In this document: positions 1-64,000 of the stretch, piece by piece
Layout of the letters: every line of letters begins with the position of its first letter
Position numbering within the stretch: position 1 is the first letter of the stretch
Source of the DNA: an uncultured delta proteobacterium
Lineage (GTDB): Bacteria; Desulfobacterota; BSN033; UBA1163
Assembly: GCA_963827685.1 (NCBI GenBank)
Contig: CAWHBU010000003.1
Coordinates: 1,056,001-1,120,000, forward strand
Length of the DNA: 64,000 bases
Direction: 5' to 3'
Notes under the pieces: generated by a model
What the model was told of the DNA's origin: nothing
Databases searched by the model: none
What the model saw: only the letters and a program-made list of their open reading frames with translations
Program-made: the position numbers and the translations under genes

Positions 1-225
1 AACACAAGCGCCCACGCCACTCCCGCAGATGATGATTCCCCTTTCAGCCTTCTTGTGCAAAACCTCCTGAGCGACGGCTCTGGCATAGTCAGGATAGTCT
101 ACGGGGGCGTCACTTTGAGTTCCAAGGTCCACAACCTCATCTCCGAGTTCTCGTAAAAACTCTATCAGGACTGTTTTTAAATGAAATCCACCATGGTCTG
201 CAGCCATTGCAATTACCATTCTCAT
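1..225 (-). CDS. rpiB: Ribose-5-phosphate isomerase B (runs off the window edge)
   Basis: Manual translation [17 protein letters not shown]...VDYPDYA...[10 protein letters not shown] matches RpiB motifs; the ATG overlaps the tkt stop. Confidence 0.93.
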
Positions 226-2282
226 TTCCCTTTCTTTCCTGTTAAAAGAGTCTTTGCCCTGTTCAGTATATTTATGGATGTAAAACCAAACTCCTGAAGG
301 AGTTTCTTGCCAGGAGCGGACGCTCCAAAATGGTCGATACCCATTGCTTCACCTTCCGGCCCCACATATTTGTGCCAGCCATGCGTGGAGCCCGCTTCAA
401 TAGACAGCCTTGCCGTGATATCGGGTGGAAACACTTCATGACGATAGTTTTCTGGTTGTTGTTCAAAAAGTTCCCAAGAAGGCATATTTACAAGGCGAGT
501 CCTTATGCCTTCCGTTTTTAGCTTTTCATAAACATCAAGGGCAAGATGGACTTCTGATCCGGTTGCGATCAGGATGATCTCGGGCTTGCTGGACACAGGG
601 TCAGCTAATATATACGCTCCTTTCCTCAGTCCAATGGGTGAACTAAATTTTTTTCTATCAATTACCGGGACATTCTGTCTCGTCAAAATGATGGCAACAG
701 GTCCTTCTCTATGTCCAATCGCCATTTTCCATGCCTCGGCCGTTTCATTGGCATCGGCTGGCCTGATCACGGTCAAACCCGGCACAGCCCTTAGACTGGA
801 AAGCTGCTCCACAGGCTGATGGGTGGGGCCGTCTTCTCCGAGGGCAATGGAATCATGGGTGAAGATATAGATCACATGGAGTTTCATCAAAGCCGCAAGC
901 CTGATCGGAGGCCTCATGTAATCTGAAAAAATTAAAAAAGTGCTTCCAAAAGGGATTAACCCTCCATGAAGGGCCATCCCATTGAGGATACTTCCCATGG
1001 CATGTTCTCGTACCCCAAAGGCGATGTTTGCCCCCTCGTAGCCCCATGGACCAGTGACCGAGCCCTGAACGGTCTCATCACCGGACCCTGGACATTGAAA
1101 ATTGCCTTTCCCTTTCAACGCCGTATTGGTGGAAGGGTTTAAATCCGCCGAACCTCCGATTAAGAAGGGAAGATGGGAGGCCATTGCATTCATCACCTGA
1201 CCACCCGCGGAGCGCGTTGCCATCCCTTTAGGATCTGGAGAAAAAACAGGGATATCCCTCTCCCAGCCCTTTGGCAGCACTGAGTTCATCCATCGATCCC
1301 ACTCGATCCTAAGGTCTGGATAGGCCTTTCCGTATGACTCAAAATTTGCTTTCCATTCTGCTTCAAGCTGGGATCCTTTATTGAGTTCTTTCCTGAAAAA
1401 AGCAAGGGCCTCATCAGGCATATAAAACGTCGGTTCAAGAGGCCATCCAAGATTTTTCTTGGTGGCGATCACTTCCTCAGGCCCGAGAGGAGATCCGTGA
1501 GCCTCAAAAGTATCCTGCCTGCGAGGGCTGCCATAACCGATATGCGTCCTAATCGAAATGAGAGAAGGGCGGGACATTTCACCTCGGGCGGCTGTGATCG
1601 CCTTCGAAATGGCCGCCATGTCGTTTCCGTCTTCAACGGACTGTACATGCCAGCCGTACGCTTCGAAACGTTTCAACACATCCTCGCTGAAATTTAGCTT
1701 TATTTCTCCGGAGAGGGTCATGTGGTTATTATCATAGAGGTAAATCAGCTTGCCTAATTTAAGATGTCCGGCCAGCGATGCCGCCTCAGAGCCAACCCCT
1801 TCCATCAAATCTCCATCGCTGACGATGGCATAGGTGGTGTGATGAACGATCTCGTAGCCCGGACGATTAAATTTCGCAGCGAGGAAACGCTCAGCCATGG
1901 CCATGCCCACACCATTTCCAAAACCCTGTCCAAGAGGACCTGTGGTACATTCAACGCCCGGTGTCTCTTTATACTCAGGATGCCCTGGGGTCTTACTTCC
2001 CCATTGTCTGAATTGTTTCAATTCTTCTATCGGCAAATCATATCCTGTGAGATGTAAAAGAGAGTAAAGAAGGGCCGAGCCATGACCGGCCGAGAGGACG
2101 AAACGGTCGCGGTCAGGCCATTTTGGATCATTCGGGTTGTGTCTTAAAAATTGAGTCCACAATACATAGGCCATGGGGGCAGCGCCCATTGGCATTCCCG
2201 GATGCCCGGAGTTTGCTTGCTGGACCACGTCCACGGATAACATCCGAATGGTGTTGATACAGAGTTCGTCAAAGTCCTTCAT
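222..2282 (-). CDS. tkt: Transketolase
   Basis: [22 protein letters not shown] (TPP motif) and EDGPTHQP motifs. Confidence 0.98.
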
Positions 2283-2929
2283 CTCGCCTTCCCCGCCTCG
2301 GACGCCATGAGTTGATGACCGAATTTTTTATAATTCTCTTCCGGGTTACCGAGGAATATTCTGCTTCCGACGCATACGCAATCGACTCCAATCTTGAAGA
2401 ACATTTGTAGATGATCTAAGGAAATTCCGCCATCGGCGGAAATAAGCTTGCTCGGAAAGATACGCCTTGCCTCTTCAATTTTCTTAAGAACATGATACTG
2501 AAAAGGACTCCCATAATAACCCGGATTAACGGTGAGAAACAACAATGTATCCACCTGTTCCGAGATCGACCTGAATCGATCGATTGGAGTCTCCGGCTTA
2601 ATGGCCAAACCAGGAGTGATTCCCCTCTCCTTCATCTGGTTTATGAAATCAAGATGATTGACATCCGATTCGAAGTGAAACATCACTTTCTTAAGTTGGG
2701 GGTTGCTTACCCCTCCCATGAGAGCCAGAGGATCCCTCACCATCAGGTGGATTTCGAAGGAGAGAGGAGTGCGGAGGTCTTTTATTTGTTCTGCAGGAAA
2801 GCTCTTGGATGGCACAAAAATGCCGTCCATCAGGTCAATTTGAACATAATGGGCAAAGGATTCCGCTTGCTTCAACATTCTAAGGCCGTCTTCGAATTTC
2901 TCCGCAAGGATAGCCGGTATGATCTTCAT
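2279..2929 (-). CDS. rpe: Ribulose-phosphate 3-epimerase
   Basis: [29 protein letters not shown] and DGGI motifs. The ORF stays open to 3049, but the extra N-terminal part is foreign (see findings). Confidence 0.88.
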
Positions 2930-2947
2930 CCCGTTATTTTGCTGCAT

Positions 2948-3049
2948 GATTTTTTTCCCGACAAAGGGATAGTAAATATCTCTCAGGCAGTAATCCTGAT
3001 CAAAAGTGATAAGCAACGATCCATTTCCTACAGGGATATCACGGGGCAT
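2948..3049 (-). pseudogene. N-terminal fragment of a GH15 glucoamylase-like gene, in frame with rpe
   Basis: MPRDIPVGNGSLLITFDQDYCLRDIYYPFVG resembles, from recall, the N-terminus of bacterial GH15 proteins; it lies next to a CBM48 gene. Confidence 0.6.
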
Positions 3050-3160
3050 ATTTGATGAATCTCATTAAAGAGTGTTCAAAAACGAGATAGAATTTGGCAA
3101 ATTATTTTCCGGCTGCTTAGAAAAGAAATGAGGACAAAAGATAGCTCCGTTTCTTTACCT

Positions 3161-3478
3161 CTACTCGACGATTTTGACGCAATTCTGGCTTCCGAATACG
3201 TTGGGCACACAACCGGAACAAGAGGGGGCGTTCTCCCAGTTCCCATCCACCAGGAGACGATACTCATATCTCCCCGGCTTCAGGGAAAGGGTGGTTCGCC
3301 ATATTCCGTCCTTATCCTTTTTCATTGTGTTGGCATGGGTATCCCAACGATTGAACTCCCCCGCTATGTGAACCTCCTTTGCCTCCGGTGAGAGAAACTC
3401 AAATAGAACCTTTCTTGTCAGGACCTTGTCTTTTGTCTTACTCTCCTTTGCTCCTATCCTTCTTAGCATAACCTTCAC
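3161..3478 (-). CDS. Small glycogen-binding CBM48/AMPK-beta-like (isoamylase early set) protein
   Basis: AKEVHIAGEFNRW...GIWRTTLSLKPGRYEYRLLVDGNW...NVFGSQN. Confidence 0.88.
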   Translation of the reverse strand: MKVMLRRIGAKESKTKDKVLTRKVLFEFLSPEAKEVHIAGEFNRWDTHANTMKKDKDGIWRTTLSLKPGRYEYRLLVDGNWENAPSCSGCVPNVFGSQNCVKIVE

Positions 3479-3570
3479 CTCCTTACTTTAGTAGTTCTTC
3501 ATATAAAGTTACACATCAACTATTTTTAGTAATTATGCCTGTCCATAAATTATGGTTTTCATAAGAAGTC

Positions 3571-3688
3571 GTCATTCCGGCGAAAGCCGGAATCCAGGGT
3601 TCCCGGTGAAAACCGGGACCCAGTCTTTGACATGGTTCCTGACTTTCGTCGGGACGACGTCTGGATGCCGGATCAAGTCCGGCATGAC
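3571..3688. repeat. Compound palindromic repeat, GTCATTCC...GGAATCCA / TGGATGCC...GGCATGAC type
   Basis: Four stacked hairpins; related copy at 39659-39723. Confidence 0.8.
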
Positions 3689-3876
3689 GGAAAAGGCGCA
3701 TTTATAAATACACATTAATTATATAATGTCTTCTATTTAGTTGAAATAGTTTTTTTTTGAATGGGGTGGAAAAGGTATTTTTTGTTAGGAAATACAGTAT
3801 TTATACATGAAGGGAGCATGGTCTATGTTCACCCTGTCCCCTCACGAAAATCGCTCACGCACAGCCCGTGACCGGG

Positions 3877-5955
3877 TCATGACGCTTTCAGAATGACATT
3901 GGCATCCACGGCCAGAGGAATTCCTTTGTTGACCGCTAAGGGATTAATATCGATTTGCTCGATTTGAGGACAGGCCATGCCCACATTGCCCAAATTGACC
4001 AGGATATCCGCCATGACATCTTCTCTGAGAGGCGTCATCCCACGAAAGCCTTGTAAGAGGCGCTTATTACGAATTCGATGGATGAGTGTCAACGCGCTAT
4101 CCCTGTCCAAGGGGGCCATGGCAAACACCACATCTGGCTCAAGTTCTGAAAAGATTCCTCCCAGGCCGAACATCACACAAGGCCCGAATTGATCGTCCCG
4201 GATAAAGCCTGCTATCAGCTCATAGTCGGAATGAACCTCTTTCTGGACCAGGATTCTGCCACGATGATCGAGCTTTTCTTGAATATGATGAAACGCGGCC
4301 TCCAAGAGGGGCTTGCTCATGATCCCAAGCCGTACCAGCCCGCGTTCGGTCTTATGCGTCTCGCCGGGCATCAGTCCCTTTAAAACAACCGGCAAACCCA
4401 TCTTCCGGGCGGTCTTCCATGCCTGGTCAGGGCGCTGAACTATTTTTTCTTCCACCACCGGGATCTTCCAGTCAGAAAGGAATCTCTTACTGTCAAACTC
4501 ATCCCATATTTTTTCACCTGAGGGAAAGGGCGGTGTTTTAGGACCGGAGGGTGATGACGGCGTGACGGTCGTATCGGCCGTCTCCAGGCTGGGCTGGTGG
4601 CCACTAAATCGAGATGCTGCCCGCAAGCACTCGGCTATTCTGGAGACATCTTCATGAACCGGTATGCCAAGCGCTCTGGCCTCCCGACGGAATCGCTCGC
4701 ATCCTTCCCGAAGCCCCATCAGCCAGAAAAAGACCACCTTTCCAAATTGATCAGCCTTTTTCTTCAAAGCATCAAGCTCCAGAATACTTTCATCCAGTCC
4801 AGCTACAAAATGGATAAGGAGCACACCCACGTTGGGATCCTCCAAGACAGCAGGAATAACACGGCTAAAGGTGACCTCCCGGCCTCGTAAATTCACTGTA
4901 GGAAAAAGGTCTATGGGATTAGACACAGGCATCCAGTCAGGAAAGACCTCGCCGACCGCTTTCTTGGTCTGCTCTGAAAGTGACGCTACAGGAAGCCCGT
5001 GTCTTTCCAGGGCATCACAGGCAAGAACGCCCGCGCCACCGCTCAAGCTGAGGATGGCTGTCCGACAGTCAGGATCGACATGGGGGATCATCGCCAGGAC
5101 ATTGGCCATATCCATCATCTGATAGATGCTGTCGGCCAACGCGACGCCTGACATTTCCAAAACGCTATTCATCAGACGAGAGTTCCCTGAAAGGCTATGC
5201 GTATGGCTCTTTGCCGCCAGAGCGCCGGTTTCGCTGCTGCCTCCTTTCAAAATCACGATGGGTTTGGTCGATCGTTGAGCCATCTGGGCAAGGAGCCTTC
5301 CCCGGAGAACGGATTCCAAATACATGGCGATCACTTCGGTGTCGGGATCTTGCAACAAATATTCAAGGACATCACATTCGTCCACATCCGCCCTGTTCCC
5401 GATGGAACAAGCCTTTGCGATGCCGATGCCTCTTCGGCCCAACTCAGCAAGAAAAATGGCCGACATCATTCCACTCTGGACGATCAAAGAGATCCGACCC
5501 GGAAGCAGGCCTTCCGCACGCACACCTGGGTGCATAAAAGTAAAGAAATGACTTCGGTGAATATCCACGAGACCCATGCAATTGGGCCCCCAAAGTCGCA
5601 TGTTGTTCTGTTTTGCAATCGCGACGCACCGATCTTGTAGGGCCAAACCATCCTCGCCGGTTTCCGCAAACCCTGCGCTTTCAATGATCACCCTTCGGAT
5701 GCCTTTTGTAGCACACGCCTCCAAGACGGAGGGAACCGATGACGCCGGCACCAAGACGATGGCGAGGTCGATCGGGTGAGAGATGTCCTCCAAAGAAGGG
5801 AAACAGCGGAGCCCCTCAATCTCCTGGTAACTGCGATTGACCGGATAAATTTCTCCTTTGAACCCGACAAGCAGATTCCCGACCACAAAGTTTCCTATAT
5901 TTCGGTTGCTGGCTCCAACTACTGCGATCGAGTTAGGGTGAAAAAAAACATCCAT
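3877..5955 (-). CDS. Acetate/acyl-CoA ligase (NDP-forming), fused alpha-beta
   Basis: CoA-binding SIAVVGAS, GPNCMG, phospho-His SHT, C-terminal ATP-grasp DDQFGPCVMFGLGG and DINPL. Confidence 0.93.
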   Translation of the reverse strand: MDVFFHPNSIAVVGASNRNIGNFVVGNLLVGFKGEIYPVNRSYQEIEGLRCFPSLEDISHPIDLAIVLVPASSVPSVLEACATKGIRRVIIESAGFAETGEDGLALQDRCVAIAKQNNMRLWGPNCMGLVDIHRSHFFTFMHPGVRAEGLLPGRISLIVQSGMMSAIFLAELGRRGIGIAKACSIGNRADVDECDVLEYLLQDPDTEVIAMYLESVLRGRLLAQMAQRSTKPIVILKGGSSETGALAAKSHTHSLSGNSRLMNSVLEMSGVALADSIYQMMDMANVLAMIPHVDPDCRTAILSLSGGAGVLACDALERHGLPVASLSEQTKKAVGEVFPDWMPVSNPIDLFPTVNLRGREVTFSRVIPAVLEDPNVGVLLIHFVAGLDESILELDALKKKADQFGKVVFFWLMGLREGCERFRREARALGIPVHEDVSRIAECLRAASRFSGHQPSLETADTTVTPSSPSGPKTPPFPSGEKIWDEFDSKRFLSDWKIPVVEEKIVQRPDQAWKTARKMGLPVVLKGLMPGETHKTERGLVRLGIMSKPLLEAAFHHIQEKLDHRGRILVQKEVHSDYELIAGFIRDDQFGPCVMFGLGGIFSELEPDVVFAMAPLDRDSALTLIHRIRNKRLLQGFRGMTPLREDVMADILVNLGNVGMACPQIEQIDINPLAVNKGIPLAVDANVILKAS

Positions 5956-5999
5956 ATAAAATCCTCGTCTAAGTGATGCCCTCCGCTGTAGGGTCGGCC

Positions 6000-6665
6000 C
6001 TATCTTTGAAAATCCTGATGATTTGAAATCAGACTCAAGAGATCGAGATGGTCCTCGATAAAAAGGTCATTGGCAATCTCCCTATTTTTGTAGGCAACAA
6101 ATCTCACGCCTGAAGATTCAGCAGACTGTTTGTCCACCTCAGAATCTCCCACAAAAACAGCCTCCTCTTTTTTCAATTGAAAGGCTTCGATGATCTTCTC
6201 GATCGATTCAGGGTGAGGCTTAGGGTTTTTGACATCGAGGGCTGTCACCACCATCTCGAAATAAGGCCGGAGGTTGAATCTTTCCATAATATGTTCCATC
6301 GATGTCGTCCGGTTGGTATTAATGGCGCGGAGTATCCCTTTTCCTTTCAGTTTTTCCAAAATTTGAAATAGGTGGGGTTCCATCTTTAAGTACTCGACGT
6401 AATTTCTTAAATCGACCTGTTTCTCTCTCAAAATTTCTAATGCCTTCTTTTCCAGATCGTTTTCTCTCCCAAAAATGAAGTGGATCGCTTCAAAGACGGT
6501 GTGAATGTGAACGTATTGCATTTCTTCTTCCCTCAGAGGGCCTCTCCCCACCAAGGCACAGAGATCGTTATATAGCTTTGTGTTGGCTTCAAAGGAATCG
6601 AAGAGAACACCATCGCAGTCGTAGATCACACAACGAACCTTCCATTGAACTTTTTGAGTGCTCAT
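6000..6665 (-). CDS. HAD-superfamily hydrolase (phosphoglycolate phosphatase-like)
   Basis: DCDGVL, TN, KPHP and VGDSEVD motifs. Confidence 0.9.
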   Translation of the reverse strand: MSTQKVQWKVRCVIYDCDGVLFDSFEANTKLYNDLCALVGRGPLREEEMQYVHIHTVFEAIHFIFGRENDLEKKALEILREKQVDLRNYVEYLKMEPHLFQILEKLKGKGILRAINTNRTTSMEHIMERFNLRPYFEMVVTALDVKNPKPHPESIEKIIEAFQLKKEEAVFVGDSEVDKQSAESSGVRFVAYKNREIANDLFIEDHLDLLSLISNHQDFQR

Positions 6666-6858
6666 CTCCTCTTCTTATCTCCTCAAACTGTCTTTTACCT
6701 TAGCGTTCCAGAAAAACACCAAAACAGACTCGGTGGGGACACTGAGAAAGCCTTGTAGCGGAACCTTTTGAAAGCCAAGCACCATGGCTCATCGACTCAG
6801 ATGAACTTCACTCTTGGTGATGTCCTCAACAACCCTCTAAATTCTAATAAAACCCGCA

Positions 6859-7536
6859 TTACAAGGCTTTGGAAGTGTTCCCGCCGGGTCTGCCTAATGC
6901 GACTGTCATGTTTATTGGGCTCTCGGAAAGAAAACCCTCCTTCACCTCACCATGATTGGTGTGAAAGATCTTGGTTTCAGCATTCTTTTCGATCAGATAA
7001 AAGCAGCCGTTGCTCTGCTGCATCTTTAACATCTCCTCCGGTGGATAATTCATGAGAGCCCCGATCAGCATTTGATTGACCACCCTGTGACCAACAATTA
7101 AGATCTCCTCCCCTTTGTGGTTCTGAAGGATCTTCTCAACAAAAGGCCTGATGCGGTTAATGACATCCGTATAATTTTCTGCCTCCGGGATGCGGTAGGT
7201 GAAAGGGTTCTCCTTGAAGCGTTCCCATTCGCTCTTCACTTCTTCATCAGAATCAAGGATCTGCTTCCCTTCGAGAATACCGAAGGCGATTTCATCCAAT
7301 TCCGGTTGTCGTCGAATGGAAAGACCGAAGTGGCTTGCAATCGGTTGAGCGGTAAGAATGGATCGCTGTAGCGTGCTGGTATAAATGGCTGAGATGGGCC
7401 GGCCTTTGAGTTGCTCGAGCAATGCCTGGCTCTGGCCATGGCCCTTGGGACTCAGGTCAGGATCGCTTCGGCCCTGAATCCTCCCCTCCACATTCCATGT
7501 CGTCTCCCCATGCCTCGCAATGTAAATCTTAATCAA
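6859..7536 (-). CDS. Histidine phosphatase family protein
   Basis: RHGETTWN motif and second His in IVGH. Confidence 0.92.
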   Translation of the reverse strand: MIKIYIARHGETTWNVEGRIQGRSDPDLSPKGHGQSQALLEQLKGRPISAIYTSTLQRSILTAQPIASHFGLSIRRQPELDEIAFGILEGKQILDSDEEVKSEWERFKENPFTYRIPEAENYTDVINRIRPFVEKILQNHKGEEILIVGHRVVNQMLIGALMNYPPEEMLKMQQSNGCFYLIEKNAETKIFHTNHGEVKEGFLSESPINMTVALGRPGGNTSKAL

Positions 7537-7563
7537 GGGGTAATCGCCCCGCGTCTGTAGTCT

Positions 7564-7623
7564 GTAGCGCCCCCATTTACTGGGGGCGAACGGTCTCTCG
7601 TCGGCAGTAAATGCCGACGCTAC
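7564..7623. repeat. GTAG-type REP doublet (REPIN-like), copy 1
   Basis: GTAG-CGCCCCCATTTACTGGGGGCG...CGTCGGCAGTAAATGCCGACG-CTAC. Confidence 0.88.
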
Positions 7624-7649
7624 TACGTTATTGATATTCCACCTTTGCC

Positions 7650-9770
7650 TTAATCCGCCTCTGTCCCTCTCACTTCAAAATAAATATAATCTAAGATTTT
7701 TCCTCCCTTTTCCGCAATAGCGAGGGAATATTTTCCTGCTTTTGGGGTCCAGGGGATCGTTTTTCCCACCGCTTCCATGCGTGCACCATTTAACACCCAT
7801 CGAAAGTCGTTTTCACTGGTTTGGGCGATAAAGAAGATCTTCTGAAGTTCCAGTGGAATGTCCGGATCCAGTGCAATCACCATCCCGGAAGGAGGGTAGA
7901 CGATTCTGGGGTTGAATTGAGCTATTCTCTGATTCTTTGAATTGGGTTCTGTCCCGGCGATAAACCATTCCTCTCGGGAAGAGGCTATGCCTTGAGGAAA
8001 TTCAATCTCCCTTCGTACGAGGCGGGGAAGGATTTCTCTTTCTATACTGGGATCATTTCGATGAAGAAAATTCATCACCTCGATCCAGATGGGAGCCGCC
8101 CCTGTAATGCCACTCACATTCCACATCGGTTCTCCCGAAAAATTTCCTGTCCAGACACCCACCGTATACTTTCTTAAATATCCAATGCACCAGTTATCCC
8201 TCATATCCTTACTGGTACCGGTCTTTGCTGCCGTCCAGAACCGGGTGGACAAAGGATTTTCAAGGCCAAAAGTAACACTCCGGGCCTCTCTGTCCGATAA
8301 TATATCTGAGATGAGAAAGGTTGCTTCTTTTGAGAATATCTGCTTCTTCTGACCTGAATGATTCTCTTCGGGAATGAGACGGAGCTCATCCCATATCCCT
8401 TCATTGGCCAAACTTCGATAGGCATTCGTAAGCTCCCAGAGGCTCACATCTGCAGATCCAAGGGCAAGAGAAGGCCCATAGAAATCACCCGACTCATTGA
8501 GCCCCTTGATTCCCAGCTGCCTCAGTTTATTTAAGAAGGGCTCAATGCCCACCAAGGATAATGTCTTCACGGCTGGAACATTGAGAGAGGAAGCCAGGGC
8601 AATCCGTGTAGTGACCGATCCCTTGAAATGGGAGTCATAGTTTCTGGGTTGATAGATCCCGCTGATCACAGCCATATCAAGAGGTGAATCATCCAGGAGA
8701 GAGGCCGGGGTCAGAATCCGTTGTTCAAAGGCAAGACCATAAAGAAAAGGTTTTAAGGTGGAACCTGCTTGTCTCTTTGCCTGAACCCCATCCACAAACC
8801 TTGCCGAGTAAGGTTCTCCACTGTAACTCACATAGGCCAGGACATCCCCTGTGCTATTTTCCACAACGAGGATAGCCCCATCCTTCATATTTTGTGATCT
8901 CAGAGAGAGAAGATGATGGGTTATACGGTCAATGGCAAAGCGCTGGATCCCGCTGTCCAGAGTACAAGTGACCGACGATCCATGGGGGCTTCCTTTTAAT
9001 AGATGCCGCGCAATATGCGGGGCGAGATCTTCCCGCGGACGGGGCAAATTCGGCCCCAGAAATATCTGCCTCACCTTAGAATGAATCTCCTCTTCGCCAA
9101 TTTTCCAATCCATCACTTTGGTGAGATGGGACATCCTCTTGACCAACTCTGATGACGAAGCATTGGGGGATCGGATCAAGGAGGCCAGGATGAGCGATTC
9201 TGATTGACCCAGACCATGAGGGTCTTTTCCGAATAACCCCCTTGAAGCAGCCGAGATTCCCTGAAGCTCTCCTCGGAATGTCACGAGATTAAGGTAGGCT
9301 TCAAATATTTCTGTCTTTGACCATTTCTTTTCGATTTCCCACGAATTCAAGATCTGTCTCTCCTTTTGCCAGATGGATCGCCTTCCTCTCTTTGATTGAA
9401 TCTCTTTATTTAAGATGGAGGCCAACTGCATGGTGATGGTGCTTGCACCGCGGAGACTCTCAGAGGTGAGTCCTTGAATCAAAGCCGCCCCGATGGATCT
9501 ATAGTCCACTCCCCCGTGATCATAGAATCGCTTGTCCTCAGCCTGAATCACTGCCTCCTTTAAGACAGGTGAAATATTTTGGAGGGGAGTCCAGTCGAGC
9601 CTTCTCCGCTCCTTGTCCACCCGCAATTCATGGATGATTTCTCCATGGCGATCGAGCAATAGAGAGTCCGATTTGACGTAAGAGTGCCGAACCTCCTGAT
9701 AGGAGGGAAGGGCAAAAGCCCTTACATTAAAAAGAAAAAATATCATAAATGACAAAGTGAGCTTTTTCAT
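7650..9770 (-). CDS. pbpC: Penicillin-binding protein 1C
   Basis: Transglycosylase EDKRFYDHGGVD and GASTITMQL; transpeptidase STLK, SLN and KTG; sits downstream of alpha-2-macroglobulin. Confidence 0.95.
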   Translation of the reverse strand: MKKLTLSFMIFFLFNVRAFALPSYQEVRHSYVKSDSLLLDRHGEIIHELRVDKERRRLDWTPLQNISPVLKEAVIQAEDKRFYDHGGVDYRSIGAALIQGLTSESLRGASTITMQLASILNKEIQSKRGRRSIWQKERQILNSWEIEKKWSKTEIFEAYLNLVTFRGELQGISAASRGLFGKDPHGLGQSESLILASLIRSPNASSSELVKRMSHLTKVMDWKIGEEEIHSKVRQIFLGPNLPRPREDLAPHIARHLLKGSPHGSSVTCTLDSGIQRFAIDRITHHLLSLRSQNMKDGAILVVENSTGDVLAYVSYSGEPYSARFVDGVQAKRQAGSTLKPFLYGLAFEQRILTPASLLDDSPLDMAVISGIYQPRNYDSHFKGSVTTRIALASSLNVPAVKTLSLVGIEPFLNKLRQLGIKGLNESGDFYGPSLALGSADVSLWELTNAYRSLANEGIWDELRLIPEENHSGQKKQIFSKEATFLISDILSDREARSVTFGLENPLSTRFWTAAKTGTSKDMRDNWCIGYLRKYTVGVWTGNFSGEPMWNVSGITGAAPIWIEVMNFLHRNDPSIEREILPRLVRREIEFPQGIASSREEWFIAGTEPNSKNQRIAQFNPRIVYPPSGMVIALDPDIPLELQKIFFIAQTSENDFRWVLNGARMEAVGKTIPWTPKAGKYSLAIAEKGGKILDYIYFEVRGTEAD

Positions 9771-9794
9771 AGGTTCCTAAACCATGAGATCTAA

Positions 9795-9851
9795 GTAGCG
9801 CCCTCATTTAATGGGGGCGACATGGACGTCGGCAATAAATGCCGACGCTAC
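9795..9851. repeat. GTAG-type REP doublet, copy 2
   Basis: Same two hairpins bracketed by GTAG/CTAC. Confidence 0.88.
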
Positions 9852-9872
9852 TATGCTTTTTCTATCTGAACA

Positions 9873-12800
9873 TTAAGGCCGAACCTCCACTGCCTTGTTT
9901 GGAATCTCTCCAAACATCTCCGGAAAGTAGAGGGCTTCCACTCTCGTTGTGGGCAACTGGAAAAATCCGGCCTGGTTTAAGCGAACGGTGTATTCGACCG
10001 TCCACTTCCCTTTCGGCACATACTCATAGTAGGCCCGGAATGCCTCAAAAGACCGTTCCTCATAAGCCGGCCAGACCCACCCTTTCCGTTCTTCCTCTTT
10101 TGTTAAGAGCCTGGAGTCTCTCCCAAGTCCGGTTCCGAGGATCGTGCTTCCCGCAGGAATAGGATCGTTCACAACCACCCAGGTCCTGTCGGCCTGGGCC
10201 TCCAATTCTAATCGTATTCGCACGACGTCTCCCTGGCTCCACTGATTTTTTTGTTTCTGTTCAACGGGAATCACCGTTCTCTTGATCTTGTACCCGCTTG
10301 AGAAAGGCTCCTTCAAAGGAATAGCCGCCAGGCTCTGGATGGTCAGCCATGGCTTTCCTGTTCCTTGATGAGAGAAAAAGAGGTCGTCTCTTTTGGCAGG
10401 CCACGGGAGCTGGGAAACTTTTCCCTTGGGAGAGGTATTCCAATCAACGGCTTGTGTTTGCTTAGATAGGGTCGCACGGGTAGTCCCAGTGACTGGAACA
10501 GATTCAAATTTATTGGAAAACTTTTCCATGGCCAGAACGCCCCAGGCATTGGCAAGCGTTAAGTCCCACGCCCCTCTGATCTGACGGCCTAACGCCCCCT
10601 GGACCATCCTCGGTATGTCTTCTCTCCACTTTTCAGAAGGCAGAAGTGATAAGATGACCCGGACGGCATTGACATCGTTTGAAATCATGAGCCACCACAG
10701 GAAGTCCGTCTTTTCGGTTGAAAAACCCATCACCGTACCCTGAAAATTGAGACGGGCCCGGATAATCTGCTCTGCCTCTTTTCTTCGCTCTTCCCGATTC
10801 GGAATGGTCTGAACATTTTGAAGGATATTGAACCAGTCAATCACGGCTGAGGTCGGCCAGAGATTGGGCTCAATAGAGATGGAGTTGAGCAACTTTGCCT
10901 CTGCCTTTCCACTCCTTGATAATGCTTCGATGGCCGATAGTTTCTTTATGGAAAGATCTGCTGTGGCTAAGGGTGAATATCTCCAGATCTTTCCTTCTAT
11001 AAAATTCCTGAGACCGGTTTCCATCTTTGCTCTGGTCTCATCAGGAATGCTCCATCCTGCTTCATGGCCGATGGCAATGATGTAAGAAGTGAGCACCGGA
11101 CATCCATAAATACAGGGCGGAAAATATTTGACCAACCCGTCTCCGTCCAGGTAAGCGGGAAGATCGGACATCCTCCGTTTCCAGAGATTCTCATCCCGCA
11201 ATGCAACGGCCACGGAGATCATCTGTTCCATGCAGGTATAGGGATATCTTTTCATATATTCGATCACGCCGCTCAGCCCGTCGGCGATCTTTGGTCGGAA
11301 ATTGACCCTTACGCCGCCCCTGCCCGGGACTGCATCCTTCGGCCGCTCCACAGAGAGATGGTATTCCCTTTCCAGCTGAGTCAGAGTGGCCTGGAAAATG
11401 CTCACAGGAACGACCGGCACTACTTTTTGTGTGACTTTGATTCGGTCTGCCTCATTTGTCCCCTTCTCCTTGATTTCGACCTCCCATTTCAATGTCTCAA
11501 CACCGATGGATGCGGTCACATCCCATCCGATCTCCTTTGCTTCTCCCGGTGTTAATGAAACGGTTTGTGGAACGAGGGGAGCTGAAATCCCTTCTGCCTT
11601 TGCAGAAACATCCACCTCCATCTTGCGGTTGGTCGTATTTCGAAGCGTAAACCCGGCCTTAAACCGGTCACCTTCTCTCACAAGAGGAGGCAGCCCGGAT
11701 AAGACCATCAGGTCCTGCGTTGATTGGATCGATGTCGCACCGGTTCCAAAGAGGCCGACCCCACCGATGGCCACAGCCACGATTCGGAAACTGGTGATCG
11801 AATCATTCAGAGGAACTTCAACAGTTGCCTCTCCATTCGCATCCAAAGGAACACGGGCCTTCCACAAGAGGAGGGTATCGAACAATTCCCGTGTATTTTG
11901 CTTCCCTCCGCCTCCGCCCTGGGGCAGCGCCTTCAGACCGAAGTGACGTTTTCCAATCACCTGCATCTGGGCCGTTGAAGTACGAACACCATAACCCCTC
12001 CGTCCCATCATGGCGGAAAGGATTTCCCAACTCTTATTGGGCATCAATTCAAGAAGACCTTGATCCACAGCTGCTATCGTCACCTCACTCCCCGCGGGAG
12101 GGGCCTTTCCTTCTGTGGTCGTCACTTTGATCTTGACCTTGGCTTTCTGCCGAACCTTATAGACCTTTTGATCCGAAGAAACATTCACCTTCAACTCATG
12201 TTCTTTCCATCCTACATTGATCTCGGCGATCCCGAGTTTATACGCAGGCTTTCCAAGATCAACCATCGCTGTTGGCTTCACGCCCGCCACACGGCCTCTG
12301 ACGGCGAGAACAGAAACATAGACGTTCGGAGCGAAAGCACCTTTGACAGGCACCTGGATGACAGGGCTTTTCCCGGAGATCTTTTTGACCCATGCCGTGA
12401 TGATCCCTTCTCTCTCCACAGTGATCAATGCGGTCGCCTCTCTGAATGGCATCCTGACCTGAAAAACAGCCTTTTGGCCGGGCTCATAGCGTTTCCTTTC
12501 GGGAATAAGGTCGATCCGGTCATGATCGCCCACTTCAAACCACCACTCCCCTTTTCCCGCCACCCAGACATCCCTGTGAGCAACCGTTCGATTGCCTGCC
12601 GCATCAAAACTTTCGGCTTGAAGAATGACATTTCCAGAAACGGGCGACTTGGCATCGCAGATCAGAAGGCCTCTGGAATCTGTCTTTCCTTCGCAGAGGG
12701 GAGCAATCTTCTTTATCTCCGTCGAATGCTCGTAAGAATACACACCTCCGACCAGACGCTTTCGATGGGTCAGGGTTTGCCTCTGAAAAAGCTCTACCTT

Positions 12801-15574
12801 GACTGGAGCACCTGAGACAGGTTTTCCAGCGAGGTCAACCACAGCAACATGAAACTTGAAGGCATCCTTCGACACCGCCCACGAGTCCGGCTTGATTCCG
12901 GCGAGATATTTGGAATTCCATAAAGGAATTCTCGAAGAGACGGTCTGGACCTCACCATTGGGATCCCTGAACTCCATTTCAGCCAGTATCTCTTTTGGCG
13001 TTTCGGCCTCGGGCAGATTGGAGAGAGTGGTCCGGCCGGACCCGAATCGGTCCAGAACCAGATCTATAGTCGGAGGCTTCACCTTCTTCTTATCCTCTTT
13101 CTTTACCGCAGTTCCACCTTCCTCTCCTTCGCCTTCCTCTTCGGATTCCAATACCTCCCCTCTCCGGACGACCTCTTCTTTCACAGGGCCGTTGCCAAAG
13201 ATGAAATCTTCAAATCCTTCAGGAGAAGGAATATACCTTAGCTCGATTTCGTATCGAAGCTTGACAGGGAGTAGACTCGCCGCGCCTCCGGCAAGATATT
13301 GAACATTCAAATCAAGAGTGACCTCTTTTGCCTTCACTAATGGAGTGGTGGGGGGCTGGATGGTTCCCTTGGTGAGGGGAATTCGAAACTCCTCCACCCT
13401 GAAGCTTCCCGAATTCCACTTACGGGATGTTTCATAGTCTTGATCCTCAAAATGTTCCTCTCCTTCCCGATCCACATAAATAGACCGCTTCAGCTTTTTG
13501 CTGTGCCGTTTTTCGACGAAGAGGACATCATAGTTTCCAAGCTTTGCATCCTTCGGAATGGACCAAATGGTTTCCGCAACTCCATTTGCATCCCACTTCA
13601 AAGGAAACTCATATTTCTGTTCGCTTCCATAATGCTGGATCGATACAAGAGTGGGCCTCTGATCCTGAGGCACCGGAGCAAACCCCTTGGTCGTATGCTC
13701 GCGAAGGATATGCTTCATATGAACGGTCTCCCCCGCTCTGAGCAATGATCGATCGAATATGGTATGGCCGATGACAGGATCCAGATACGACTCCCTGACC
13801 AGTTGAAATCTCCAGGGTTCGATGCCTTCATCCCAGCTGGAGTGGACAAAGGACATGTCATCCTCGGTGCGGGCTGTTATGAAAAGACCTTGCGAAAGGG
13901 AATGAAGGGCACCCATCTGTGGATAATCTCTATAATCCAACTTGTAAGGGCAGCGGGTAAGAGCATCTATAGGGAGCGATTGTTGGATTGTCGCAATCCC
14001 GCTGACATCGGTCGTTCCTGTCCAGAGGACTTTCTCCTGGCAGTCCTTTATGGTTACCGTTGCATTCCTCACCGGCTCTCCTGTGTCGAGTGTGGTCACC
14101 CATACAAGAGAAGATTCCCTGCCCCACTTGAAATGAACAGAGAGATTGGTCACCAGGACGGCAGTCGGCACGTACATGGGACCCGGATTCTTAAGCAAGG
14201 CGTTTCCTAATATCTCGCTTTCCAGCTCTACGATATAAAGGCCGGGGTCTTTTAACGGAATCCCGACGACCTCAAAAGCCCGTGCACCTGAGGGTTTTGG
14301 AACTTTAAAATCTCTTGCCTTCTTCTCATCACTCAGAATGGATTTTTCCCTTGTTGCTGAAGCCACCTTCCTCAGCCAGGGCTGGACTTCATCGATCTTC
14401 TCAGGAGGGACATTGAGCACTCTCCCCATAACCTTTCCAAGAAGGCCCTCCCCCTTATCCACCTTCATCATTCTCGCTTTGAGTTCAGCTTCCACATTTC
14501 TTAAAGTGACAGGAAGTATTGGCTCGGCCTTCAATTCCAGGATTCCAAACCTGGCGGAAAACTTGGCCAGAGGAGGATATCTATCGGTTCGGACCGTGAG
14601 GGGAAATTTGTCCGCATTGACAAGGGGTCTTCCAGAGATATCTTTAAGTCCGGGTGGAAGCTCGACCACGAAACTCGCATTCTCCGGAAAGGGGCTTTGA
14701 AAAGAGAGCGAGCTCGTCTCTTCTTTGACATTGGGCTTCCATATTTTTCCATCAGGCCCCTTCAATACAATCTTATTTGCCTGATCTTCAGAAATGGCGG
14801 CAGTGAAACGGAGGGACATTGGCTGTATAGGAATGCAGGCCGCCTTCGGATTCTCCCTTTGGCAATGAAACTCGACAGAAAAGAGAGGCCTTACCTGGAA
14901 GCGACGGATCTGATCCTGATCTGTGGCCACCCCGGTCTTTGTCATCACCCCCTTCCCCCAGATCAAGCTGATCTTCGCATCCGAGGGGAACCGTTGCTTG
15001 CTCTGGATCAGGATCCTGGGGAACGGCGGTGGTTTCCTGTACCGGAACCTTGCTTTCAATATCTCTTTCCTCTTATCTCCCTCGATAATTTTGATTCCGA
15101 TCCGGTCCTGAATGCCCTCCACGGAGAAGAAAACATTTTGAATCACAGATTCGTTAATCGGTTCCGCATCCAGAGTGAGAATAAATATCTGCTCCTCATC
15201 GAGCCATTGGCTTCCTTCATAAGGATCAGAAGCCCGAATCGAAGGACCGCCCGTGGAAAAGGAGAAGACCTTTTGCCCTGCCATCTCTTTCCCTGAAAGG
15301 GCCTTCAAACCAAGCTTCACCTTAAACTCGCAGCGAATTCCTGCAGGAAGGTCTTTGTCAAAATCGAAGACCCAATTTTTCCCGTCAGCCCACCGGCTGG
15401 TTCCTTTTTCAGAGCAAACGATATCAAAGGGCTCGACGAGGCCTCTCGGATCACCAAAGGGCACCATCTGCTCAGAAAACCGCACGCTCACCTGACGAAC
15501 GGTTTTAACGGTCCCCTGGGGAGAAAAGAACTCAACAGAAGGTCCGTCCTCTGCATAAACCAAAAGTGTACACG
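9873..15574 (-). pseudogene. Bacterial alpha-2-macroglobulin, 5'-truncated by the adjacent mobile element
   Basis: 1896-aa ORF with MG domains and thioester motif YPYTCMEQ. Only ...CTLLVYA|EDG of the signal peptide remains before the element end; no ATG or SD is left. Confidence 0.85.
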
Positions 15575-15578
15575 CTAC

Positions 15579-16616
15579 CTATTCATGAGCTAAAAAAAGG
15601 GGTAAAATTGGGTGACACTTTTTATTGATGTGAACCCTGATATGTCCACTGGATTGGAGCCAGGATTCCACCGCGATCCTCCAGGCTGATTCTCTGACAG
15701 CCAGTCCAGATTGATTCATTGCCAACAAAATCCTTTCCACCCTTTCCATTACCCAATCATAGATTCCCCTCCTTTGCCGTTTCGTAAAAGCCGGTCTGTT
15801 GCCAGATTCAAAGAATGCCTGACAGGATGTCTTCCCATTCAGGCAAGGCCGGATCCGATGGTTCAGATCATTGACCGCAGCTTCCGCATACGCAGCGATA
15901 TGATCCCGGTAGCCATGCAAACCCAACATAATTTTCTTCCGTAGAGTTGTCTTCACCTCTCGTTGTGACTCTTCGATTGCTCCATTGTAGGGTGCATAAT
16001 ACTCCGGATTGTTCAAAGGTAGAACAAATGATTCGGCTAATACATCGTTGATGGCGGTGTGGTTCATATTCCCTTCATTATCCCGCTTCAACACCAGAGG
16101 CGTGCCATACCGATCAAACTTCTCGCTCAGATATCCAGCCACCTCTTCTCCAACCGGATACTCTCCGGCCATCGGCAAAAACTTGTACCGCGAGCCCAGA
16201 TCCTGCGTATTGTGCAAATAGATTTTACCGGCTATCCCCAGGTCATATGCCGTGAAGTCCATAGCCCACACTACCCCTGGCGTCAGCCATTCGATCCAGC
16301 GAAGATGGGCACGGCGATCCGACTCCAGGTCGTGCCGTACCCGCTCCACCATTCGCCCCAGCTCCCGCCGTGACACACTAAACCGGTACCGTTGATATAA
16401 GCCGGTTGTTCCTACACTCCGCTTCACCCCATGATCTAACGATTGAACCTCCGTGTCAAGAACCGAAGGATCAAACGGTTGTACCTTCTTCGGACCCGGA
16501 CGATTGATTAAAACAACGTTTTCCTTGATCCTGAAGCGCCACCGGTTAAAACTCGCTAAAGGGAGCTGAAGCGTCTTGCAAATCATCCCATAAGGCATCC
16601 CTGTCCGTTCCTTCAT
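15579..16616 (-). CDS. DDE integrase-core transposase, IS3-like OrfB
   Basis: WAMDFT...DLGSRY...KRDNEG...NGAIEE; the frame is open upstream to the A9 run at 16667-16675; the stop lies inside the IR. Confidence 0.85.
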   Translation of the reverse strand: MKERTGMPYGMICKTLQLPLASFNRWRFRIKENVVLINRPGPKKVQPFDPSVLDTEVQSLDHGVKRSVGTTGLYQRYRFSVSRRELGRMVERVRHDLESDRRAHLRWIEWLTPGVVWAMDFTAYDLGIAGKIYLHNTQDLGSRYKFLPMAGEYPVGEEVAGYLSEKFDRYGTPLVLKRDNEGNMNHTAINDVLAESFVLPLNNPEYYAPYNGAIEESQREVKTTLRKKIMLGLHGYRDHIAAYAEAAVNDLNHRIRPCLNGKTSCQAFFESGNRPAFTKRQRRGIYDWVMERVERILLAMNQSGLAVRESAWRIAVESWLQSSGHIRVHINKKCHPILPLFLAHE

Positions 16617-16660
16617 ACTCTCAATCGTCTCTACAACCTTTCTGATCGCTTCTTGCCGAT

Positions 16661-17029
16661 CTATTGTTTTTTTTTAGCGCCGCCGCGGTCCCGAAACTCC
16701 TCATACACCCCCAGGAACTCTTTCACCTTGGTGGTCTGCTTCGCGACATCCAGCTTCTTCTCCAATTCCTGGATCCGCTCCAGAAGCGTCTCCTTCTCTT
16801 CGTCCACAGGCACAGGCGGTCTTCCCGCAGGATAATTCTCCAACGCCAGGGCCATGGCTTTGAGCGACTTCTCCTCCCACTCGTAATACGTCTTGCGCGA
16901 CACCCCCAGCCGCTGCGCTCCCTCCTTTGCAGTTAAGGCTCCACTGCGCACCTGGAGAATCACCAGCGCCCGCTCCCGTGCAAGTTTCTGTTCCTTCTCC
17001 CTCTCGTGCCGCCGTTTCCTTTCCTCCAT
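16661..17029 (-). CDS. HTH plus coiled-coil protein, IS3-like OrfA
   Basis: TAKEGAQRLGVSRKTYYEWE HTH, GRPP, leucine-zipper-like tail; GGAG SD; ends in AAA AAA AAA CAA TAG. Confidence 0.85.
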   Translation of the reverse strand: MEERKRRHEREKEQKLARERALVILQVRSGALTAKEGAQRLGVSRKTYYEWEEKSLKAMALALENYPAGRPPVPVDEEKETLLERIQELEKKLDVAKQTTKVKEFLGVYEEFRDRGGAKKKQ

Positions 17030-18647
17030 CCAAAATCTCCCTGTAGATTGTCAGACCTTCTTCTCTGCCCCAACCTCCTTCAACTCTCCTGGCTTGGCCA
17101 CCGGACTTCCCTGCAGTCTCGCCAAACGCCGCTCCAATCCTTTCATCGCTCCTCCCTTGCTCTTCCGCTCCAACAATACCGCAAGACGCGAGTTCAATGC
17201 CACTCTCTTCTCCATCACCGCAACCCGTGACTGCAATGCCAAGAGCATCCCCTCCATCGCCCGCTCCTGCCACTGGTTCAATAAACTCCACGCGACTCCC
17301 AACTCCTGGCAAACCTCTCCGGGTTTGCGTCTCTCCGTCCATACCGACAACACCGCCCGGCACTTCTCCTCCGCCGTGTGCCCCGAAACCTTCCTCCCTC
17401 TCTTGTCCTCTATCCCTGACCTCTCTACCTTCGGCTTCTCTACCTTGTCCATCGCTCTCCTCCCTCTTAATAGAACGATCTTTCTCTTCTCCTTTGGCGC
17501 CAACTTCATAGATCATCTCCTGCTTTCCACCGCCCTCTTCATCATCCACCATCAAACGCAGCTTTCCCTTCTCCGCCCGTAAGACCACCGACTGCCCCTC
17601 CATCCGCCCTACCATGTAAAACGGCTCCCGCGGCTTCCCCCGCAAGGCCATCTCCAGCACATTCTCTGCGATCCCTTGCTCCATCGTCTTTCGCAGCTCT
17701 GCCTGGATCTCAAAGTACCGATCCGCAGGACACAGCCCTCCAATCCCCTGGTGAGGCCGCTTGTAATTGTAATACTGCACCCACTGCCGAATCCTCTCTC
17801 TCGCCTCCTCAAAACTCCCAAACTGCGCCCGTACCAAGAACTCCTCATAGATCGTCTTCCAAAACCGCTCCACCTTCCCCAGCGTCATCGGATGATGGGC
17901 CTGGGACTTAATGTGTCTGACTCGGTCCTTCCGTAACTCCCGCTCAAACCGAGTCGATCCCCGCCAGTTCGTATATTGCCGTCCCCGATCTGTCAACACC
18001 TCCTTCGGTACCCCATACTCCCCAACTGCCCGACAATACACCTCCAGTACCTGATCCGCCGTCTGGCTCCGGTATAACTCCAAACCCGCCATGTACCGCG
18101 AGTAATCGTCGATAAACCCGATCAAATAGGCATACCGACCCCCCAGGCGAAAGGTGAAGATGTCCGACTGCCACAATTGATTCGGTGTCGACCGCTCAAA
18201 AAACCGAGGACGGGTGATGTTGCGATGGTGTTTCTTTCTGGAAGGAACAATCAACGATTCTGCCCGCAGCGTCCGACGGACTGTCTCCGGGCTCGCGCTG
18301 AGGAAGAACGCACGCTTTAAAAGATGGGAAATCCGCTTGACACCAAAGAGAGGCTCACGCTTCTTGATCTCGACGATCTTCTCGCGTACTGGTCCGGGAA
18401 GCTTCCGTCGTCTCCCCGAGGATATAATACGATTCCGTAACCCCGCTTCTCCCCGTTCCTGATATGCCTTCACCCAACGACAAATGACATCTTTACTGGC
18501 TCCTGCCTCCTCGGACAACAAAGAAACTGGTAACCCTTCTTCTAATCGTAACTTCACACACCGAAGCTTGAACTCAACCCCATACCGCTTCCCATACCGA
18601 CTTCCTTTCCTCTTGCCCTTCTTCTTAACTCCTGCTACATTCTCCAT
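16701..18647 (-). CDS. IS481-like DDE transposase with a long low-complexity C-terminal tail
   Basis: N-terminal HTH; WQSDIF...IDDYSR...TDRGRQY...GKVERF...YNYKRPHQGI; AGGAG SD. Confidence 0.9.
   Translation of the reverse strand: MENVAGVKKKGKRKGSRYGKRYGVEFKLRCVKLRLEEGLPVSLLSEEAGASKDVICRWVKAYQERGEAGLRNRIISSGRRRKLPGPVREKIVEIKKREPLFGVKRISHLLKRAFFLSASPETVRRTLRAESLIVPSRKKHHRNITRPRFFERSTPNQLWQSDIFTFRLGGRYAYLIGFIDDYSRYMAGLELYRSQTADQVLEVYCRAVGEYGVPKEVLTDRGRQYTNWRGSTRFERELRKDRVRHIKSQAHHPMTLGKVERFWKTIYEEFLVRAQFGSFEEARERIRQWVQYYNYKRPHQGIGGLCPADRYFEIQAELRKTMEQGIAENVLEMALRGKPREPFYMVGRMEGQSVVLRAEKGKLRLMVDDEEGGGKQEMIYEVGAKGEEKDRSIKREESDGQGREAEGREVRDRGQEREEGFGAHGGGEVPGGVVGMDGETQTRRGLPGVGSRVEFIEPVAGAGDGGDALGIAVTGCGDGEESGIELASCGIVGAEEQGRSDERIGAAFGETAGKSGGQARRVEGGWGREEGLTIYREILDGGKETAAREGEGTETCTGAGAGDSPGAQWSLNCKGGSAAAGGVAQDVLRVGGEVAQSHGPGVGELSCGKTACACGRREGDASGADPGIGEEAGCREADHQGERVPGGV
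17051..17452 (-). CDS. Transposase-type HTH protein overprinted on the IS481-like gene
   Basis: HTAEEKCRAVLSVW...EVCQELGVAWSLLNQW resembles HTH_Tnp_1; GGAGAG SD before ATG 17452. Confidence 0.78.
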   Translation of the reverse strand: MDKVEKPKVERSGIEDKRGRKVSGHTAEEKCRAVLSVWTERRKPGEVCQELGVAWSLLNQWQERAMEGMLLALQSRVAVMEKRVALNSRLAVLLERKSKGGAMKGLERRLARLQGSPVAKPGELKEVGAEKKV

Positions 18648-18718
18648 GGGTACACTCCTTTCTCCTTCTCAGGAGTGTCACCCATTTCTCCCTTCTTCTT
18701 TAGCTTACGATCTGGTAG

Positions 18719-18807
18719 TTAGCTCACCACACACTGGTTTACACACAGAAGATCGAGCGTTTCAAGTATTGGCTCGCTTTCAACCGATTATTGCCGGAGG
18801 AAATTGA
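18719..18807 (+). pseudogene. 3' remnant of a cassette gene cut by the element
   Basis: Open frame ...SSPHTGLHTEDRAFQVLARFQPIIAGGN* ends 7 bp before an attC site. Confidence 0.45.
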
Positions 18808-18814
18808 ATGGTCT

Positions 18815-18882
18815 ACCGAACAACCGGCTGAATCTTCCAAATGAAAAGCGTCGCCATTTACTTCCAGTTTAGCCGCAACGTT
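18815..18882 (+). other. Integron attC site 1, interrupted after GTT
   Basis: R'' ACCGAAC, 5 bp, L'' GCTGAAT ... L' GTTTAGC, 6 bp, GTT; GTTAGGC resumes at 19041. Confidence 0.8.
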
Positions 18883-19040
18883 GAGGCTGTAGAAAAAGTC
18901 AATCTCGATCGAATCCGATGAGTTGGAAAAAGTGTGACCTCTCAGGATGCTCTGTATGAGACGATCTCATGCTTGGGAGGGGTCAAGTGACCCCCGAAAA
19001 CACCGTTCTCACTCATCAAAAGGACTTTTTCTACAGGTTC
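18883..19040. mobile_element. 158-bp MITE with IS1182-like ends, inserted in attC1
   Basis: TIRs GAGGCTGTAGAAAAAGTC / GACTTTTTCTACAGGTTC (16/18); GTT on both flanks. Confidence 0.85.
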
Positions 19041-19070
19041 GTTAGGCGTCGTGATTGAAATATATCAGAT

Positions 19071-19829
19071 ATGAGCCCCAAACCCCATAAAACGTCGATG
19101 GAAAAACTACCCAAAACACTTATTGAAGAAATAAATCGTATTCTCCGATCTCTCTCACCTAGGGAGGAAAAAGTCCTGAGATTGCGGTTCGGCCTTGGGG
19201 GAATGATGTCTGATGAGATCGCTTCAGGTGCATACGGACGATTATTAACCGCTATATTTGGTGAAAAGGCTATAAAATCAATGATACAGTCCTACCGCCC
19301 TTCAGTCGCACTTACTGAAGTTGTTGAGAGAGTGACACAATTAACACCTGAATTAATAGAACATCTAAAAAAGCATCACCAGGCTATCGATAAAATCCCT
19401 TGGAATATCTTTGAGCACTTAATTGCTGAGTTTTTTGCAGCTCAAGGATATGATGACGTTCGACTCGTTGGTCGTGATCAGGCTACTTCTGCCGATATTT
19501 ATGCTTCACACACTTGGGCCCCTTTGGGAACAAATCTAAGAGTTTTCGTTGAAGTGAAACGAATAAAAGGATTAGTTGGGGTTGAGGTGATAAATGAGGT
19601 TCTTGGCGCTATGTTTTCAGAGAGACCCACATTTGGCTGGCACGCTGCAATAATTGTTTCAACTGGAGGATTCAGACGTTTACGAAAATTCTCCAAACAT
19701 GAGCTCTCATATCGGGGGTTGGAATTAAAAGATCGTAATGACTTGCTTCGTTGGTTGGATAACTATCGTCCGAATAAAAATGGGTTGTGGCTCCCTTACC
19801 CCTTGACAAAAGCGCCCCGGCTCAACTGA
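19071..19829 (+). CDS. Mrr-like PD-(D/E)xK restriction endonuclease with an N-terminal sigma70 region-4.1-like segment (gene cassette)
   Basis: FEHLIAEFFAAQGY...ADIYA...VEVKR...IIVSTGGF (Mrr_cat pattern); N-terminal LSPREEKVLRLRFGL; bounded by GTTAGGC and attC2. Confidence 0.82.
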   Translation: MSPKPHKTSMEKLPKTLIEEINRILRSLSPREEKVLRLRFGLGGMMSDEIASGAYGRLLTAIFGEKAIKSMIQSYRPSVALTEVVERVTQLTPELIEHLKKHHQAIDKIPWNIFEHLIAEFFAAQGYDDVRLVGRDQATSADIYASHTWAPLGTNLRVFVEVKRIKGLVGVEVINEVLGAMFSERPTFGWHAAIIVSTGGFRRLRKFSKHELSYRGLELKDRNDLLRWLDNYRPNKNGLWLPYPLTKAPRLN

Positions 19830-19898
19830 ATAGTTTCTACGGGTAAGACCGGGATGGGTAACGGGGAAGCTGCACTTTAAATTGGGTATTGACCCTTC

Positions 19899-19970
19899 GC
19901 CTAACCATCGCATGAACTCAGACTGGGAAAAAGCCTCCCGGCTCTTTCCCAGCTGGTTATCCCTGACGTT
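19899..19970 (+). other. Integron attC site 2, interrupted after GTT
   Basis: R'' GCCTAAC, 5 bp, L'' CATGAAC; inner stem CTGGGAAAAAGCC/GGCTCTTTCCCAG; L' GGTTATC, 6 bp, GTT. Confidence 0.85.
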
Positions 19971-20077
19971 GAGGCTGTAGAAAAAGTCCTGAAAGCATGA
20001 TAATATCGCTATATCAGTAACAGAAAAGAGAGCGGGGACCGCTTAGGAGGAACTGAATGGCGAGATACAAAGAATAG
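19971..20077 (+). mobile_element. Left end of an IS1182-like element with an aborted transposase start
   Basis: Same 18-bp GAGGCTGTAGAAAAAGTC end; AGGAGG SD followed by MARYKE* at 20057-20077. Confidence 0.7.
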
Positions 20078-20260
20078 CGGGAAGAGGGTCAGGTCTTTTG
20101 TCTTGGTATTTTGGGCTAACGAAATATGGGTATTGGTGTAGTGGAATCGTCTCGACACCTATGCGGGCACGCATCCACAATAAGTGATGCCATCAGACCA
20201 AAGGATAGCACCAAGATAAAAGAGCTGACCCTACTACAATATCGCGAAGGAAGCTATGCT

Positions 20261-21010
20261 ATGAAATCACTATTCAAGGCAATCCGCGTTACGTGGCTTT
20301 GTTTGTGGGTGTCAATTGCGACCATTATCCTGGGTGTTCCCGTCATCATTGCGGGCCTGTTAAGCCGTACCGGCAATCTCGCGTTCTCCATTTCGAAGAT
20401 CTGGGCATACATCATGCTTGCCGTGTCCTTTGTCCGCACGGAAATAAAGAACAAGGCGAAGCTTCTGAAGGGGACATCGTATATCATTATTTCCAACCAC
20501 CAGTCGCATTTCGACATCCTCGCGCTGGTTACCACGCTGGGCATTCAATTCCGATGGTTCATCAAAAAGGAAATTCTCAAAATCCCGCTTTTCGGGTACG
20601 CGTTGTACGCCTCACGGAACATCTTCATTGACCGCTCCAATATCACCAGGGCAATCGAGAGCATTAACAAGGGCATCGATCGACTGCCCAAAGACGCGGG
20701 CGTAATGGTGTTTGCCGAAGGGACCAGGTCGTCCGACGGGCAGATTCACGAATTCAAAAAGGGGGGATTCATAGTAGCCATCGCCCGGAAGATCCCCATC
20801 CTGCCGGTTACCGTCAATGGAAGCCGGCGCGTCCTACCCAGGGGAAGCGCCGTCGTGAAGCCGGGAAAGATCCAGGTCGTGATCGGGGACCCCATCGATA
20901 CCAGCGGCTATACCACCGATACCGTTCAAGAGCTTATCGACAAAACGCGTCAGGCGGTCATGGCGAATTTCGATCCCGAGTACGCGGGGAGGGCTGACGT
21001 TACAAATTAA
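20261..21010 (+). CDS. 1-acyl-sn-glycerol-3-phosphate acyltransferase (PlsC family)
   Basis: NHQSHFD, FIDR, FAEGTRS, FKKG and PILPV motifs. Confidence 0.93.
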   Translation: MKSLFKAIRVTWLCLWVSIATIILGVPVIIAGLLSRTGNLAFSISKIWAYIMLAVSFVRTEIKNKAKLLKGTSYIIISNHQSHFDILALVTTLGIQFRWFIKKEILKIPLFGYALYASRNIFIDRSNITRAIESINKGIDRLPKDAGVMVFAEGTRSSDGQIHEFKKGGFIVAIARKIPILPVTVNGSRRVLPRGSAVVKPGKIQVVIGDPIDTSGYTTDTVQELIDKTRQAVMANFDPEYAGRADVTN

Positions 21011-21081
21011 AAAACCTGGCCCGTTACATTCCCTTTCTCCTTCATCAACACCACACCTCACATTTTGTGGTCAATATTTCC

Positions 21082-21111
21082 TTGACATACAAAATCGAAA
21101 GTTCTTATACT
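21082..21111 (+). promoter_or_regulatory. Sigma70-type promoter of the SWIB gene
   Basis: TTGACA-18 bp-TATACT. Confidence 0.65.
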
Positions 21112-21170
21112 TACCTTGCAATATCTGATCAAAAAAATACTAACACAATTTAAAGAACGGAGGCATAAGC

Positions 21171-21497
21171 ATGGCAGAAGAAAAAGGATTGGATAAACCG
21201 GTAAAATTGAAAGCGGACTTGGCGGCATTCCTAGGCGCTAGCTCACTTCCTCGTACTGAGATAACCAAAAAGTTGTGGGATTACATCAAGGCAAACAAAC
21301 TACAAACCAAAACAATCAATGGTAAACCAGAAAATGCCGGCAAGAATATTGTGGCTGATGCTAAATTAATTAAAATATTTAACAACACCAACATTACCAG
21401 TAAGACTGGCAAAGTAACTGATCTTACAAAGTTAAAAGAAGGTCAGACTATCGATATGATGCAAATGGCATCTGTTATTAGTGCCAATATCGAATAG
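21171..21497 (+). CDS. Stand-alone SWIB/MDM2-domain protein
   Basis: LAAFLG...LPRTEITKKLWDYIKANKLQ...IVADAKL; GGAGG SD. Confidence 0.88.
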   Translation: MAEEKGLDKPVKLKADLAAFLGASSLPRTEITKKLWDYIKANKLQTKTINGKPENAGKNIVADAKLIKIFNNTNITSKTGKVTDLTKLKEGQTIDMMQMASVISANIE

Positions 21498-21523
21498 ACT
21501 AAACATGTATAGTTGTTTTTTCA

Positions 21524-21557
21524 AAATAGGCAGGTGTAAAAACCCGCCTATTTGTTT
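21524..21557 (+). terminator. Intrinsic terminator
   Basis: AAATAGGC.GGT / ACC.GCCTATTT stem followed by a T-rich tail. Confidence 0.6.
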
Positions 21558-21799
21558 GCCCCTTTCAGGTGAACATTTCTCATAAGAACGGATTTCGCGG
21601 CACATCACGTTCTCCATCATCGGCGCCCAACCCCATATTTTGGGAGGGAGAACAGGGGGACGTAGTTGAAAAATGACACTTTACAGATATATAAAAAGTA
21701 TGATAGTGATTCGTCATGCCCCGCCCAGTGGGAAGATAGGGACCATCCCCATTTTCTGCCTCTAACATGCCAAACACTTCTATTGTTGCCAAGAGAACC

Positions 21800-22417
21800 A
21801 TGATGAAAAAGTTACTTGCGTTTGCGGCGATCGGCCTGCTGTATTTTCTCGGATGTAGCGACTCCTTTGCTGAACAGCTTCGAGATGGAGACATCATCTT
21901 CCAAACGTCGCGGTCAGAACTGAGCATCCCGATTCAGAAGGCAACCCACTCACAATACAGCCATATGGGAATCGTCTTTCTCAGGAACGGGAGTCCCTAC
22001 GTCTATGAAGCTATCAAGACGGTTCAGTATACTCCGTTTAGAAAATGGGTTGAGAGGGGCGAGGGCGGCCACTACGTGATAAAACGGTTGCGCGAGGCCG
22101 ACCGGATTCTAACCTCACAGGCTGTGAAGAAACTCCGGCAGGCCGGGAGTAAGTTCGAGGGTAAACCATACGACTCCTATTTTGAGTGGTCTGATAAACG
22201 AATCTACTGTTCTGAACTCGTATGGAAGATCTACGATCGGGGACTCGGCATTCGTGTCGGGAAACTCCAGAAAGTTCGGGACCTCGATCTTTCCGACCCT
22301 ATCGTAAAGACTAAAATCAAGGAGCGCTATGGTAATAAGGTCCCGATGGACGAGACTGTCATTTCCCCCGGCGAGATGTTTTCGTCTGACCTACTTATAA
22401 CGGTATTCCAAAAATAG
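21800..22417 (+). CDS. YiiX/YebB-like permuted papain-fold (NlpC/P60) enzyme, exported
   Basis: GDIIFQ, YSHMGI, GKPYD and IYCSELVWKIY motifs; signal peptide. Confidence 0.9.
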   Translation: MMKKLLAFAAIGLLYFLGCSDSFAEQLRDGDIIFQTSRSELSIPIQKATHSQYSHMGIVFLRNGSPYVYEAIKTVQYTPFRKWVERGEGGHYVIKRLREADRILTSQAVKKLRQAGSKFEGKPYDSYFEWSDKRIYCSELVWKIYDRGLGIRVGKLQKVRDLDLSDPIVKTKIKERYGNKVPMDETVISPGEMFSSDLLITVFQK

Positions 22418-22467
22418 GCAAGGTAACTAACCAATGAGATAAGCTGTTGGACACTCATACTTTGTCG

Positions 22468-22527
22468 GCCATGTCGGGCTGCCGGATCGCCGATAAATCC
22501 GGCTCCCGCTGATGCCCGGTGTTATAT
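22468..22527 (+). other. Degenerate attC-like site (right arm intact)
   Basis: Hairpin GCCGGAT/ATCCGGC, then GCTGATG-6 bp-GTTATAT; no recognisable R'' box. Confidence 0.45.
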
Positions 22528-22549
22528 AAAAACCTGCTTGTAAAATTGC

Positions 22550-22578
22550 TTGACAAGGGAAATTTATCCGGATAAAAT
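22550..22578 (+). promoter_or_regulatory. Sigma70-type promoter, near-leaderless transcript
   Basis: TTGACA-17 bp-TAAAAT with the ATG 9 nt downstream and no SD. Confidence 0.7.
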
Positions 22579-22587
22579 ACCCTTGGT

Positions 22588-23727
22588 ATGAAAATTAAAA
22601 AAAGACTGCTTGAGCTTGACTTGCCACGAGGGAAATCCGCTTTTCTATGGGGCCCGCGCAAAGTCGGTAAAACTTATTGGATTTCCCACACTCTGTCCGG
22701 CGCTGAGATTATTGATTTGTTGAAGACCGATACTTTGGCGGAATACATCTCGCGCCCGGCTCTACTAAGAGAGCGCTACCAAAATCACAAAGGACTGATC
22801 GTTATAGACGAAGTTCAAAAAATCCCACCCATTCTTGATGAAGTCCATTGGCTCATTGAAAATAAGGGCATCTCGTTTTTACTTACCGGCTCCAGCGCGC
22901 GTAAAGTCCGGCGCGGCCATGCCAATCTCTTAGGAGGCCGCGCATGGCGTAGGACCATGACCCCTCTATCTTATATGGAAGTAACTGATTTTAACCTGGA
23001 ACGAATTATGATTTCCGGATTGCTGCCCCCCCACTACCTTTCAGCTAATGCTGCTGAAGATTTGCGCTCTTATATCGCCGATTATCTTAAAGAAGAAATT
23101 ATCGCCGAAGCGCTTACGCAGAATATTCCGGCGTTTAATGAATTTTTACGGGTGGCGGCAATCACTTCCAGCGAGCTTATTAATTACGTAAACATCGCCC
23201 GGGAAACAGGGGTTTCGCATAAAGTTGTGCGCACTTATTTTGATATCCTTGAGGATACTTATCTGGGGTTCAGAATTCCGCCCTGGAAGAAATCAAAAAA
23301 CCGGCGTATGATTACCACTGAAAAGTTTTATTTATTTGACGTGGGTGTGGCTAATTACCTTGCCAGACGCCAACCCAAGATCGGCAGCCAGGAATTCGGC
23401 AAAGCTTTCGAACATTATATTTTGATGGAATTAAAAGCCTATCAGTCTTACCGTAATCCCGACATGCCCGTTACTTTCTGGCGGACATCAACCGGCCGTG
23501 AAGTTGACTTCATTCTGGGCGATAAAGAACTGGCGATAGAAATTAAAGGTTCATCCCGCATCCATGAAGGTGATATCGGCGCGTTGCAAGCTCTTTTAGA
23601 AGACGGGCCGGTTAAAAAATGCTGTGTCGTTTGCTTGGAAAAACAGCCCCGCCAGCTGACAAAAAATATTGAGGCGATACCCTGGCAAATGTTTATCGAA
23701 CGGTTATGGTATGGTGAATTTGAATAG
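22588..23727 (+). CDS. AAA_14 ATPase with DUF4143 / C-terminal PD-(D/E)xK-like domain
   Basis: GPRKVGKT, VIDEVQK, TGSS, KFYLFDVG and EVDFI...AIEIK motifs. Confidence 0.92.
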   Translation: MKIKKRLLELDLPRGKSAFLWGPRKVGKTYWISHTLSGAEIIDLLKTDTLAEYISRPALLRERYQNHKGLIVIDEVQKIPPILDEVHWLIENKGISFLLTGSSARKVRRGHANLLGGRAWRRTMTPLSYMEVTDFNLERIMISGLLPPHYLSANAAEDLRSYIADYLKEEIIAEALTQNIPAFNEFLRVAAITSSELINYVNIARETGVSHKVVRTYFDILEDTYLGFRIPPWKKSKNRRMITTEKFYLFDVGVANYLARRQPKIGSQEFGKAFEHYILMELKAYQSYRNPDMPVTFWRTSTGREVDFILGDKELAIEIKGSSRIHEGDIGALQALLEDGPVKKCCVVCLEKQPRQLTKNIEAIPWQMFIERLWYGEFE

Positions 23728-23761
23728 AAAACAACTGCTCTATTTCAATAACGCATGAACC

Positions 23762-23947
23762 GTGGAATTCGCAAACATGATGTTTGTAGATCGGTCAAGC
23801 CTGAAGGGAATAAATGCTCTCATCAAATCGTACGGGCCTAAAAGTCTGATTGCAGGGTATGTGGCCTCGAAGACATCACGCCGCTATCCCCTTTCAGACC
23901 AGATCTCTTCGGTCCCTGGAAGTTTTATAGATAGAGTTCTCTCATAG
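23762..23947 (+). pseudogene. Possible C-terminal fragment of a second DUF4143-type ATPase
   Basis: SLKGINAL...GYVAS...YPLSDQISSVP parallels the C-terminus of the upstream protein; weak. Confidence 0.3.
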
Positions 23948-24043
23948 AATCTGGAATTAAAAATAGATTATGTATTCACAAATCTCTTTTTTTCATTTGT
24001 CGGGACGCTTATAGAAAGCACGAGGCAGGACGAGGTGTAAGCC

Positions 24044-25378
24044 ATGAAAGCAGAACAAAAATTTAGTCTCATCAAACTCCAGTCTATGTTCACAGAGGTC
24101 TTCGGGCTCGGACGCGCCGCTGCATTAAGCGCGGTTATCTCGATATTGGTAGTTCTTGTACTCGGCATATTCCTGTTTTTTTACCTTGCGCCACCCAATA
24201 CGATCACTATAACCAGCGGGCCCGATGGCAGCATGTTTCGCAGGACAGCGGAAAGATATGCCAAGATACTCCAGCGAAACGGCGTGACGCTCAGGATACT
24301 TCCGTCTGAGGGCTCTGTTGACAACATCAAGAGGCTGGCTGATCCTTCGTCAAAGGTGGACACAGGATTCGTGCAGGGCGGAGTGAACAAAGGGATAAAA
24401 ACCGACAAGCTTGTTTCGCTGGGCAGCGTCTCATACGAACCACTCTATGTCTTTTACAGGAGCGGGTCCAACATCGAGCTCCTATCGCAGTTGATCGGCA
24501 AGCGAGTGGCGGTAGGTGAGGTCGGCAGCGGAACACAAACTCTCTCGCTCGCGCTGCTCGCAGGCAACAGCATAGAGCCGGGAGGCCCTACAAAACTGCT
24601 TGAGATGGATTCCGACGAAGCGGCGGGTGCAATCCTAAATGGCAAGGTGGATGCAGTGTTTCTGATGGGTGATTCTGTTTCAACAACGCTTATACGCCAG
24701 CTTCTCCATACACCCGGCATCAAGCTCTTCGACTTTACCCAGGCTGATGCTTATACGCGCCGCATCCCTTACCTGAATAAGATCACCCTCCCCAAGGGGT
24801 CGATAGATTTCGGGAAGGGCACCCCTGCTCAAGATGTCTTTCTGCTCGCGCCGACGGTTGAACTGATTGCTCGGGAGACCCTGCATCCGGTGCTCTCCGA
24901 TTTATTGCTCGAGGCCGCGCGTGAAGTGCACTCTGGTGCCGGGCTTCTCAGGCGCAAGGGTGAATTCCCCGCGCCGATCGAGCAGGAGATCCGCATCAGC
25001 GGTGACGCGAGTCGCTTCTATAAATCGGGCAAGAGCTTCCTGTACCGCTACCTGCCGTTCCAGCTCGCCAGCCTTGTGAATCGCACCGTTGTAGTGCTCG
25101 TGCCCATGATCGTGCTGCTTCTACCCGCACTGCGGCTCATACCTGCCATATACAGGTGGCGGTTCAAGTCGCGCATCTCCAGATGGTACCGTGCGCTGCT
25201 GATGATAGAGCAGGATCTCATAGCACAATTGGCATCGGATAAGCGCCAAGCGCTGATGGAAAGGCTCGACAACATCGAGGAAGCAGTGAACAGGATGAAA
25301 GTGCCAGCCTCGTTCGCAGACCAATTCTACGACCTGCGTGGGCATATCATATTTGTACGCACCAGGCTGAGGGCTTGA
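24044..25378 (+). CDS. TAXI-family solute-binding-like protein with membrane anchors
   Basis: ITITSGPDGS, SEGSVDNI, YEPLYVFYR and GEVGSGT motifs; N- and C-terminal hydrophobic helices. Confidence 0.85.
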   Translation: MKAEQKFSLIKLQSMFTEVFGLGRAAALSAVISILVVLVLGIFLFFYLAPPNTITITSGPDGSMFRRTAERYAKILQRNGVTLRILPSEGSVDNIKRLADPSSKVDTGFVQGGVNKGIKTDKLVSLGSVSYEPLYVFYRSGSNIELLSQLIGKRVAVGEVGSGTQTLSLALLAGNSIEPGGPTKLLEMDSDEAAGAILNGKVDAVFLMGDSVSTTLIRQLLHTPGIKLFDFTQADAYTRRIPYLNKITLPKGSIDFGKGTPAQDVFLLAPTVELIARETLHPVLSDLLLEAAREVHSGAGLLRRKGEFPAPIEQEIRISGDASRFYKSGKSFLYRYLPFQLASLVNRTVVVLVPMIVLLLPALRLIPAIYRWRFKSRISRWYRALLMIEQDLIAQLASDKRQALMERLDNIEEAVNRMKVPASFADQFYDLRGHIIFVRTRLRA

Positions 25379-25433
25379 AACAAAAAAGCCAAGGGTTAGG
25401 TCTCAAGGACCGGACCGGGGGCAGGATTGACAA

Positions 25434-26108
25434 TTGATATCTAATATAAACCATAGTAGGGTTGAGGTGGAACTTCGTGCTCTTTTTGTAATTGTTCTAA
25501 CATTAATTCTGGGTGCAAAGACTAACGCTGAAGGAATTCGTAAAACTTGCACCTATCAAACGTTCAAATGGAACGTGAATCTCAGGGGTTCGGTTGGTCA
25601 TGAAATGATTCGCCACTCTTATGATGATCTGGCACCGGACGAGATAGACCCGACAACTGGTTGCAGCGTTTGCGAGGAAGATCAGGAGACAATCCACATA
25701 CCACCTTTGACGCCTTTCCGCGTTTGCAAAGTGTTTGCACCGGTGGTGCGAAAGACGCTCTTAAAGTTGATTCAACAAGGTGAACCAATCTACGAGGTGG
25801 TAGGCTATCACGTTGGCCGAACGCGGGGCAAACCCGATGCCAGCGGTAACCGAACTGAGTTTAGCAACCACTCCTACGGCATCGCCATCGACATTAATCC
25901 ACAACTCAATGGTCTCTATGATCATTGCGTAAGATTCGGCTCGAATTGTCGGTTAATCCGCGGTGGACCTTGGCGCCCCGGACAACTTGGAGCGCTCACT
26001 TCGGAAAGTCCGATCGTAAAAGCAATGAAGGCGGCAGGTTTCCGTTGGGGTGGCGAGATTCAAGGTAATCAAAAAGATTTCATGCATTTTTCTCTAACTG
26101 GGTACTAA
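25434..26108 (+). CDS. M15-family metallopeptidase (D-Ala-D-Ala carboxypeptidase-like)
   Basis: SNHSYGIAIDIN and GFRWGG...DFMHF zinc motifs; start uncertain. Confidence 0.85.
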   Translation: MISNINHSRVEVELRALFVIVLTLILGAKTNAEGIRKTCTYQTFKWNVNLRGSVGHEMIRHSYDDLAPDEIDPTTGCSVCEEDQETIHIPPLTPFRVCKVFAPVVRKTLLKLIQQGEPIYEVVGYHVGRTRGKPDASGNRTEFSNHSYGIAIDINPQLNGLYDHCVRFGSNCRLIRGGPWRPGQLGALTSESPIVKAMKAAGFRWGGEIQGNQKDFMHFSLTGY

Positions 26109-26229
26109 CCTCTTCTCATCCCATCCTTCCTCCCGGAGTCTCCACAGAAACAGGACTCAGGGCCAAAACTTCCATTACCACAGTAAGAAGGGACGGCTCT
26201 ATTTTCTAACACAGGAACCCGGCAATAAT

Positions 26230-26389
26230 TATAGTGAACGCCTTAATAAAGTGGTCATTGCGAGGAGCGAAGCGACGTGCCTGCGCGCTGAAGCGCTACG
26301 GCACGCAAGCGTGGCAATCCCATGAGTTTGCTTCACTTCGTTCGCAATGACACGCCGCGGATGTCAACTTATTTATGACGTTCACTATA
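26230..26389. mobile_element. MITE with a GTCATTGCG...CGCAATGAC palindromic core and a nested hairpin
   Basis: TIRs TATAGTGAACG/CGTTCACTATA; the core at 26254-26351 is the near reverse complement of 30730-30827. Confidence 0.82.
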
Positions 26390-26452
26390 GAACAACCGCC
26401 CCCTCGATGATGTCCCTTTTATGATACCATCCGCTCCAATCGTTAGGCGACT

Positions 26453-26662
26453 TTAGTTCCATCTTAACGATGGTCGTTTTCCGGCAAGAGCACAATCCCT
26501 CAGATATAGATTAATGAGGTTTTGGTAAGGTATCCCCAGTTCTTTCGCTAAGCCTTTGAAGTAATCAATCGTCGAAGGTTCGAGGCGGATGGTAATCTGT
26601 TGCTTCAACTTGCCTGCGTACGGGTTCGGTTGTGCTTTTGAGAAATCATACTGTTTTCGCAT
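26453..26662 (-). CDS. BrnA-family antitoxin (RHH)
   Basis: MRKQYDFS...KQQITIRL...YFK...GIPYQNLINLYL. Confidence 0.9.
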   Translation of the reverse strand: MRKQYDFSKAQPNPYAGKLKQQITIRLEPSTIDYFKGLAKELGIPYQNLINLYLRDCALAGKRPSLRWN

Positions 26663-26665
26663 TGG

Positions 26666-26950
26666 TCACCCCTTATAAAAGCTTTGTTCGAACTTGTTTG
26701 CTCTTCTTGCAGAGATGATGCGAATTACTTCGTCGTCTTCACGATAGCAATGACACACCACCAAGATCCTTAAGCGGATACTTCTGCCAAGAATAATGAA
26801 ATGGTCTTCTTCCCCTGAATGATCCGGATCGGTTATCAGCTGAGCATATTCGTCATAAAATACCGTCTGAGCTTCTTCAAAAGAGACGCCATGTTTCCGT
26901 TTATTCGCAATGTTTTTCTTTGAATCCCAGACGAACCGAATATTGCTCAT
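26666..26950 (-). CDS. BrnT-family toxin
   Basis: FVWDSKKNIANKRKHGVSFEEA...IRIISARRA. Confidence 0.93.
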   Translation of the reverse strand: MSNIRFVWDSKKNIANKRKHGVSFEEAQTVFYDEYAQLITDPDHSGEEDHFIILGRSIRLRILVVCHCYREDDEVIRIISARRANKFEQSFYKG

Positions 26951-26985
26951 ATAATTATAATATAATTATTTCGCCTGAAGGTCAA
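26951..26985 (-). promoter_or_regulatory. Leaderless promoter of brnTA with a palindromic operator
   Basis: TTGACC-17 bp-TATTAT with the ATG 6 nt later; perfect IR ATAATTATA-A-TATAATTAT at 26951-26969. Confidence 0.7.
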
Positions 26986-27010
26986 GCCATAGATGTTTTC
27001 CTATCTCATT

Positions 27011-29575
27011 TTATTCTCCCCTCTCGCTTTTCTGAACATATTGCCCTACGACCAAACGGATTTCATCATAGCTTACGTCCTGGGGAAGCAGGGCCTTGAT
27101 CGGAGCCAATCGTTCGCTTCCAACCTGGTCAATCGCTTTTTCAACCAGGGCAATTCGCTCCTTTGAAAGAATACGGTTAAGGCCGATTGACCGGCCTTCG
27201 TCAATAAGCTGAAGAAGATGCTCGGTAATCGTCGATGGAGTAAGACCCCGCTTCCGGGCAATTTCATCCACTTTCATCCCCTTCTCCCACAGCATCCATG
27301 TGATTTCGACTGTGCTTCCCCCCGAAGTTTTTTTCAGGGCAGGCCGTACTGCCGTAGATCCGTCGTGCTCACTCAAGGGCCTCGCCTCAGGGTGGCTTTT
27401 TAGATAAGCCCTAACCACTTCAAGCGTCTGATTTCCATAAGCCGACACCTTATATTCCCCGCAGCCTTTGACGGCAAGCAATTCGGAGGTTGTTCGAGGC
27501 AGTCGCTGGCTGATGGCCCTCAGGGTTCGATCATGGAAGATGACGAAAGCGGGGAGGTTGGATGCTTGAGCAATTTCGAAACGCATCTCCTTCAGTGAAG
27601 CAAACAGGTCTTCATGAGATGGCAGGCCGAATTCTTCCAAAACTTTTTCCGGAAGCTTCTCCTTAACGATCCTTCCTTTTTTGGTTAACCCCGTTAGAAA
27701 GGACGGGGCTTTAACCCCACCCTTTCTGGAAGGGATTGCCGCCAGCCCAGAGGGCCTTCTGGCCCGGAGGGAGGATTTATTTATGTCATTCCTGCCAAAA
27801 ATGGCGGGACTTTCTAACGGGGTAAATGTCCCGCGCGTGCGAGTTTCAACCTCGACAAGACAGTTAGAGCAGTTATCACAACTGTTCTCTCTCATCCGCT
27901 CGCCGAAGTATTCGAGAATAAACCGTCTTAAGCATTGGTCGGTGTAGGCATAATCGACCATCTTTCGGAGTTTCTTCCGCTCAAAAAGGCTTCGGCGCTC
28001 AATCTCTCGAAAATTGATATTCAGTTTGGAGACAGGAACCCGTGACAGTATTTTCAAACCCCGGCCCCGAAACGGCGGTCGATATTCTATTGACCCTGCT
28101 TGATGAAGCGCAGAGAAATGTCGTCTTAATTGCTCTGGTGCAAGATTCAGATGCTCGGCCATCACATCCAGGTTCACCAGAAGGGTTTTGTCTTTCGATC
28201 CCTCCAGGACATCCAGATAATAATTGACAATCTCTCTTTGAGAATTGCTCTTTCCTTCAACCCGGCGCTGAAGCTCTTCCGGCTCGATACAAAGGGTCAC
28301 CCTGGTCTGATGCTCCCCTTCCGACCCGCGCTCAATATAGCCGGCCTTCTCCAGAATCTTTAGGCACGAAGAAACGGCCATCTCATTCGATTTTGAGCGA
28401 CCGAGGCGCTGGGCCATGACCTTCTGAGTCATCTCAATTTCATCTGTCCCGACATCACATAAGACCTCGTACGTCCTCTCGACCATGTCTTGGGGTGGGT
28501 AACTTCCGTCGATAAAAAATTCCTGGGTGAAAGTGTCGGCGTAGTTAAAAAGGAGCAGACAGGTTGCAGGCTTCCCGTCACGCCCGGCGCGCCCGACTTC
28601 CTGGTAGTAAGCCTCGAGGGAGCCGGGGATGTCATAGTGGACGACAAAACGGAGATCCGCCTTATCGATGCCCATGCCAAAGGCATTTGTCGCCACCACG
28701 ACCGGCAAGGTCCCGTCCATGAAACGGTCTTGGACAACCTTGCGGGACTCCATCTCCATGCCGGCATGATAACTCCCTGCTTTGTAGCCATAGGACTGTA
28801 ATGCCAAGGCCACCGTTTCCACATTCTTACGGGTAGCTGCATAGATAATTCCCCTTTGTTCCTTCTTTTTGAGCAGACCCAAAATGGTTCCGATTTTATC
28901 TCCCTCCCCTTCCGCCTTTTTAACCTGAAAACGGAGATTGGGGCGATCAAAACCGGCGATAAAAGTGATCGGCTGCCGGAGGCCCAACTGCGTGATGATA
29001 TCACGGCGGACATCGGGGGTGGCCGTTGCTGTCAGAGCGGCGATAGGGGGATGGCTTAGTTTTTCAGCAACCCCTTTGAGACGAAGGTAATCAGGACGAA
29101 AATCATGCCCCCATTCGGAAACGCAGTGCGCCTCATCCACAGCAAAAAGTGAAACACGACAGGATTGAATTCCCTCCATAAATCCAGGATTCCGGAACCG
29201 TTCAGGAGCAATGTAAACCAGCTTATATCTGCCCTGCTGAATCTCTCTGAGTCTCTGTCCTTGCTCGGAAGGGGTCAATGTACTATTGATGAACGTAGCA
29301 GGGATCTGATTTTCCACCAATCCATCTACCTGATCTTTCATCAATGCAATCAGGGGCGAGATGACCAGTGTCACCCCGTCCAGGAGCAGCGCCGGCAGCT
29401 GGTAACAGAGCGATTTGCCGCTTCCTGTGGGCATGACCACGACCACATCGCGCCTTCTCAGGAGGGTATCGATGATCTCCGCCTGCCACTTTCGAAAATC
29501 AGAGAAATGGAACTTCTCGTTCAGGACCCGGAAACGTTCATCTTTCATCGGAGCATTTAATGGATGAGAGGCCAT
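27011..29575 (-). CDS. recQ: RecQ-family DNA helicase with HRDC and C-terminal HTH
   Basis: PTGSGKS, DEAHCVSEWGHDFRP, QEVGRAGRDG, Zn Cys cluster and HRDC PAFVIFHD. Confidence 0.95.
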   Translation of the reverse strand: MASHPLNAPMKDERFRVLNEKFHFSDFRKWQAEIIDTLLRRRDVVVVMPTGSGKSLCYQLPALLLDGVTLVISPLIALMKDQVDGLVENQIPATFINSTLTPSEQGQRLREIQQGRYKLVYIAPERFRNPGFMEGIQSCRVSLFAVDEAHCVSEWGHDFRPDYLRLKGVAEKLSHPPIAALTATATPDVRRDIITQLGLRQPITFIAGFDRPNLRFQVKKAEGEGDKIGTILGLLKKKEQRGIIYAATRKNVETVALALQSYGYKAGSYHAGMEMESRKVVQDRFMDGTLPVVVATNAFGMGIDKADLRFVVHYDIPGSLEAYYQEVGRAGRDGKPATCLLLFNYADTFTQEFFIDGSYPPQDMVERTYEVLCDVGTDEIEMTQKVMAQRLGRSKSNEMAVSSCLKILEKAGYIERGSEGEHQTRVTLCIEPEELQRRVEGKSNSQREIVNYYLDVLEGSKDKTLLVNLDVMAEHLNLAPEQLRRHFSALHQAGSIEYRPPFRGRGLKILSRVPVSKLNINFREIERRSLFERKKLRKMVDYAYTDQCLRRFILEYFGERMRENSCDNCSNCLVEVETRTRGTFTPLESPAIFGRNDINKSSLRARRPSGLAAIPSRKGGVKAPSFLTGLTKKGRIVKEKLPEKVLEEFGLPSHEDLFASLKEMRFEIAQASNLPAFVIFHDRTLRAISQRLPRTTSELLAVKGCGEYKVSAYGNQTLEVVRAYLKSHPEARPLSEHDGSTAVRPALKKTSGGSTVEITWMLWEKGMKVDEIARKRGLTPSTITEHLLQLIDEGRSIGLNRILSKERIALVEKAIDQVGSERLAPIKALLPQDVSYDEIRLVVGQYVQKSERGE
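27688..27823. mobile_element. ACCCCGTTAGAAA-family MITE inside recQ (frame stays open)
   Basis: 14-bp TIR ACCCCGTTAGAAAG/CTTTCTAACGGGGT; same ends as 48928-49033. Confidence 0.85.
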
Positions 29576-29730
29576 TCGTAAGTCTTTGGGCTTTATGGGA
29601 TTCTACTAAATTCAAGATAGGTAGGTCAATGAAGAGTTTATTTCTGAATCGGCAAAGGATTTTTCTTCGGGTGAAAGGCGTCTTTGTCGGATCCTTGCAA
29701 CGTCAGACTTGATGATGTGGTGCGGGTTTT

Positions 29731-30159
29731 TTACTTTTCAATAAATTTCAAGATGGAATCACAGTATTTTACGTGCTGCCCAACGGCCTCGCCCACTGAC
29801 TTGTAGATGATATCTTGCCTCGTATTATTGTACTCATGAACCAAACGATTTCTTAACCCAGCACTGGGGGCAATTTGCTTGGCAAACTCCTCACCATAAA
29901 TTCCCAGTTGAGAGAGAACATAAAAAGTATCTTCATAGCCCCTCACCCGCTCATCACCTCTTCCGAGTTCAGCAATCATGTGTTGATTAATATCAATCGC
30001 TCGCATAATAATTTTTTCTATCAACCGCTCCACAGCCAAAAATTTAATATGGTCTCTGGAAATTTCGTCAAACGAATAGTGGACAAGGCGGTCTAATTCA
30101 GACAGGTCTTCCTGAATCAGCTTAATTTTTCTTCGAACAAAATGAATATCAATGGGCAT
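29731..30159 (-). CDS. HEPN (DUF86) toxin of a HEPN-MNT module
   Basis: RNRLVHEY (Rx4H motif). Confidence 0.9.
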   Translation of the reverse strand: MPIDIHFVRRKIKLIQEDLSELDRLVHYSFDEISRDHIKFLAVERLIEKIIMRAIDINQHMIAELGRGDERVRGYEDTFYVLSQLGIYGEEFAKQIAPSAGLRNRLVHEYNNTRQDIIYKSVGEAVGQHVKYCDSILKFIEK

Positions 30160-30577
30160 ATTTTTGGTTGAGATAATTTTGAAACTTTTGAATTAATATT
30201 TTTTCCAAATGGAATAAATCTCTGCTGTCAAAATAATTAGAAAAAGCATAGGCCTTAAACTCATTGAAATCAGTAAGATCCCCATAAATCAATTGGCTGT
30301 TCTTGACAACCTGGTAGCAAAAAAGGGGGTCAACTTTATGAAGTGATTTGACGTCTAATTCACGTTGAGGATTATCCCCAAAGATTTCTGCCAAATCACT
30401 GTAGATGGCCAACAATTCTTCAAATTCAATCGGTTTTTCCCCGAGAAGAGCTATGTCTAAATCACTGCCCGTTTTCATTTTGCCGGTAGCATAAGAGCCG
30501 TGAATCAAAATGAACTTTAAACGGTATTTCCTGCCAACTTCTTCAACTTTATGTTGCTGTTCTTGAGTTAAGTGCAT
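30149..30577 (-). CDS. Minimal nucleotidyltransferase (MNT) antitoxin
   Basis: GSYATG...SDLDIA; overlaps the HEPN start. Confidence 0.9.
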   Translation of the reverse strand: MHLTQEQQHKVEEVGRKYRLKFILIHGSYATGKMKTGSDLDIALLGEKPIEFEELLAIYSDLAEIFGDNPQRELDVKSLHKVDPLFCYQVVKNSQLIYGDLTDFNEFKAYAFSNYFDSRDLFHLEKILIQKFQNYLNQKYAH

Positions 30578-30729
30578 GGCCTGACCACGGACTGAGGTAA
30601 AACTATTTTTTATGAAACTATACCATTTCTCAAAAAAGAGCAACAGAAAAATAGGAGGGGTGAAAAATACGTCAAATCGAAGGTGAGAAATTAAATTATA
30701 CTCTCATAAATAAGTTTCCATAGCGAGGC

Positions 30730-30827
30730 GTCATTGCGAACGAAGTGAAGCAATCCCATGAGATTGCCACGCTTGCGCGCCGTAGCGCTTCAGCGCGCAG
30801 GCACGTCGCTATGCTCCTCGCAATGAC
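30730..30827. repeat. GTCATTGCG...CGCAATGAC palindromic repeat, inverted copy of 26254-26351
   Basis: Same nested GCCGTAGCGCTTCAGCGCGCAGGC insert; flank TCATAAATAAGTT matches the MITE subterminal sequence. Confidence 0.82.
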
Positions 30828-30843
30828 TACCTTTGAAGAACTT

Positions 30844-31236
30844 CTATTTGATGGGCCACTCTCCTCTTTCCTTCAGGACGTCCCGGTAAACATGAAGGGC
30901 TTCATTCACAGCAGGCATTCCCGCGTAGGTGGCCAGTTGGAAAAAGATCTCAGCAAGCTTTCTTGGGTCACAGCCGACATTCAATGCGGCATTCACATGG
31001 AGTTTTAATTCATCCGTGGCGCCCAGTGCCGCCAGCATGGCACACGCAGCCATCTGCCTTTCGGGCAGAGTCAACACTGTTCTGGAATAGAGGTTGCCCG
31101 TGATAAAAAGGGAAAAATCGTTGGCAAGGTCTCTGTCAAATTCCTTCCACATCAGATAAGGGGGATCCATCTTGATCCCTTTACCAAACAGCCGATTGGC
31201 TGTCTCTTTAGTCTTTTTTCTTAATTCGTCATCCAC
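30844..31236 (-). CDS. Carboxymuconolactone decarboxylase family protein
   Basis: SRTVLTLPERQ...ELKLHVNAALNVG...YAGMPA. Confidence 0.88.
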   Translation of the reverse strand: MDDELRKKTKETANRLFGKGIKMDPPYLMWKEFDRDLANDFSLFITGNLYSRTVLTLPERQMAACAMLAALGATDELKLHVNAALNVGCDPRKLAEIFFQLATYAGMPAVNEALHVYRDVLKERGEWPIK

Positions 31237-31274
31237 AATAAGAATCCTCCTTCAATCATTTTATCCTTCAAGAC

Positions 31275-32576
31275 TTAAACATTCTTGAAGGCGTTGTCAG
31301 AGGCTTCGATGGTCTTATCCAGATCCTTTTGGCTATGGGCCAGGGAAATGAACCAAGCTTCGAATTGGGAGGGAGGGAGATAAATACCCTGATCCATCAT
31401 CTCGATAAAGAACCGCGCAAATCGCCTCGTATCGCTCAACTTGGCAGTGCGATAATCCTTGACCGGACCCTCTGTAAAAAAGAGGGTAAACATCCCTGCG
31501 GCTCGATTGATGGAAAAAGGAATTCCATTTTCCTCTGCCATTTCAGAAATGTTTTCTGTCAAGTACGATGTCTTCTTGTCTAACTCCTGATAAACCTTTT
31601 TTGACCTTAAAAGCCTCAATGTCTCAATCCCTGCGGTCATGGCCAGAGGATTTCCGGAGAGCGTCCCGGCTTGATAGACCCCTCCAAGAGGAGACACCGT
31701 CTCCATCATCGCTTTCTTCCCACCATAGGCTCCAACCGGAAGACCCCCTCCGATAATCTTCCCGAGGCAAGTCATATCGGCTCTGATTTCGTACAGCTCT
31801 TGGGCACCTCCATAGGCCGCTCTGAATCCGGTAATCACTTCATCAAAAATGAGAAGAATTCCTTTCTCGTCGCAAATCTTTCTCAGCCCCTCTAAGAATC
31901 CTCTTGCAGGCAGGACCACTCCCATATTTCCTGCAATGGGTTCCACAATGATGCAGGCAATCTGCTCTGGATATTGACTGACCAGGGCTCTTACACTTTC
32001 CAGATCATTATAGGTTGCGGTCAAGGTATGTTTTGCCAGATCCCCTGGAATACCGAGGCTATCAGGAATACCGAAGGTGGTCGCACCGGAGCCTGCCTTG
32101 ACCAGCAGACTATCAGCGTGGCCGTGGTAGCATCCTTCGAATTTGATTATTTTAACCTTCCCTGTGTAACCTCTTGCCACGCGAATCGCACTCATCACGG
32201 CTTCGGTGCCAGAACTCACCATTCTCACCAATTCCATGGAGGGAAAGGCCGTCTTCACTTTAATGGCAAGTTCCACTTCCAGAGGAGTGGGGGCACCGTA
32301 ACTCGTTCCCTTGGAGATAGCTTTTTTGAGCGCTGCCAGAACCTTCGGGTGGGCGTGCCCCAGGATCATGGGTCCCCACGACCCTACGTAATCAATATAT
32401 TCATTGCCGTCCACATCGAAAATTTTCGATCCTATGGCCCGCTCAATGAAGCTGGGTGGAACGCCGATGGCCTTAAAGGCCCTGACCGGGCTGTTCACCC
32501 CACCTGGAATGATCTCCCATGCTCGATGATAGAGTCCGATCGATTTTTTTCTGCTCATCTCCAATCTCCTCATCAT
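31275..32576 (-). CDS. hemL: Glutamate-1-semialdehyde 2,1-aminomutase
   Basis: [31 protein letters not shown] and [10 protein letters not shown] motifs. Confidence 0.97.
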
Positions 32577-33334
32577 TCCTCGGCGGCCACTTCATTGCTG
32601 AGAGTACCGATTCCTTCAATCACCACATCGATCTTATCGCCGATGGCCATCGGACCAATTCCAGAAGGCGTGCCCGTGGCGATCACATCCCCTGGCAGGA
32701 GCGTCATCACACGTGAGATGAAACTCACCAGTTGACGAGGACCAAAGATGAGGTTCTTGGTATTGGAATGCTGACGTCTCTCTCCGTTCAGATAACTCGA
32801 CACGTCCAAATGATGAGGGTCGATGTCCGTCACAATCCAAGGACCGATGGGAGCAAAGGTATCGAAACCTTTTGCCGTCGTCCACTGACCGTTCTGGGGC
32901 TGCAGATCCCTGGCGGTCACATCGTTCAAACAGGTATATCCAAGGATATAATCAGCTGACCTTTCCTCCGAAACATTCTTTGCTGCTTTTCCAATCACCA
33001 CCGCCAACTCCGCTTCGTAATCCACCCTCTTAGACATCTTCGGGTAGATGATCGCTTCTCCCGGACCGATAACAGACGTGGAAGGTTTGAGAAAGAGAAG
33101 AGGTTCTTTAGGAATGACGAGCTTCATCTCTTCGGCATGATCCCGGTAGTTCAAACCCAAGGCAACAATCTTTGAAGGGAGACAGGGTGGCAGAAGTTTC
33201 ACCTCCCCCATTTTTTTCATCTTGGAGGTCAGATGAAAATGGCTAAACGGATCTCCATCCATTTCACGAACAGAATCTCCCTCGATCACTCCCCAATTGA
33301 TTTTGGACTCGGCTTCATATCTGATGATCTTCAT
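32573..33334 (-). CDS. Fumarylacetoacetate hydrolase family protein
   Basis: [20 protein letters not shown] and TGTPSG motifs. Confidence 0.93.
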
Positions 33335-33364
33335 CCTGATCTCCTATTGGAAAAAGAAAATATT

Positions 33365-33545
33365 AAATGGCAAATTCCAAATGAATGTCACCCTTGAACC
33401 TTGGCCTGATGGAGATCAGGCTTGTTTCAGGGTCTGGTTTTTAGAGATGCTGAAATAAATTCAGCATGACTTTTTAAGAATTTGAACTTTGCCTGCCTGC
33501 CGAGGCCTCGGCACAGGCAGGGATTTTGGCATTTGACATTTTGGG
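33365..33545. repeat. Compound intergenic repeat: inverted 7-mer arrays enclosing two nested palindromes
   Basis: AAATGGC/AAATTCC ... TTTGGCA/TTTGACA around GATGCTGAAATAAATTCAGCATGAC and CCTGCC...GGCAGG (33492-33521). Confidence 0.7.
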
Positions 33546-33547
33546 GG

Positions 33548-34351
33548 TTACTTCAATCCCAACACATCCTGCATATCGTAAAGCCCATTGGGCTGATTCA
33601 CCACCCAGAGGGCTGCCCTGATTGCCCCACGGGCAAAATTATCTCGGCTGTGCGCGCGGTGGATAATCTCTAATCGTTCACCAATCCCTCCGAAGAGCAC
33701 AGTGTGTTCTCCTACAATATCCCCTGCCCGAATCACCTGCATCCCGATCTCTTCTTTTGTCCTCTCGCCCACCATCCCTTTTCTGCCATAGACTCCTACC
33801 TGGCTGAAATTTCTTCCCACGGCTTGGGCAACCAACTCTCCCAATTTCACGGCCGTGCCGCTGGGAGAATCCTTCTTCAGCCGATGATGAGCCTCAAAAA
33901 TTTCTATGTCATACTCCGAACCCAATACCTGAGCAACCTCTTGAACAATCCTGAACATGACATTCACCCCTACACTCATATTGGGCGAAAAAACACACCG
34001 GACGCTTTTCGCAAGATCCTTGATCCTCTCAATCTGCTCCAGACTTAAACCGGTTGTGCCAATGACCACGGCTAAACCCGTTTCTTTAGCACACTCCAAA
34101 CTCTCTATGGAAGTTTTGGGATTGGTAAAGTTAATGATCACATCCCCTCCCACCTTCTTCAAATCCCCTTCCAGGGGGATATTCATTTTCCCCAATCCGA
34201 TGACTTCTCCAATATCTTTCCCAATGGACGGATGATCTGATCTCTCGATGGCCTGGTGGAGGGCAATCGAAGGGGTTTCGTTAATGATATGAATAATGCG
34301 GCTCCCCATTTTCCCGGCTGCGCCAACAACAATGGCCTTGATCTCTTTCAT
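33548..34351 (-). CDS. dapB: 4-hydroxy-tetrahydrodipicolinate reductase
   Basis: GAAGKMG, GTTG and EAHHRLKKDSPSGTA motifs. Confidence 0.97.
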   Translation of the reverse strand: MKEIKAIVVGAAGKMGSRIIHIINETPSIALHQAIERSDHPSIGKDIGEVIGLGKMNIPLEGDLKKVGGDVIINFTNPKTSIESLECAKETGLAVVIGTTGLSLEQIERIKDLAKSVRCVFSPNMSVGVNVMFRIVQEVAQVLGSEYDIEIFEAHHRLKKDSPSGTAVKLGELVAQAVGRNFSQVGVYGRKGMVGERTKEEIGMQVIRAGDIVGEHTVLFGGIGERLEIIHRAHSRDNFARGAIRAALWVVNQPNGLYDMQDVLGLK

Positions 34352-35172
34352 TGATAGGCCTCCTCCCACATCTCCGCCTCATAGATGATGTGGACATCTC
34401 CCTCAAAAAAAACTCTTTTTACCTCCCCGGCTTCGATCTCGAAATAAACCGCCAATACCTCGCCGCCCCTGGTCTTAATCGATACTGGAGATTTTACCAG
34501 CCCCTTGAAGGCAGCAATCAATGCCGAGGCAACCGCCCCTGTGCCGCAGGCAAGGGTCTCGTCCTCCACTCCCCGTTCATAGGTACGGACGGATAATTGA
34601 GAACCCTTCTCAAACTGGACAAAATCTGCATTGGTTCCACTCGGTGAAAAAAAAGAATGATACCGAATCCCCCTTCCAATTCGAATGATATCCAACTCTT
34701 CAAGATTTTCTACAAAAAGAACGGCATGGGGAACGCCTGTGTTAAGGCATGAAAAAATCTTTTCCTCTCCATCGATGAGTATGGTTTCATCGAGTTTTAG
34801 ACCAAAGGGTTTAGTCATCTCAAGTTTCACTTTTTTCCCATCCACCTGGGCAGAAAGGATCCCGGCTAATGTTTCAAATTTCAAAGAGGGACCTGCGATC
34901 CCCTTTAAATAGGCAAAACGGGCAGCACAACGACCGCCGTTACCGCACATTTCTGGTTCACTTCCATCCGCATTATAGAAACGCCACTTGAAATCGGCTT
35001 TCTTGGATCGCTCGATCAGGATGAGACCATCGGCCCCCACAGAGATTCTTCTTTGACAGACTTTTCGGACGAGGTCTTTCAGACCATCCTCTTTCAGAAA
35101 GGGTTCCCGATAATCGATGAGGATAAAGTCATTACCACTTCCGCTCATCTTCATAAAAGGAATTCTTTTCAA
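34348..35172 (-). CDS. dapF: Diaminopimelate epimerase
   Basis: GSGNDF, EMCGNG and ERGVEDETLACGTG motifs. Confidence 0.97.
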   Translation of the reverse strand: MKRIPFMKMSGSGNDFILIDYREPFLKEDGLKDLVRKVCQRRISVGADGLILIERSKKADFKWRFYNADGSEPEMCGNGGRCAARFAYLKGIAGPSLKFETLAGILSAQVDGKKVKLEMTKPFGLKLDETILIDGEEKIFSCLNTGVPHAVLFVENLEELDIIRIGRGIRYHSFFSPSGTNADFVQFEKGSQLSVRTYERGVEDETLACGTGAVASALIAAFKGLVKSPVSIKTRGGEVLAVYFEIEAGEVKRVFFEGDVHIIYEAEMWEEAYQ

Positions 35173-35240
35173 CCGTTAACCTCCGTCTGTAGAGACTTGG
35201 TTCAAATCAAGATACTCGATCAATATAATCATTGAGCAAT

Positions 35241-35363
35241 AAATCCCAAATCTCAAATCCCAAATTCCAAATAATGTTTCAATAACCAAATCCCCATCAC
35301 CAAAACTTTTGGAAATTGATGATTGGAGCTTATTTGGGATTTGTTGTTTGGAATTTGGTGCTT
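35241..35363. repeat. Inverted pair of 7-mer tandem arrays
   Basis: AAATCCC AAATCTC AAATCCC AAATTCC ... TTTGGGA TTTGTTG TTTGGAA TTTGGTG. Confidence 0.8.
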
Positions 35364-35378
35364 ATTCACGACAAATCC

Positions 35379-36641
35379 TTATGGACGAGTCAGAAACTCC
35401 GGAATCTTCTCTCCCCGAACAAGATCCTCATACCCTTCTCTCTGGCGGATGACAAACATCTGATCATCCCGAACCAGAACCTCAGCGATCCTGGGCCTTG
35501 AGTTGTAATTCGTGGACATGGAAAACCCATAGGCACCCGCACTCATCAGGGCAATCAGTTCACCGGCACGGAGATTTGGGATCTTTCGCCCCTTTGCTAA
35601 AAAGTCACTCGACTCGCAAATGGGACCCACGACATCAGCCACGATCTCCTCCCGGGCTTCCTCCTTTACAGGAAGGATCTGGTGGTAGGAGCCGTAATAA
35701 CTGGGTCGGACCAGATCGTTCATGCCTGCATCCACGATCACGAACCGTTTTTCTTCATTCTCTTTTCTGTAGAGAACTTTTGAGACCAAGATCCCTGCAT
35801 TCCCGACAATGACCCGACCTGGCTCCAGGATAAGGGTACAGCCGAATCCACGGATTTCTTCAAGGATGGTGGAGGCGTATTCTACGGGATGGGGAGGCTC
35901 TTCATCCTCATAAGTGATCCCGAGGCCCCCTCCCAAATCCAGATATTGAATCTCTATGCCTTCCTTCCTCAAGTTTTCGACCAGTTGTTTGAGTTTTTTC
36001 AAAGCCTCGATAACGGGCTCAACCTCGACCAATTGGGATCCGATATGACAATCAATTCCCAAAATCTTGAGATTTGGCAATTGGGAGGCAAGACGGTAAG
36101 CCATTGGTGCGCGAAGGATGTCAATCCCAAATTTAGTCTGTTTCAACCCGGTCGAGATATAGGGGTGTGTCTTGGCATCGATGTCAGGGTTGACCCGGAT
36201 GGCGATCGCCGCTTTTTTGCCAATTCGGCCTGCCACCTCGTTGATCACCTGAAGTTCCTGAGAAGATTCCACATTGAACATGAGGATACCCGTTTTCAAG
36301 GCATATTCTATTTCATCCTCTCTTTTCCCAACCCCTGAATAGACAATCTTTTGTGGAACCGCTCCACCTTTGAGGGCCCGGTAGAGTTCCCCTCCGGAGA
36401 CCACATCCACTCCTCCGCCCAAGTTGACGAAGAGACGGAGAAGGGCCAGATTGGAATTGGCCTTCGCAGAATAACAAATGAGATGAGCCATCCCTTTGAA
36501 GGCCTCATCGAAAACGGTGAAATGTCTGACTAAAGTTTGATAACTGTAAAGATAGAAAGGGGTACCCACTTTTTCAGCAATTTGCTGAATAGGAATCCCC
36601 TCACAGTGAAGCTGATGATTCCTATATTCAAAGAAATGCAT
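35379..36641 (-). CDS. lysA: Diaminopimelate decarboxylase
   Basis: YSAKANS, HPYISTG, HIGSQ, EPGR and GPICESSD motifs. Confidence 0.97.
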   Translation of the reverse strand: MHFFEYRNHQLHCEGIPIQQIAEKVGTPFYLYSYQTLVRHFTVFDEAFKGMAHLICYSAKANSNLALLRLFVNLGGGVDVVSGGELYRALKGGAVPQKIVYSGVGKREDEIEYALKTGILMFNVESSQELQVINEVAGRIGKKAAIAIRVNPDIDAKTHPYISTGLKQTKFGIDILRAPMAYRLASQLPNLKILGIDCHIGSQLVEVEPVIEALKKLKQLVENLRKEGIEIQYLDLGGGLGITYEDEEPPHPVEYASTILEEIRGFGCTLILEPGRVIVGNAGILVSKVLYRKENEEKRFVIVDAGMNDLVRPSYYGSYHQILPVKEEAREEIVADVVGPICESSDFLAKGRKIPNLRAGELIALMSAGAYGFSMSTNYNSRPRIAEVLVRDDQMFVIRQREGYEDLVRGEKIPEFLTRP

Positions 36642-36653
36642 CCCTTCCTCCAA

Positions 36654-36761
36654 TTGCGGAATGCAGAATGCGGAATGCGGATTGGAACATAGAAGAGTTA
36701 AATCTAAGAAATTGGTTCTTAATTTTTTTCGTTCCGAACTCCGAATTCCGAAATCCGCATT
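36654..36761. repeat. Inverted pair of 7-mer tandem arrays
   Basis: TGCGGAA TGCAGAA TGCGGAA TGCGGAT ... TTCCGAA CTCCGAA TTCCGAA ATCCGCA. Confidence 0.8.
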
Positions 36762-37797
36762 AATATTGGTACCTCACCCTCACCTCTTCGGAGGGTGCAC
36801 TTTCATTTCTTCGCGAAGAATTATCCACTGCTTTAACAGCATATTCATAATCTTGCCCTAACTCGACATGGGTATCAAGATAGGTCTCTTTGGTCAGGGG
36901 ACTCTCGTTCAACCTCTCAAATTGTTGCTCCCCGGGTTTCCTTCGATAGACGTTATACCCAAGAAGGTCGGGCTCGGGATTCCTCCTCCAACTTAATTCG
37001 ATCCCTTCCTTAAGAGGAATTGCCACGAATCCAACAGGAGCACGCGGTGGAGTGATCTTGATCGGAGTTACGGGTAACCCCGGGGATCCCTTTCCCTCTA
37101 CATCGGTCTTGACCACCCTTTTTACTGCCCTCACCGAATAAAGATATTTGATTTCGTTCTGCACACTCAAATCGGTATACTCGGTTACTTTTAGTGGTTC
37201 TCTATTCAATGGATTGAGGGGGAACTCCTCTTCTCCTTCTTTTTTCCTATAAACATCATAGCCTGTAGCCCCCTCCGCAGACTCCCAAAAGAGATCCACT
37301 TTCTTATCCCCGCGCTCCGCCCTTACCATTGTTGGTGAAGCAGGAGGATGATCCCAGTAGACGGTGACCGGATTCGAAGGAGAGCTCGGGTCACCTCTTT
37401 GATTGATTGAAACAACCTCATAGACATAAACCTTTCTTGCCTCTTGATCTTCGAATAAAATGGCCATTCTTTTCTTCTTGGCCTCTTCTTGACTACCCAG
37501 CTTCATCTCATGGATAACCTTCGTCTTCTCTCCGCACCCTCTGCATTCATCTCCAATGAGAACGCCTTCCGACCTTAAAATCTGAAATCTTACTAAGTCG
37601 GTAAGAGGCGAGTTGTCTGTATTTTCTTTAGGAACTGTCCATTCTAAAAGAAGACGACCTTCTCTTGGGATACCCTGAAGATCAACAATTCTTTTAGGAA
37701 CGATCGAGTCCCAAGGCACAGGGGGGCCCTTCTTCGCACAACCACCCACCACCATTATAAAGAGCGTCATCAGTACAGTCTTTTTTATGATACTCAT
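36760..37797 (-). CDS. Fibronectin type III domain lipoprotein
   Basis: Lipobox VGGC-AKKGPP; three FN3-like repeats (W...GYxVYR...Y.Y.V.AV). Confidence 0.85.
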   Translation of the reverse strand: MSIIKKTVLMTLFIMVVGGCAKKGPPVPWDSIVPKRIVDLQGIPREGRLLLEWTVPKENTDNSPLTDLVRFQILRSEGVLIGDECRGCGEKTKVIHEMKLGSQEEAKKKRMAILFEDQEARKVYVYEVVSINQRGDPSSPSNPVTVYWDHPPASPTMVRAERGDKKVDLFWESAEGATGYDVYRKKEGEEEFPLNPLNREPLKVTEYTDLSVQNEIKYLYSVRAVKRVVKTDVEGKGSPGLPVTPIKITPPRAPVGFVAIPLKEGIELSWRRNPEPDLLGYNVYRRKPGEQQFERLNESPLTKETYLDTHVELGQDYEYAVKAVDNSSRRNESAPSEEVRVRYQY

Positions 37798-37823
37798 CTT
37801 TGTTTATCCTTAATTGGCGAATG

Positions 37824-37918
37824 ATGAGGCTAAGGCTTAGGTTAAGGTTAAGGATCTTTAAAACCGATTCTAAGCTTTCATTGTTTTTGTGTTCTCAACC
37901 TAAACCTCAACCTTAACC
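37824..37918. repeat. Inverted pair of 6-mer tandem arrays
   Basis: GAGGCT AAGGCT TAGGTT AAGGTT ... AACCTA AACCTC AACCTT. Confidence 0.75.
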
Positions 37919-38641
37919 CTATTTTTCTGATTTTCGCGGTCCGAAGATTGCTGTCCCGACTCGAACATAAGTGGCTCCTTCCTCAATAGCGATCTCAAAG
38001 TCATTGGACATTCCCATAGAGAGTTCCTTCATTGAAATCCCTTCCTTGGCCATCCTTTCCTTCAATTCTCGAAGGGCAATATAATAAGGCCGACCCATTT
38101 CTGGCGAATCGAAATAGGGTGGCATGGTCATCAGTCCTTCTAAGGAGAGATGTTTAAGGCCTCGAATCCTCCTACCGAGATTCAACACCCTCTGCTCATC
38201 TGTCCCAAATTTAGTGGCTTCCTTGGACAGATTTACTTCAATCATTACTCTGATCACCTGATCCGCCTGCTCAGCCCTCCGATTCAATTCCTCAGCCAGG
38301 GGAACGCTGTCTAAACAGTGTATCATATCGAAGAGACGAATGGCATATTTTGCCTTATTCGACTGAAGGTGGCCGATGAAGTGCCAGGATACGGGCCTGC
38401 CTTCGCCGAAACGCTCCGTGCAGGCAGGTCGCCCAATCTCTTCAATCTTTTTTTGTGCCTCCTGGACATAATTTTCGCCCAGGATAGAGGCCCCCGCCTC
38501 AATGGCCTCCTTGATTCGAGCAACCTCCACCGTCTTGGAGACTGCAACCAATTTGATCGTGTTCGGATCTCTCCCTGCTTTTCGAGCAGCCTTCTCTATT
38601 CTCTCCTTCACTCTTAATAAATTCTCTTTAATAGCTGACAT
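37919..38641 (-). CDS. yggS: PLP homeostasis protein YggS (with an 11-aa repeat-derived insert)
   Basis: LVAVSKT, GENYVQE, WHFIGHLQSNK and LSMGMSND motifs. Confidence 0.96.
   Translation of the reverse strand: MSAIKENLLRVKERIEKAARKAGRDPNTIKLVAVSKTVEVARIKEAIEAGASILGENYVQEAQKKIEEIGRPACTERFGEGRPVSWHFIGHLQSNKAKYAIRLFDMIHCLDSVPLAEELNRRAEQADQVIRVMIEVNLSKEATKFGTDEQRVLNLGRRIRGLKHLSLEGLMTMPPYFDSPEMGRPYYIALRELKERMAKEGISMKELSMGMSNDFEIAIEEGATYVRVGTAIFGPRKSEK
38396..38428. repeat. 33-bp CCTGCC...GGCAGG palindromic insert inside yggS
   Basis: Same ends as intergenic 33492-33521; removing it gives EEIGRPVSWHFIG. Confidence 0.85.
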
Positions 38642-38676
38642 TGTAAAAAATCACGAATACAAAACGACGGTATGAT

Positions 38677-38734
38677 GTAGCGTCGGCATTCATTGCCGAC
38701 GGGTTCTCTCGCCCTCAATTAATGAGGGCGCTAC
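38677..38734. repeat. GTAG-type REP doublet, copy 3 (inverted), overlapping the maf 3' end
   Basis: GTAG-CGTCGGCATTCATTGCCGACG...CGCCCTCAATTAATGAGGGCG-CTAC. Confidence 0.88.
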
Positions 38735-39358
38735 ATTTTTCTGATCTGAGATATTTTCAGCCATCAGCCATTTGCCGTCTGCGATTCTGATGGCGCCCAG
38801 ACGACTGAGCATCTGAATCAATTCACACAGGGGAAGACCTACGACATTGGTATAGGACCCCCGGATCGACTCGATCATAAAAGAACCAATCCCCTGAATG
38901 GCGTATCCTCCTGCTTTATCAAAGGACTCCCCCGTCTGCACATACCATTCTATCTCTTCAGGAGTCAGGCTCTTCACTTTTACCGCCGTTTGAACTGTTT
39001 CTTGATCGCTCTTCCTTTTTTCAAAATGGCATACAGAAAACCCGGTCAATACCCAATGCTCTTGACCACTAAGGCGACGCAGCATTCCAATCGCCTCTTC
39101 TTGGTCTTTCGGTTTTCCCAAAATGGACCCATTAATATAAACAATGGTGTCCGCAGCAATCACCCAGCAATCAGGGTATCCATTCGCTACATCTCTGACT
39201 TTGGCCTCAGCTAATCGAATGACATGCTCTTGAGGGGATTCTGTTTGAACAAAATTCTCTGTCACCCTGCTTGGGACCACCTCGAAATCAAAACCCACTT
39301 GTTTTAGCAATTCATATCGACGGGGAGACTTAGAGGCCAGAATGAACCGGTTATTCAT
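38690..39358 (-). CDS. maf: Maf-family nucleotide pyrophosphatase
   Basis: LASKSPRR, AADT, GKP, DKAGGYAIQ and NVVGLP motifs. Confidence 0.95.
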   Translation of the reverse strand: MNNRFILASKSPRRYELLKQVGFDFEVVPSRVTENFVQTESPQEHVIRLAEAKVRDVANGYPDCWVIAADTIVYINGSILGKPKDQEEAIGMLRRLSGQEHWVLTGFSVCHFEKRKSDQETVQTAVKVKSLTPEEIEWYVQTGESFDKAGGYAIQGIGSFMIESIRGSYTNVVGLPLCELIQMLSRLGAIRIADGKWLMAENISDQKNVAPSLIEGERTRRQ

Positions 39359-39462
39359 TTTTTAAAAACTAAATGAATCCAATAGGTTTGTCAAGTTTGA
39401 AATGGAGGGTCCCTTTTTCACTGTAATCCTTCATGACGGGTTCGTCACCCACAAACAATGAA

Positions 39463-39723
39463 AATCCCCCTCAATCCCCCTTTTGCCTGTCTTTGACAGG
39501 AAAAAGATTACAAAGGGGGAGGTTACTCCTCCCTTTCATAAAGGGAGGCGCCGCCGTCCAGAGCCTCATTACTCACGTAAGTGAGGCATTGGGACTCTGG
39601 CGCCGGACGGCTGGGAGGAATTTAAGAAAGCTATTTTCTGAGCAATTGCCTTTTGTCCGTCATTCCTGCGGAAGCAGGAATCCAGATACTAAATTTGTGG
39701 ATGCCCGCTTTCGCGAGCATGAC
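39463..39723. repeat. Cluster of nested palindromic repeats
   Basis: CCCCCTTT/AAAGGGGG hairpins, a nested 62-bp element at 39549-39610, and a GTCATTCC-type repeat at 39659-39723. Confidence 0.75.
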
Positions 39724-39838
39724 AAAGCTGAGATTGGTTCGTCCTTTCTCCCTTTACATTCATCATCTGATAGGCATACTAAAGCGAACGCCTAAAGGAA
39801 AGGAATCTTTCTAATCCCAAAAGGGGACAGAAAAATAC

Positions 39839-40762
39839 TTAGTAGTTTACTTTGTCTATCCCTTTCAGACCAAGAATCTTTCTTGCTTCGTCGGGAGTTA
39901 CCGGTTCAACGCCAAACTCTTTGGCAATTCGAACCATCTTCGCCACTTGTTCGGCATTACTCTTTGCCATCACCCCCTTCTCTAAATAGAGGTTGTCTTC
40001 CAGTCCGACGCGGCAGTTTCCGCCGACGAGCAATGATTGAGTGCATATTGGAAACTGGGCGCGACCTGCAACACAAACCGAGAATACGAAATCGCCAATC
40101 TGTCTGCGGGCGTAGTCAATAAGGAACAACAGATTTTCCGGGCTGGGGGTGATTCCTCCCAGAACTCCCATGACGAATTGGATGTAAACAGGCTTTTTAA
40201 TGTAGCCGGCCTGAATCATGAAAGCAACGTTGTTCACCATTCCGGCATCGTACATTTCAAGCTCCGGCTTTGTCCCGCACTCGTTAAATATGGCGCAGTA
40301 CTCTCTCATCGATTTGAACGTATTTGGGAAAATGGAATCTTCACTCTTTGTCAGGCGCTCTTTTTCCCATTCGAACTTCCATCCTTTATATCGCGAAATT
40401 AACGGGAATAAAGCAAAATTGATGGAGCCGGCATTCAATGAAGCGAGCTCCGGCTGATAAAGCTTCACGGGCACTACGCGCTGCTCTACGGTCATTCCCG
40501 CTGAGCCGCCGGTGCTAATGCAAATGACTACATTACAGCGGCTTTTGATGCTTGTGATGATCTCTTTGAAAAGGTTAAGGTCAAAAGAGGGCTCTCCTGT
40601 TTTGGGATTCCGGGCATGGACGTGACAAACCGCCGCTCCGGCTTCGTACGCCCGGATTGCTTCATCGGCAATCTCTTTAGGCGTGATGGGGAGATAAGAT
40701 GACATGGTTGGCGTGTGAATGCTTCCCGTAATGGCCGCAGTAATAATGACCTTATCCTTCAT
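39839..40762 (-). CDS. Beta-keto acid cleavage enzyme (BKACE/Kce family)
   Basis: IITAAITG, LPITP, HVHAR, KPELE and RVGLEDN motifs. Confidence 0.93.
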   Translation of the reverse strand: MKDKVIITAAITGSIHTPTMSSYLPITPKEIADEAIRAYEAGAAVCHVHARNPKTGEPSFDLNLFKEIITSIKSRCNVVICISTGGSAGMTVEQRVVPVKLYQPELASLNAGSINFALFPLISRYKGWKFEWEKERLTKSEDSIFPNTFKSMREYCAIFNECGTKPELEMYDAGMVNNVAFMIQAGYIKKPVYIQFVMGVLGGITPSPENLLFLIDYARRQIGDFVFSVCVAGRAQFPICTQSLLVGGNCRVGLEDNLYLEKGVMAKSNAEQVAKMVRIAKEFGVEPVTPDEARKILGLKGIDKVNY

Positions 40763-40848
40763 ACGGTTTAGCTCCTTTCATTCTATTCATTGATTTTCAG
40801 GCCTCGAGCCCGGTTGCACTGGAGATCTAACGTAGGTAGATAATACCT

Positions 40849-41775
40849 TTATTTTTTCGGATTCAAGAAGTCAGGCCGGAGAAACTCCGGATTCGGATAC
40901 GTATAGAATCCCTTCCCAGTCTTTATACCCAATTCACCTTTCCTTATCTTTTTCATCAGTGCCTCAGGCGGCTTATCTTTGGAATCTTTCGATTCGTTGT
41001 AATAGACCATTTCGATGTTATAGACGGTATCCAAACCAACTGAATCCATCATCCCAAAAGGCCCAACGTTCCGTCCTGTAAAGACACACCAGGCCCGATC
41101 GATATCCCGGAAATCAACAAAATCATTGGCCCACATAAACAGACATTGTTTTTTAATTGCCCTCCAGACGCTGTTGAAGCAGAAGCCAAGGATTTCCTTT
41201 TTTACCCTCAGTGGAATACACCCCAGTGAACGAATCCATTCTTCAGCTTTTTGCATCACCTCGGGAAGGGTCCTTGTGCCAGGCATGAGATCCGTAATGT
41301 TTGTTCCTCCCAAGGGATAATAAAAGTGGGTGTTGATGCACCTCTCCGGTCTGCCGCTGCTTTGTTCCATCCTTGATATGGGGAGAGAAGAGCTATTCGA
41401 GGCTAAGATTGCCTTAGCCGGTGCATTCTTCCCCAATTGTTTGAAGACTTTGCGTTTTACTTCCAAGTCTTCCGTGATCGCTTCCACAACCAAATCAACA
41501 TCTCTAAGCGCATCGCCGAGATGAGTTGTAAAGTTTATGGCGGCCTTACACTTCTCCCACTGATCCCAAGGAACAAAGGGCTTGATCCCTTTTGCCCTGA
41601 AATCTGCATAAAGTTTCTGATAGGTGTCATCAAAGGCACCATCTCTGATGTCATAGACGCTAACGTTATAGCCTGCGTATGCTGATAGCATTGAAATCTG
41701 CGTACCCAAGAGGCCGGTGCCAATCACGGCCACTCTTTTGATCTTTTCAGTCATAAACCTCTCCTTATTTATCAT
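40849..41775 (-). CDS. 3-hydroxyacyl-CoA dehydrogenase family protein
   Basis: GTGLLG, EAITED...K, SNSSS, HFYYP and GIKTGKGFY motifs. Confidence 0.92.
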   Translation of the reverse strand: MINKERFMTEKIKRVAVIGTGLLGTQISMLSAYAGYNVSVYDIRDGAFDDTYQKLYADFRAKGIKPFVPWDQWEKCKAAINFTTHLGDALRDVDLVVEAITEDLEVKRKVFKQLGKNAPAKAILASNSSSLPISRMEQSSGRPERCINTHFYYPLGGTNITDLMPGTRTLPEVMQKAEEWIRSLGCIPLRVKKEILGFCFNSVWRAIKKQCLFMWANDFVDFRDIDRAWCVFTGRNVGPFGMMDSVGLDTVYNIEMVYYNESKDSKDKPPEALMKKIRKGELGIKTGKGFYTYPNPEFLRPDFLNPKK

Positions 41776-42015
41776 TTATCTGAGAAAAAGAGCAGAAGCC
41801 TGGAAGCCCGCCATCCCCTCCAGAACCGTTCTATGACAACTTCTGATCACTCTCTGTCAACTCGTCTCGGATTCCCAGTCTCTCTAAAGGGGACGGCTAC
41901 TTTGTCCGTCGGGATTATAACAGGCTTATCTGCAAAGGGGAAGGACAAGATCCTTGACACCGCCTGAGGTTGACTCCAAGGTTCAAATCTGATACTTAAA
42001 TAGAAAGGGCATTGA

Positions 42016-42504
42016 ATGAAACAAAAAATCAAGGCACGAAAAGAGCTTCTTGGAATTATTAACGACCTCAAGGCAGAAGGAAAACGGGTTGTCTTCACCA
42101 ATGGTTGTTTTGACCTGCTCCACATCGGTCATATCCGCTATCTTGAAGAAGCCAAAGCCCTCGGAGATGTCCTGGTCGTAGGGGTCAACAGCGACGCTTC
42201 AGTCCGAAAACTGAAAGGCCCAAAAAGACCTGTTCTCCCCGAAGCAGAGAGGGCAGAAATTCTTTCCGGCCTCGGGTGTGTCGATTATATTACCCTCTTT
42301 GATGAAATGGATCCATTGAAACTCATCACCTCCCTCCAGCCCAATGTACTGGTCAAGGGAGGGGATTGGACAAAAGAACAAATTGTGGGAAAGGAAGTGG
42401 TAGAAAGGTCAGGAGGGGAAGTGGTCATCATTCCTTTCGTCAAAGGGGCTTCTACCTCAACCCTTATCGAAACCATCTTGAAAAAATATGAAAAAAGGAC
42501 CTGA
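42016..42504 (+). CDS. rfaE2: D-glycero-beta-D-manno-heptose-1-phosphate adenylyltransferase
   Basis: [20 protein letters not shown] and KGGDW motifs. Confidence 0.95.
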
Positions 42505-44851
42505 AAAAGACCTCTTATCACTTCCGGAATCCCTTCCCCTGCTTCCTGTTAGAGACATCGTGGTCTTTCCCTACATGGTTCTTCCTCTTTTTATCAATCG
42601 GGAAAAATCGATCAAATCTTTAGAGGAAGCCCTTTCTAAAGACCGCCTGATCTTCCTGGTCGCTCAGAAAAAACTCTCCGAAGAAGACCCTTCTCCCAAA
42701 GATCTTTACCGAGTGGGGACGGTGGCCGCCGTCATGAAGATGCTCAAACTGCCTGATGGAAAGGTCAAGATCCTTGTCCAGGGACTCTCCAAGGCTTCCA
42801 TCAAAGAAACCCTCCAGACGACGCCCTATCTCCTTGTCAGAGTAGAGAATATTAAAGATCCTTTCATCACAGAGATCACTCTTGAGACAGAAGCCCTGAT
42901 GAGAAATGTCAGAGAACAATTGGAGCGGATCGTCTCCTACGGCAAACTCCTCTCCCCGGATCTGATGTTCGTCCTCGAAAGTGTCGATGACCCAGGGAGG
43001 TTGGCCGACTTAGTGGCCTCCAACCTGGAACTCACGGTTGAAAAAGCCCAGGAGATTTTAGAAATCCTTGACCCCGTGGAAAGGCTGAAGACATTGAACG
43101 AGCTTCTTGGAAAAGAGGTCCAGGTCCTCACCATGCAAGCCAAGATTCAGTCTCAGGCCAAAGAAGAAATGACCAAAACGCAGAGGGAATATTTTCTTCG
43201 AGAACAGATGAGGGCGATTCGAAGCGAACTGGGTGAGGTGGATGAACGCACAGACGAGATCAAGACCCTCCGGCAGAAGATCAAAAAGTCGAAGATGCCC
43301 AAAGAGGTTGAGAAGGAGGCCCGACGAGAACTGGAGCGATTGGAGCAGATGCATCCCGATGCTGCCGAGGCCTCCATGGTGCGCACTTATCTTGACTGGC
43401 TAATTGAAATGCCCTGGTCAATCGCGACCACGGATAACCTCGATCTTCAAAAGGCAAAAAAAGTCTTGGACGAGGACCATTACGATTTAGAAAAGGTGAA
43501 AGAGCGAATTTTAGAATACCTGAGTGTCCACAAATTGAAAAAAAAGATGAAAGGGCCTATCCTCTGCTTCATCGGACCTCCTGGGGTCGGAAAAACCTCT
43601 TTGGGGAGATCGATCGCCAGAGCCCTGGGAAGAAAATTCGTCAGAATCTCTCTGGGAGGGATTAGAGATGAAGCTGAGATCCGCGGCCACCGTCGGACCT
43701 ACGTCGGTGCTTTGCCAGGCCGGATCATTCAGTCGATTAAGCAGGCCGGAAGTAATAATCCGGTTTTCATGATGGATGAGGTGGATAAAATCGGCATCGA
43801 CTTCCGGGGAGACCCAGCCTCTGCTCTCTTGGAGGTTCTCGATCCAGAACAGAACAACGCCTTTAGTGACCACTATCTCAATGTCCCCTTCGACCTTTCT
43901 CGGGTGATGTTCATCACCACAGGGAATTTGACCGATCCCATCCCCTCTGCTCTCAAAGATCGGATGGAAGTGATTAACCTCCCTGGATACACCGACCTGG
44001 AGAAACTGAAGATCGCACATACCTTTCTCCTCCCTCGGCAGATGGAAGAAAACGGGATCAATCCGAAGATGCTTGAAATTTCTGATAAAGCCATTCTCCA
44101 GATGATCTCGCAATATACTCAGGAGGCAGGCCTTCGCAACCTCGAGAGGGAACTGGCTTCTATTTGCAGAAAAGTGGCCCGGAAAGTTGCGGAAGGAAAG
44201 AAGGAGAAGACCAAAATCAATACAAAGAACCTCCACCAATTCTTGGGACCTCCCCCTTACTTGCCAGATGAAGAACAGAAACGTAATGAGGTCGGTGTGG
44301 CCACAGGCCTGGCTTGGACAGAGAGCGGCGGAGAAATTCTCCATGTGGAGGCCTCTACCACTCCGGGCAAAGGCTCGCTCATCCTCACCGGTCATCTCGG
44401 AGACGTAATGAAAGAGTCAGCACAGGCCGCGCTCACCTATGCTCGATCTAAAGGAAAGTCTTATCGGATCAATCCCAATGCTCTTAACAATAAAGAGATC
44501 CATATTCATGTCCCTGCAGGCGCCATCCCAAAAGACGGACCTTCTGCTGGCATTACTATGGCGGTTGCCATCTTCTCTGCCCTCACGGGTATCGCCGTCA
44601 AGAAGGATGTCGCCATGACGGGCGAGATCACGCTGAGAGGGAGAGTTCTGCCGGTCGGAGGCTTGAAGGAAAAAGCCCTCGCCGCCCTCCGAAACAAAGT
44701 CAAAGATGTCATCATTCCCTATCTGAACAAAAAGGACTTCATCGATCTTCCTTTATACGTCCGAAAGAAAATCAACTTTATCCCCGTCAGACACATGGAC
44801 GAAGTGTTGAAGATCGCCCTAACCAACAAAAGAGTTAAGAGTTCGAGTTAA
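42488..44851 (+). CDS. lon: Lon protease
   Basis: [14 protein letters not shown] and PKDGPSAG motifs. Confidence 0.98.
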
Positions 44852-44861
44852 GCGTTCGGAG

Positions 44862-45878
44862 TTGAAAGTGACTGGAAAAGTCCTTCAGGAAATCGGTGAG
44901 TTCGGGCTCATCGATCGAATCCGAAAAGGAATAACCTCCTCTGATCCTGCATTGGTCCAAGGGATCGGTGATGATGTCGCTGTCGTTGAGGTGGAAAAGA
45001 TGGGGACAAAGGCCTTGCTCGTCACGACCGATATCCTTATCGAAGACATCCATTTTGATCTGTCCTGGACCGATCCTTCCGAGCTTGGAAGGAAAGCCCT
45101 CGCTGTCAACCTCAGTGATATTGCTTCCATGGGAGGGGTTCCAAAATATTTCCTCATCTCCCTCGGCCTGCCGAAGAATCTTTCTCTTTCCTTTGTCTCC
45201 TCGTTTTATCGTGGCCTAAAAAAGGAAGCAAAACGATTTCGGGTGGAACTGATTGGAGGAGATACCTCCCTTTCTAAGAAAATCGTCATCAACATCTGCC
45301 TCTTAGGCGAAGGAAGAAAAAAAGATCTCCTTTTCAGGAGAGGGGCAAGGGTGGGTGATGACCTCTTTGTCTCCGGGACGCTGGGCGATGCCGCTCTGGG
45401 ACTAAAAATTCTCCAAAAGAAAGGAAAAATAAAGGGAGCTGAAGGATTGATCAGAAAACATCTCTCTCCCTGCCCAAGAGTCGAACTGGGTCAAGCGATT
45501 GCCAAACGTCATTGGGCTACCGCCATGATCGATGTCAGTGACGGTTTGTTGATCGATACCTCTCATCTCTCACAAGAGAGCGGGGTTGGCGTCCGGGTCT
45601 GGGAGGGTAGAATTCCTCTTTCCAAGCTCTATCAGAAATGGATCCGTTATTGGTCAAAGGATCCTTTTCAACTCGCCCTTTCGGGAGGAGAGGACTATGA
45701 ACTCCTTTTCACCGCCCCGCCTGAAATGAGGGAGAGGATTTCTTCTCTCGCCCGTTCACTCAGGATCCCGATCACCCGTATCGGAGAAATTCTTCCTATC
45801 AAAGAGGGACTTCGCATTATCAAAGAAGACGGAAAAGATTATTCCCCGTCTCGTTTTGGGTTTGAACATTTCAAATAA
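44862..45878 (+). CDS. thiL: Thiamine-monophosphate kinase
   Basis: GEFGLI, GIGDD, NLSDIASMG, DVSDGL and GGEDYEL motifs. Confidence 0.96.
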   Translation: MKVTGKVLQEIGEFGLIDRIRKGITSSDPALVQGIGDDVAVVEVEKMGTKALLVTTDILIEDIHFDLSWTDPSELGRKALAVNLSDIASMGGVPKYFLISLGLPKNLSLSFVSSFYRGLKKEAKRFRVELIGGDTSLSKKIVINICLLGEGRKKDLLFRRGARVGDDLFVSGTLGDAALGLKILQKKGKIKGAEGLIRKHLSPCPRVELGQAIAKRHWATAMIDVSDGLLIDTSHLSQESGVGVRVWEGRIPLSKLYQKWIRYWSKDPFQLALSGGEDYELLFTAPPEMRERISSLARSLRIPITRIGEILPIKEGLRIIKEDGKDYSPSRFGFEHFK

Positions 45879-45930
45879 ATTTCAGGAGACGATGAAATTT
45901 AGGGATTTAGGAATCCCGATATAATCAGGT

Positions 45931-46006
45931 CATTGGGGTTGCTTGTGTTGCTTGAGTTCCTTGGGTTGACTCAATAACCCAATAAACTCAGCTGACTCAA
46001 CAAACC
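45931..46006. repeat. Inverted pair of about 9-mer tandem arrays
   Basis: TTGGGGTTG CTTGTGTTG CTTGAGTTC CTTGGGTTG ... AACCCAATA AACTCAG; related to 61672-61808. Confidence 0.7.
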
Positions 46007-46043
46007 TCTAAATTCTAACCAATGTTTTAAGCAGGGGAAGCCG

Positions 46044-47045
46044 ATGAAAACCTATATCAACGATATCAAAGAGAATGATCAAGTCGAATCCCTCTTTCTG
46101 GTTAAAGAGAAATCTTCTGGGATCACCAAAACTGGAAACACCTACCTGAAATTGAAATTGGTGGACCGCTCTGGAGAAATGGAAGGTAGGATTTGGACAC
46201 TTGCGGAAAACTTCGCTGAACGCTTTGAGAGGGATGATTTTGTCCATCTGACGGGAAAGGCAGTCTCCTTTCAGGAGCACCTTCAATTGAACATCACCCA
46301 TATTGAAAGAGTAAGGGAAGAAGAAATTCTTTTTTCAGACTTCTTCCCCGTGGCAGAAAAAGATATTGACGAGATGTTCCAATCCCTTTTAGAAGCCAGC
46401 CGGCAGATTGAGAACCCGCACCTCAGCCGACTTCTCCAGCTCTTCTGGGAAGATGAATCCTTTGTCAAGCTTTTCAAAATGGCCCCTGCGTCCAAGTGGC
46501 TCCATCACAATTATTTGGGGGGCCTCTTAGAACACACCCTGTCCCTGGTACAACTGGCATTAATAAACGCCAGCCATTACAATGGGTTGAACTTGGACCT
46601 TTTGCTCACAGCCTCCATCCTACACGACCTGGGTAAAGTGGATGAACTCTCTTACCACCGATCCTTCGACTATTCAGATGAAGGTAGACTCCTCGGCCAT
46701 ATTATCCTCGGGATAGAAAGGGTGGAGGATAAAATCCGCCAACTCCCTGATTTTCCAACGGACCTTTCCATGCTGCTAAAGCACTTCCTCCTCAGCCACC
46801 ATGGTCAATATATGTGGGGCTCACCAAAAAGGCCGATGACCTTGGAAGCGGTGATGCTCCATTTCCTGGATGATATGGATGCAAAAATTAATGGGATTCA
46901 ACAATTTATTAAAAAACAGGTTCCAGAGGGATCCAGGTGGAGCGCCTACCACCGTACATTTGAGCAATATTTTTATGTGCCCGGTTTTGGGGATCAGATG
47001 GAACCACCCGATAAGATTGAGAAAAACAAATTAGAAGAGGAATGA
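46044..47045 (+). CDS. YhaM-family 3'-5' exoribonuclease (OB + HD domains)
   Basis: N-terminal OB fold; HH...GGLLEH, LHDLGK, GH, SHHG and DDMD motifs. Confidence 0.92.
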   Translation: MKTYINDIKENDQVESLFLVKEKSSGITKTGNTYLKLKLVDRSGEMEGRIWTLAENFAERFERDDFVHLTGKAVSFQEHLQLNITHIERVREEEILFSDFFPVAEKDIDEMFQSLLEASRQIENPHLSRLLQLFWEDESFVKLFKMAPASKWLHHNYLGGLLEHTLSLVQLALINASHYNGLNLDLLLTASILHDLGKVDELSYHRSFDYSDEGRLLGHIILGIERVEDKIRQLPDFPTDLSMLLKHFLLSHHGQYMWGSPKRPMTLEAVMLHFLDDMDAKINGIQQFIKKQVPEGSRWSAYHRTFEQYFYVPGFGDQMEPPDKIEKNKLEEE

Positions 47046-47062
47046 TTGAATCTCTCATTTTC

Positions 47063-47091
47063 TTGACAAACCGTCCCTCCGTTATTATCTT
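47063..47091 (+). promoter_or_regulatory. Sigma70-type promoter of hrcA
   Basis: TTGACA-17 bp-TATCTT. Confidence 0.6.
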
Positions 47092-47164
47092 AAGAGCACG
47101 AAAAGAATTATATTTTAGGCATTTCGTTCTGGCTTATTTAGCTTAAGAAAAGGAGAAAGATCAG

Positions 47165-48199
47165 ATGGGTTTTTCCCTTTCCGAAAGAATGAGGCGGATC
47201 TTAGAGGCTATTATTGAGGATTACATTCTCACGGCAGAACCTGTGGGTTCAAGGACGATTTCTAAAAAATCGGACCTCAACCTTAGCCCTGCGACCATAC
47301 GGAATATTATGTCGGACTTGGAGGAGTTGGGTTTACTTTCTCAACCTTACACCTCAGCGGGGAGGATGCCCACGGAGAGGGGACTTCGCTTTTACGTCGA
47401 TTCCATTATCAATATCCACGAACTCAGTAATCAGGAACAACAGGAGATACGATCCAAATATTTGAGTCCTCTTATGGAGGGGCCAGATCTTTTCAGGGAG
47501 ACCTCTCGAATCCTTTCCTTATCCTCTCATTATTTAGGAATTGTCTGGACACCCCGGATGAGCTCGGTCGTGCTGCGACATATTGAGTTTGTGAAATTGA
47601 GAAGACATTTGGTTCTGGCTATTTTAGTGAGCACAACGGGTTTGGTTCACAATCGGATTATCGAAGTAGAGGAAGATTTTTCGCAATCCGAATTAGACGA
47701 TCTCTCAGATTATTTGAATAGTTTTTTGGCGGGCCTCACCCTTTATCAGGTGAGAGACAAACTCCTGGAGCAGATGAGGGTAGCCAAAAATGCTTACGAT
47801 CGTCTGCTTGAACAGGCGCTCAAATTGGGAGAAAAAGCCTTTTCCTCCCTCGATGACACCGATGTTTTTATCGAGGGAAAGACAAATATCCTGAATGAGC
47901 CTGAGTTCAGTAATGTTTCGAGAATGACCGATCTCTTTCGGACGTTTGAGGAAAAAGCCACCATGGTGAAGCTCTTGGATAAATTTTTGGATCCGAAAGG
48001 GGTCCAAATTGCAATCGGCTCTGAGAGTCAGGTTCAGGAAATGGAAACCTGCAGTGTGGTCACCTCTACTTATGGTTGTAGTGGAGAGGTATTGGGTGTT
48101 TTAGGGGTTATCGGGCCTCGGAGAATGAACTATTCGAAAGTGATCCCTCTGGTAGGATATACGGCTAAACTTCTCACGGAGATCCTGGAGACACAATAG
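47165..48199 (+). CDS. hrcA: Heat-inducible transcription repressor
   Basis: EPVGSR, SPATIRNIM, TSAGRMPT and GVIGPRRMNY motifs. Confidence 0.97.
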   Translation: MGFSLSERMRRILEAIIEDYILTAEPVGSRTISKKSDLNLSPATIRNIMSDLEELGLLSQPYTSAGRMPTERGLRFYVDSIINIHELSNQEQQEIRSKYLSPLMEGPDLFRETSRILSLSSHYLGIVWTPRMSSVVLRHIEFVKLRRHLVLAILVSTTGLVHNRIIEVEEDFSQSELDDLSDYLNSFLAGLTLYQVRDKLLEQMRVAKNAYDRLLEQALKLGEKAFSSLDDTDVFIEGKTNILNEPEFSNVSRMTDLFRTFEEKATMVKLLDKFLDPKGVQIAIGSESQVQEMETCSVVTSTYGCSGEVLGVLGVIGPRRMNYSKVIPLVGYTAKLLTEILETQ

Positions 48200-48292
48200 A
48201 TTTCCCTCTCCATTGAGCCCTATCTTCTTGTGAAAGAATTATTTCTAAGGGAAAAAGGATCCTGAATCGAGGCAAAGGCAGGAGTAGAAAAG

Positions 48293-48922
48293 ATGGAGAA
48301 AAGAGAGATTAAGAAAAGGGATCAAAACCAAAAGGGATCGGCAAAGAAAGACCAGGAAGATATCATCGAGACCATTGGTGAAGAGCTCCATTTACACTTA
48401 GAGGAAGAAAGTCAAGAGAAAGAAAAGGAGATTGAAGAACTTAAAACGATGTTGGAGGAGAAGGAAAAAGAGTTCAAGGAACATCATGACCGCTTGCTCA
48501 GGCTGGCAGCCGATTTTGAGAACTATAAAAAGAGGACGGCCAGAGAAAAAGAGGATTGGGGCAAATTTGCCAATGAAGATTTGATCAGGGCGATTCTCCC
48601 TTTCATCGATAATCTGGAGAGGGCACTCGATCACGCCCAAAAGGTAGCGGACACGGGGGTCTTGATCGAAGGAGTTCGATTGACCATTCAACAACTTCTT
48701 CAGACCCTTAACAAATTTGGACTTTCTTCTTTCCAATCTGTTGGAAAGCCCTTCGATCCGGCCGTGCACGAGGCGATGTTGGTCGTGGAAACAGACAAAC
48801 ATGAACCCAATCAAGTTGTGGAAGAGTTCCAGAAGGGCTACCTATTGAACGATCGACTCTTGCGGCCGGCAACCGTTTCCGTGTCGAAAGCCTCGGAAAA
48901 AGAGGTCCAGACATCGAAATGA
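48293..48922 (+). CDS. grpE: Nucleotide exchange factor GrpE
   Basis: ADFENYKKR, FDPAVHEA and GYLLNDRLLRPA motifs. Confidence 0.97.
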   Translation: MEKREIKKRDQNQKGSAKKDQEDIIETIGEELHLHLEEESQEKEKEIEELKTMLEEKEKEFKEHHDRLLRLAADFENYKKRTAREKEDWGKFANEDLIRAILPFIDNLERALDHAQKVADTGVLIEGVRLTIQQLLQTLNKFGLSSFQSVGKPFDPAVHEAMLVVETDKHEPNQVVEEFQKGYLLNDRLLRPATVSVSKASEKEVQTSK

Positions 48923-48927
48923 TTTTG

Positions 48928-49033
48928 AATTTACCCCGTTAGAAATTCCAACGGGGCAGGTAGGCGTAATTATTCTAAAATCTAACTAACCCCACTGCAG
49001 AGCAGCAGGGCATTATTTCTAACGGGGTAAATT
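48928..49033. mobile_element. ACCCCGTTAGAAA-family MITE between grpE and dnaK
   Basis: Perfect 19-bp IR AATTTACCCCGTTAGAAAT/ATTTCTAACGGGGTAAATT. Confidence 0.85.
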
Positions 49034-49052
49034 TTAAGGAGGGGAAATTAAA

Positions 49053-50969
49053 ATGGCAAAGACAATAGGAATTGATTTGGGAACAACCAACTCAGTGGTG
49101 GCCATCATGGAGGGAGGGGATCCCGTCGTTATCGCCAATCAGGAAGGGAGCCGGACGACTCCTTCTGTTGTCGCCTTTACCGATAAAGGCGAAAGGGTAG
49201 TAGGGCAAATTGCTAAACGTCAAGCAATTACCAACTCTGAGAATACCATCTTTTCAATCAAACGATTGATGGGAAGAAAATACTCGGACCCTGAGGTTCA
49301 GAAAGATTTGAAGATCCTTCCCTATAAAATTGTGGAAAATAAGAATGGGGATGCGTGGGTCAGGGTAAGGGATAAGGAGTATAGCCCCCCTGAAATCTCT
49401 GCTTTCGTCCTCCAGAAGATGAAGGAGACAGCCGAAGCCTATCTCGGCGAGAAGGTGACGGATGCTGTGATTACTGTTCCAGCTTATTTTAATGATAGTC
49501 AGCGTCAGGCCACGAAGGACGCAGGACGGATCGCAGGCTTGAATGTCATTCGGATCATCAATGAACCAACGGCTGCTTCCCTCGCCTATGGTCTCGAAAA
49601 GAAGAAGGATGAAAAGATTGCTGTCTTCGACTTAGGGGGTGGAACTTTTGACATTTCCATTCTCGAGTTGGGCGAAGGCGTCTTCGAGGTCAAATCGACC
49701 AATGGGAATACCCATCTGGGTGGAGATGATTTTGACCAACGTGTCATCGACTATTTAGCGGACGAGTTTAGAAAAGATCAGGGGATTGATCTGAGAAAAG
49801 ATCGGATGGCCCTTCAAAGGTTAAAAGAGGCTGCTGAAAAAGCAAAGATTGAACTCTCCAACATGATGGAGACAGACATCAATCTGCCCTTCATCACTGC
49901 CGACGCCTCAGGACCGAAGCATCTGAACATGAAATTGACCCGGGCCAAATTGGAAAAATTGACGGAGGATCTCATTGAAATGGTTGAAGGGCCATGCCGA
50001 CAGGCCGTTGCCGATTCTGGAATTGCAGGCAGGGACATCGATGAGGTCATTCTCGTTGGCGGGATGACCCGGATGCCTAAAGTTCAGGAGAAGGTGAAGC
50101 AAATCTTTGGGAAAGAGCCCAATAAGAGCGTTAACCCTGATGAGGCCGTAGGCATTGGCGCTGCAATTCAGGCTGGGGTCCTGAAGGGTGAGGTGAAGGA
50201 TGTGCTCCTCTTGGATGTCACCCCGCTCTCCCTTGGGATCGAGACACTCGGTGGAGTCTTTACCAAATTGATTGAAAGGAACACTACCATTCCATCGAAG
50301 AAGAGTCAGATCTTTTCAACCGCATCGGATAGCCAACCTGCGGTGACGATTCATGTCCTCCAGGGAGAACGAGAGATGGCCGCGGATAATAAAACTCTCG
50401 GCCAATTTGAACTGGTAGGGATTCCGCCCGCTCCCCGAGGTATTCCCCAGATCGAGGTCGCTTTTGATATTGATGCTAACGGAATCGTTCATGTCTCGGC
50501 AAAGGACCTTGGAACGGGTAAAGAACAATCCATAAAAATTACTGCTTCCAGTGGTCTCAACGAAGACGATATCAAAAAGATGGTCAAAGATGCCGAGGCC
50601 CATGCGTCAGAAGATAAGAAGAGACGGGAGCTTGCTGAAGCGAGAAACCAGCTCGATACGCTTATCTATTCGACCGAAAAATCCTTGAAGGAATACGGCG
50701 ATAAGGTCGATTCCGGAGAGAAACAGAATATCGAAGAGGCGGTGGCCAAAGCGAAAAAGGCGATGGAATTGAACGATCTGAGCGCCATCAAATCTGCCCA
50801 GGAAGAGCTCACCCGTTCTTCCCACAAATTGGCAGAGGCCATGTATGCCAAGGCTTCTCAAAAAGGAGCGGCCGGACCCGGTGCTGAGGCCGGCCCTCAG
50901 GAAGGTCCCCGACAAAAGACACAAGAAGATGTGGTCGATGCCGATTTCGAGGATGTGGGGAAGAAGTAA
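49053..50969 (+). CDS. dnaK: Chaperone DnaK
   Basis: [25 protein letters not shown] and VVDADFE motifs. Confidence 0.99.
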
Positions 50970-50989
50970 CATATTTTGATTTCTTTCTT

Positions 50990-51025
50990 AAAAAGGGCGA
51001 GGCGAAAACCCTCGCCCTTTTTTAT
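50990..51025 (+). terminator. Intrinsic terminator after dnaK
   Basis: AAAAAGGGCGAGG-loop-CCTCGCCCTTTTTT. Confidence 0.85.
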
Positions 51026-51228
51026 TTCACATCCCCTATCCTATTCATCATCCCTTTTTGGCTTGTCATCTCTCATGGATTCCCGTTTACAAGCCTGCGC
51101 GCAAGCACGAGAATGAGAGAATTGATGAAGTATACAGGTAGATTTGATTTTGTCGCATGATGGTGATAGATTCAAAAGCGTTCAAACTGAAATTTTTTTT
51201 CTCACATTAAAAAAGCCTTCCTAAGATC

Positions 51229-51384
51229 TCCCCTCCCCGGACGGGAGGGGATGAAGGGGAGGGGGAATTAAATTATTTTTGTCCACCCCCACCGTCCGGC
51301 GCCATAGTCTCAGTACTGACCTTGGCGTCATTGTGACGGCTCTGGACGGCGGCGCCCCTACCCTTCCCCATCAAGGGGGAGGGT
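51229..51384. repeat. CCCTCCCC/GGGGAGGG palindromic repeat with a nested 63-bp element
   Basis: The nested part (51292-51354) shares both ends with the reverse complement of 39549-39610. Confidence 0.75.
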
Positions 51385-51407
51385 ATAAACAACAGGGGGA
51401 AGATGAG

Positions 51408-52325
51408 ATGTGGAATTTTTTTGAAAAATTAAAAACGGGTCTTTCTAAAACCCATCAGGGGTTTGTCGAAAAGATCGATCAGCTCTTTCTGGGGAAAAAG
51501 ACGATCGATCAGGAACTCTTGGACGGATTGGAAGGTCTTCTTTTCGAAGCGGATTTGGGCGTAAAGACGTCTCATCAATTAATAGAGGGGGTAAACCAGG
51601 GGCTCAAAAGAGGAGCGCTGCAGGAACCTGAAAAGGTAAAAGAGTATATTAAACAAGAGATCCTGCGGATCCTAAAATCAGGAGAGAAGCCTCTTTCCAT
51701 CGACTTCTCCCGGACGAAACCATTCGTCTTTATGGTGGTCGGAGTCAATGGCGGTGGAAAGACGACCACCATCGGAAAGATTGCCTACCAATATTCATCG
51801 CAAGGGAAAAAGGTTCTGGTCGGGGCTGCGGATACCTTCAGGGCTGCTGCGGTCGAGCAGCTTGAGATCTGGGCAAATCGAGCCGGAGCCGATCTGATCA
51901 AACAATCCAAAGGATCGGATCCTTCCGCTGTGGCATTCGATTCCGTCCATGCCGCCAGGGCCAGAGATATCGATCTTGTCTTCATCGATACAGCAGGGAG
52001 ACTCCATACCAAAGTCAATCTCATGGAAGAGTTGAAGAAGGTGAAACGGATTGTCGGGAGAGAATGTCCGGGGGCGCCTCATGAGATCCTCCTCGTCCTT
52101 GACGCCACGACAGGCCAGAACGCCATCTCTCAGGCGAAACTCTTCAACGAAGCCATCGGTGTGACAGGCATCGCTCTGACCAAATTGGATGGAACAGCCA
52201 AAGGAGGAATCATTGTCGGAATCACAGAAGAGCTGAAAATTCCAATCCGATACATCGGCGTGGGAGAAGGGATCGATGACCTCAAGAAATTTAACGCTAC
52301 CGAATTTGTCCAGGCATTATTTTGA
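51408..52325 (+). CDS. ftsY: SRP receptor FtsY
   Basis: [22 protein letters not shown] and [10 protein letters not shown] motifs; start placed at MWNFFEKLK. Confidence 0.96.
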
Positions 52326-52513
52326 GAAATTCGTCTTTCGAGTTCTCGACAAAATCGATAGGCAAAGATAAAGGCACCCGAGCTCGCCAATTTCAAAATA
52401 CATCTCTTTTTACCGGAAAATACCGTTTCCACCCTATTCATTCCGTCGAAAAACTTTCATAAGTTTGCATTGAAGGACCTATTTCTGCGGCCGAAGGCTC
52501 ATTTTCGTCTTGA

Positions 52514-53272
52514 TTGCATAGAGCCATGGTGACGGGTGATCATATGGAGACCCGATCAGAATTCGCCGGAAAAACGAAACATATCAAATCTTATTTCATT
52601 TCGGCTTTACTCTTAATTATTTGTCTGCTGGTGGGTTGTGTCCATGCCCTGGCACCCTCTCGCCCAAACAGTTGGGTTCATACTCCGATTGATATGAAAT
52701 CGGTTGCTGATCCCCCAGACCAACCCCTGCTCCAGGTGATCATCGTTTACGGGCCGGCATGGGATCACCACTCAGCTTTACGATTGATCTGTCCCAGTCG
52801 GCCGGTTCTGTTTTGGGACCCCGGCGGTGGTTATGGCGTTGATCTTCCAGAGGATGTGAGAAGCAGGGATCTGATACGCATCAACCCGCCCGACCTTGAA
52901 ACGTACTTACAGCATATCTGGCATTTTAGCAGCTTAGAGGTGGAGGTCTTCGAATGGGATCTGAAACCGGAAGAAGCCCGTGAATTGTACGATGTCCTCC
53001 TCAACGGAACTGATAAAAATCACCCTTCGAGTCGGTTCACGACGACGACCATCGGGTTGTTTTGCAGTGTGGCGATTAGCGATTTTTTACACCGTTTTGC
53101 CAGTAAGACCCTGACCGTTCCCAAATCTTTCTTCCTCCCAGAACATCTGGCCCGCGTGCTGTATACCCAGTCACCCAAGCGCGTGCTGGCATTTCGTCGT
53201 GGTAAACAGACCGCCTATTTCCCTCCTGGGATGACTTCGGGCGATTCTCATTCATCTCGTATTCTTAAGTAA
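52514..53272 (+). CDS. Hypothetical lipoprotein
   Basis: Hydrophobic stretch ending LVGC; long ORF; start uncertain. Confidence 0.6.
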   Translation: MHRAMVTGDHMETRSEFAGKTKHIKSYFISALLLIICLLVGCVHALAPSRPNSWVHTPIDMKSVADPPDQPLLQVIIVYGPAWDHHSALRLICPSRPVLFWDPGGGYGVDLPEDVRSRDLIRINPPDLETYLQHIWHFSSLEVEVFEWDLKPEEARELYDVLLNGTDKNHPSSRFTTTTIGLFCSVAISDFLHRFASKTLTVPKSFFLPEHLARVLYTQSPKRVLAFRRGKQTAYFPPGMTSGDSHSSRILK

Positions 53273-53550
53273 CTATGCCATTGTTGTTCCAAACAAAAAG
53301 CAACTTCTTCTCCATTTTCCCTTAGGTTCAAAATTTTTCTAAGACGTGGTAAGATATTTTTAATTGAGGAAAGTAGGTGACCAGCCAGTTTAAGAACTCA
53401 TGGAACTGGAACAAAAAGTTAAGGTCTTTGATCTCCTATAGGCTGTGAAACATGATGCGTGGAGTAGGTTAATAAAGGAATTGAAACTTGTTATAGTGTG
53501 AGACCCGATCCTCTTATACTGTCGAACTGTTAGATCTGAAAAAGACGGGC

Positions 53551-54249
53551 ATGAAAATGTTGCATTGGTGGCCGATCTTTCCACAGAAACGACAAATGAA
53601 GATTCCATTTCTTATCCGCTTGCTCCTCTTTTTCTTCCTCATAACGGGGCTTGTTCAATCTATCAACGCTGAACAACCCGACTACCTTTCACCCTTAGAA
53701 AAAGCGATTGTCCGTGAGATAAACATAGCAAGGATGAATCCCAAAGGCTACGCTTCTTTTCTTGGAAAATGGAAGCCGTACTATGATGGGAAGCTACTCA
53801 AAATTCCCGGCGAGACGATCCACATGACCAAAGAGGGAGTGACCGCAGTCAATGAAGCAATCGGCTCTATGCGTTCTATGAATCCAGCCCCTCGACTCAC
53901 CCCATCGAAAGGCATGTCCCGGGGAGCAAAGGATCATGTGAAGGATCAAGATTCATCAGGTTCCAGCCAACACAAGGGCAGTGATGGAAGTCAGCCTTGG
54001 GATAGAGTAAATCGCTATGGGACTTGGGAGAAAAGCATAGGTGAGAATATATTCTATGGCAGTGACAAAGCTCAAAATATTGTTATGGGTTTAATCATAG
54101 ACGATGGCGTTCCAGGTCGCGGACACAGAAAAAATATCTTCGGCCCAGACTTTCATGTTATTGGAGTTGCCTGTGGTCACCCTGGTACTTTCAGGACTGT
54201 TTGTGTCATTACTTTTGCGGGAGGATATAAGGAGAAAAGCGGGAAATAA
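53551..54249 (+). CDS. CAP/SCP-domain exported protein
   Basis: INIAR, H..SDGS...R, GENI and DDGVPGRGHRKNI motifs. Confidence 0.88.
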   Translation: MKMLHWWPIFPQKRQMKIPFLIRLLLFFFLITGLVQSINAEQPDYLSPLEKAIVREINIARMNPKGYASFLGKWKPYYDGKLLKIPGETIHMTKEGVTAVNEAIGSMRSMNPAPRLTPSKGMSRGAKDHVKDQDSSGSSQHKGSDGSQPWDRVNRYGTWEKSIGENIFYGSDKAQNIVMGLIIDDGVPGRGHRKNIFGPDFHVIGVACGHPGTFRTVCVITFAGGYKEKSGK

Positions 54250-54281
54250 ACCCGGATGTTGCTAAAAAGGCGAGGCATGTG

Positions 54282-54447
54282 AACCCCGGACAAGCTGGTC
54301 GAAAAGGCTTCGAGGCGAACCTTCTAGCAAACCGGCACCCGCGAGCCGTCTCGTTATCAGAGATCACTTGATGTCAATTCTTTCTATTTCCTCTAAATCT
54401 CGCAAAAACCGCCATTCGAAGCCTTGAAGAGCGGTTTGTCCGGGGTT
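54282..54447. repeat. MITE-like segment with a 32-bp imperfect inverted repeat
   Basis: AACCCCGGACAA...AAGGCTTCGA vs TCGAAGCCTT...TTGTCCGGGGTT, between convergent genes. Confidence 0.6.
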
Positions 54448-54472
54448 ATTTCTGCAACCGGCAGGTAGAGAA

Positions 54473-55090
54473 TCAAGGAAAAACCATTTTCTCAAGGGCT
54501 TTGATTCTCGCCTCTAAGGCACCAAATTTCTTCTCTAAATCTGCGTAAGAGAATTTTATCATCGAACCCAATTCCTCTTTGACTTCGCCAAAACCTTCTT
54601 TCATCTTCTCTTTGATGGAAGCAACTTCTTCTGTCACCTGTTTGATCCCGTCCCTCAGGCTCTCCATTCCGTCCTTTAATCCGCCCATATCTGTGCTGCC
54701 CCCCTCCTTGGCATGAACCAAATAGGCTTCTCTCTCCTCCTTGATTTTTTGAAGAAGGTGTTCTACTTTCTGGATCGATTGATCAAAGGTAGACTGGTTC
54801 TGGACTTTAAGCTCCTGAATTCCGTCTCTCAATTCTTTCCTTATTGGATCGATTTCCACTTTCCCTTCTTTTGCCAACTTCTCAAAATCGGCTTTGACCT
54901 CCTGCCTCCACTCAAGAATCTGATTTCTATTTTCCTCTTTCGATTGGCGGAAGTTTGACTTCGTTTCTTGCCTCAGCTTTTCCAGATCTTCTCGGGTGGT
55001 CAGGCCCATTAATATTTTATCCAAATATTCCCTTGTTTCTTTGTCCATATCCTTCTTTGCCCCCTTATGGATATGATACTTGAATATCAT
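54473..55090 (-). CDS. Coiled-coil hypothetical protein
   Basis: K/E-rich heptad pattern, C-terminal IKFSYADLE; likely start MDKET. Confidence 0.7.
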   Translation of the reverse strand: MIFKYHIHKGAKKDMDKETREYLDKILMGLTTREDLEKLRQETKSNFRQSKEENRNQILEWRQEVKADFEKLAKEGKVEIDPIRKELRDGIQELKVQNQSTFDQSIQKVEHLLQKIKEEREAYLVHAKEGGSTDMGGLKDGMESLRDGIKQVTEEVASIKEKMKEGFGEVKEELGSMIKFSYADLEKKFGALEARIKALEKMVFP

Positions 55091-55340
55091 AGACTCCTTA
55101 GAATATCAATTCATTTCTGCACAGCATTTTTTTCTTGACAAAAAACCTGTTTACAAGTATTTTAGTACTGATAACTGGAGAAATTAAAGCAGGCAATACA
55201 ACGAGGTATTGCGCAATGACAATGGCGTCAAAGAAATTTGGCATCTTTTTATTCTGAACCTGCAGAAGAAACCTCGTTAGGGTGGGGGAAATCTTCTGAT
55301 AAATAGAAAGGGAAATAATTCGGGAGTGCTTCATCCCTAA

Positions 55341-55664
55341 ATGCTGGACATGTGTCATTTTGACATGAATAGAAAACAAAAAAGGATCCAAATATTCCTG
55401 GCTATATCATTTATTTTCTTCCTTTCAGTTTTTTCAGGTTATCTCTATTACAATAATTATGCAGAAACTGATCTCCCCTCTGCCAAACCAACGTTTGACA
55501 ATCTTGATCAAGATTATCTACTAACTGACCAGCAGAATAGATCGTCAGCAGTCGAGCAAACCGCCTCTTCTTTTATCCTCGAAACCTATCTATTTCGTCA
55601 GCCTCCTGACCTCTCCTTTGGCATTCCCTCTCTCGATCAGAAGCTCTTAGCCCTCCGTTGTTGA
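55341..55664 (+). CDS. Small membrane-anchored hypothetical protein
   Basis: One hydrophobic helix; ends LLALRC. Confidence 0.5.
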   Translation: MLDMCHFDMNRKQKRIQIFLAISFIFFLSVFSGYLYYNNYAETDLPSAKPTFDNLDQDYLLTDQQNRSSAVEQTASSFILETYLFRQPPDLSFGIPSLDQKLLALRC

Positions 55665-56006
55665 AAATGTCTCCTCGCCATCGCTCACTGGATCATGCTT
55701 TCATTGATTTACCGATATTTTGTATCAAGAAAAATGGTAGACTGAAATTCTAAGAAGAAAAGGAGGTGATCGTGAACTAACTGAGTTTTTCCTGGTAAGC
55801 TAAGATTAATATCTTTAAAAAAAAGACTGAAAGGGGTGAATATCTCATGCCGATTACCAGAAGGCAATTTTCAAAGTTTTTTGTACGTACAAAGAATCCT
55901 CATGCCCCAGATCTTTGGCTAACCTCCAAAAGGCAGTGACTGAAGAGCCAAATGTAATGTCTATACCATGAACACTAAATACAAAGATTTTCTAAGGAGG
56001 TAAATT

Positions 56007-57011
56007 ATGAAGGAAGAGGACATGTTAAGCAACAAACTCTTAGATGTCATAGAATCCCATGGAGTGAGCAGAAGGGATTTTCTAAAATACTCTGCTTCCA
56101 TAGCGGCCTTATTCGGAATCTCACAATTTGAATTTGCCACGAAGATTGCTCAGGCAATGGAAAGTGCCTCTAAAAAACCTCCGGTCCTCTGGCTGGAGGG
56201 GCAGGATTGTGCTGGATGTACTATCTCATTTACTCAAATCCTTAACCCACCTGCTACGACCATTATTTTAGACAAAATTTCTCTTAGATATCATGAAACC
56301 GCTATGGCCGCCGCAGGACATCTTGCTGAAAAGGTCTATCATGATACGGTAAAGGAAGGCGGGTATGTGTTGGTTGTGGAAGGTTCTGTACCCTCAGCCG
56401 GTGACCGTTTCTGTATGGTGGGTGGGAGACCCTTCAGAGTGATTTTAGAGGAAGCAGCCCAAAAGGCCGGTGCAATCATTGCAGTGGGAGCTTGCGCTAC
56501 CTATGGTGGCATTCCTGCAGCAACTCCATCCAAGGGTATTGGACTCAACAAAGCTCTCCCTGGAAAAACAGTAATCAATCTTCCCACCTGTCCAGTTCAT
56601 CCAGATCATTTAGCTGGAACAATCCTCTACTTCCTGACTACAGGAAAAGTTCCCCCACTGGACAATATTGGTCGTCCGTTGATCTATTATGCTGAGTCCA
56701 TTCATGATAACTGTAGACGACGGGCTCATTTCGACGAAAACCGATTTCTCGAGGATTGGAATGACCCTAATCAGAGAGAATGGTGTCTGTCGCATAAGGG
56801 CTGTAAGGGGCCTCTGACTAACTCTGACTGTCCAATCCGAAGATGGAATGATGGAATTAATTTCTGCATCGATTGCGGAGCTCCATGCATGGGATGTGCA
56901 CAACCAGAATTCTACCAGGATATGTCTCCTCTTTACACGGCTGAGAGCGAAATTTCAAAAAGGATTTTGGCTATGAAAGAGGCCGGTTTGTTCAAGAGAG
57001 AAAATAGCTAA
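56007..57011 (+). CDS. Group 1 [NiFe]-hydrogenase small subunit (Tat-exported)
   Basis: SRRDFLK, QDCAGC, GACATYGG, TCP, HDNCRRR, GCKGP and CIDCGAPCMGC motifs; AAGGAGG SD. Confidence 0.96.
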   Translation: MKEEDMLSNKLLDVIESHGVSRRDFLKYSASIAALFGISQFEFATKIAQAMESASKKPPVLWLEGQDCAGCTISFTQILNPPATTIILDKISLRYHETAMAAAGHLAEKVYHDTVKEGGYVLVVEGSVPSAGDRFCMVGGRPFRVILEEAAQKAGAIIAVGACATYGGIPAATPSKGIGLNKALPGKTVINLPTCPVHPDHLAGTILYFLTTGKVPPLDNIGRPLIYYAESIHDNCRRRAHFDENRFLEDWNDPNQREWCLSHKGCKGPLTNSDCPIRRWNDGINFCIDCGAPCMGCAQPEFYQDMSPLYTAESEISKRILAMKEAGLFKRENS

Positions 57012-57028
57012 AGAAAGGGGTATTGCAT

Positions 57029-58591
57029 ATGGCTAAGAGAATAACGATAGACCCTGTAACACGCATTGAAGGACATCTAAAAATTGAAGTAGAGGTTGAA
57101 GGGGGCAAGGTGAAGAATGCATGGAGTAGCGGAACCATGGCCCGTGGCTTTGAGGCCTTACTCCAAGGGAAGGACCCTCGAGATGCCTCTTTCGTCACCT
57201 CCCGGTTCTGCGGGGTTTGCTATAGTGTTCACCAACTGGCCTCCGCTCGTGCTCTGGATGCCGCTTTTGGAGCAAAGGTCCCTTGGGCGGGGCATCTCAT
57301 TAGAAACCTGGTCATGGGTGCACAGTATATCTATGACCACCCGCTCCATTTTTACCAATTGAGTGCACTTGACTATATTGATGTCATGGCGGTTGCCAAT
57401 TATAAGGGGAAGGATAAAGACTTACTGGCTGTAAAGGATAAGGTTGTCAATTTGGTAAAGGCTAAAGATACTTATCCTCTTACCCCAAGATATGTCCCAG
57501 ATCAGTTTTCCGTTAAAGACCCAGAGGTAGTCATCACTGCTGTCAAGCATTATATTGATGCCATGAAAATGCATGCACAGGCCAGAAACATGGGGGCGAT
57601 CTGGGGCGGCCGAACTCCCCATTACCAGAATATTGTGGTCGGAGGCGTCACTTCATATCCTGATATAAACCAGGTTGCCCGCTTCCGCACGATGCTCGAT
57701 GAGCAGGCAAAGTTTATTAATGAGGTCTATATACCGGATGTCCTGGCCTTTGGGACGGGTCCACTTTGGGAACTCGCCAAGATGGGTTTAGGAGGTGGTC
57801 ATTACAATTATTTATCCTACGGAGCTCTCGAAAAGGATCCAGAAGGCAAATCCCTTGTTTTTCCAGCAGGTGTCATCATGGGTTTGAACCCAGCGAATAT
57901 CAAGGTTGAGGCCTTTAATCCTCAAAAAATCACTGAGTCGGTGAAATTTGCCTGGTATAAGGAAAACAAACCCGTACACCCATATCAGGGTGAACAGGTG
58001 TTTGATCTTGACAAAAAGGAAGCCTATTCCTTTGTTAAAGCCCCTCGCTATAACGGTAAACCTATGGAGGTAGGACCTCTGGCACGGATGCTTGTAGCCA
58101 AAAATCCCTCTGTCCTCGGATTAGTGGGTAAGGGGGCGAAACCCGGCGCTGTGGCTCGCCATGCAGCCCGGGCAATAGAAACAAAGTTGGTAGTGGATGC
58201 TTGTTATGAATGGTGTGATAAGCTTCTCACCGAAATGACCAAGCCTGGTTTCAAGATTCAAGATAAGGAACATTGGGATCCGCCAGAAAACGGCATTGGC
58301 GCCGGGTTTTACGAAGCACCCCGTGGGGCTTTAGGTCATTGGATTGAAGTCAAAGAGAAAAAGATTAAGAATTATCAAGCCGTCGTTCCATCTACTTGGA
58401 ATGCATCGCCTCGTGATGAAAATGGAGTCCGTGGGCAATATGAGGAATCCCTCATCGGTACTCCCGTCCCCGATCCTGAAAATCCCATCAATGTTGTTCG
58501 GATCATTCGCTCCTTCGATCCTTGCCTCGCTTGTGCGATCCACCTCATTGACCCGAAGACCAACGAAATCCGGAAATTCCTTATAGAATGA
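57029..58591 (+). CDS. Group 1 [NiFe]-hydrogenase large subunit
   Basis: DPVTRIEGH, L1 RFCGVC, L2 FDPCLACAIH plus a cleavable C-terminal extension. Confidence 0.97.
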   Translation: MAKRITIDPVTRIEGHLKIEVEVEGGKVKNAWSSGTMARGFEALLQGKDPRDASFVTSRFCGVCYSVHQLASARALDAAFGAKVPWAGHLIRNLVMGAQYIYDHPLHFYQLSALDYIDVMAVANYKGKDKDLLAVKDKVVNLVKAKDTYPLTPRYVPDQFSVKDPEVVITAVKHYIDAMKMHAQARNMGAIWGGRTPHYQNIVVGGVTSYPDINQVARFRTMLDEQAKFINEVYIPDVLAFGTGPLWELAKMGLGGGHYNYLSYGALEKDPEGKSLVFPAGVIMGLNPANIKVEAFNPQKITESVKFAWYKENKPVHPYQGEQVFDLDKKEAYSFVKAPRYNGKPMEVGPLARMLVAKNPSVLGLVGKGAKPGAVARHAARAIETKLVVDACYEWCDKLLTEMTKPGFKIQDKEHWDPPENGIGAGFYEAPRGALGHWIEVKEKKIKNYQAVVPSTWNASPRDENGVRGQYEESLIGTPVPDPENPINVVRIIRSFDPCLACAIHLIDPKTNEIRKFLIE

Positions 58592-58649
58592 TTAAAGTGA
58601 ATAATGTTTCCGAAAAAATCAAAGGGGGGGAGAGAAAAACTCTCCCCCC

Positions 58650-59132
58650 AAAATTGTCATTTTAGGGGTAGGCAACCTTTTGCTCTCTGATGAGGGGGTA
58701 GGCGTTCATGTAGCCAATGAGCTAATGAAGAAGAACCTACCACCAGAGGTTTCAGTGGTTGAAGGAGGGACCGATGGGTTCCTTCTCTTGAATATTATCA
58801 CAGAGGCCGACCGCTTAATCGTAATTGACGCCGTAAAAGGGAATGCTGTTCCCGGCTCCATCTATCGTTTCGACATTGGCGAAGTTCGAAACTGTCCGGC
58901 TGGTTTTAAAACATCGGTTCACCAGATTGGGATCTTAGAGGTTTTAGACCTGTCAGAACTGATAGGAAAAACTCCCCATACAACTGTGATCGGCATTGAA
59001 CCCAAGTCCCTGGAAATGGGAATGGAACTTTCCCCAGAAATCAAGGCGAAAATCCCGAGAATTATTGAGTTAGTAATGAATGAGTTAAAAACAAACAAAG
59101 CCTTGTCCCTAAAAGGCAGAGCAAAACGTTGA
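58650..59132 (+). CDS. Hydrogenase maturation endopeptidase (HyaD/HybD family); start anomalous
   Basis: KIVILGVGNLLLSDEGVG, EGGT, VIDAV and SVHQ motifs; no in-frame canonical start upstream of the motif. Confidence 0.9.
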   Translation, partial: KIVILGVGNLLLSDEGVGVHVANELMKKNLPPEVSVVEGGTDGFLLLNIITEADRLIVIDAVKGNAVPGSIYRFDIGEVRNCPAGFKTSVHQIGILEVLDLSELIGKTPHTTVIGIEPKSLEMGMELSPEIKAKIPRIIELVMNELKTNKALSLKGRAKR

Positions 59133-59352
59133 TATGAAGATCCCTGTCTTTCTTTGCTAAATCTTCAACTCCTTCTAAAAAATCATTCAAATTAGTTGGC
59201 TCATTTTTATGCTTCAAAAACATTCTCCTTTTAGATTAGATGCATAAAAGTCACCCCCTATGATCTAAGGGCAGTTCAAACCAAAAATCGACGCGGACAA
59301 TATATGGGATAGGAGATAGCGTCCGGGGGTATTACATCAATTCCTATTCATA

Positions 59353-59381
59353 TTGAAGCCCTTTTAAAAGAGGGTTAATAT
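59353..59381 (+). promoter_or_regulatory. Putative leaderless promoter of hypF
   Basis: TTGAAG-17 bp-TAATAT with the ATG 6 nt later. Confidence 0.5.
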
Positions 59382-59387
59382 AGGTAT

Positions 59388-61664
59388 ATGAAACGGGCTG
59401 AAATTGGGATCACCGGAATCGTCCAGGGAATCGGATTTAGACCCTTCATCTACAACCTGGCTCAAAAACACCTGATCCGAGGATGGGTTCTCAATAATGA
59501 AAAGGGAGTTTTGATCGATGCCGAAAGCGAAGATGGCAATCTTGATCGGTTCATTCAGGGCATCCCCAAGCTCGCACCGCCATTAGCCCGGATTGAATCG
59601 TTTCATGTGAAATACCTTGAACCTCTGGGCTACAGCACTTTTGAAATCAGGAAGAGTGAAGAGACTCAAGAGAAATTTACCCTCATCTCTCCTGATGTGG
59701 CCACCTGTGACCAATGCCTTTTCGAGCTTTTCTCACCTCAAAACTTTCGATACCGATACCCATTTATTAACTGTACTCTCTGCGGTCCAAGATTTACAAT
59801 TATCCGGGACATCCCTTACGATCGCCATAAAACGACAATGGCTCCTTTCAAAATGTGCCCTGTCTGTCAGAAAGAGTATGAAGACCCATCTGACCGGCGG
59901 TTTCATGCTCAACCCAATGCCTGCTCTGCCTGTGGCCCCCTTCTTCATCTGGAGGATAGGGAAGGGAAAGAAGTTCCTGGAGATCCGATTGTGAAGACCT
60001 TGGACCTCCTATCAAAAGGAAGGATTGTGGCAATTAAAGGGCTGGGAGGGTTTCATCTGGCATGTGATGCAAAAAATCAAGACGCTGTCTCCTCGTTGAG
60101 GTCCAGAAAGTTTAGAGAGGATAAGCCCTTTGCCGTGATGTGCCAAAATCTTCAGGAAGTGAAGGAACACTGTGAAGTCAACGAAGAAGAAGAGAAGTTA
60201 TTGCTGAGTGTGGAGAGGCCCATTGTCATTCTGAGAAGGAGGGGAAATTCTCCGGTTGCCCATGCTGTCGCTCCTTATCAGGATACCCTTGGTGTCATGC
60301 TCCCCTACTCACCGCTTCACCATCTTCTGTTCAACGGTCCCCTCAAGACATTGGTGATGACGAGCGGCAATGTGAGTGACGAACCCATCTCTTATAAGAA
60401 TGAGGAGGCCTTTCGCCGTCTCTCCAAAATCGCCGACTATTTCCTCTTTCACAACCGTGAGATCCATATGAGGTGCGATGATTCGGTAACAAGGATCTTC
60501 GAAGAAAAACCTTACATCCTCCGGAGGTCAAGAGGTTATGTCCCCTTCCCTGTTAAACTTTCTTTCCCCATCGAAATGATCCTGGCCTGTGGTGGGGAAC
60601 TGAAAAATACTTTTTGCCTGACCCGTGGCCAATACGCTTTCATAAGTCATCACATCGGAGACCTTGAGAATTTAGAAACCCTGACCTCTTTTGAAGAAGG
60701 CATCGAGCATTTCAAGAGGCTCTTCTATATTGAGCCAAAGGCAGTCGCCTATGATCTTCATCCGGATTATCTCTCTACCCAGTATGCCCTTTCGATTCCA
60801 GATATTCCAAGAATGGGTGTCCAGCATCACCACGCCCACATTGTGAGTGCAATGGCTGAAAATGGAATGGAAGGGGATGTGATCGGAGTCGCTCTCGATG
60901 GAACAGGTTTTGGATTGGATGGCACCATCTGGGGAGGTGAATTTATCAAGGCAAATCTAAGAGATTTTGATCGATTGGCCCATCTGAAAAAAGTTCCTAT
61001 GCCTGGAGGTTCGATGGCCATTAAAGAGCCCTGGCGAATGGCGATGGTTTACCTTTCTGAGGCTTTCGGGGATGAAACCACGAAACTGAAGATTGACCTG
61101 ATAAGAAGAATTGATCCTCAAAAATGGGACGTTTTAAAGAGGACCATCGAAAAAAAGATTAATACCCCATTGACTTCGAGCATGGGTCGCTTCTTCGACG
61201 CCATCTCTTCCCTTCTGTCCATACGAGATGAGGTCCACTATGAAGGACAGGCAGCCATCGAACTGGAGATGATCGCGGATCACGGGGTAAAAGAAGAATA
61301 TCCTTTCACCATTCAAAAAGATGAAAAGCCTATGGTGGTTGATTCACAAGAGATGATAAGGGGGATAGTCCGTGATCTGATAGATGGGGCGCCCGCCTCG
61401 AAAATCTCAGGAAAGTTTCATAGAACCATAGCTGGCTTTATCATCGAGACGTGTGAGTCGATCCGATCCAAGGAAGAGTTGAATCGAGTCGTCCTGAGTG
61501 GTGGAGTCTTTCAAAATATTTTCCTTCTTTCACTTGTCACAGAAGGTTTGAAAAGATCGGGTTTTGATGTCTATACTCACCATCTGGTACCTCCCAATGA
61601 CGGCGGGGTCTCCTTAGGGCAGGCGGTCATTGCCCAGATGAGGTTATTTCAAAGTCTGTCATAA
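59388..61664 (+). CDS. hypF: Carbamoyltransferase HypF
   Basis: GIVQGIGFRP, CxxC zinc fingers, KGLGGFHL, QHHHAH and PPNDGG motifs. Confidence 0.98.
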   Translation: MKRAEIGITGIVQGIGFRPFIYNLAQKHLIRGWVLNNEKGVLIDAESEDGNLDRFIQGIPKLAPPLARIESFHVKYLEPLGYSTFEIRKSEETQEKFTLISPDVATCDQCLFELFSPQNFRYRYPFINCTLCGPRFTIIRDIPYDRHKTTMAPFKMCPVCQKEYEDPSDRRFHAQPNACSACGPLLHLEDREGKEVPGDPIVKTLDLLSKGRIVAIKGLGGFHLACDAKNQDAVSSLRSRKFREDKPFAVMCQNLQEVKEHCEVNEEEEKLLLSVERPIVILRRRGNSPVAHAVAPYQDTLGVMLPYSPLHHLLFNGPLKTLVMTSGNVSDEPISYKNEEAFRRLSKIADYFLFHNREIHMRCDDSVTRIFEEKPYILRRSRGYVPFPVKLSFPIEMILACGGELKNTFCLTRGQYAFISHHIGDLENLETLTSFEEGIEHFKRLFYIEPKAVAYDLHPDYLSTQYALSIPDIPRMGVQHHHAHIVSAMAENGMEGDVIGVALDGTGFGLDGTIWGGEFIKANLRDFDRLAHLKKVPMPGGSMAIKEPWRMAMVYLSEAFGDETTKLKIDLIRRIDPQKWDVLKRTIEKKINTPLTSSMGRFFDAISSLLSIRDEVHYEGQAAIELEMIADHGVKEEYPFTIQKDEKPMVVDSQEMIRGIVRDLIDGAPASKISGKFHRTIAGFIIETCESIRSKEELNRVVLSGGVFQNIFLLSLVTEGLKRSGFDVYTHHLVPPNDGGVSLGQAVIAQMRLFQSLS

Positions 61665-61671
61665 TTGAGGA

Positions 61672-61808
61672 ATTGCAGGGTTATTTAAGTTCTTTGGGTT
61701 ATTTTGGTTCTTTGGGTTATTTGAGTTGTTTGGGTTACTTGAGTTCTTTGTGTTAACTCAATAACTCAATAAACTTAATTTACTCAATGAACCTTATAAA
61801 TTCATAAA
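61672..61808. repeat. Inverted pair of about 9-mer tandem arrays
   Basis: TTTGGGTTA/TTTGAGTTG-like units x8, then AACTCAATA-like units. Confidence 0.8.
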
Positions 61809-61823
61809 TTTGGAGTTATTACA

Positions 61824-62042
61824 ATGTGCTTAAGTGTTCCCGGAAAAATTGTAAAAATTAAAAACAACATGGCCAGAGTGGATGTCGGCGGCATGCTTAG
61901 GGATATCTCGCTGGACCTATGTCCAGAAGTTTCTCTCGGTGAATATGTCCTTATTCACGCAGGCTTTGCCATTCAAAAGGTTGACGAAGAAGAAGCTAAG
62001 GAGACGTTGGATCTTCTGAGAAAAATGGCAGGGGCGATATGA
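61824..62042 (+). CDS. hypC: HypC chaperone
   Basis: MCLSVPG...YVLIHAGFAI. Confidence 0.97.
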   Translation: MCLSVPGKIVKIKNNMARVDVGGMLRDISLDLCPEVSLGEYVLIHAGFAIQKVDEEEAKETLDLLRKMAGAI

Positions 62043-62084
62043 CTGTCCGCGAATCAAGGCAAAGACGCAGAATATTTTTGAATT

Positions 62085-62176
62085 GTCATTGCGAGCGATC
62101 CCGCCTTGGCGGGAGAGCGTGGCAATCTCATCTATTGATACAAGATTGCTTCGTCGCTATCGCTCCTCGCAATGAC
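62085..62176. repeat. GTCATTGCG...CGCAATGAC palindromic repeat with a different nested hairpin
   Basis: Nested TCCCGCCTTGGCGGGA. Confidence 0.8.
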
Positions 62177-62213
62177 AAATGCTTCTTGGACTTTTTATAA
62201 TTTATGGATTCAT

Positions 62214-63290
62214 ATGAAATTCATAGATGAATTCCGGGATAAAGAGATTGCGGAAGGACTAATTCAGAGGATTCATAAAACCTCTACCCGTCCCATCCAG
62301 TTGATGGAGGTTTGCGGAACGCATACGGTCTCCATCTTCCGGTATGGAATAAGAGGCCTCCTCCCGGAGCACGTCAGGCTTCTCTCCGGTCCGGGCTGCC
62401 CTGTCTGCGTCACTCCCAATAATGATATCGATCTGGCCATTGCCCTCTCAAGGCAAAAGGATGTCATCATCGTCACCTTCGGTGACATGATGAGAGTTCC
62501 TGGCTCGACATCAAGCCTGCAGAAAGAGAAGGCTGAGGGAAGGGATATCCGAATCATCTACTCTTCTCTTGAAGCATTAAAAATAGCGAAGGAAAATTTC
62601 GGGAAGAGAGTGGTCTTCTTGGCCATAGGTTTCGAAACCACTTCTCCTACCATAGCCGTGGCGATTCTCCGGGCCAAAGAAGAAAAGTTACAAAATCTCT
62701 CTTTCTTGAATAGTCAGAAACGGGTTCCCCCTGCCCTAATTGCCCTCTTACAATCGAAGCAGGTCAAGATCGATGGGTTTATCCTTCCAGGCCATGTGAG
62801 TACAATCATTGGGACAATTCCCTACCAATTCATTGCAAAAGAGTTTGGCCGACCTGCTGTGATCACAGGCTTTGAGCCTTTGGACATTCTTCAGGGTATT
62901 TGGATGCTCATCAAACAGATCGAAGAGAACCGCGCGGCCATTGAGATTCAGTATCGAAGAGTCGTCCACGAAGAGGGTAATCCAATTGCCTTGAGTAAGA
63001 TCGATCAAGTCTTCGAAAAAGGCGAAAGCCGGTGGAGGGGCATTGGATTGATACCGGATAGCGGATATCGTTTTAAAGAATCTTATAAAGAAATGGATGT
63101 TAGGAATTTCGATGTGGAAGTAGAGCCATCCAAGGAGCATCCTGAATGTCTTTGTGGAGAAGTGCTTCAGGGAATCAAGAGCCCTTTGGAATGTCGCCTG
63201 TTCAAAAAGCTCTGCCATCCAGAAAACCCAATTGGCGCTTGCATGGTCTCCATCGAAGGAACCTGTCACACCTACTTTAAGTTTTCATGA
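62214..63290 (+). CDS. hypD: HypD
   Basis: MEVCGTH, GPGCPVC, GFETT, PGHVS and CMVSIEGTC motifs. Confidence 0.98.
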   Translation: MKFIDEFRDKEIAEGLIQRIHKTSTRPIQLMEVCGTHTVSIFRYGIRGLLPEHVRLLSGPGCPVCVTPNNDIDLAIALSRQKDVIIVTFGDMMRVPGSTSSLQKEKAEGRDIRIIYSSLEALKIAKENFGKRVVFLAIGFETTSPTIAVAILRAKEEKLQNLSFLNSQKRVPPALIALLQSKQVKIDGFILPGHVSTIIGTIPYQFIAKEFGRPAVITGFEPLDILQGIWMLIKQIEENRAAIEIQYRRVVHEEGNPIALSKIDQVFEKGESRWRGIGLIPDSGYRFKESYKEMDVRNFDVEVEPSKEHPECLCGEVLQGIKSPLECRLFKKLCHPENPIGACMVSIEGTCHTYFKFS

Positions 63291-63313
63291 AGCCCGACAT
63301 AACGTATAGACTT

Positions 63314-63383
63314 GTAGCGCCCCCATTTACTGGGGGCGAGGGGCGAATGGATAGAATTCGTCGGCAGTAAATGCCGACGCTAC
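63314..63383. repeat. GTAG-type REP doublet, copy 4
   Basis: Both hairpins identical to copy 1; spacer differs. Confidence 0.88.
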
Positions 63384-63410
63384 AAAAATTGAACAGAAGG
63401 TGAATAATTT

Positions 63411-64000
63411 ATGAGCGACGAAAAGATCCTTTTGGCCCACGGGAGTGGAGGAAAGCTTTCCCACGATCTGATTAAACAGATTCTTCTGCCTCAGTTCAGA
63501 AACCCTTTCCTCGAACCATTGGATGATAGTGCGAAGATCACCAATCAGCACGGATCAATTGCTTTTACGACGGATTCCTATGTGGTCAATCCCATTTTCT
63601 TTCCAGGCGGAGATATTGGGAAATTGGCCGTATGCGGGACAGTGAACGATCTCTCAATGGTGGGGGCTACTCCATCGTATCTTAGCCTTTCGCTGATTGT
63701 TGAAGAAGGGTTCTCCATCGAGCTTCTCAAACAGATCGTCTCTTCGATCCATGAAACAGCTGAAAAGGCAAGAGTGAGCATTGTTACAGGTGATACCAAA
63801 GTAGTGGAACATGGCGCAGCAGATCAATTGTTTATTAATACTGCAGGGATCGGATGGGTCAGGCCGGGGATCAACCTTTCAGGGATCAATGCCAGATCAG
63901 GAGATAAAATTCTTTTAAGCGGTTACCTGGGAGATCACGAGATGGCTGTCCTCTCCCAAAGGGAGGGATTTAGATTCCAGGGTGAATTAAAAAGTGATTG
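63411..64000 (+). CDS. hypE: HypE (runs off the window edge)
   Basis: Manual translation MSDEKILLAHGSGGK...FTTDSYVV.P.FFPGGDIGKLAVCGTVNDL...GDTKVV. Confidence 0.97.
   Translation, partial: MSDEKILLAHGSGGKLSHDLIKQILLPQFRNPFLEPLDDSAKITNQHGSIAFTTDSYVVNPIFFPGGDIGKLAVCGTVNDLSMVGATPSYLSLSLIVEEGFSIELLKQIVSSIHETAEKARVSIVTGDTKVVEHGAADQLFINTAGIGWVRPGINLSGINARSGDKILLSGYLGDHEMAVLSQREGFRFQGELKSD

Follow-up and report, generated by a model that had tools for sequence, protein, structure and literature searches.

Two DDE transposase genes within a probable insertion sequence related to the IS3 and IS481 families, in an uncultured delta proteobacterium

The window analysed here, a stretch of 64,000 nucleotides from an uncultured delta proteobacterium, contains a single mobile unit whose genes all lie on the minus strand in the order Tnp1, HTH-1, HTH-2 (OrfA) and DDE-2. 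As the earlier note on this DNA had described, four co-oriented open reading frames are enclosed by one pair of inverted repeats, namely an IS481-like gene, two HTH_Tnp_1-type frames (152 and 122 aa) and a 345-aa frame. In scans against Pfam and NCBIfam the four match only HTH and rve/transposase families, with neither a TnsA-type nuclease nor an AAA+ ATPase among them. The features, in window coordinates, are the following.

15567 to 18726, minus strand: the whole insertion sequence, 3160 bp, a span common to four copies (100%) and a fifth (83%).
18674 to 18726, minus strand: left inverted repeat, 53 bp, with tip TG, block CTAACTACCAGATC and inner box GGGTGACACT at 18674-18683.
18646 to 18685, minus strand: hairpin predicted by RNA folding, in which the inner repeat box pairs with the Shine-Dalgarno/start region of Tnp1.
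17499 to 18647, minus strand: conserved part of Tnp1, 383 aa, an IS481-like HTH and DDE transposase with D162, D220 and E260.
16701 to 17498, minus strand: extension of the Tnp1 frame, poorly conserved and rich in Gly, Glu and Arg, with 0 stops in 265 codons.
17051 to 17509, minus strand: HTH-1, 152 aa, an OrfA-like paralogue (PF01527, 24.5 bits; dN/dS 0.24).
16661 to 17029, minus strand: HTH-2, 122 aa, an IS3-type OrfA with HTH_28, HTH_23 and HTH_Tnp_1 matches (dN/dS 0.26).
16667 to 16675, minus strand: A9 run, the putative slippage site from HTH-2 into the DDE-2 frame (-1), recognised by sequence conservation.
15579 to 16673, minus strand: DDE-2 (OrfB frame), including an ATG-started frame of 345 aa at 15579-16616.
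15567 to 15619, minus strand: right inverted repeat, 53 bp, ending in ...GGTAGCGTGTACA, with the stop codon of DDE-2 (15579-15581) inside it.

The source genome carries four identical copies of the element and one at 83% identity, all over the same span; sets of 5, 5 and 2 identical copies are found in other genomes, and the element recurs beyond the source genome both in other genomes and in metagenomes, its size across the lineage being 3.1-3.2 kb. The limits set by the four identical copies, 15567-18726, lie 8 bp beyond those noted earlier, on each side, and the tips are therefore 5'-TG...CA-3'. The 45-nt inverted repeat originally reported at 15575-15619 and 18674-18718 is indeed present and 73% complementary, but the true repeats measure 53 bp, and the description of the ends as "not TG/TGT" has to be abandoned, for the tips read TGA...ACA in the window copy and TGT...ACA in relatives. 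The repeats are two-part, combining TG(T)...(A)CA tips with an inner box, GGGTGACAC, that is conserved and lies some 45 bp from the end; in the left repeat this box is retained in all clades, the distant loci L055-L058 included. No copy of the end motifs occurs inside the element (inner box with up to 2 mismatches, tip motif with up to 3), which agrees with the earlier observation that internal repeats are absent. The last stop codon does lie within the repeat, as the earlier note had it. Motif matches near 29.3 kb and 33.4 kb of the window, both within housekeeping genes, were set aside as chance. A tblastn search of plasmids found no match, and no joint of two ends was seen among the public-run contigs. 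Relatives do sit on contigs of three metatranscriptome libraries from two studies, a presence that is not proof of transcription.

At the left end, the hairpin has a predicted folding energy of -21.4 kcal/mol (z = -5.9; none of 200 shuffles folds as well), and both of its arms are retained in relatives. It would mask the ribosome-binding site of Tnp1 in transcripts entering the element from outside. A simple sigma-70 scan returned no convincing promoter at this end.

Tnp1 aligns with positions 2-284 of the 284 of the NCBIfam IS481 model (NF033577) at 216.1 bits, a near miss of the curated cutoff of 224, and it matches rve, rve_3 and HTH_32 in Pfam. Its triad residues are kept in 59/60, 60/60 and 60/60 sequences, respectively; in L058, Ala stands in place of the first Asp. 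Beyond the conserved part, the frame continues across HTH-1 and the greater part of HTH-2, which are read in a different frame, and this brings the open reading frame to 648 aa. The extension is free of stops along its 265 codons, whereas the corresponding frame across the core has 13 in 383 codons, and its openness is reflected in synonymous-permutation P values of 0 to 0.016 in each of nine elements. The Tnp1 frame is open over 495-666 aa in 47 distinct elements, with an acidic, glycine-rich tail of 110-280 aa that overlaps the other genes.

The second transposase gene is organised differently. A run of A7-A9 is present in all 112 elements compared, and DDE-2 lies in the -1 frame relative to OrfA in 107 of them; in the other five it lies in the +1 frame, and hence the slippage mechanism is not uniform. 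The DDE-2 frame starts open at the A run, the peptide upstream of its ATG is conserved, and the ATG itself is replaced by ATA or ATT in L014, L053 and L054. At the level of sequence, DDE-2 thus has the makings of an IS3-style OrfA-OrfB fusion read via slippage on a conserved A8-A9 run. A read-through fusion of Tnp1 with DDE-2 was also considered and dropped: the two share one frame here, yet one to three stops lie between them, and the differing frames of distant relatives contradict it as well.

DDE-2 encodes an integrase-like core of the DD(35)E type, whose key residues are D120, D179, E215 and K222. Its rve match in Pfam is weak, and against the NCBIfam IS3 model (NF033516) it scores 27.2 bits for a cutoff of 160. 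The fold predicted from a 106-row alignment reaches a pLDDT of 93.3 (62 with a 10-row alignment), with retroviral integrase cores as its best matches, and the family profile matches the MMTV integrase at E = 8e-14. The triad is kept in 93/93, 93/93 and 92/93 sequences and the K at +7 in 92/93, the catalytic residues being invariant across 106 diverse relatives. The earlier claim that both cores retain D-D-E is therefore borne out by the alignments, the triads being invariant or nearly so. With clustering at 50% identity, no fewer than 240 sequence clusters have a match to DDE-2 at E <= 1e-30; the protein is mostly annotated "hypothetical protein". Judging from a shared domain plan and an HHalign probability of 96.9%, Tnp1 and DDE-2 are distantly paralogous DD(35)E enzymes.

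The two genes have travelled together over a wide range of divergence. Full gene order is found in L013-L018, L020, L022, L023, L028, L053, L054 and L060-L062, as well as in 36 of the 38 metagenome loci with enough flank, and all 42 partial metagenome loci are consistent with it as far as their sequence extends. The deep relatives comprise a clade in a second phylum and four loci (L055-L058), a 10-row metagenome profile scan having returned close relatives only. The second-phylum clade has four genes, occurs in multi-copy sets and stands at about 70% (Tnp1) and 48% (DDE-2) identity; the four loci have three genes, with identities of 64% (Tnp1) and 38% (DDE-2) in L055 and of 43-44% and 29-33% in L056-L058. 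An IS481-like gene stands upstream of every DDE-2 relative with enough flank, these distant loci included, and the order Tnp1-OrfA-DDE-2 persists down to 43% (Tnp1) and 30% (DDE-2) identity and in two phyla. HTH-1 is found only in the four-gene clades; of the four-gene synteny envisaged in the earlier note, the order of the other three genes is conserved, but HTH-1 is missing from L055-L058. The trees of the two cores, whose comparison had likewise been proposed, share their major splits, with a Mantel correlation of r = 0.95.

These data bear on the possibility that independent IS481-type and IS3-type insertion sequences became nested or fused by chance. Each module does resemble a known family, and the synonymous divergence of the two modules differs within pairs (0.53 versus 1.08 for L001 versus L005), which hints at exchange between lineages. 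Chance nesting is nevertheless largely refuted and very improbable, given a single repeat pair devoid of internal end motifs, a whole unit copied identically four times, and a gene order that recurs across two phyla and four tiers of divergence, the trees being congruent. Separate halves with their own ends, or a decaying core, had been named beforehand as outcomes that would speak against the two-DDE proposal; none of the loci examined holds a free-standing half equipped with ends of its own, and neither core is in decay (median dN/dS of 0.10 for Tnp1 and 0.145 for DDE-2, triads kept). Incomplete copies are broken fragments, that is truncations, deletions or interrupted copies. Two metagenome loci, L101 and L147, are without a whole Tnp1, and these single copies, along with L058 and the Ala in its Tnp1, may simply be dead.

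Purifying selection acts on each of the four genes, the dN/dS medians being drawn from 35-36 pairs of nine elements. Evolutionary rate differs between the two enzymes, dN being two to three times higher in DDE-2 than in Tnp1 (0.255 and 0.080, respectively, for L001 versus L053), and an accessory role of DDE-2 would fit this difference too. It is conceivable, though unlikely, that the element has one working transposase, most likely the better conserved Tnp1, and that the second DDE protein was co-opted as a regulator, an inhibitor, an end-binding protein or a target-choice factor; transposase derivatives act as regulators in many insertion sequences, IS911 OrfA being an example. However, a non-catalytic regulator needs neither the D, D and E nor the K at +7, all of which DDE-2 has kept throughout its diverse relatives, as strictly as Tnp1 has kept its own triad.

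Along similar lines, the two proteins might be alternative engines, each able to move the same ends, for example under different conditions or to different targets, and thus redundant rather than cooperative. Their paralogy and common domain plan are compatible with this, and the two conserved blocks of the repeats could potentially be read by either enzyme. Redundant genes in a selfish element are nonetheless expected to be lost often, whereas each recently amplified set carries the two genes intact, the pair has been kept down to about 30% identity, and the single-module copies seen are fragments; redundancy is accordingly judged improbable, more so than a co-opted second enzyme.

The best explanation, held here with a probability of about 0.65, is that this locus represents one of the copies of an active two-DDE insertion sequence that moves as a whole unit, in a lineage that is widespread, apparently without a name, and akin to the IS3 and IS481 families. 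Support goes to the suggestion of the earlier note that an undescribed kind of insertion sequence carries two DDE genes which move together. The second DDE gene is recognisable as an IS3-style OrfA/OrfAB module, apparently made by slippage, and the two-enzyme transpososome proposed in the note, with one enzyme per end or per step, remains an inference. The unit would move whole between its 53-bp two-part repeats, and Tnp1 and the slippage-made OrfA-DDE-2 protein would both be catalytically needed for its spread. The two probably divide the chemistry, either with one processing the donor and the other joining it to the target, or with each handling one strand.

No target-site duplication was detected in the 24 insertions examined: none of at least 3 bp recurs at the offsets tested, the best being 2/17 (3 bp) and none reaching 2/7. 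A split of the chemistry between Tnp1 and DDE-2 would be the basis of insertions made with no staggered cut in the target. A search in a same-genus genome found no clean empty site, so that the insertions may involve small target deletions; at the L002 site the difference from that genome is 4.8 kb and not the element alone, and the gene interrupted by the window copy yielded no more than an orthologue of the same family. A stronger proposal, tentative and rather doubtful at present, is that of a new family built on an obligate pair of paralogous DDE enzymes that join the ends to directly opposed target phosphates; each might, for instance, serve one DNA strand, or one might perform copy-out and the other paste-in. 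Joining to directly opposed phosphates would account for the absence of duplicated target bases.

Bacterial insertion sequences are generally taken to rely on a single catalytic transposase. The established multi-protein systems add a nuclease or an ATPase and are not known to add a second DDE enzyme, and a hetero-enzymatic DDE transpososome has, to our knowledge, no described counterpart. A full-text literature search, with ISfinder outside its range, found no description of the two-transposase layout. A large, active two-DDE family would depart from the one-transposase pattern, and the retention of two DDE enzymes together over deep divergence turns the division of DDE chemistry between proteins into a testable question. 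There are consequences for annotation too: the OrfA genes are concealed beneath the long Tnp1 frame, and tools based on target duplication will miss such elements.

Among known systems, the IS3 family (IS911, IS3, IS150) has only orfA and orfB between its ends, a DD(35)E enzyme with K/R at +7, and a target duplication of 3-5 bp. The element shares with it an OrfA that has an HTH and precedes a DDE OrfB lying in a different frame, the joining of the frames at an A-rich slippery run (putative here), the K seven residues past the E (D179, E215, K222), the TG...CA tips, and a right repeat overlapping the end of the transposase gene. It differs in that its OrfB falls far under the model cutoff (27.2 versus 160 bits), in carrying an entire IS481-like transposase as well as, within this clade, a second OrfA, in its size (3.1-3.2 kb versus about 1.2-1.5 kb), and in the lack of the usual 3-5 bp duplication at the 24 insertions.

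IS481 elements have one transposase gene without frameshift, a length of about 1-1.3 kb, TGT...ACA ends and, among their members, target-site duplications of 4-15 bp. Duplications of discrete lengths are reported for IS481 members (PMC10045372). Tnp1 resembles these transposases as a single-ORF HTH and DDE protein that aligns with the model from end to end, and the TGT...ACA tips recur in the element's relatives, whereas the element itself, at 3160 bp and with four genes, has three further genes and the Tnp1 tail, and shows no duplication of 3 bp or more at the 24 insertions.

Heteromeric or multi-recombinase transposons include Tn7 (TnsA and TnsB), IS21 (IstA and IstB) and Tn554 (two tyrosine recombinases), all of which, like the present element, keep more than one element-encoded protein for transposition. 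In contrast to Tn7 and IS21, with their TnsA-type nuclease or AAA+ ATPase, the partners here are both of the DDE/RNase-H fold, and it is Tn554 that offers a precedent for two paralogous recombinases within one element.

A search of the genome with the region as query returned five places, four of them at 100% identity and the fifth at 83%, each spanning window positions 15567-18726. An inverted repeat had been claimed in the earlier note at 15575-15619 and 18674-18718 and is borne out (45 nt, 73% complementary); the outer limits taken from it are not, for when the four identical copies are aligned with their flanking DNA, the boundaries fall 8 bp further out on both sides. The element is therefore a unit of 3160 bp with imperfect terminal inverted repeats of 53 bp, its sequence running 5'-TGAGCTAACTACC...GGTAGCGTGTACA-3'. 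In relatives it starts with TGT(G/C)CTAAC and finishes with GCGTG(N)ACA; boundaries and relatives together give ends of the TG/TGT type, and the note was wrong to deny this. Each repeat has two conserved parts: the outermost tip, which differs among clades with left and right co-varying, and an inner box (GGGTGACAC) about 45 bp inward of the end, which is retained even in the three-gene relatives L055-L058. As the note had stated, there are no internal repeats: neither a second inner box (up to 2 mismatches) nor a further tip block (up to 3 mismatches) occurs within the element. The boundary of the left tip is uncertain in the single diverged copy, L005. Just beyond the right end of another copy, L003, the DNA resembles two partial left-tip copies (TGAGCT TGAGCTAA), which could reflect either a remnant of abutted ends or insertion beside an end-like sequence.

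Four co-oriented reading frames lie inside the repeats, as first described:

From 18647, minus strand: Tnp1, IS481-like transposase; full-length match to the NCBIfam IS481 model (216.1 bits, cutoff 224) and further matches to Pfam rve, rve_3 and HTH_32.
17509-17051, minus strand: HTH-1, an extra OrfA copy; HTH_Tnp_1-type model matches.
17029-16661, minus strand: HTH-2, the OrfA; HTH_Tnp_1-type model matches.
16616-15579, minus strand: DDE-2, a divergent integrase-like core; by itself a weak rve match (E = 1e-3).

The IS481-like character of Tnp1 holds from end to end of the model, just below its cutoff, and that of DDE-2 as a second integrase core is supported by its relatives: among PDB entries, a profile of 106 of them finds the integrase cores of retroviruses (MMTV integrase, E = 8e-14), and the AlphaFold model built from the same alignment (mean pLDDT 93.3) has integrase catalytic cores as its top Foldseek matches, with TM-scores on the target of 0.80-0.86. 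All 106 sequences have D120, D179 and E215, the glutamate standing 36 residues past the second aspartate and K222 at +7. Tnp1 and DDE-2 are distant paralogues: profile comparison (HHalign probability 96.9%, 16% identity over 261 columns) aligns their catalytic residues. HTH-1 and HTH-2 are likewise paralogues, since in one relative an HTH-2 query also matches the HTH-1 region at 32% identity.

HTH-1 and HTH-2 share a common frame and DDE-2 lies at -1 to it; a run of nine A (16675-16667) closes HTH-2, and the DDE-2 frame begins exactly at this run, which would join the two as the OrfA-like and OrfB-like frames previously proposed. Across nine diverged elements the stretch from the run to the annotated ATG encodes a conserved peptide in the DDE-2 frame (KK-P/T-IDRQEAIRRVVEIIE), the OrfA frame terminates at variable positions, and the annotated "ATG" is ATA or ATT in three of them (L014, L053, L054); judging from these frames, DDE-2 must therefore be an IS3-style OrfB, read through from OrfA. 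Each of the 112 elements having both parts carries a run of A7 (n=3), A8 (n=97) or A9 (n=12), with DDE-2 at -1 to OrfA in 107 and at +1 in five, among them the distant relative L055, where A9 is followed by TGA. For a run that persists although the shift goes in either direction, transcriptional slippage, reportedly described by Baranov et al. 2005, would be no worse an explanation than ribosomal frameshifting fixed at -1.

An overlap of frames concerns Tnp1, whose frame continues past the 383 conserved residues for 265 codons with no stop, over HTH-1 and the greater part of HTH-2 (window 16701-17498, minus strand); over the 383 codons of the Tnp1 core, the same relative frame is broken by 13 stops. 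Synonymous-codon shuffling of the HTH genes in each of nine elements gives about 4-5.6 expected stops in the Tnp1 frame, against none observed in eight and two in L014 (P 0 to 0.016), and third-position T is scarce in the HTH genes (5-15% versus 20-29% in other genes). The open frame spans 495-666 aa in 47 distinct elements, most of the proteins called in the public collection are 620-670 aa long, and in L055 the tail lies mostly outside any other ORF. Rich in Gly, Glu and Arg and little conserved, it may be read as a real, disordered C-terminal extension, and the Tnp1 and HTH frames appear to be overlapping genes within an insertion sequence.

Upstream, at the left end, the inner box base-pairs with GGAGTGTACCC, immediately 5' of the Tnp1 ATG, in a hairpin (-21.4 kcal/mol, z = -5.9) that none of 200 shuffles equals and of which both arms are retained in relatives. 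It would mask the ribosome-binding site in transcripts coming from outside the element; other insertion sequences hide theirs likewise in transcripts entering from outside. Alternatively, the hairpin could be an operator.

The order Tnp1, HTH-1, HTH-2, DDE-2 is retained in close relatives from other genomes. Of 80 metagenome loci (DDE-2 identity 79-87%), 38 have at least 2040 nt upstream, and 36 of these carry a whole Tnp1 and both HTH genes, the exceptions lacking Tnp1 (L101) or having it truncated (L147); the 42 shorter loci all agree as far as they extend. DDE-2 is found in 9 of 401 sampled genomes of a second phylum, where the copies examined form a four-gene clade (about 70% identity in Tnp1, 48% in DDE-2), with five copies in one genome and two in another. 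The window's own phylum has a match in 15 of 401 genomes, and its more distant members have three genes, Tnp1, a single OrfA and DDE-2 (L055, 64% Tnp1 and 38% DDE-2 identity; L056-L058, 43-44% and 29-33%). The trees of the two cores have their major splits in common, and their pairwise distances correlate (r = 0.95, Mantel P = 2e-4, a significance overstated by kinship among rows). A search of 1.84 billion representative proteins gives 240 DDE-2 relatives at E <= 1e-30 and 560 at E <= 1e-10, mostly labelled hypothetical by their sources. The incomplete copies comprise one truncated at its 5' end (L021), two internal fragments (L024, L025), a deletion fusing Tnp1 residue ~312 to DDE-2 residue ~162 (L027), a copy interrupted by about 1.5 kb in Tnp1 (L028) and, in a same-genus genome, a solo left end of only the first 170 nt (L067); no independent half bounded by ends of its own is among them. 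That two elements were nested by chance, an outcome the note had allowed for, is accordingly very improbable.

Both enzymes are under constraint. Over 35-36 pairs from nine diverged elements, median dN/dS is 0.10 for Tnp1, 0.24 for HTH-1, 0.26 for HTH-2 and 0.145 for DDE-2. In distinct sequences spanning the sites, Tnp1 keeps D162 in 59 of 60 (the exception being L058) and D220 and E260 in 60 of 60; DDE-2 keeps D120 and D179 in 93 of 93, and E215 and K222 in 92 of 93. Both genes are whole in every recently amplified set. The D-D-E residues reported for both cores thus extend to their relatives, and by these measures neither core is decaying. A selfish element with no use for a triad would not keep it across hundreds of clusters, from which we infer that both enzymes are needed. 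Demotion of one of them to a regulator is, beside two retained triads, unlikely, and two redundant engines on one chassis are less likely still.

When L001 is paired with L005, L053 or L054, the Tnp1 half and the DDE-2 half are about two-fold apart in synonymous divergence, and L001 and L014 cluster in the DDE-2 tree only, which suggests recombination among element lineages.

With offsets of up to 3 bp allowed, no repeat of at least 3 bp is shared by more than two of 17 insertions, and seven more from the second-phylum clade gave no duplication length or offset with two matches, except two 2-bp cases; left flanks end in AC in 6 of the 17. The window copy interrupts an alpha-2-macroglobulin-like gene (1896 aa; window 9873-15563 and 18727-18790) in its signal-peptide region; in a same-family genome the N-terminus is intact. 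Exact removal of the element preserves the frame, but there is an in-frame TAA five codons upstream of the junction. Since no clean empty site was found, small target losses may occur at insertion. Adjoining the element is a repeat of about 130 nt (window 18864-19000), which recurs at 78-88% identity on no fewer than five other contigs; its 14-32-nt core (CTGTAGAAAAAGTC...), at 18869-18900, 19021-19036 and 19957-19990, borders a 252-aa ORF (19071-19829) in both direct and inverted orientation. The left flank of L003 is similar to this repeat.

The element moves as one unit: it has two DDE genes, both intact and under selection, a slippage site between OrfA and OrfAB, and TG(T)/(A)CA tips, and its insertions show no target duplication. 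With both enzymes at work, labour would most likely be split by step (donor processing versus target joining) or by strand, one enzyme each; the absence of target duplication would be explained if the pair acted at opposed phosphates.

Full-text literature searches brought up no account of two DDE transposases in one insertion sequence, and to that extent the layout is, as the note had proposed, undescribed. Tn7 and IS21 have a nuclease or ATPase partner, whereas domain matches of the element's ORFs include neither. From the IS481 family it departs in curated score (216.1 versus 224), size, gene content and target duplication, and from IS3 in curated score, size, gene content and target duplication as well; it behaves as a hybrid of both families, its parts known but their arrangement new to the literature searched, and deeply conserved.
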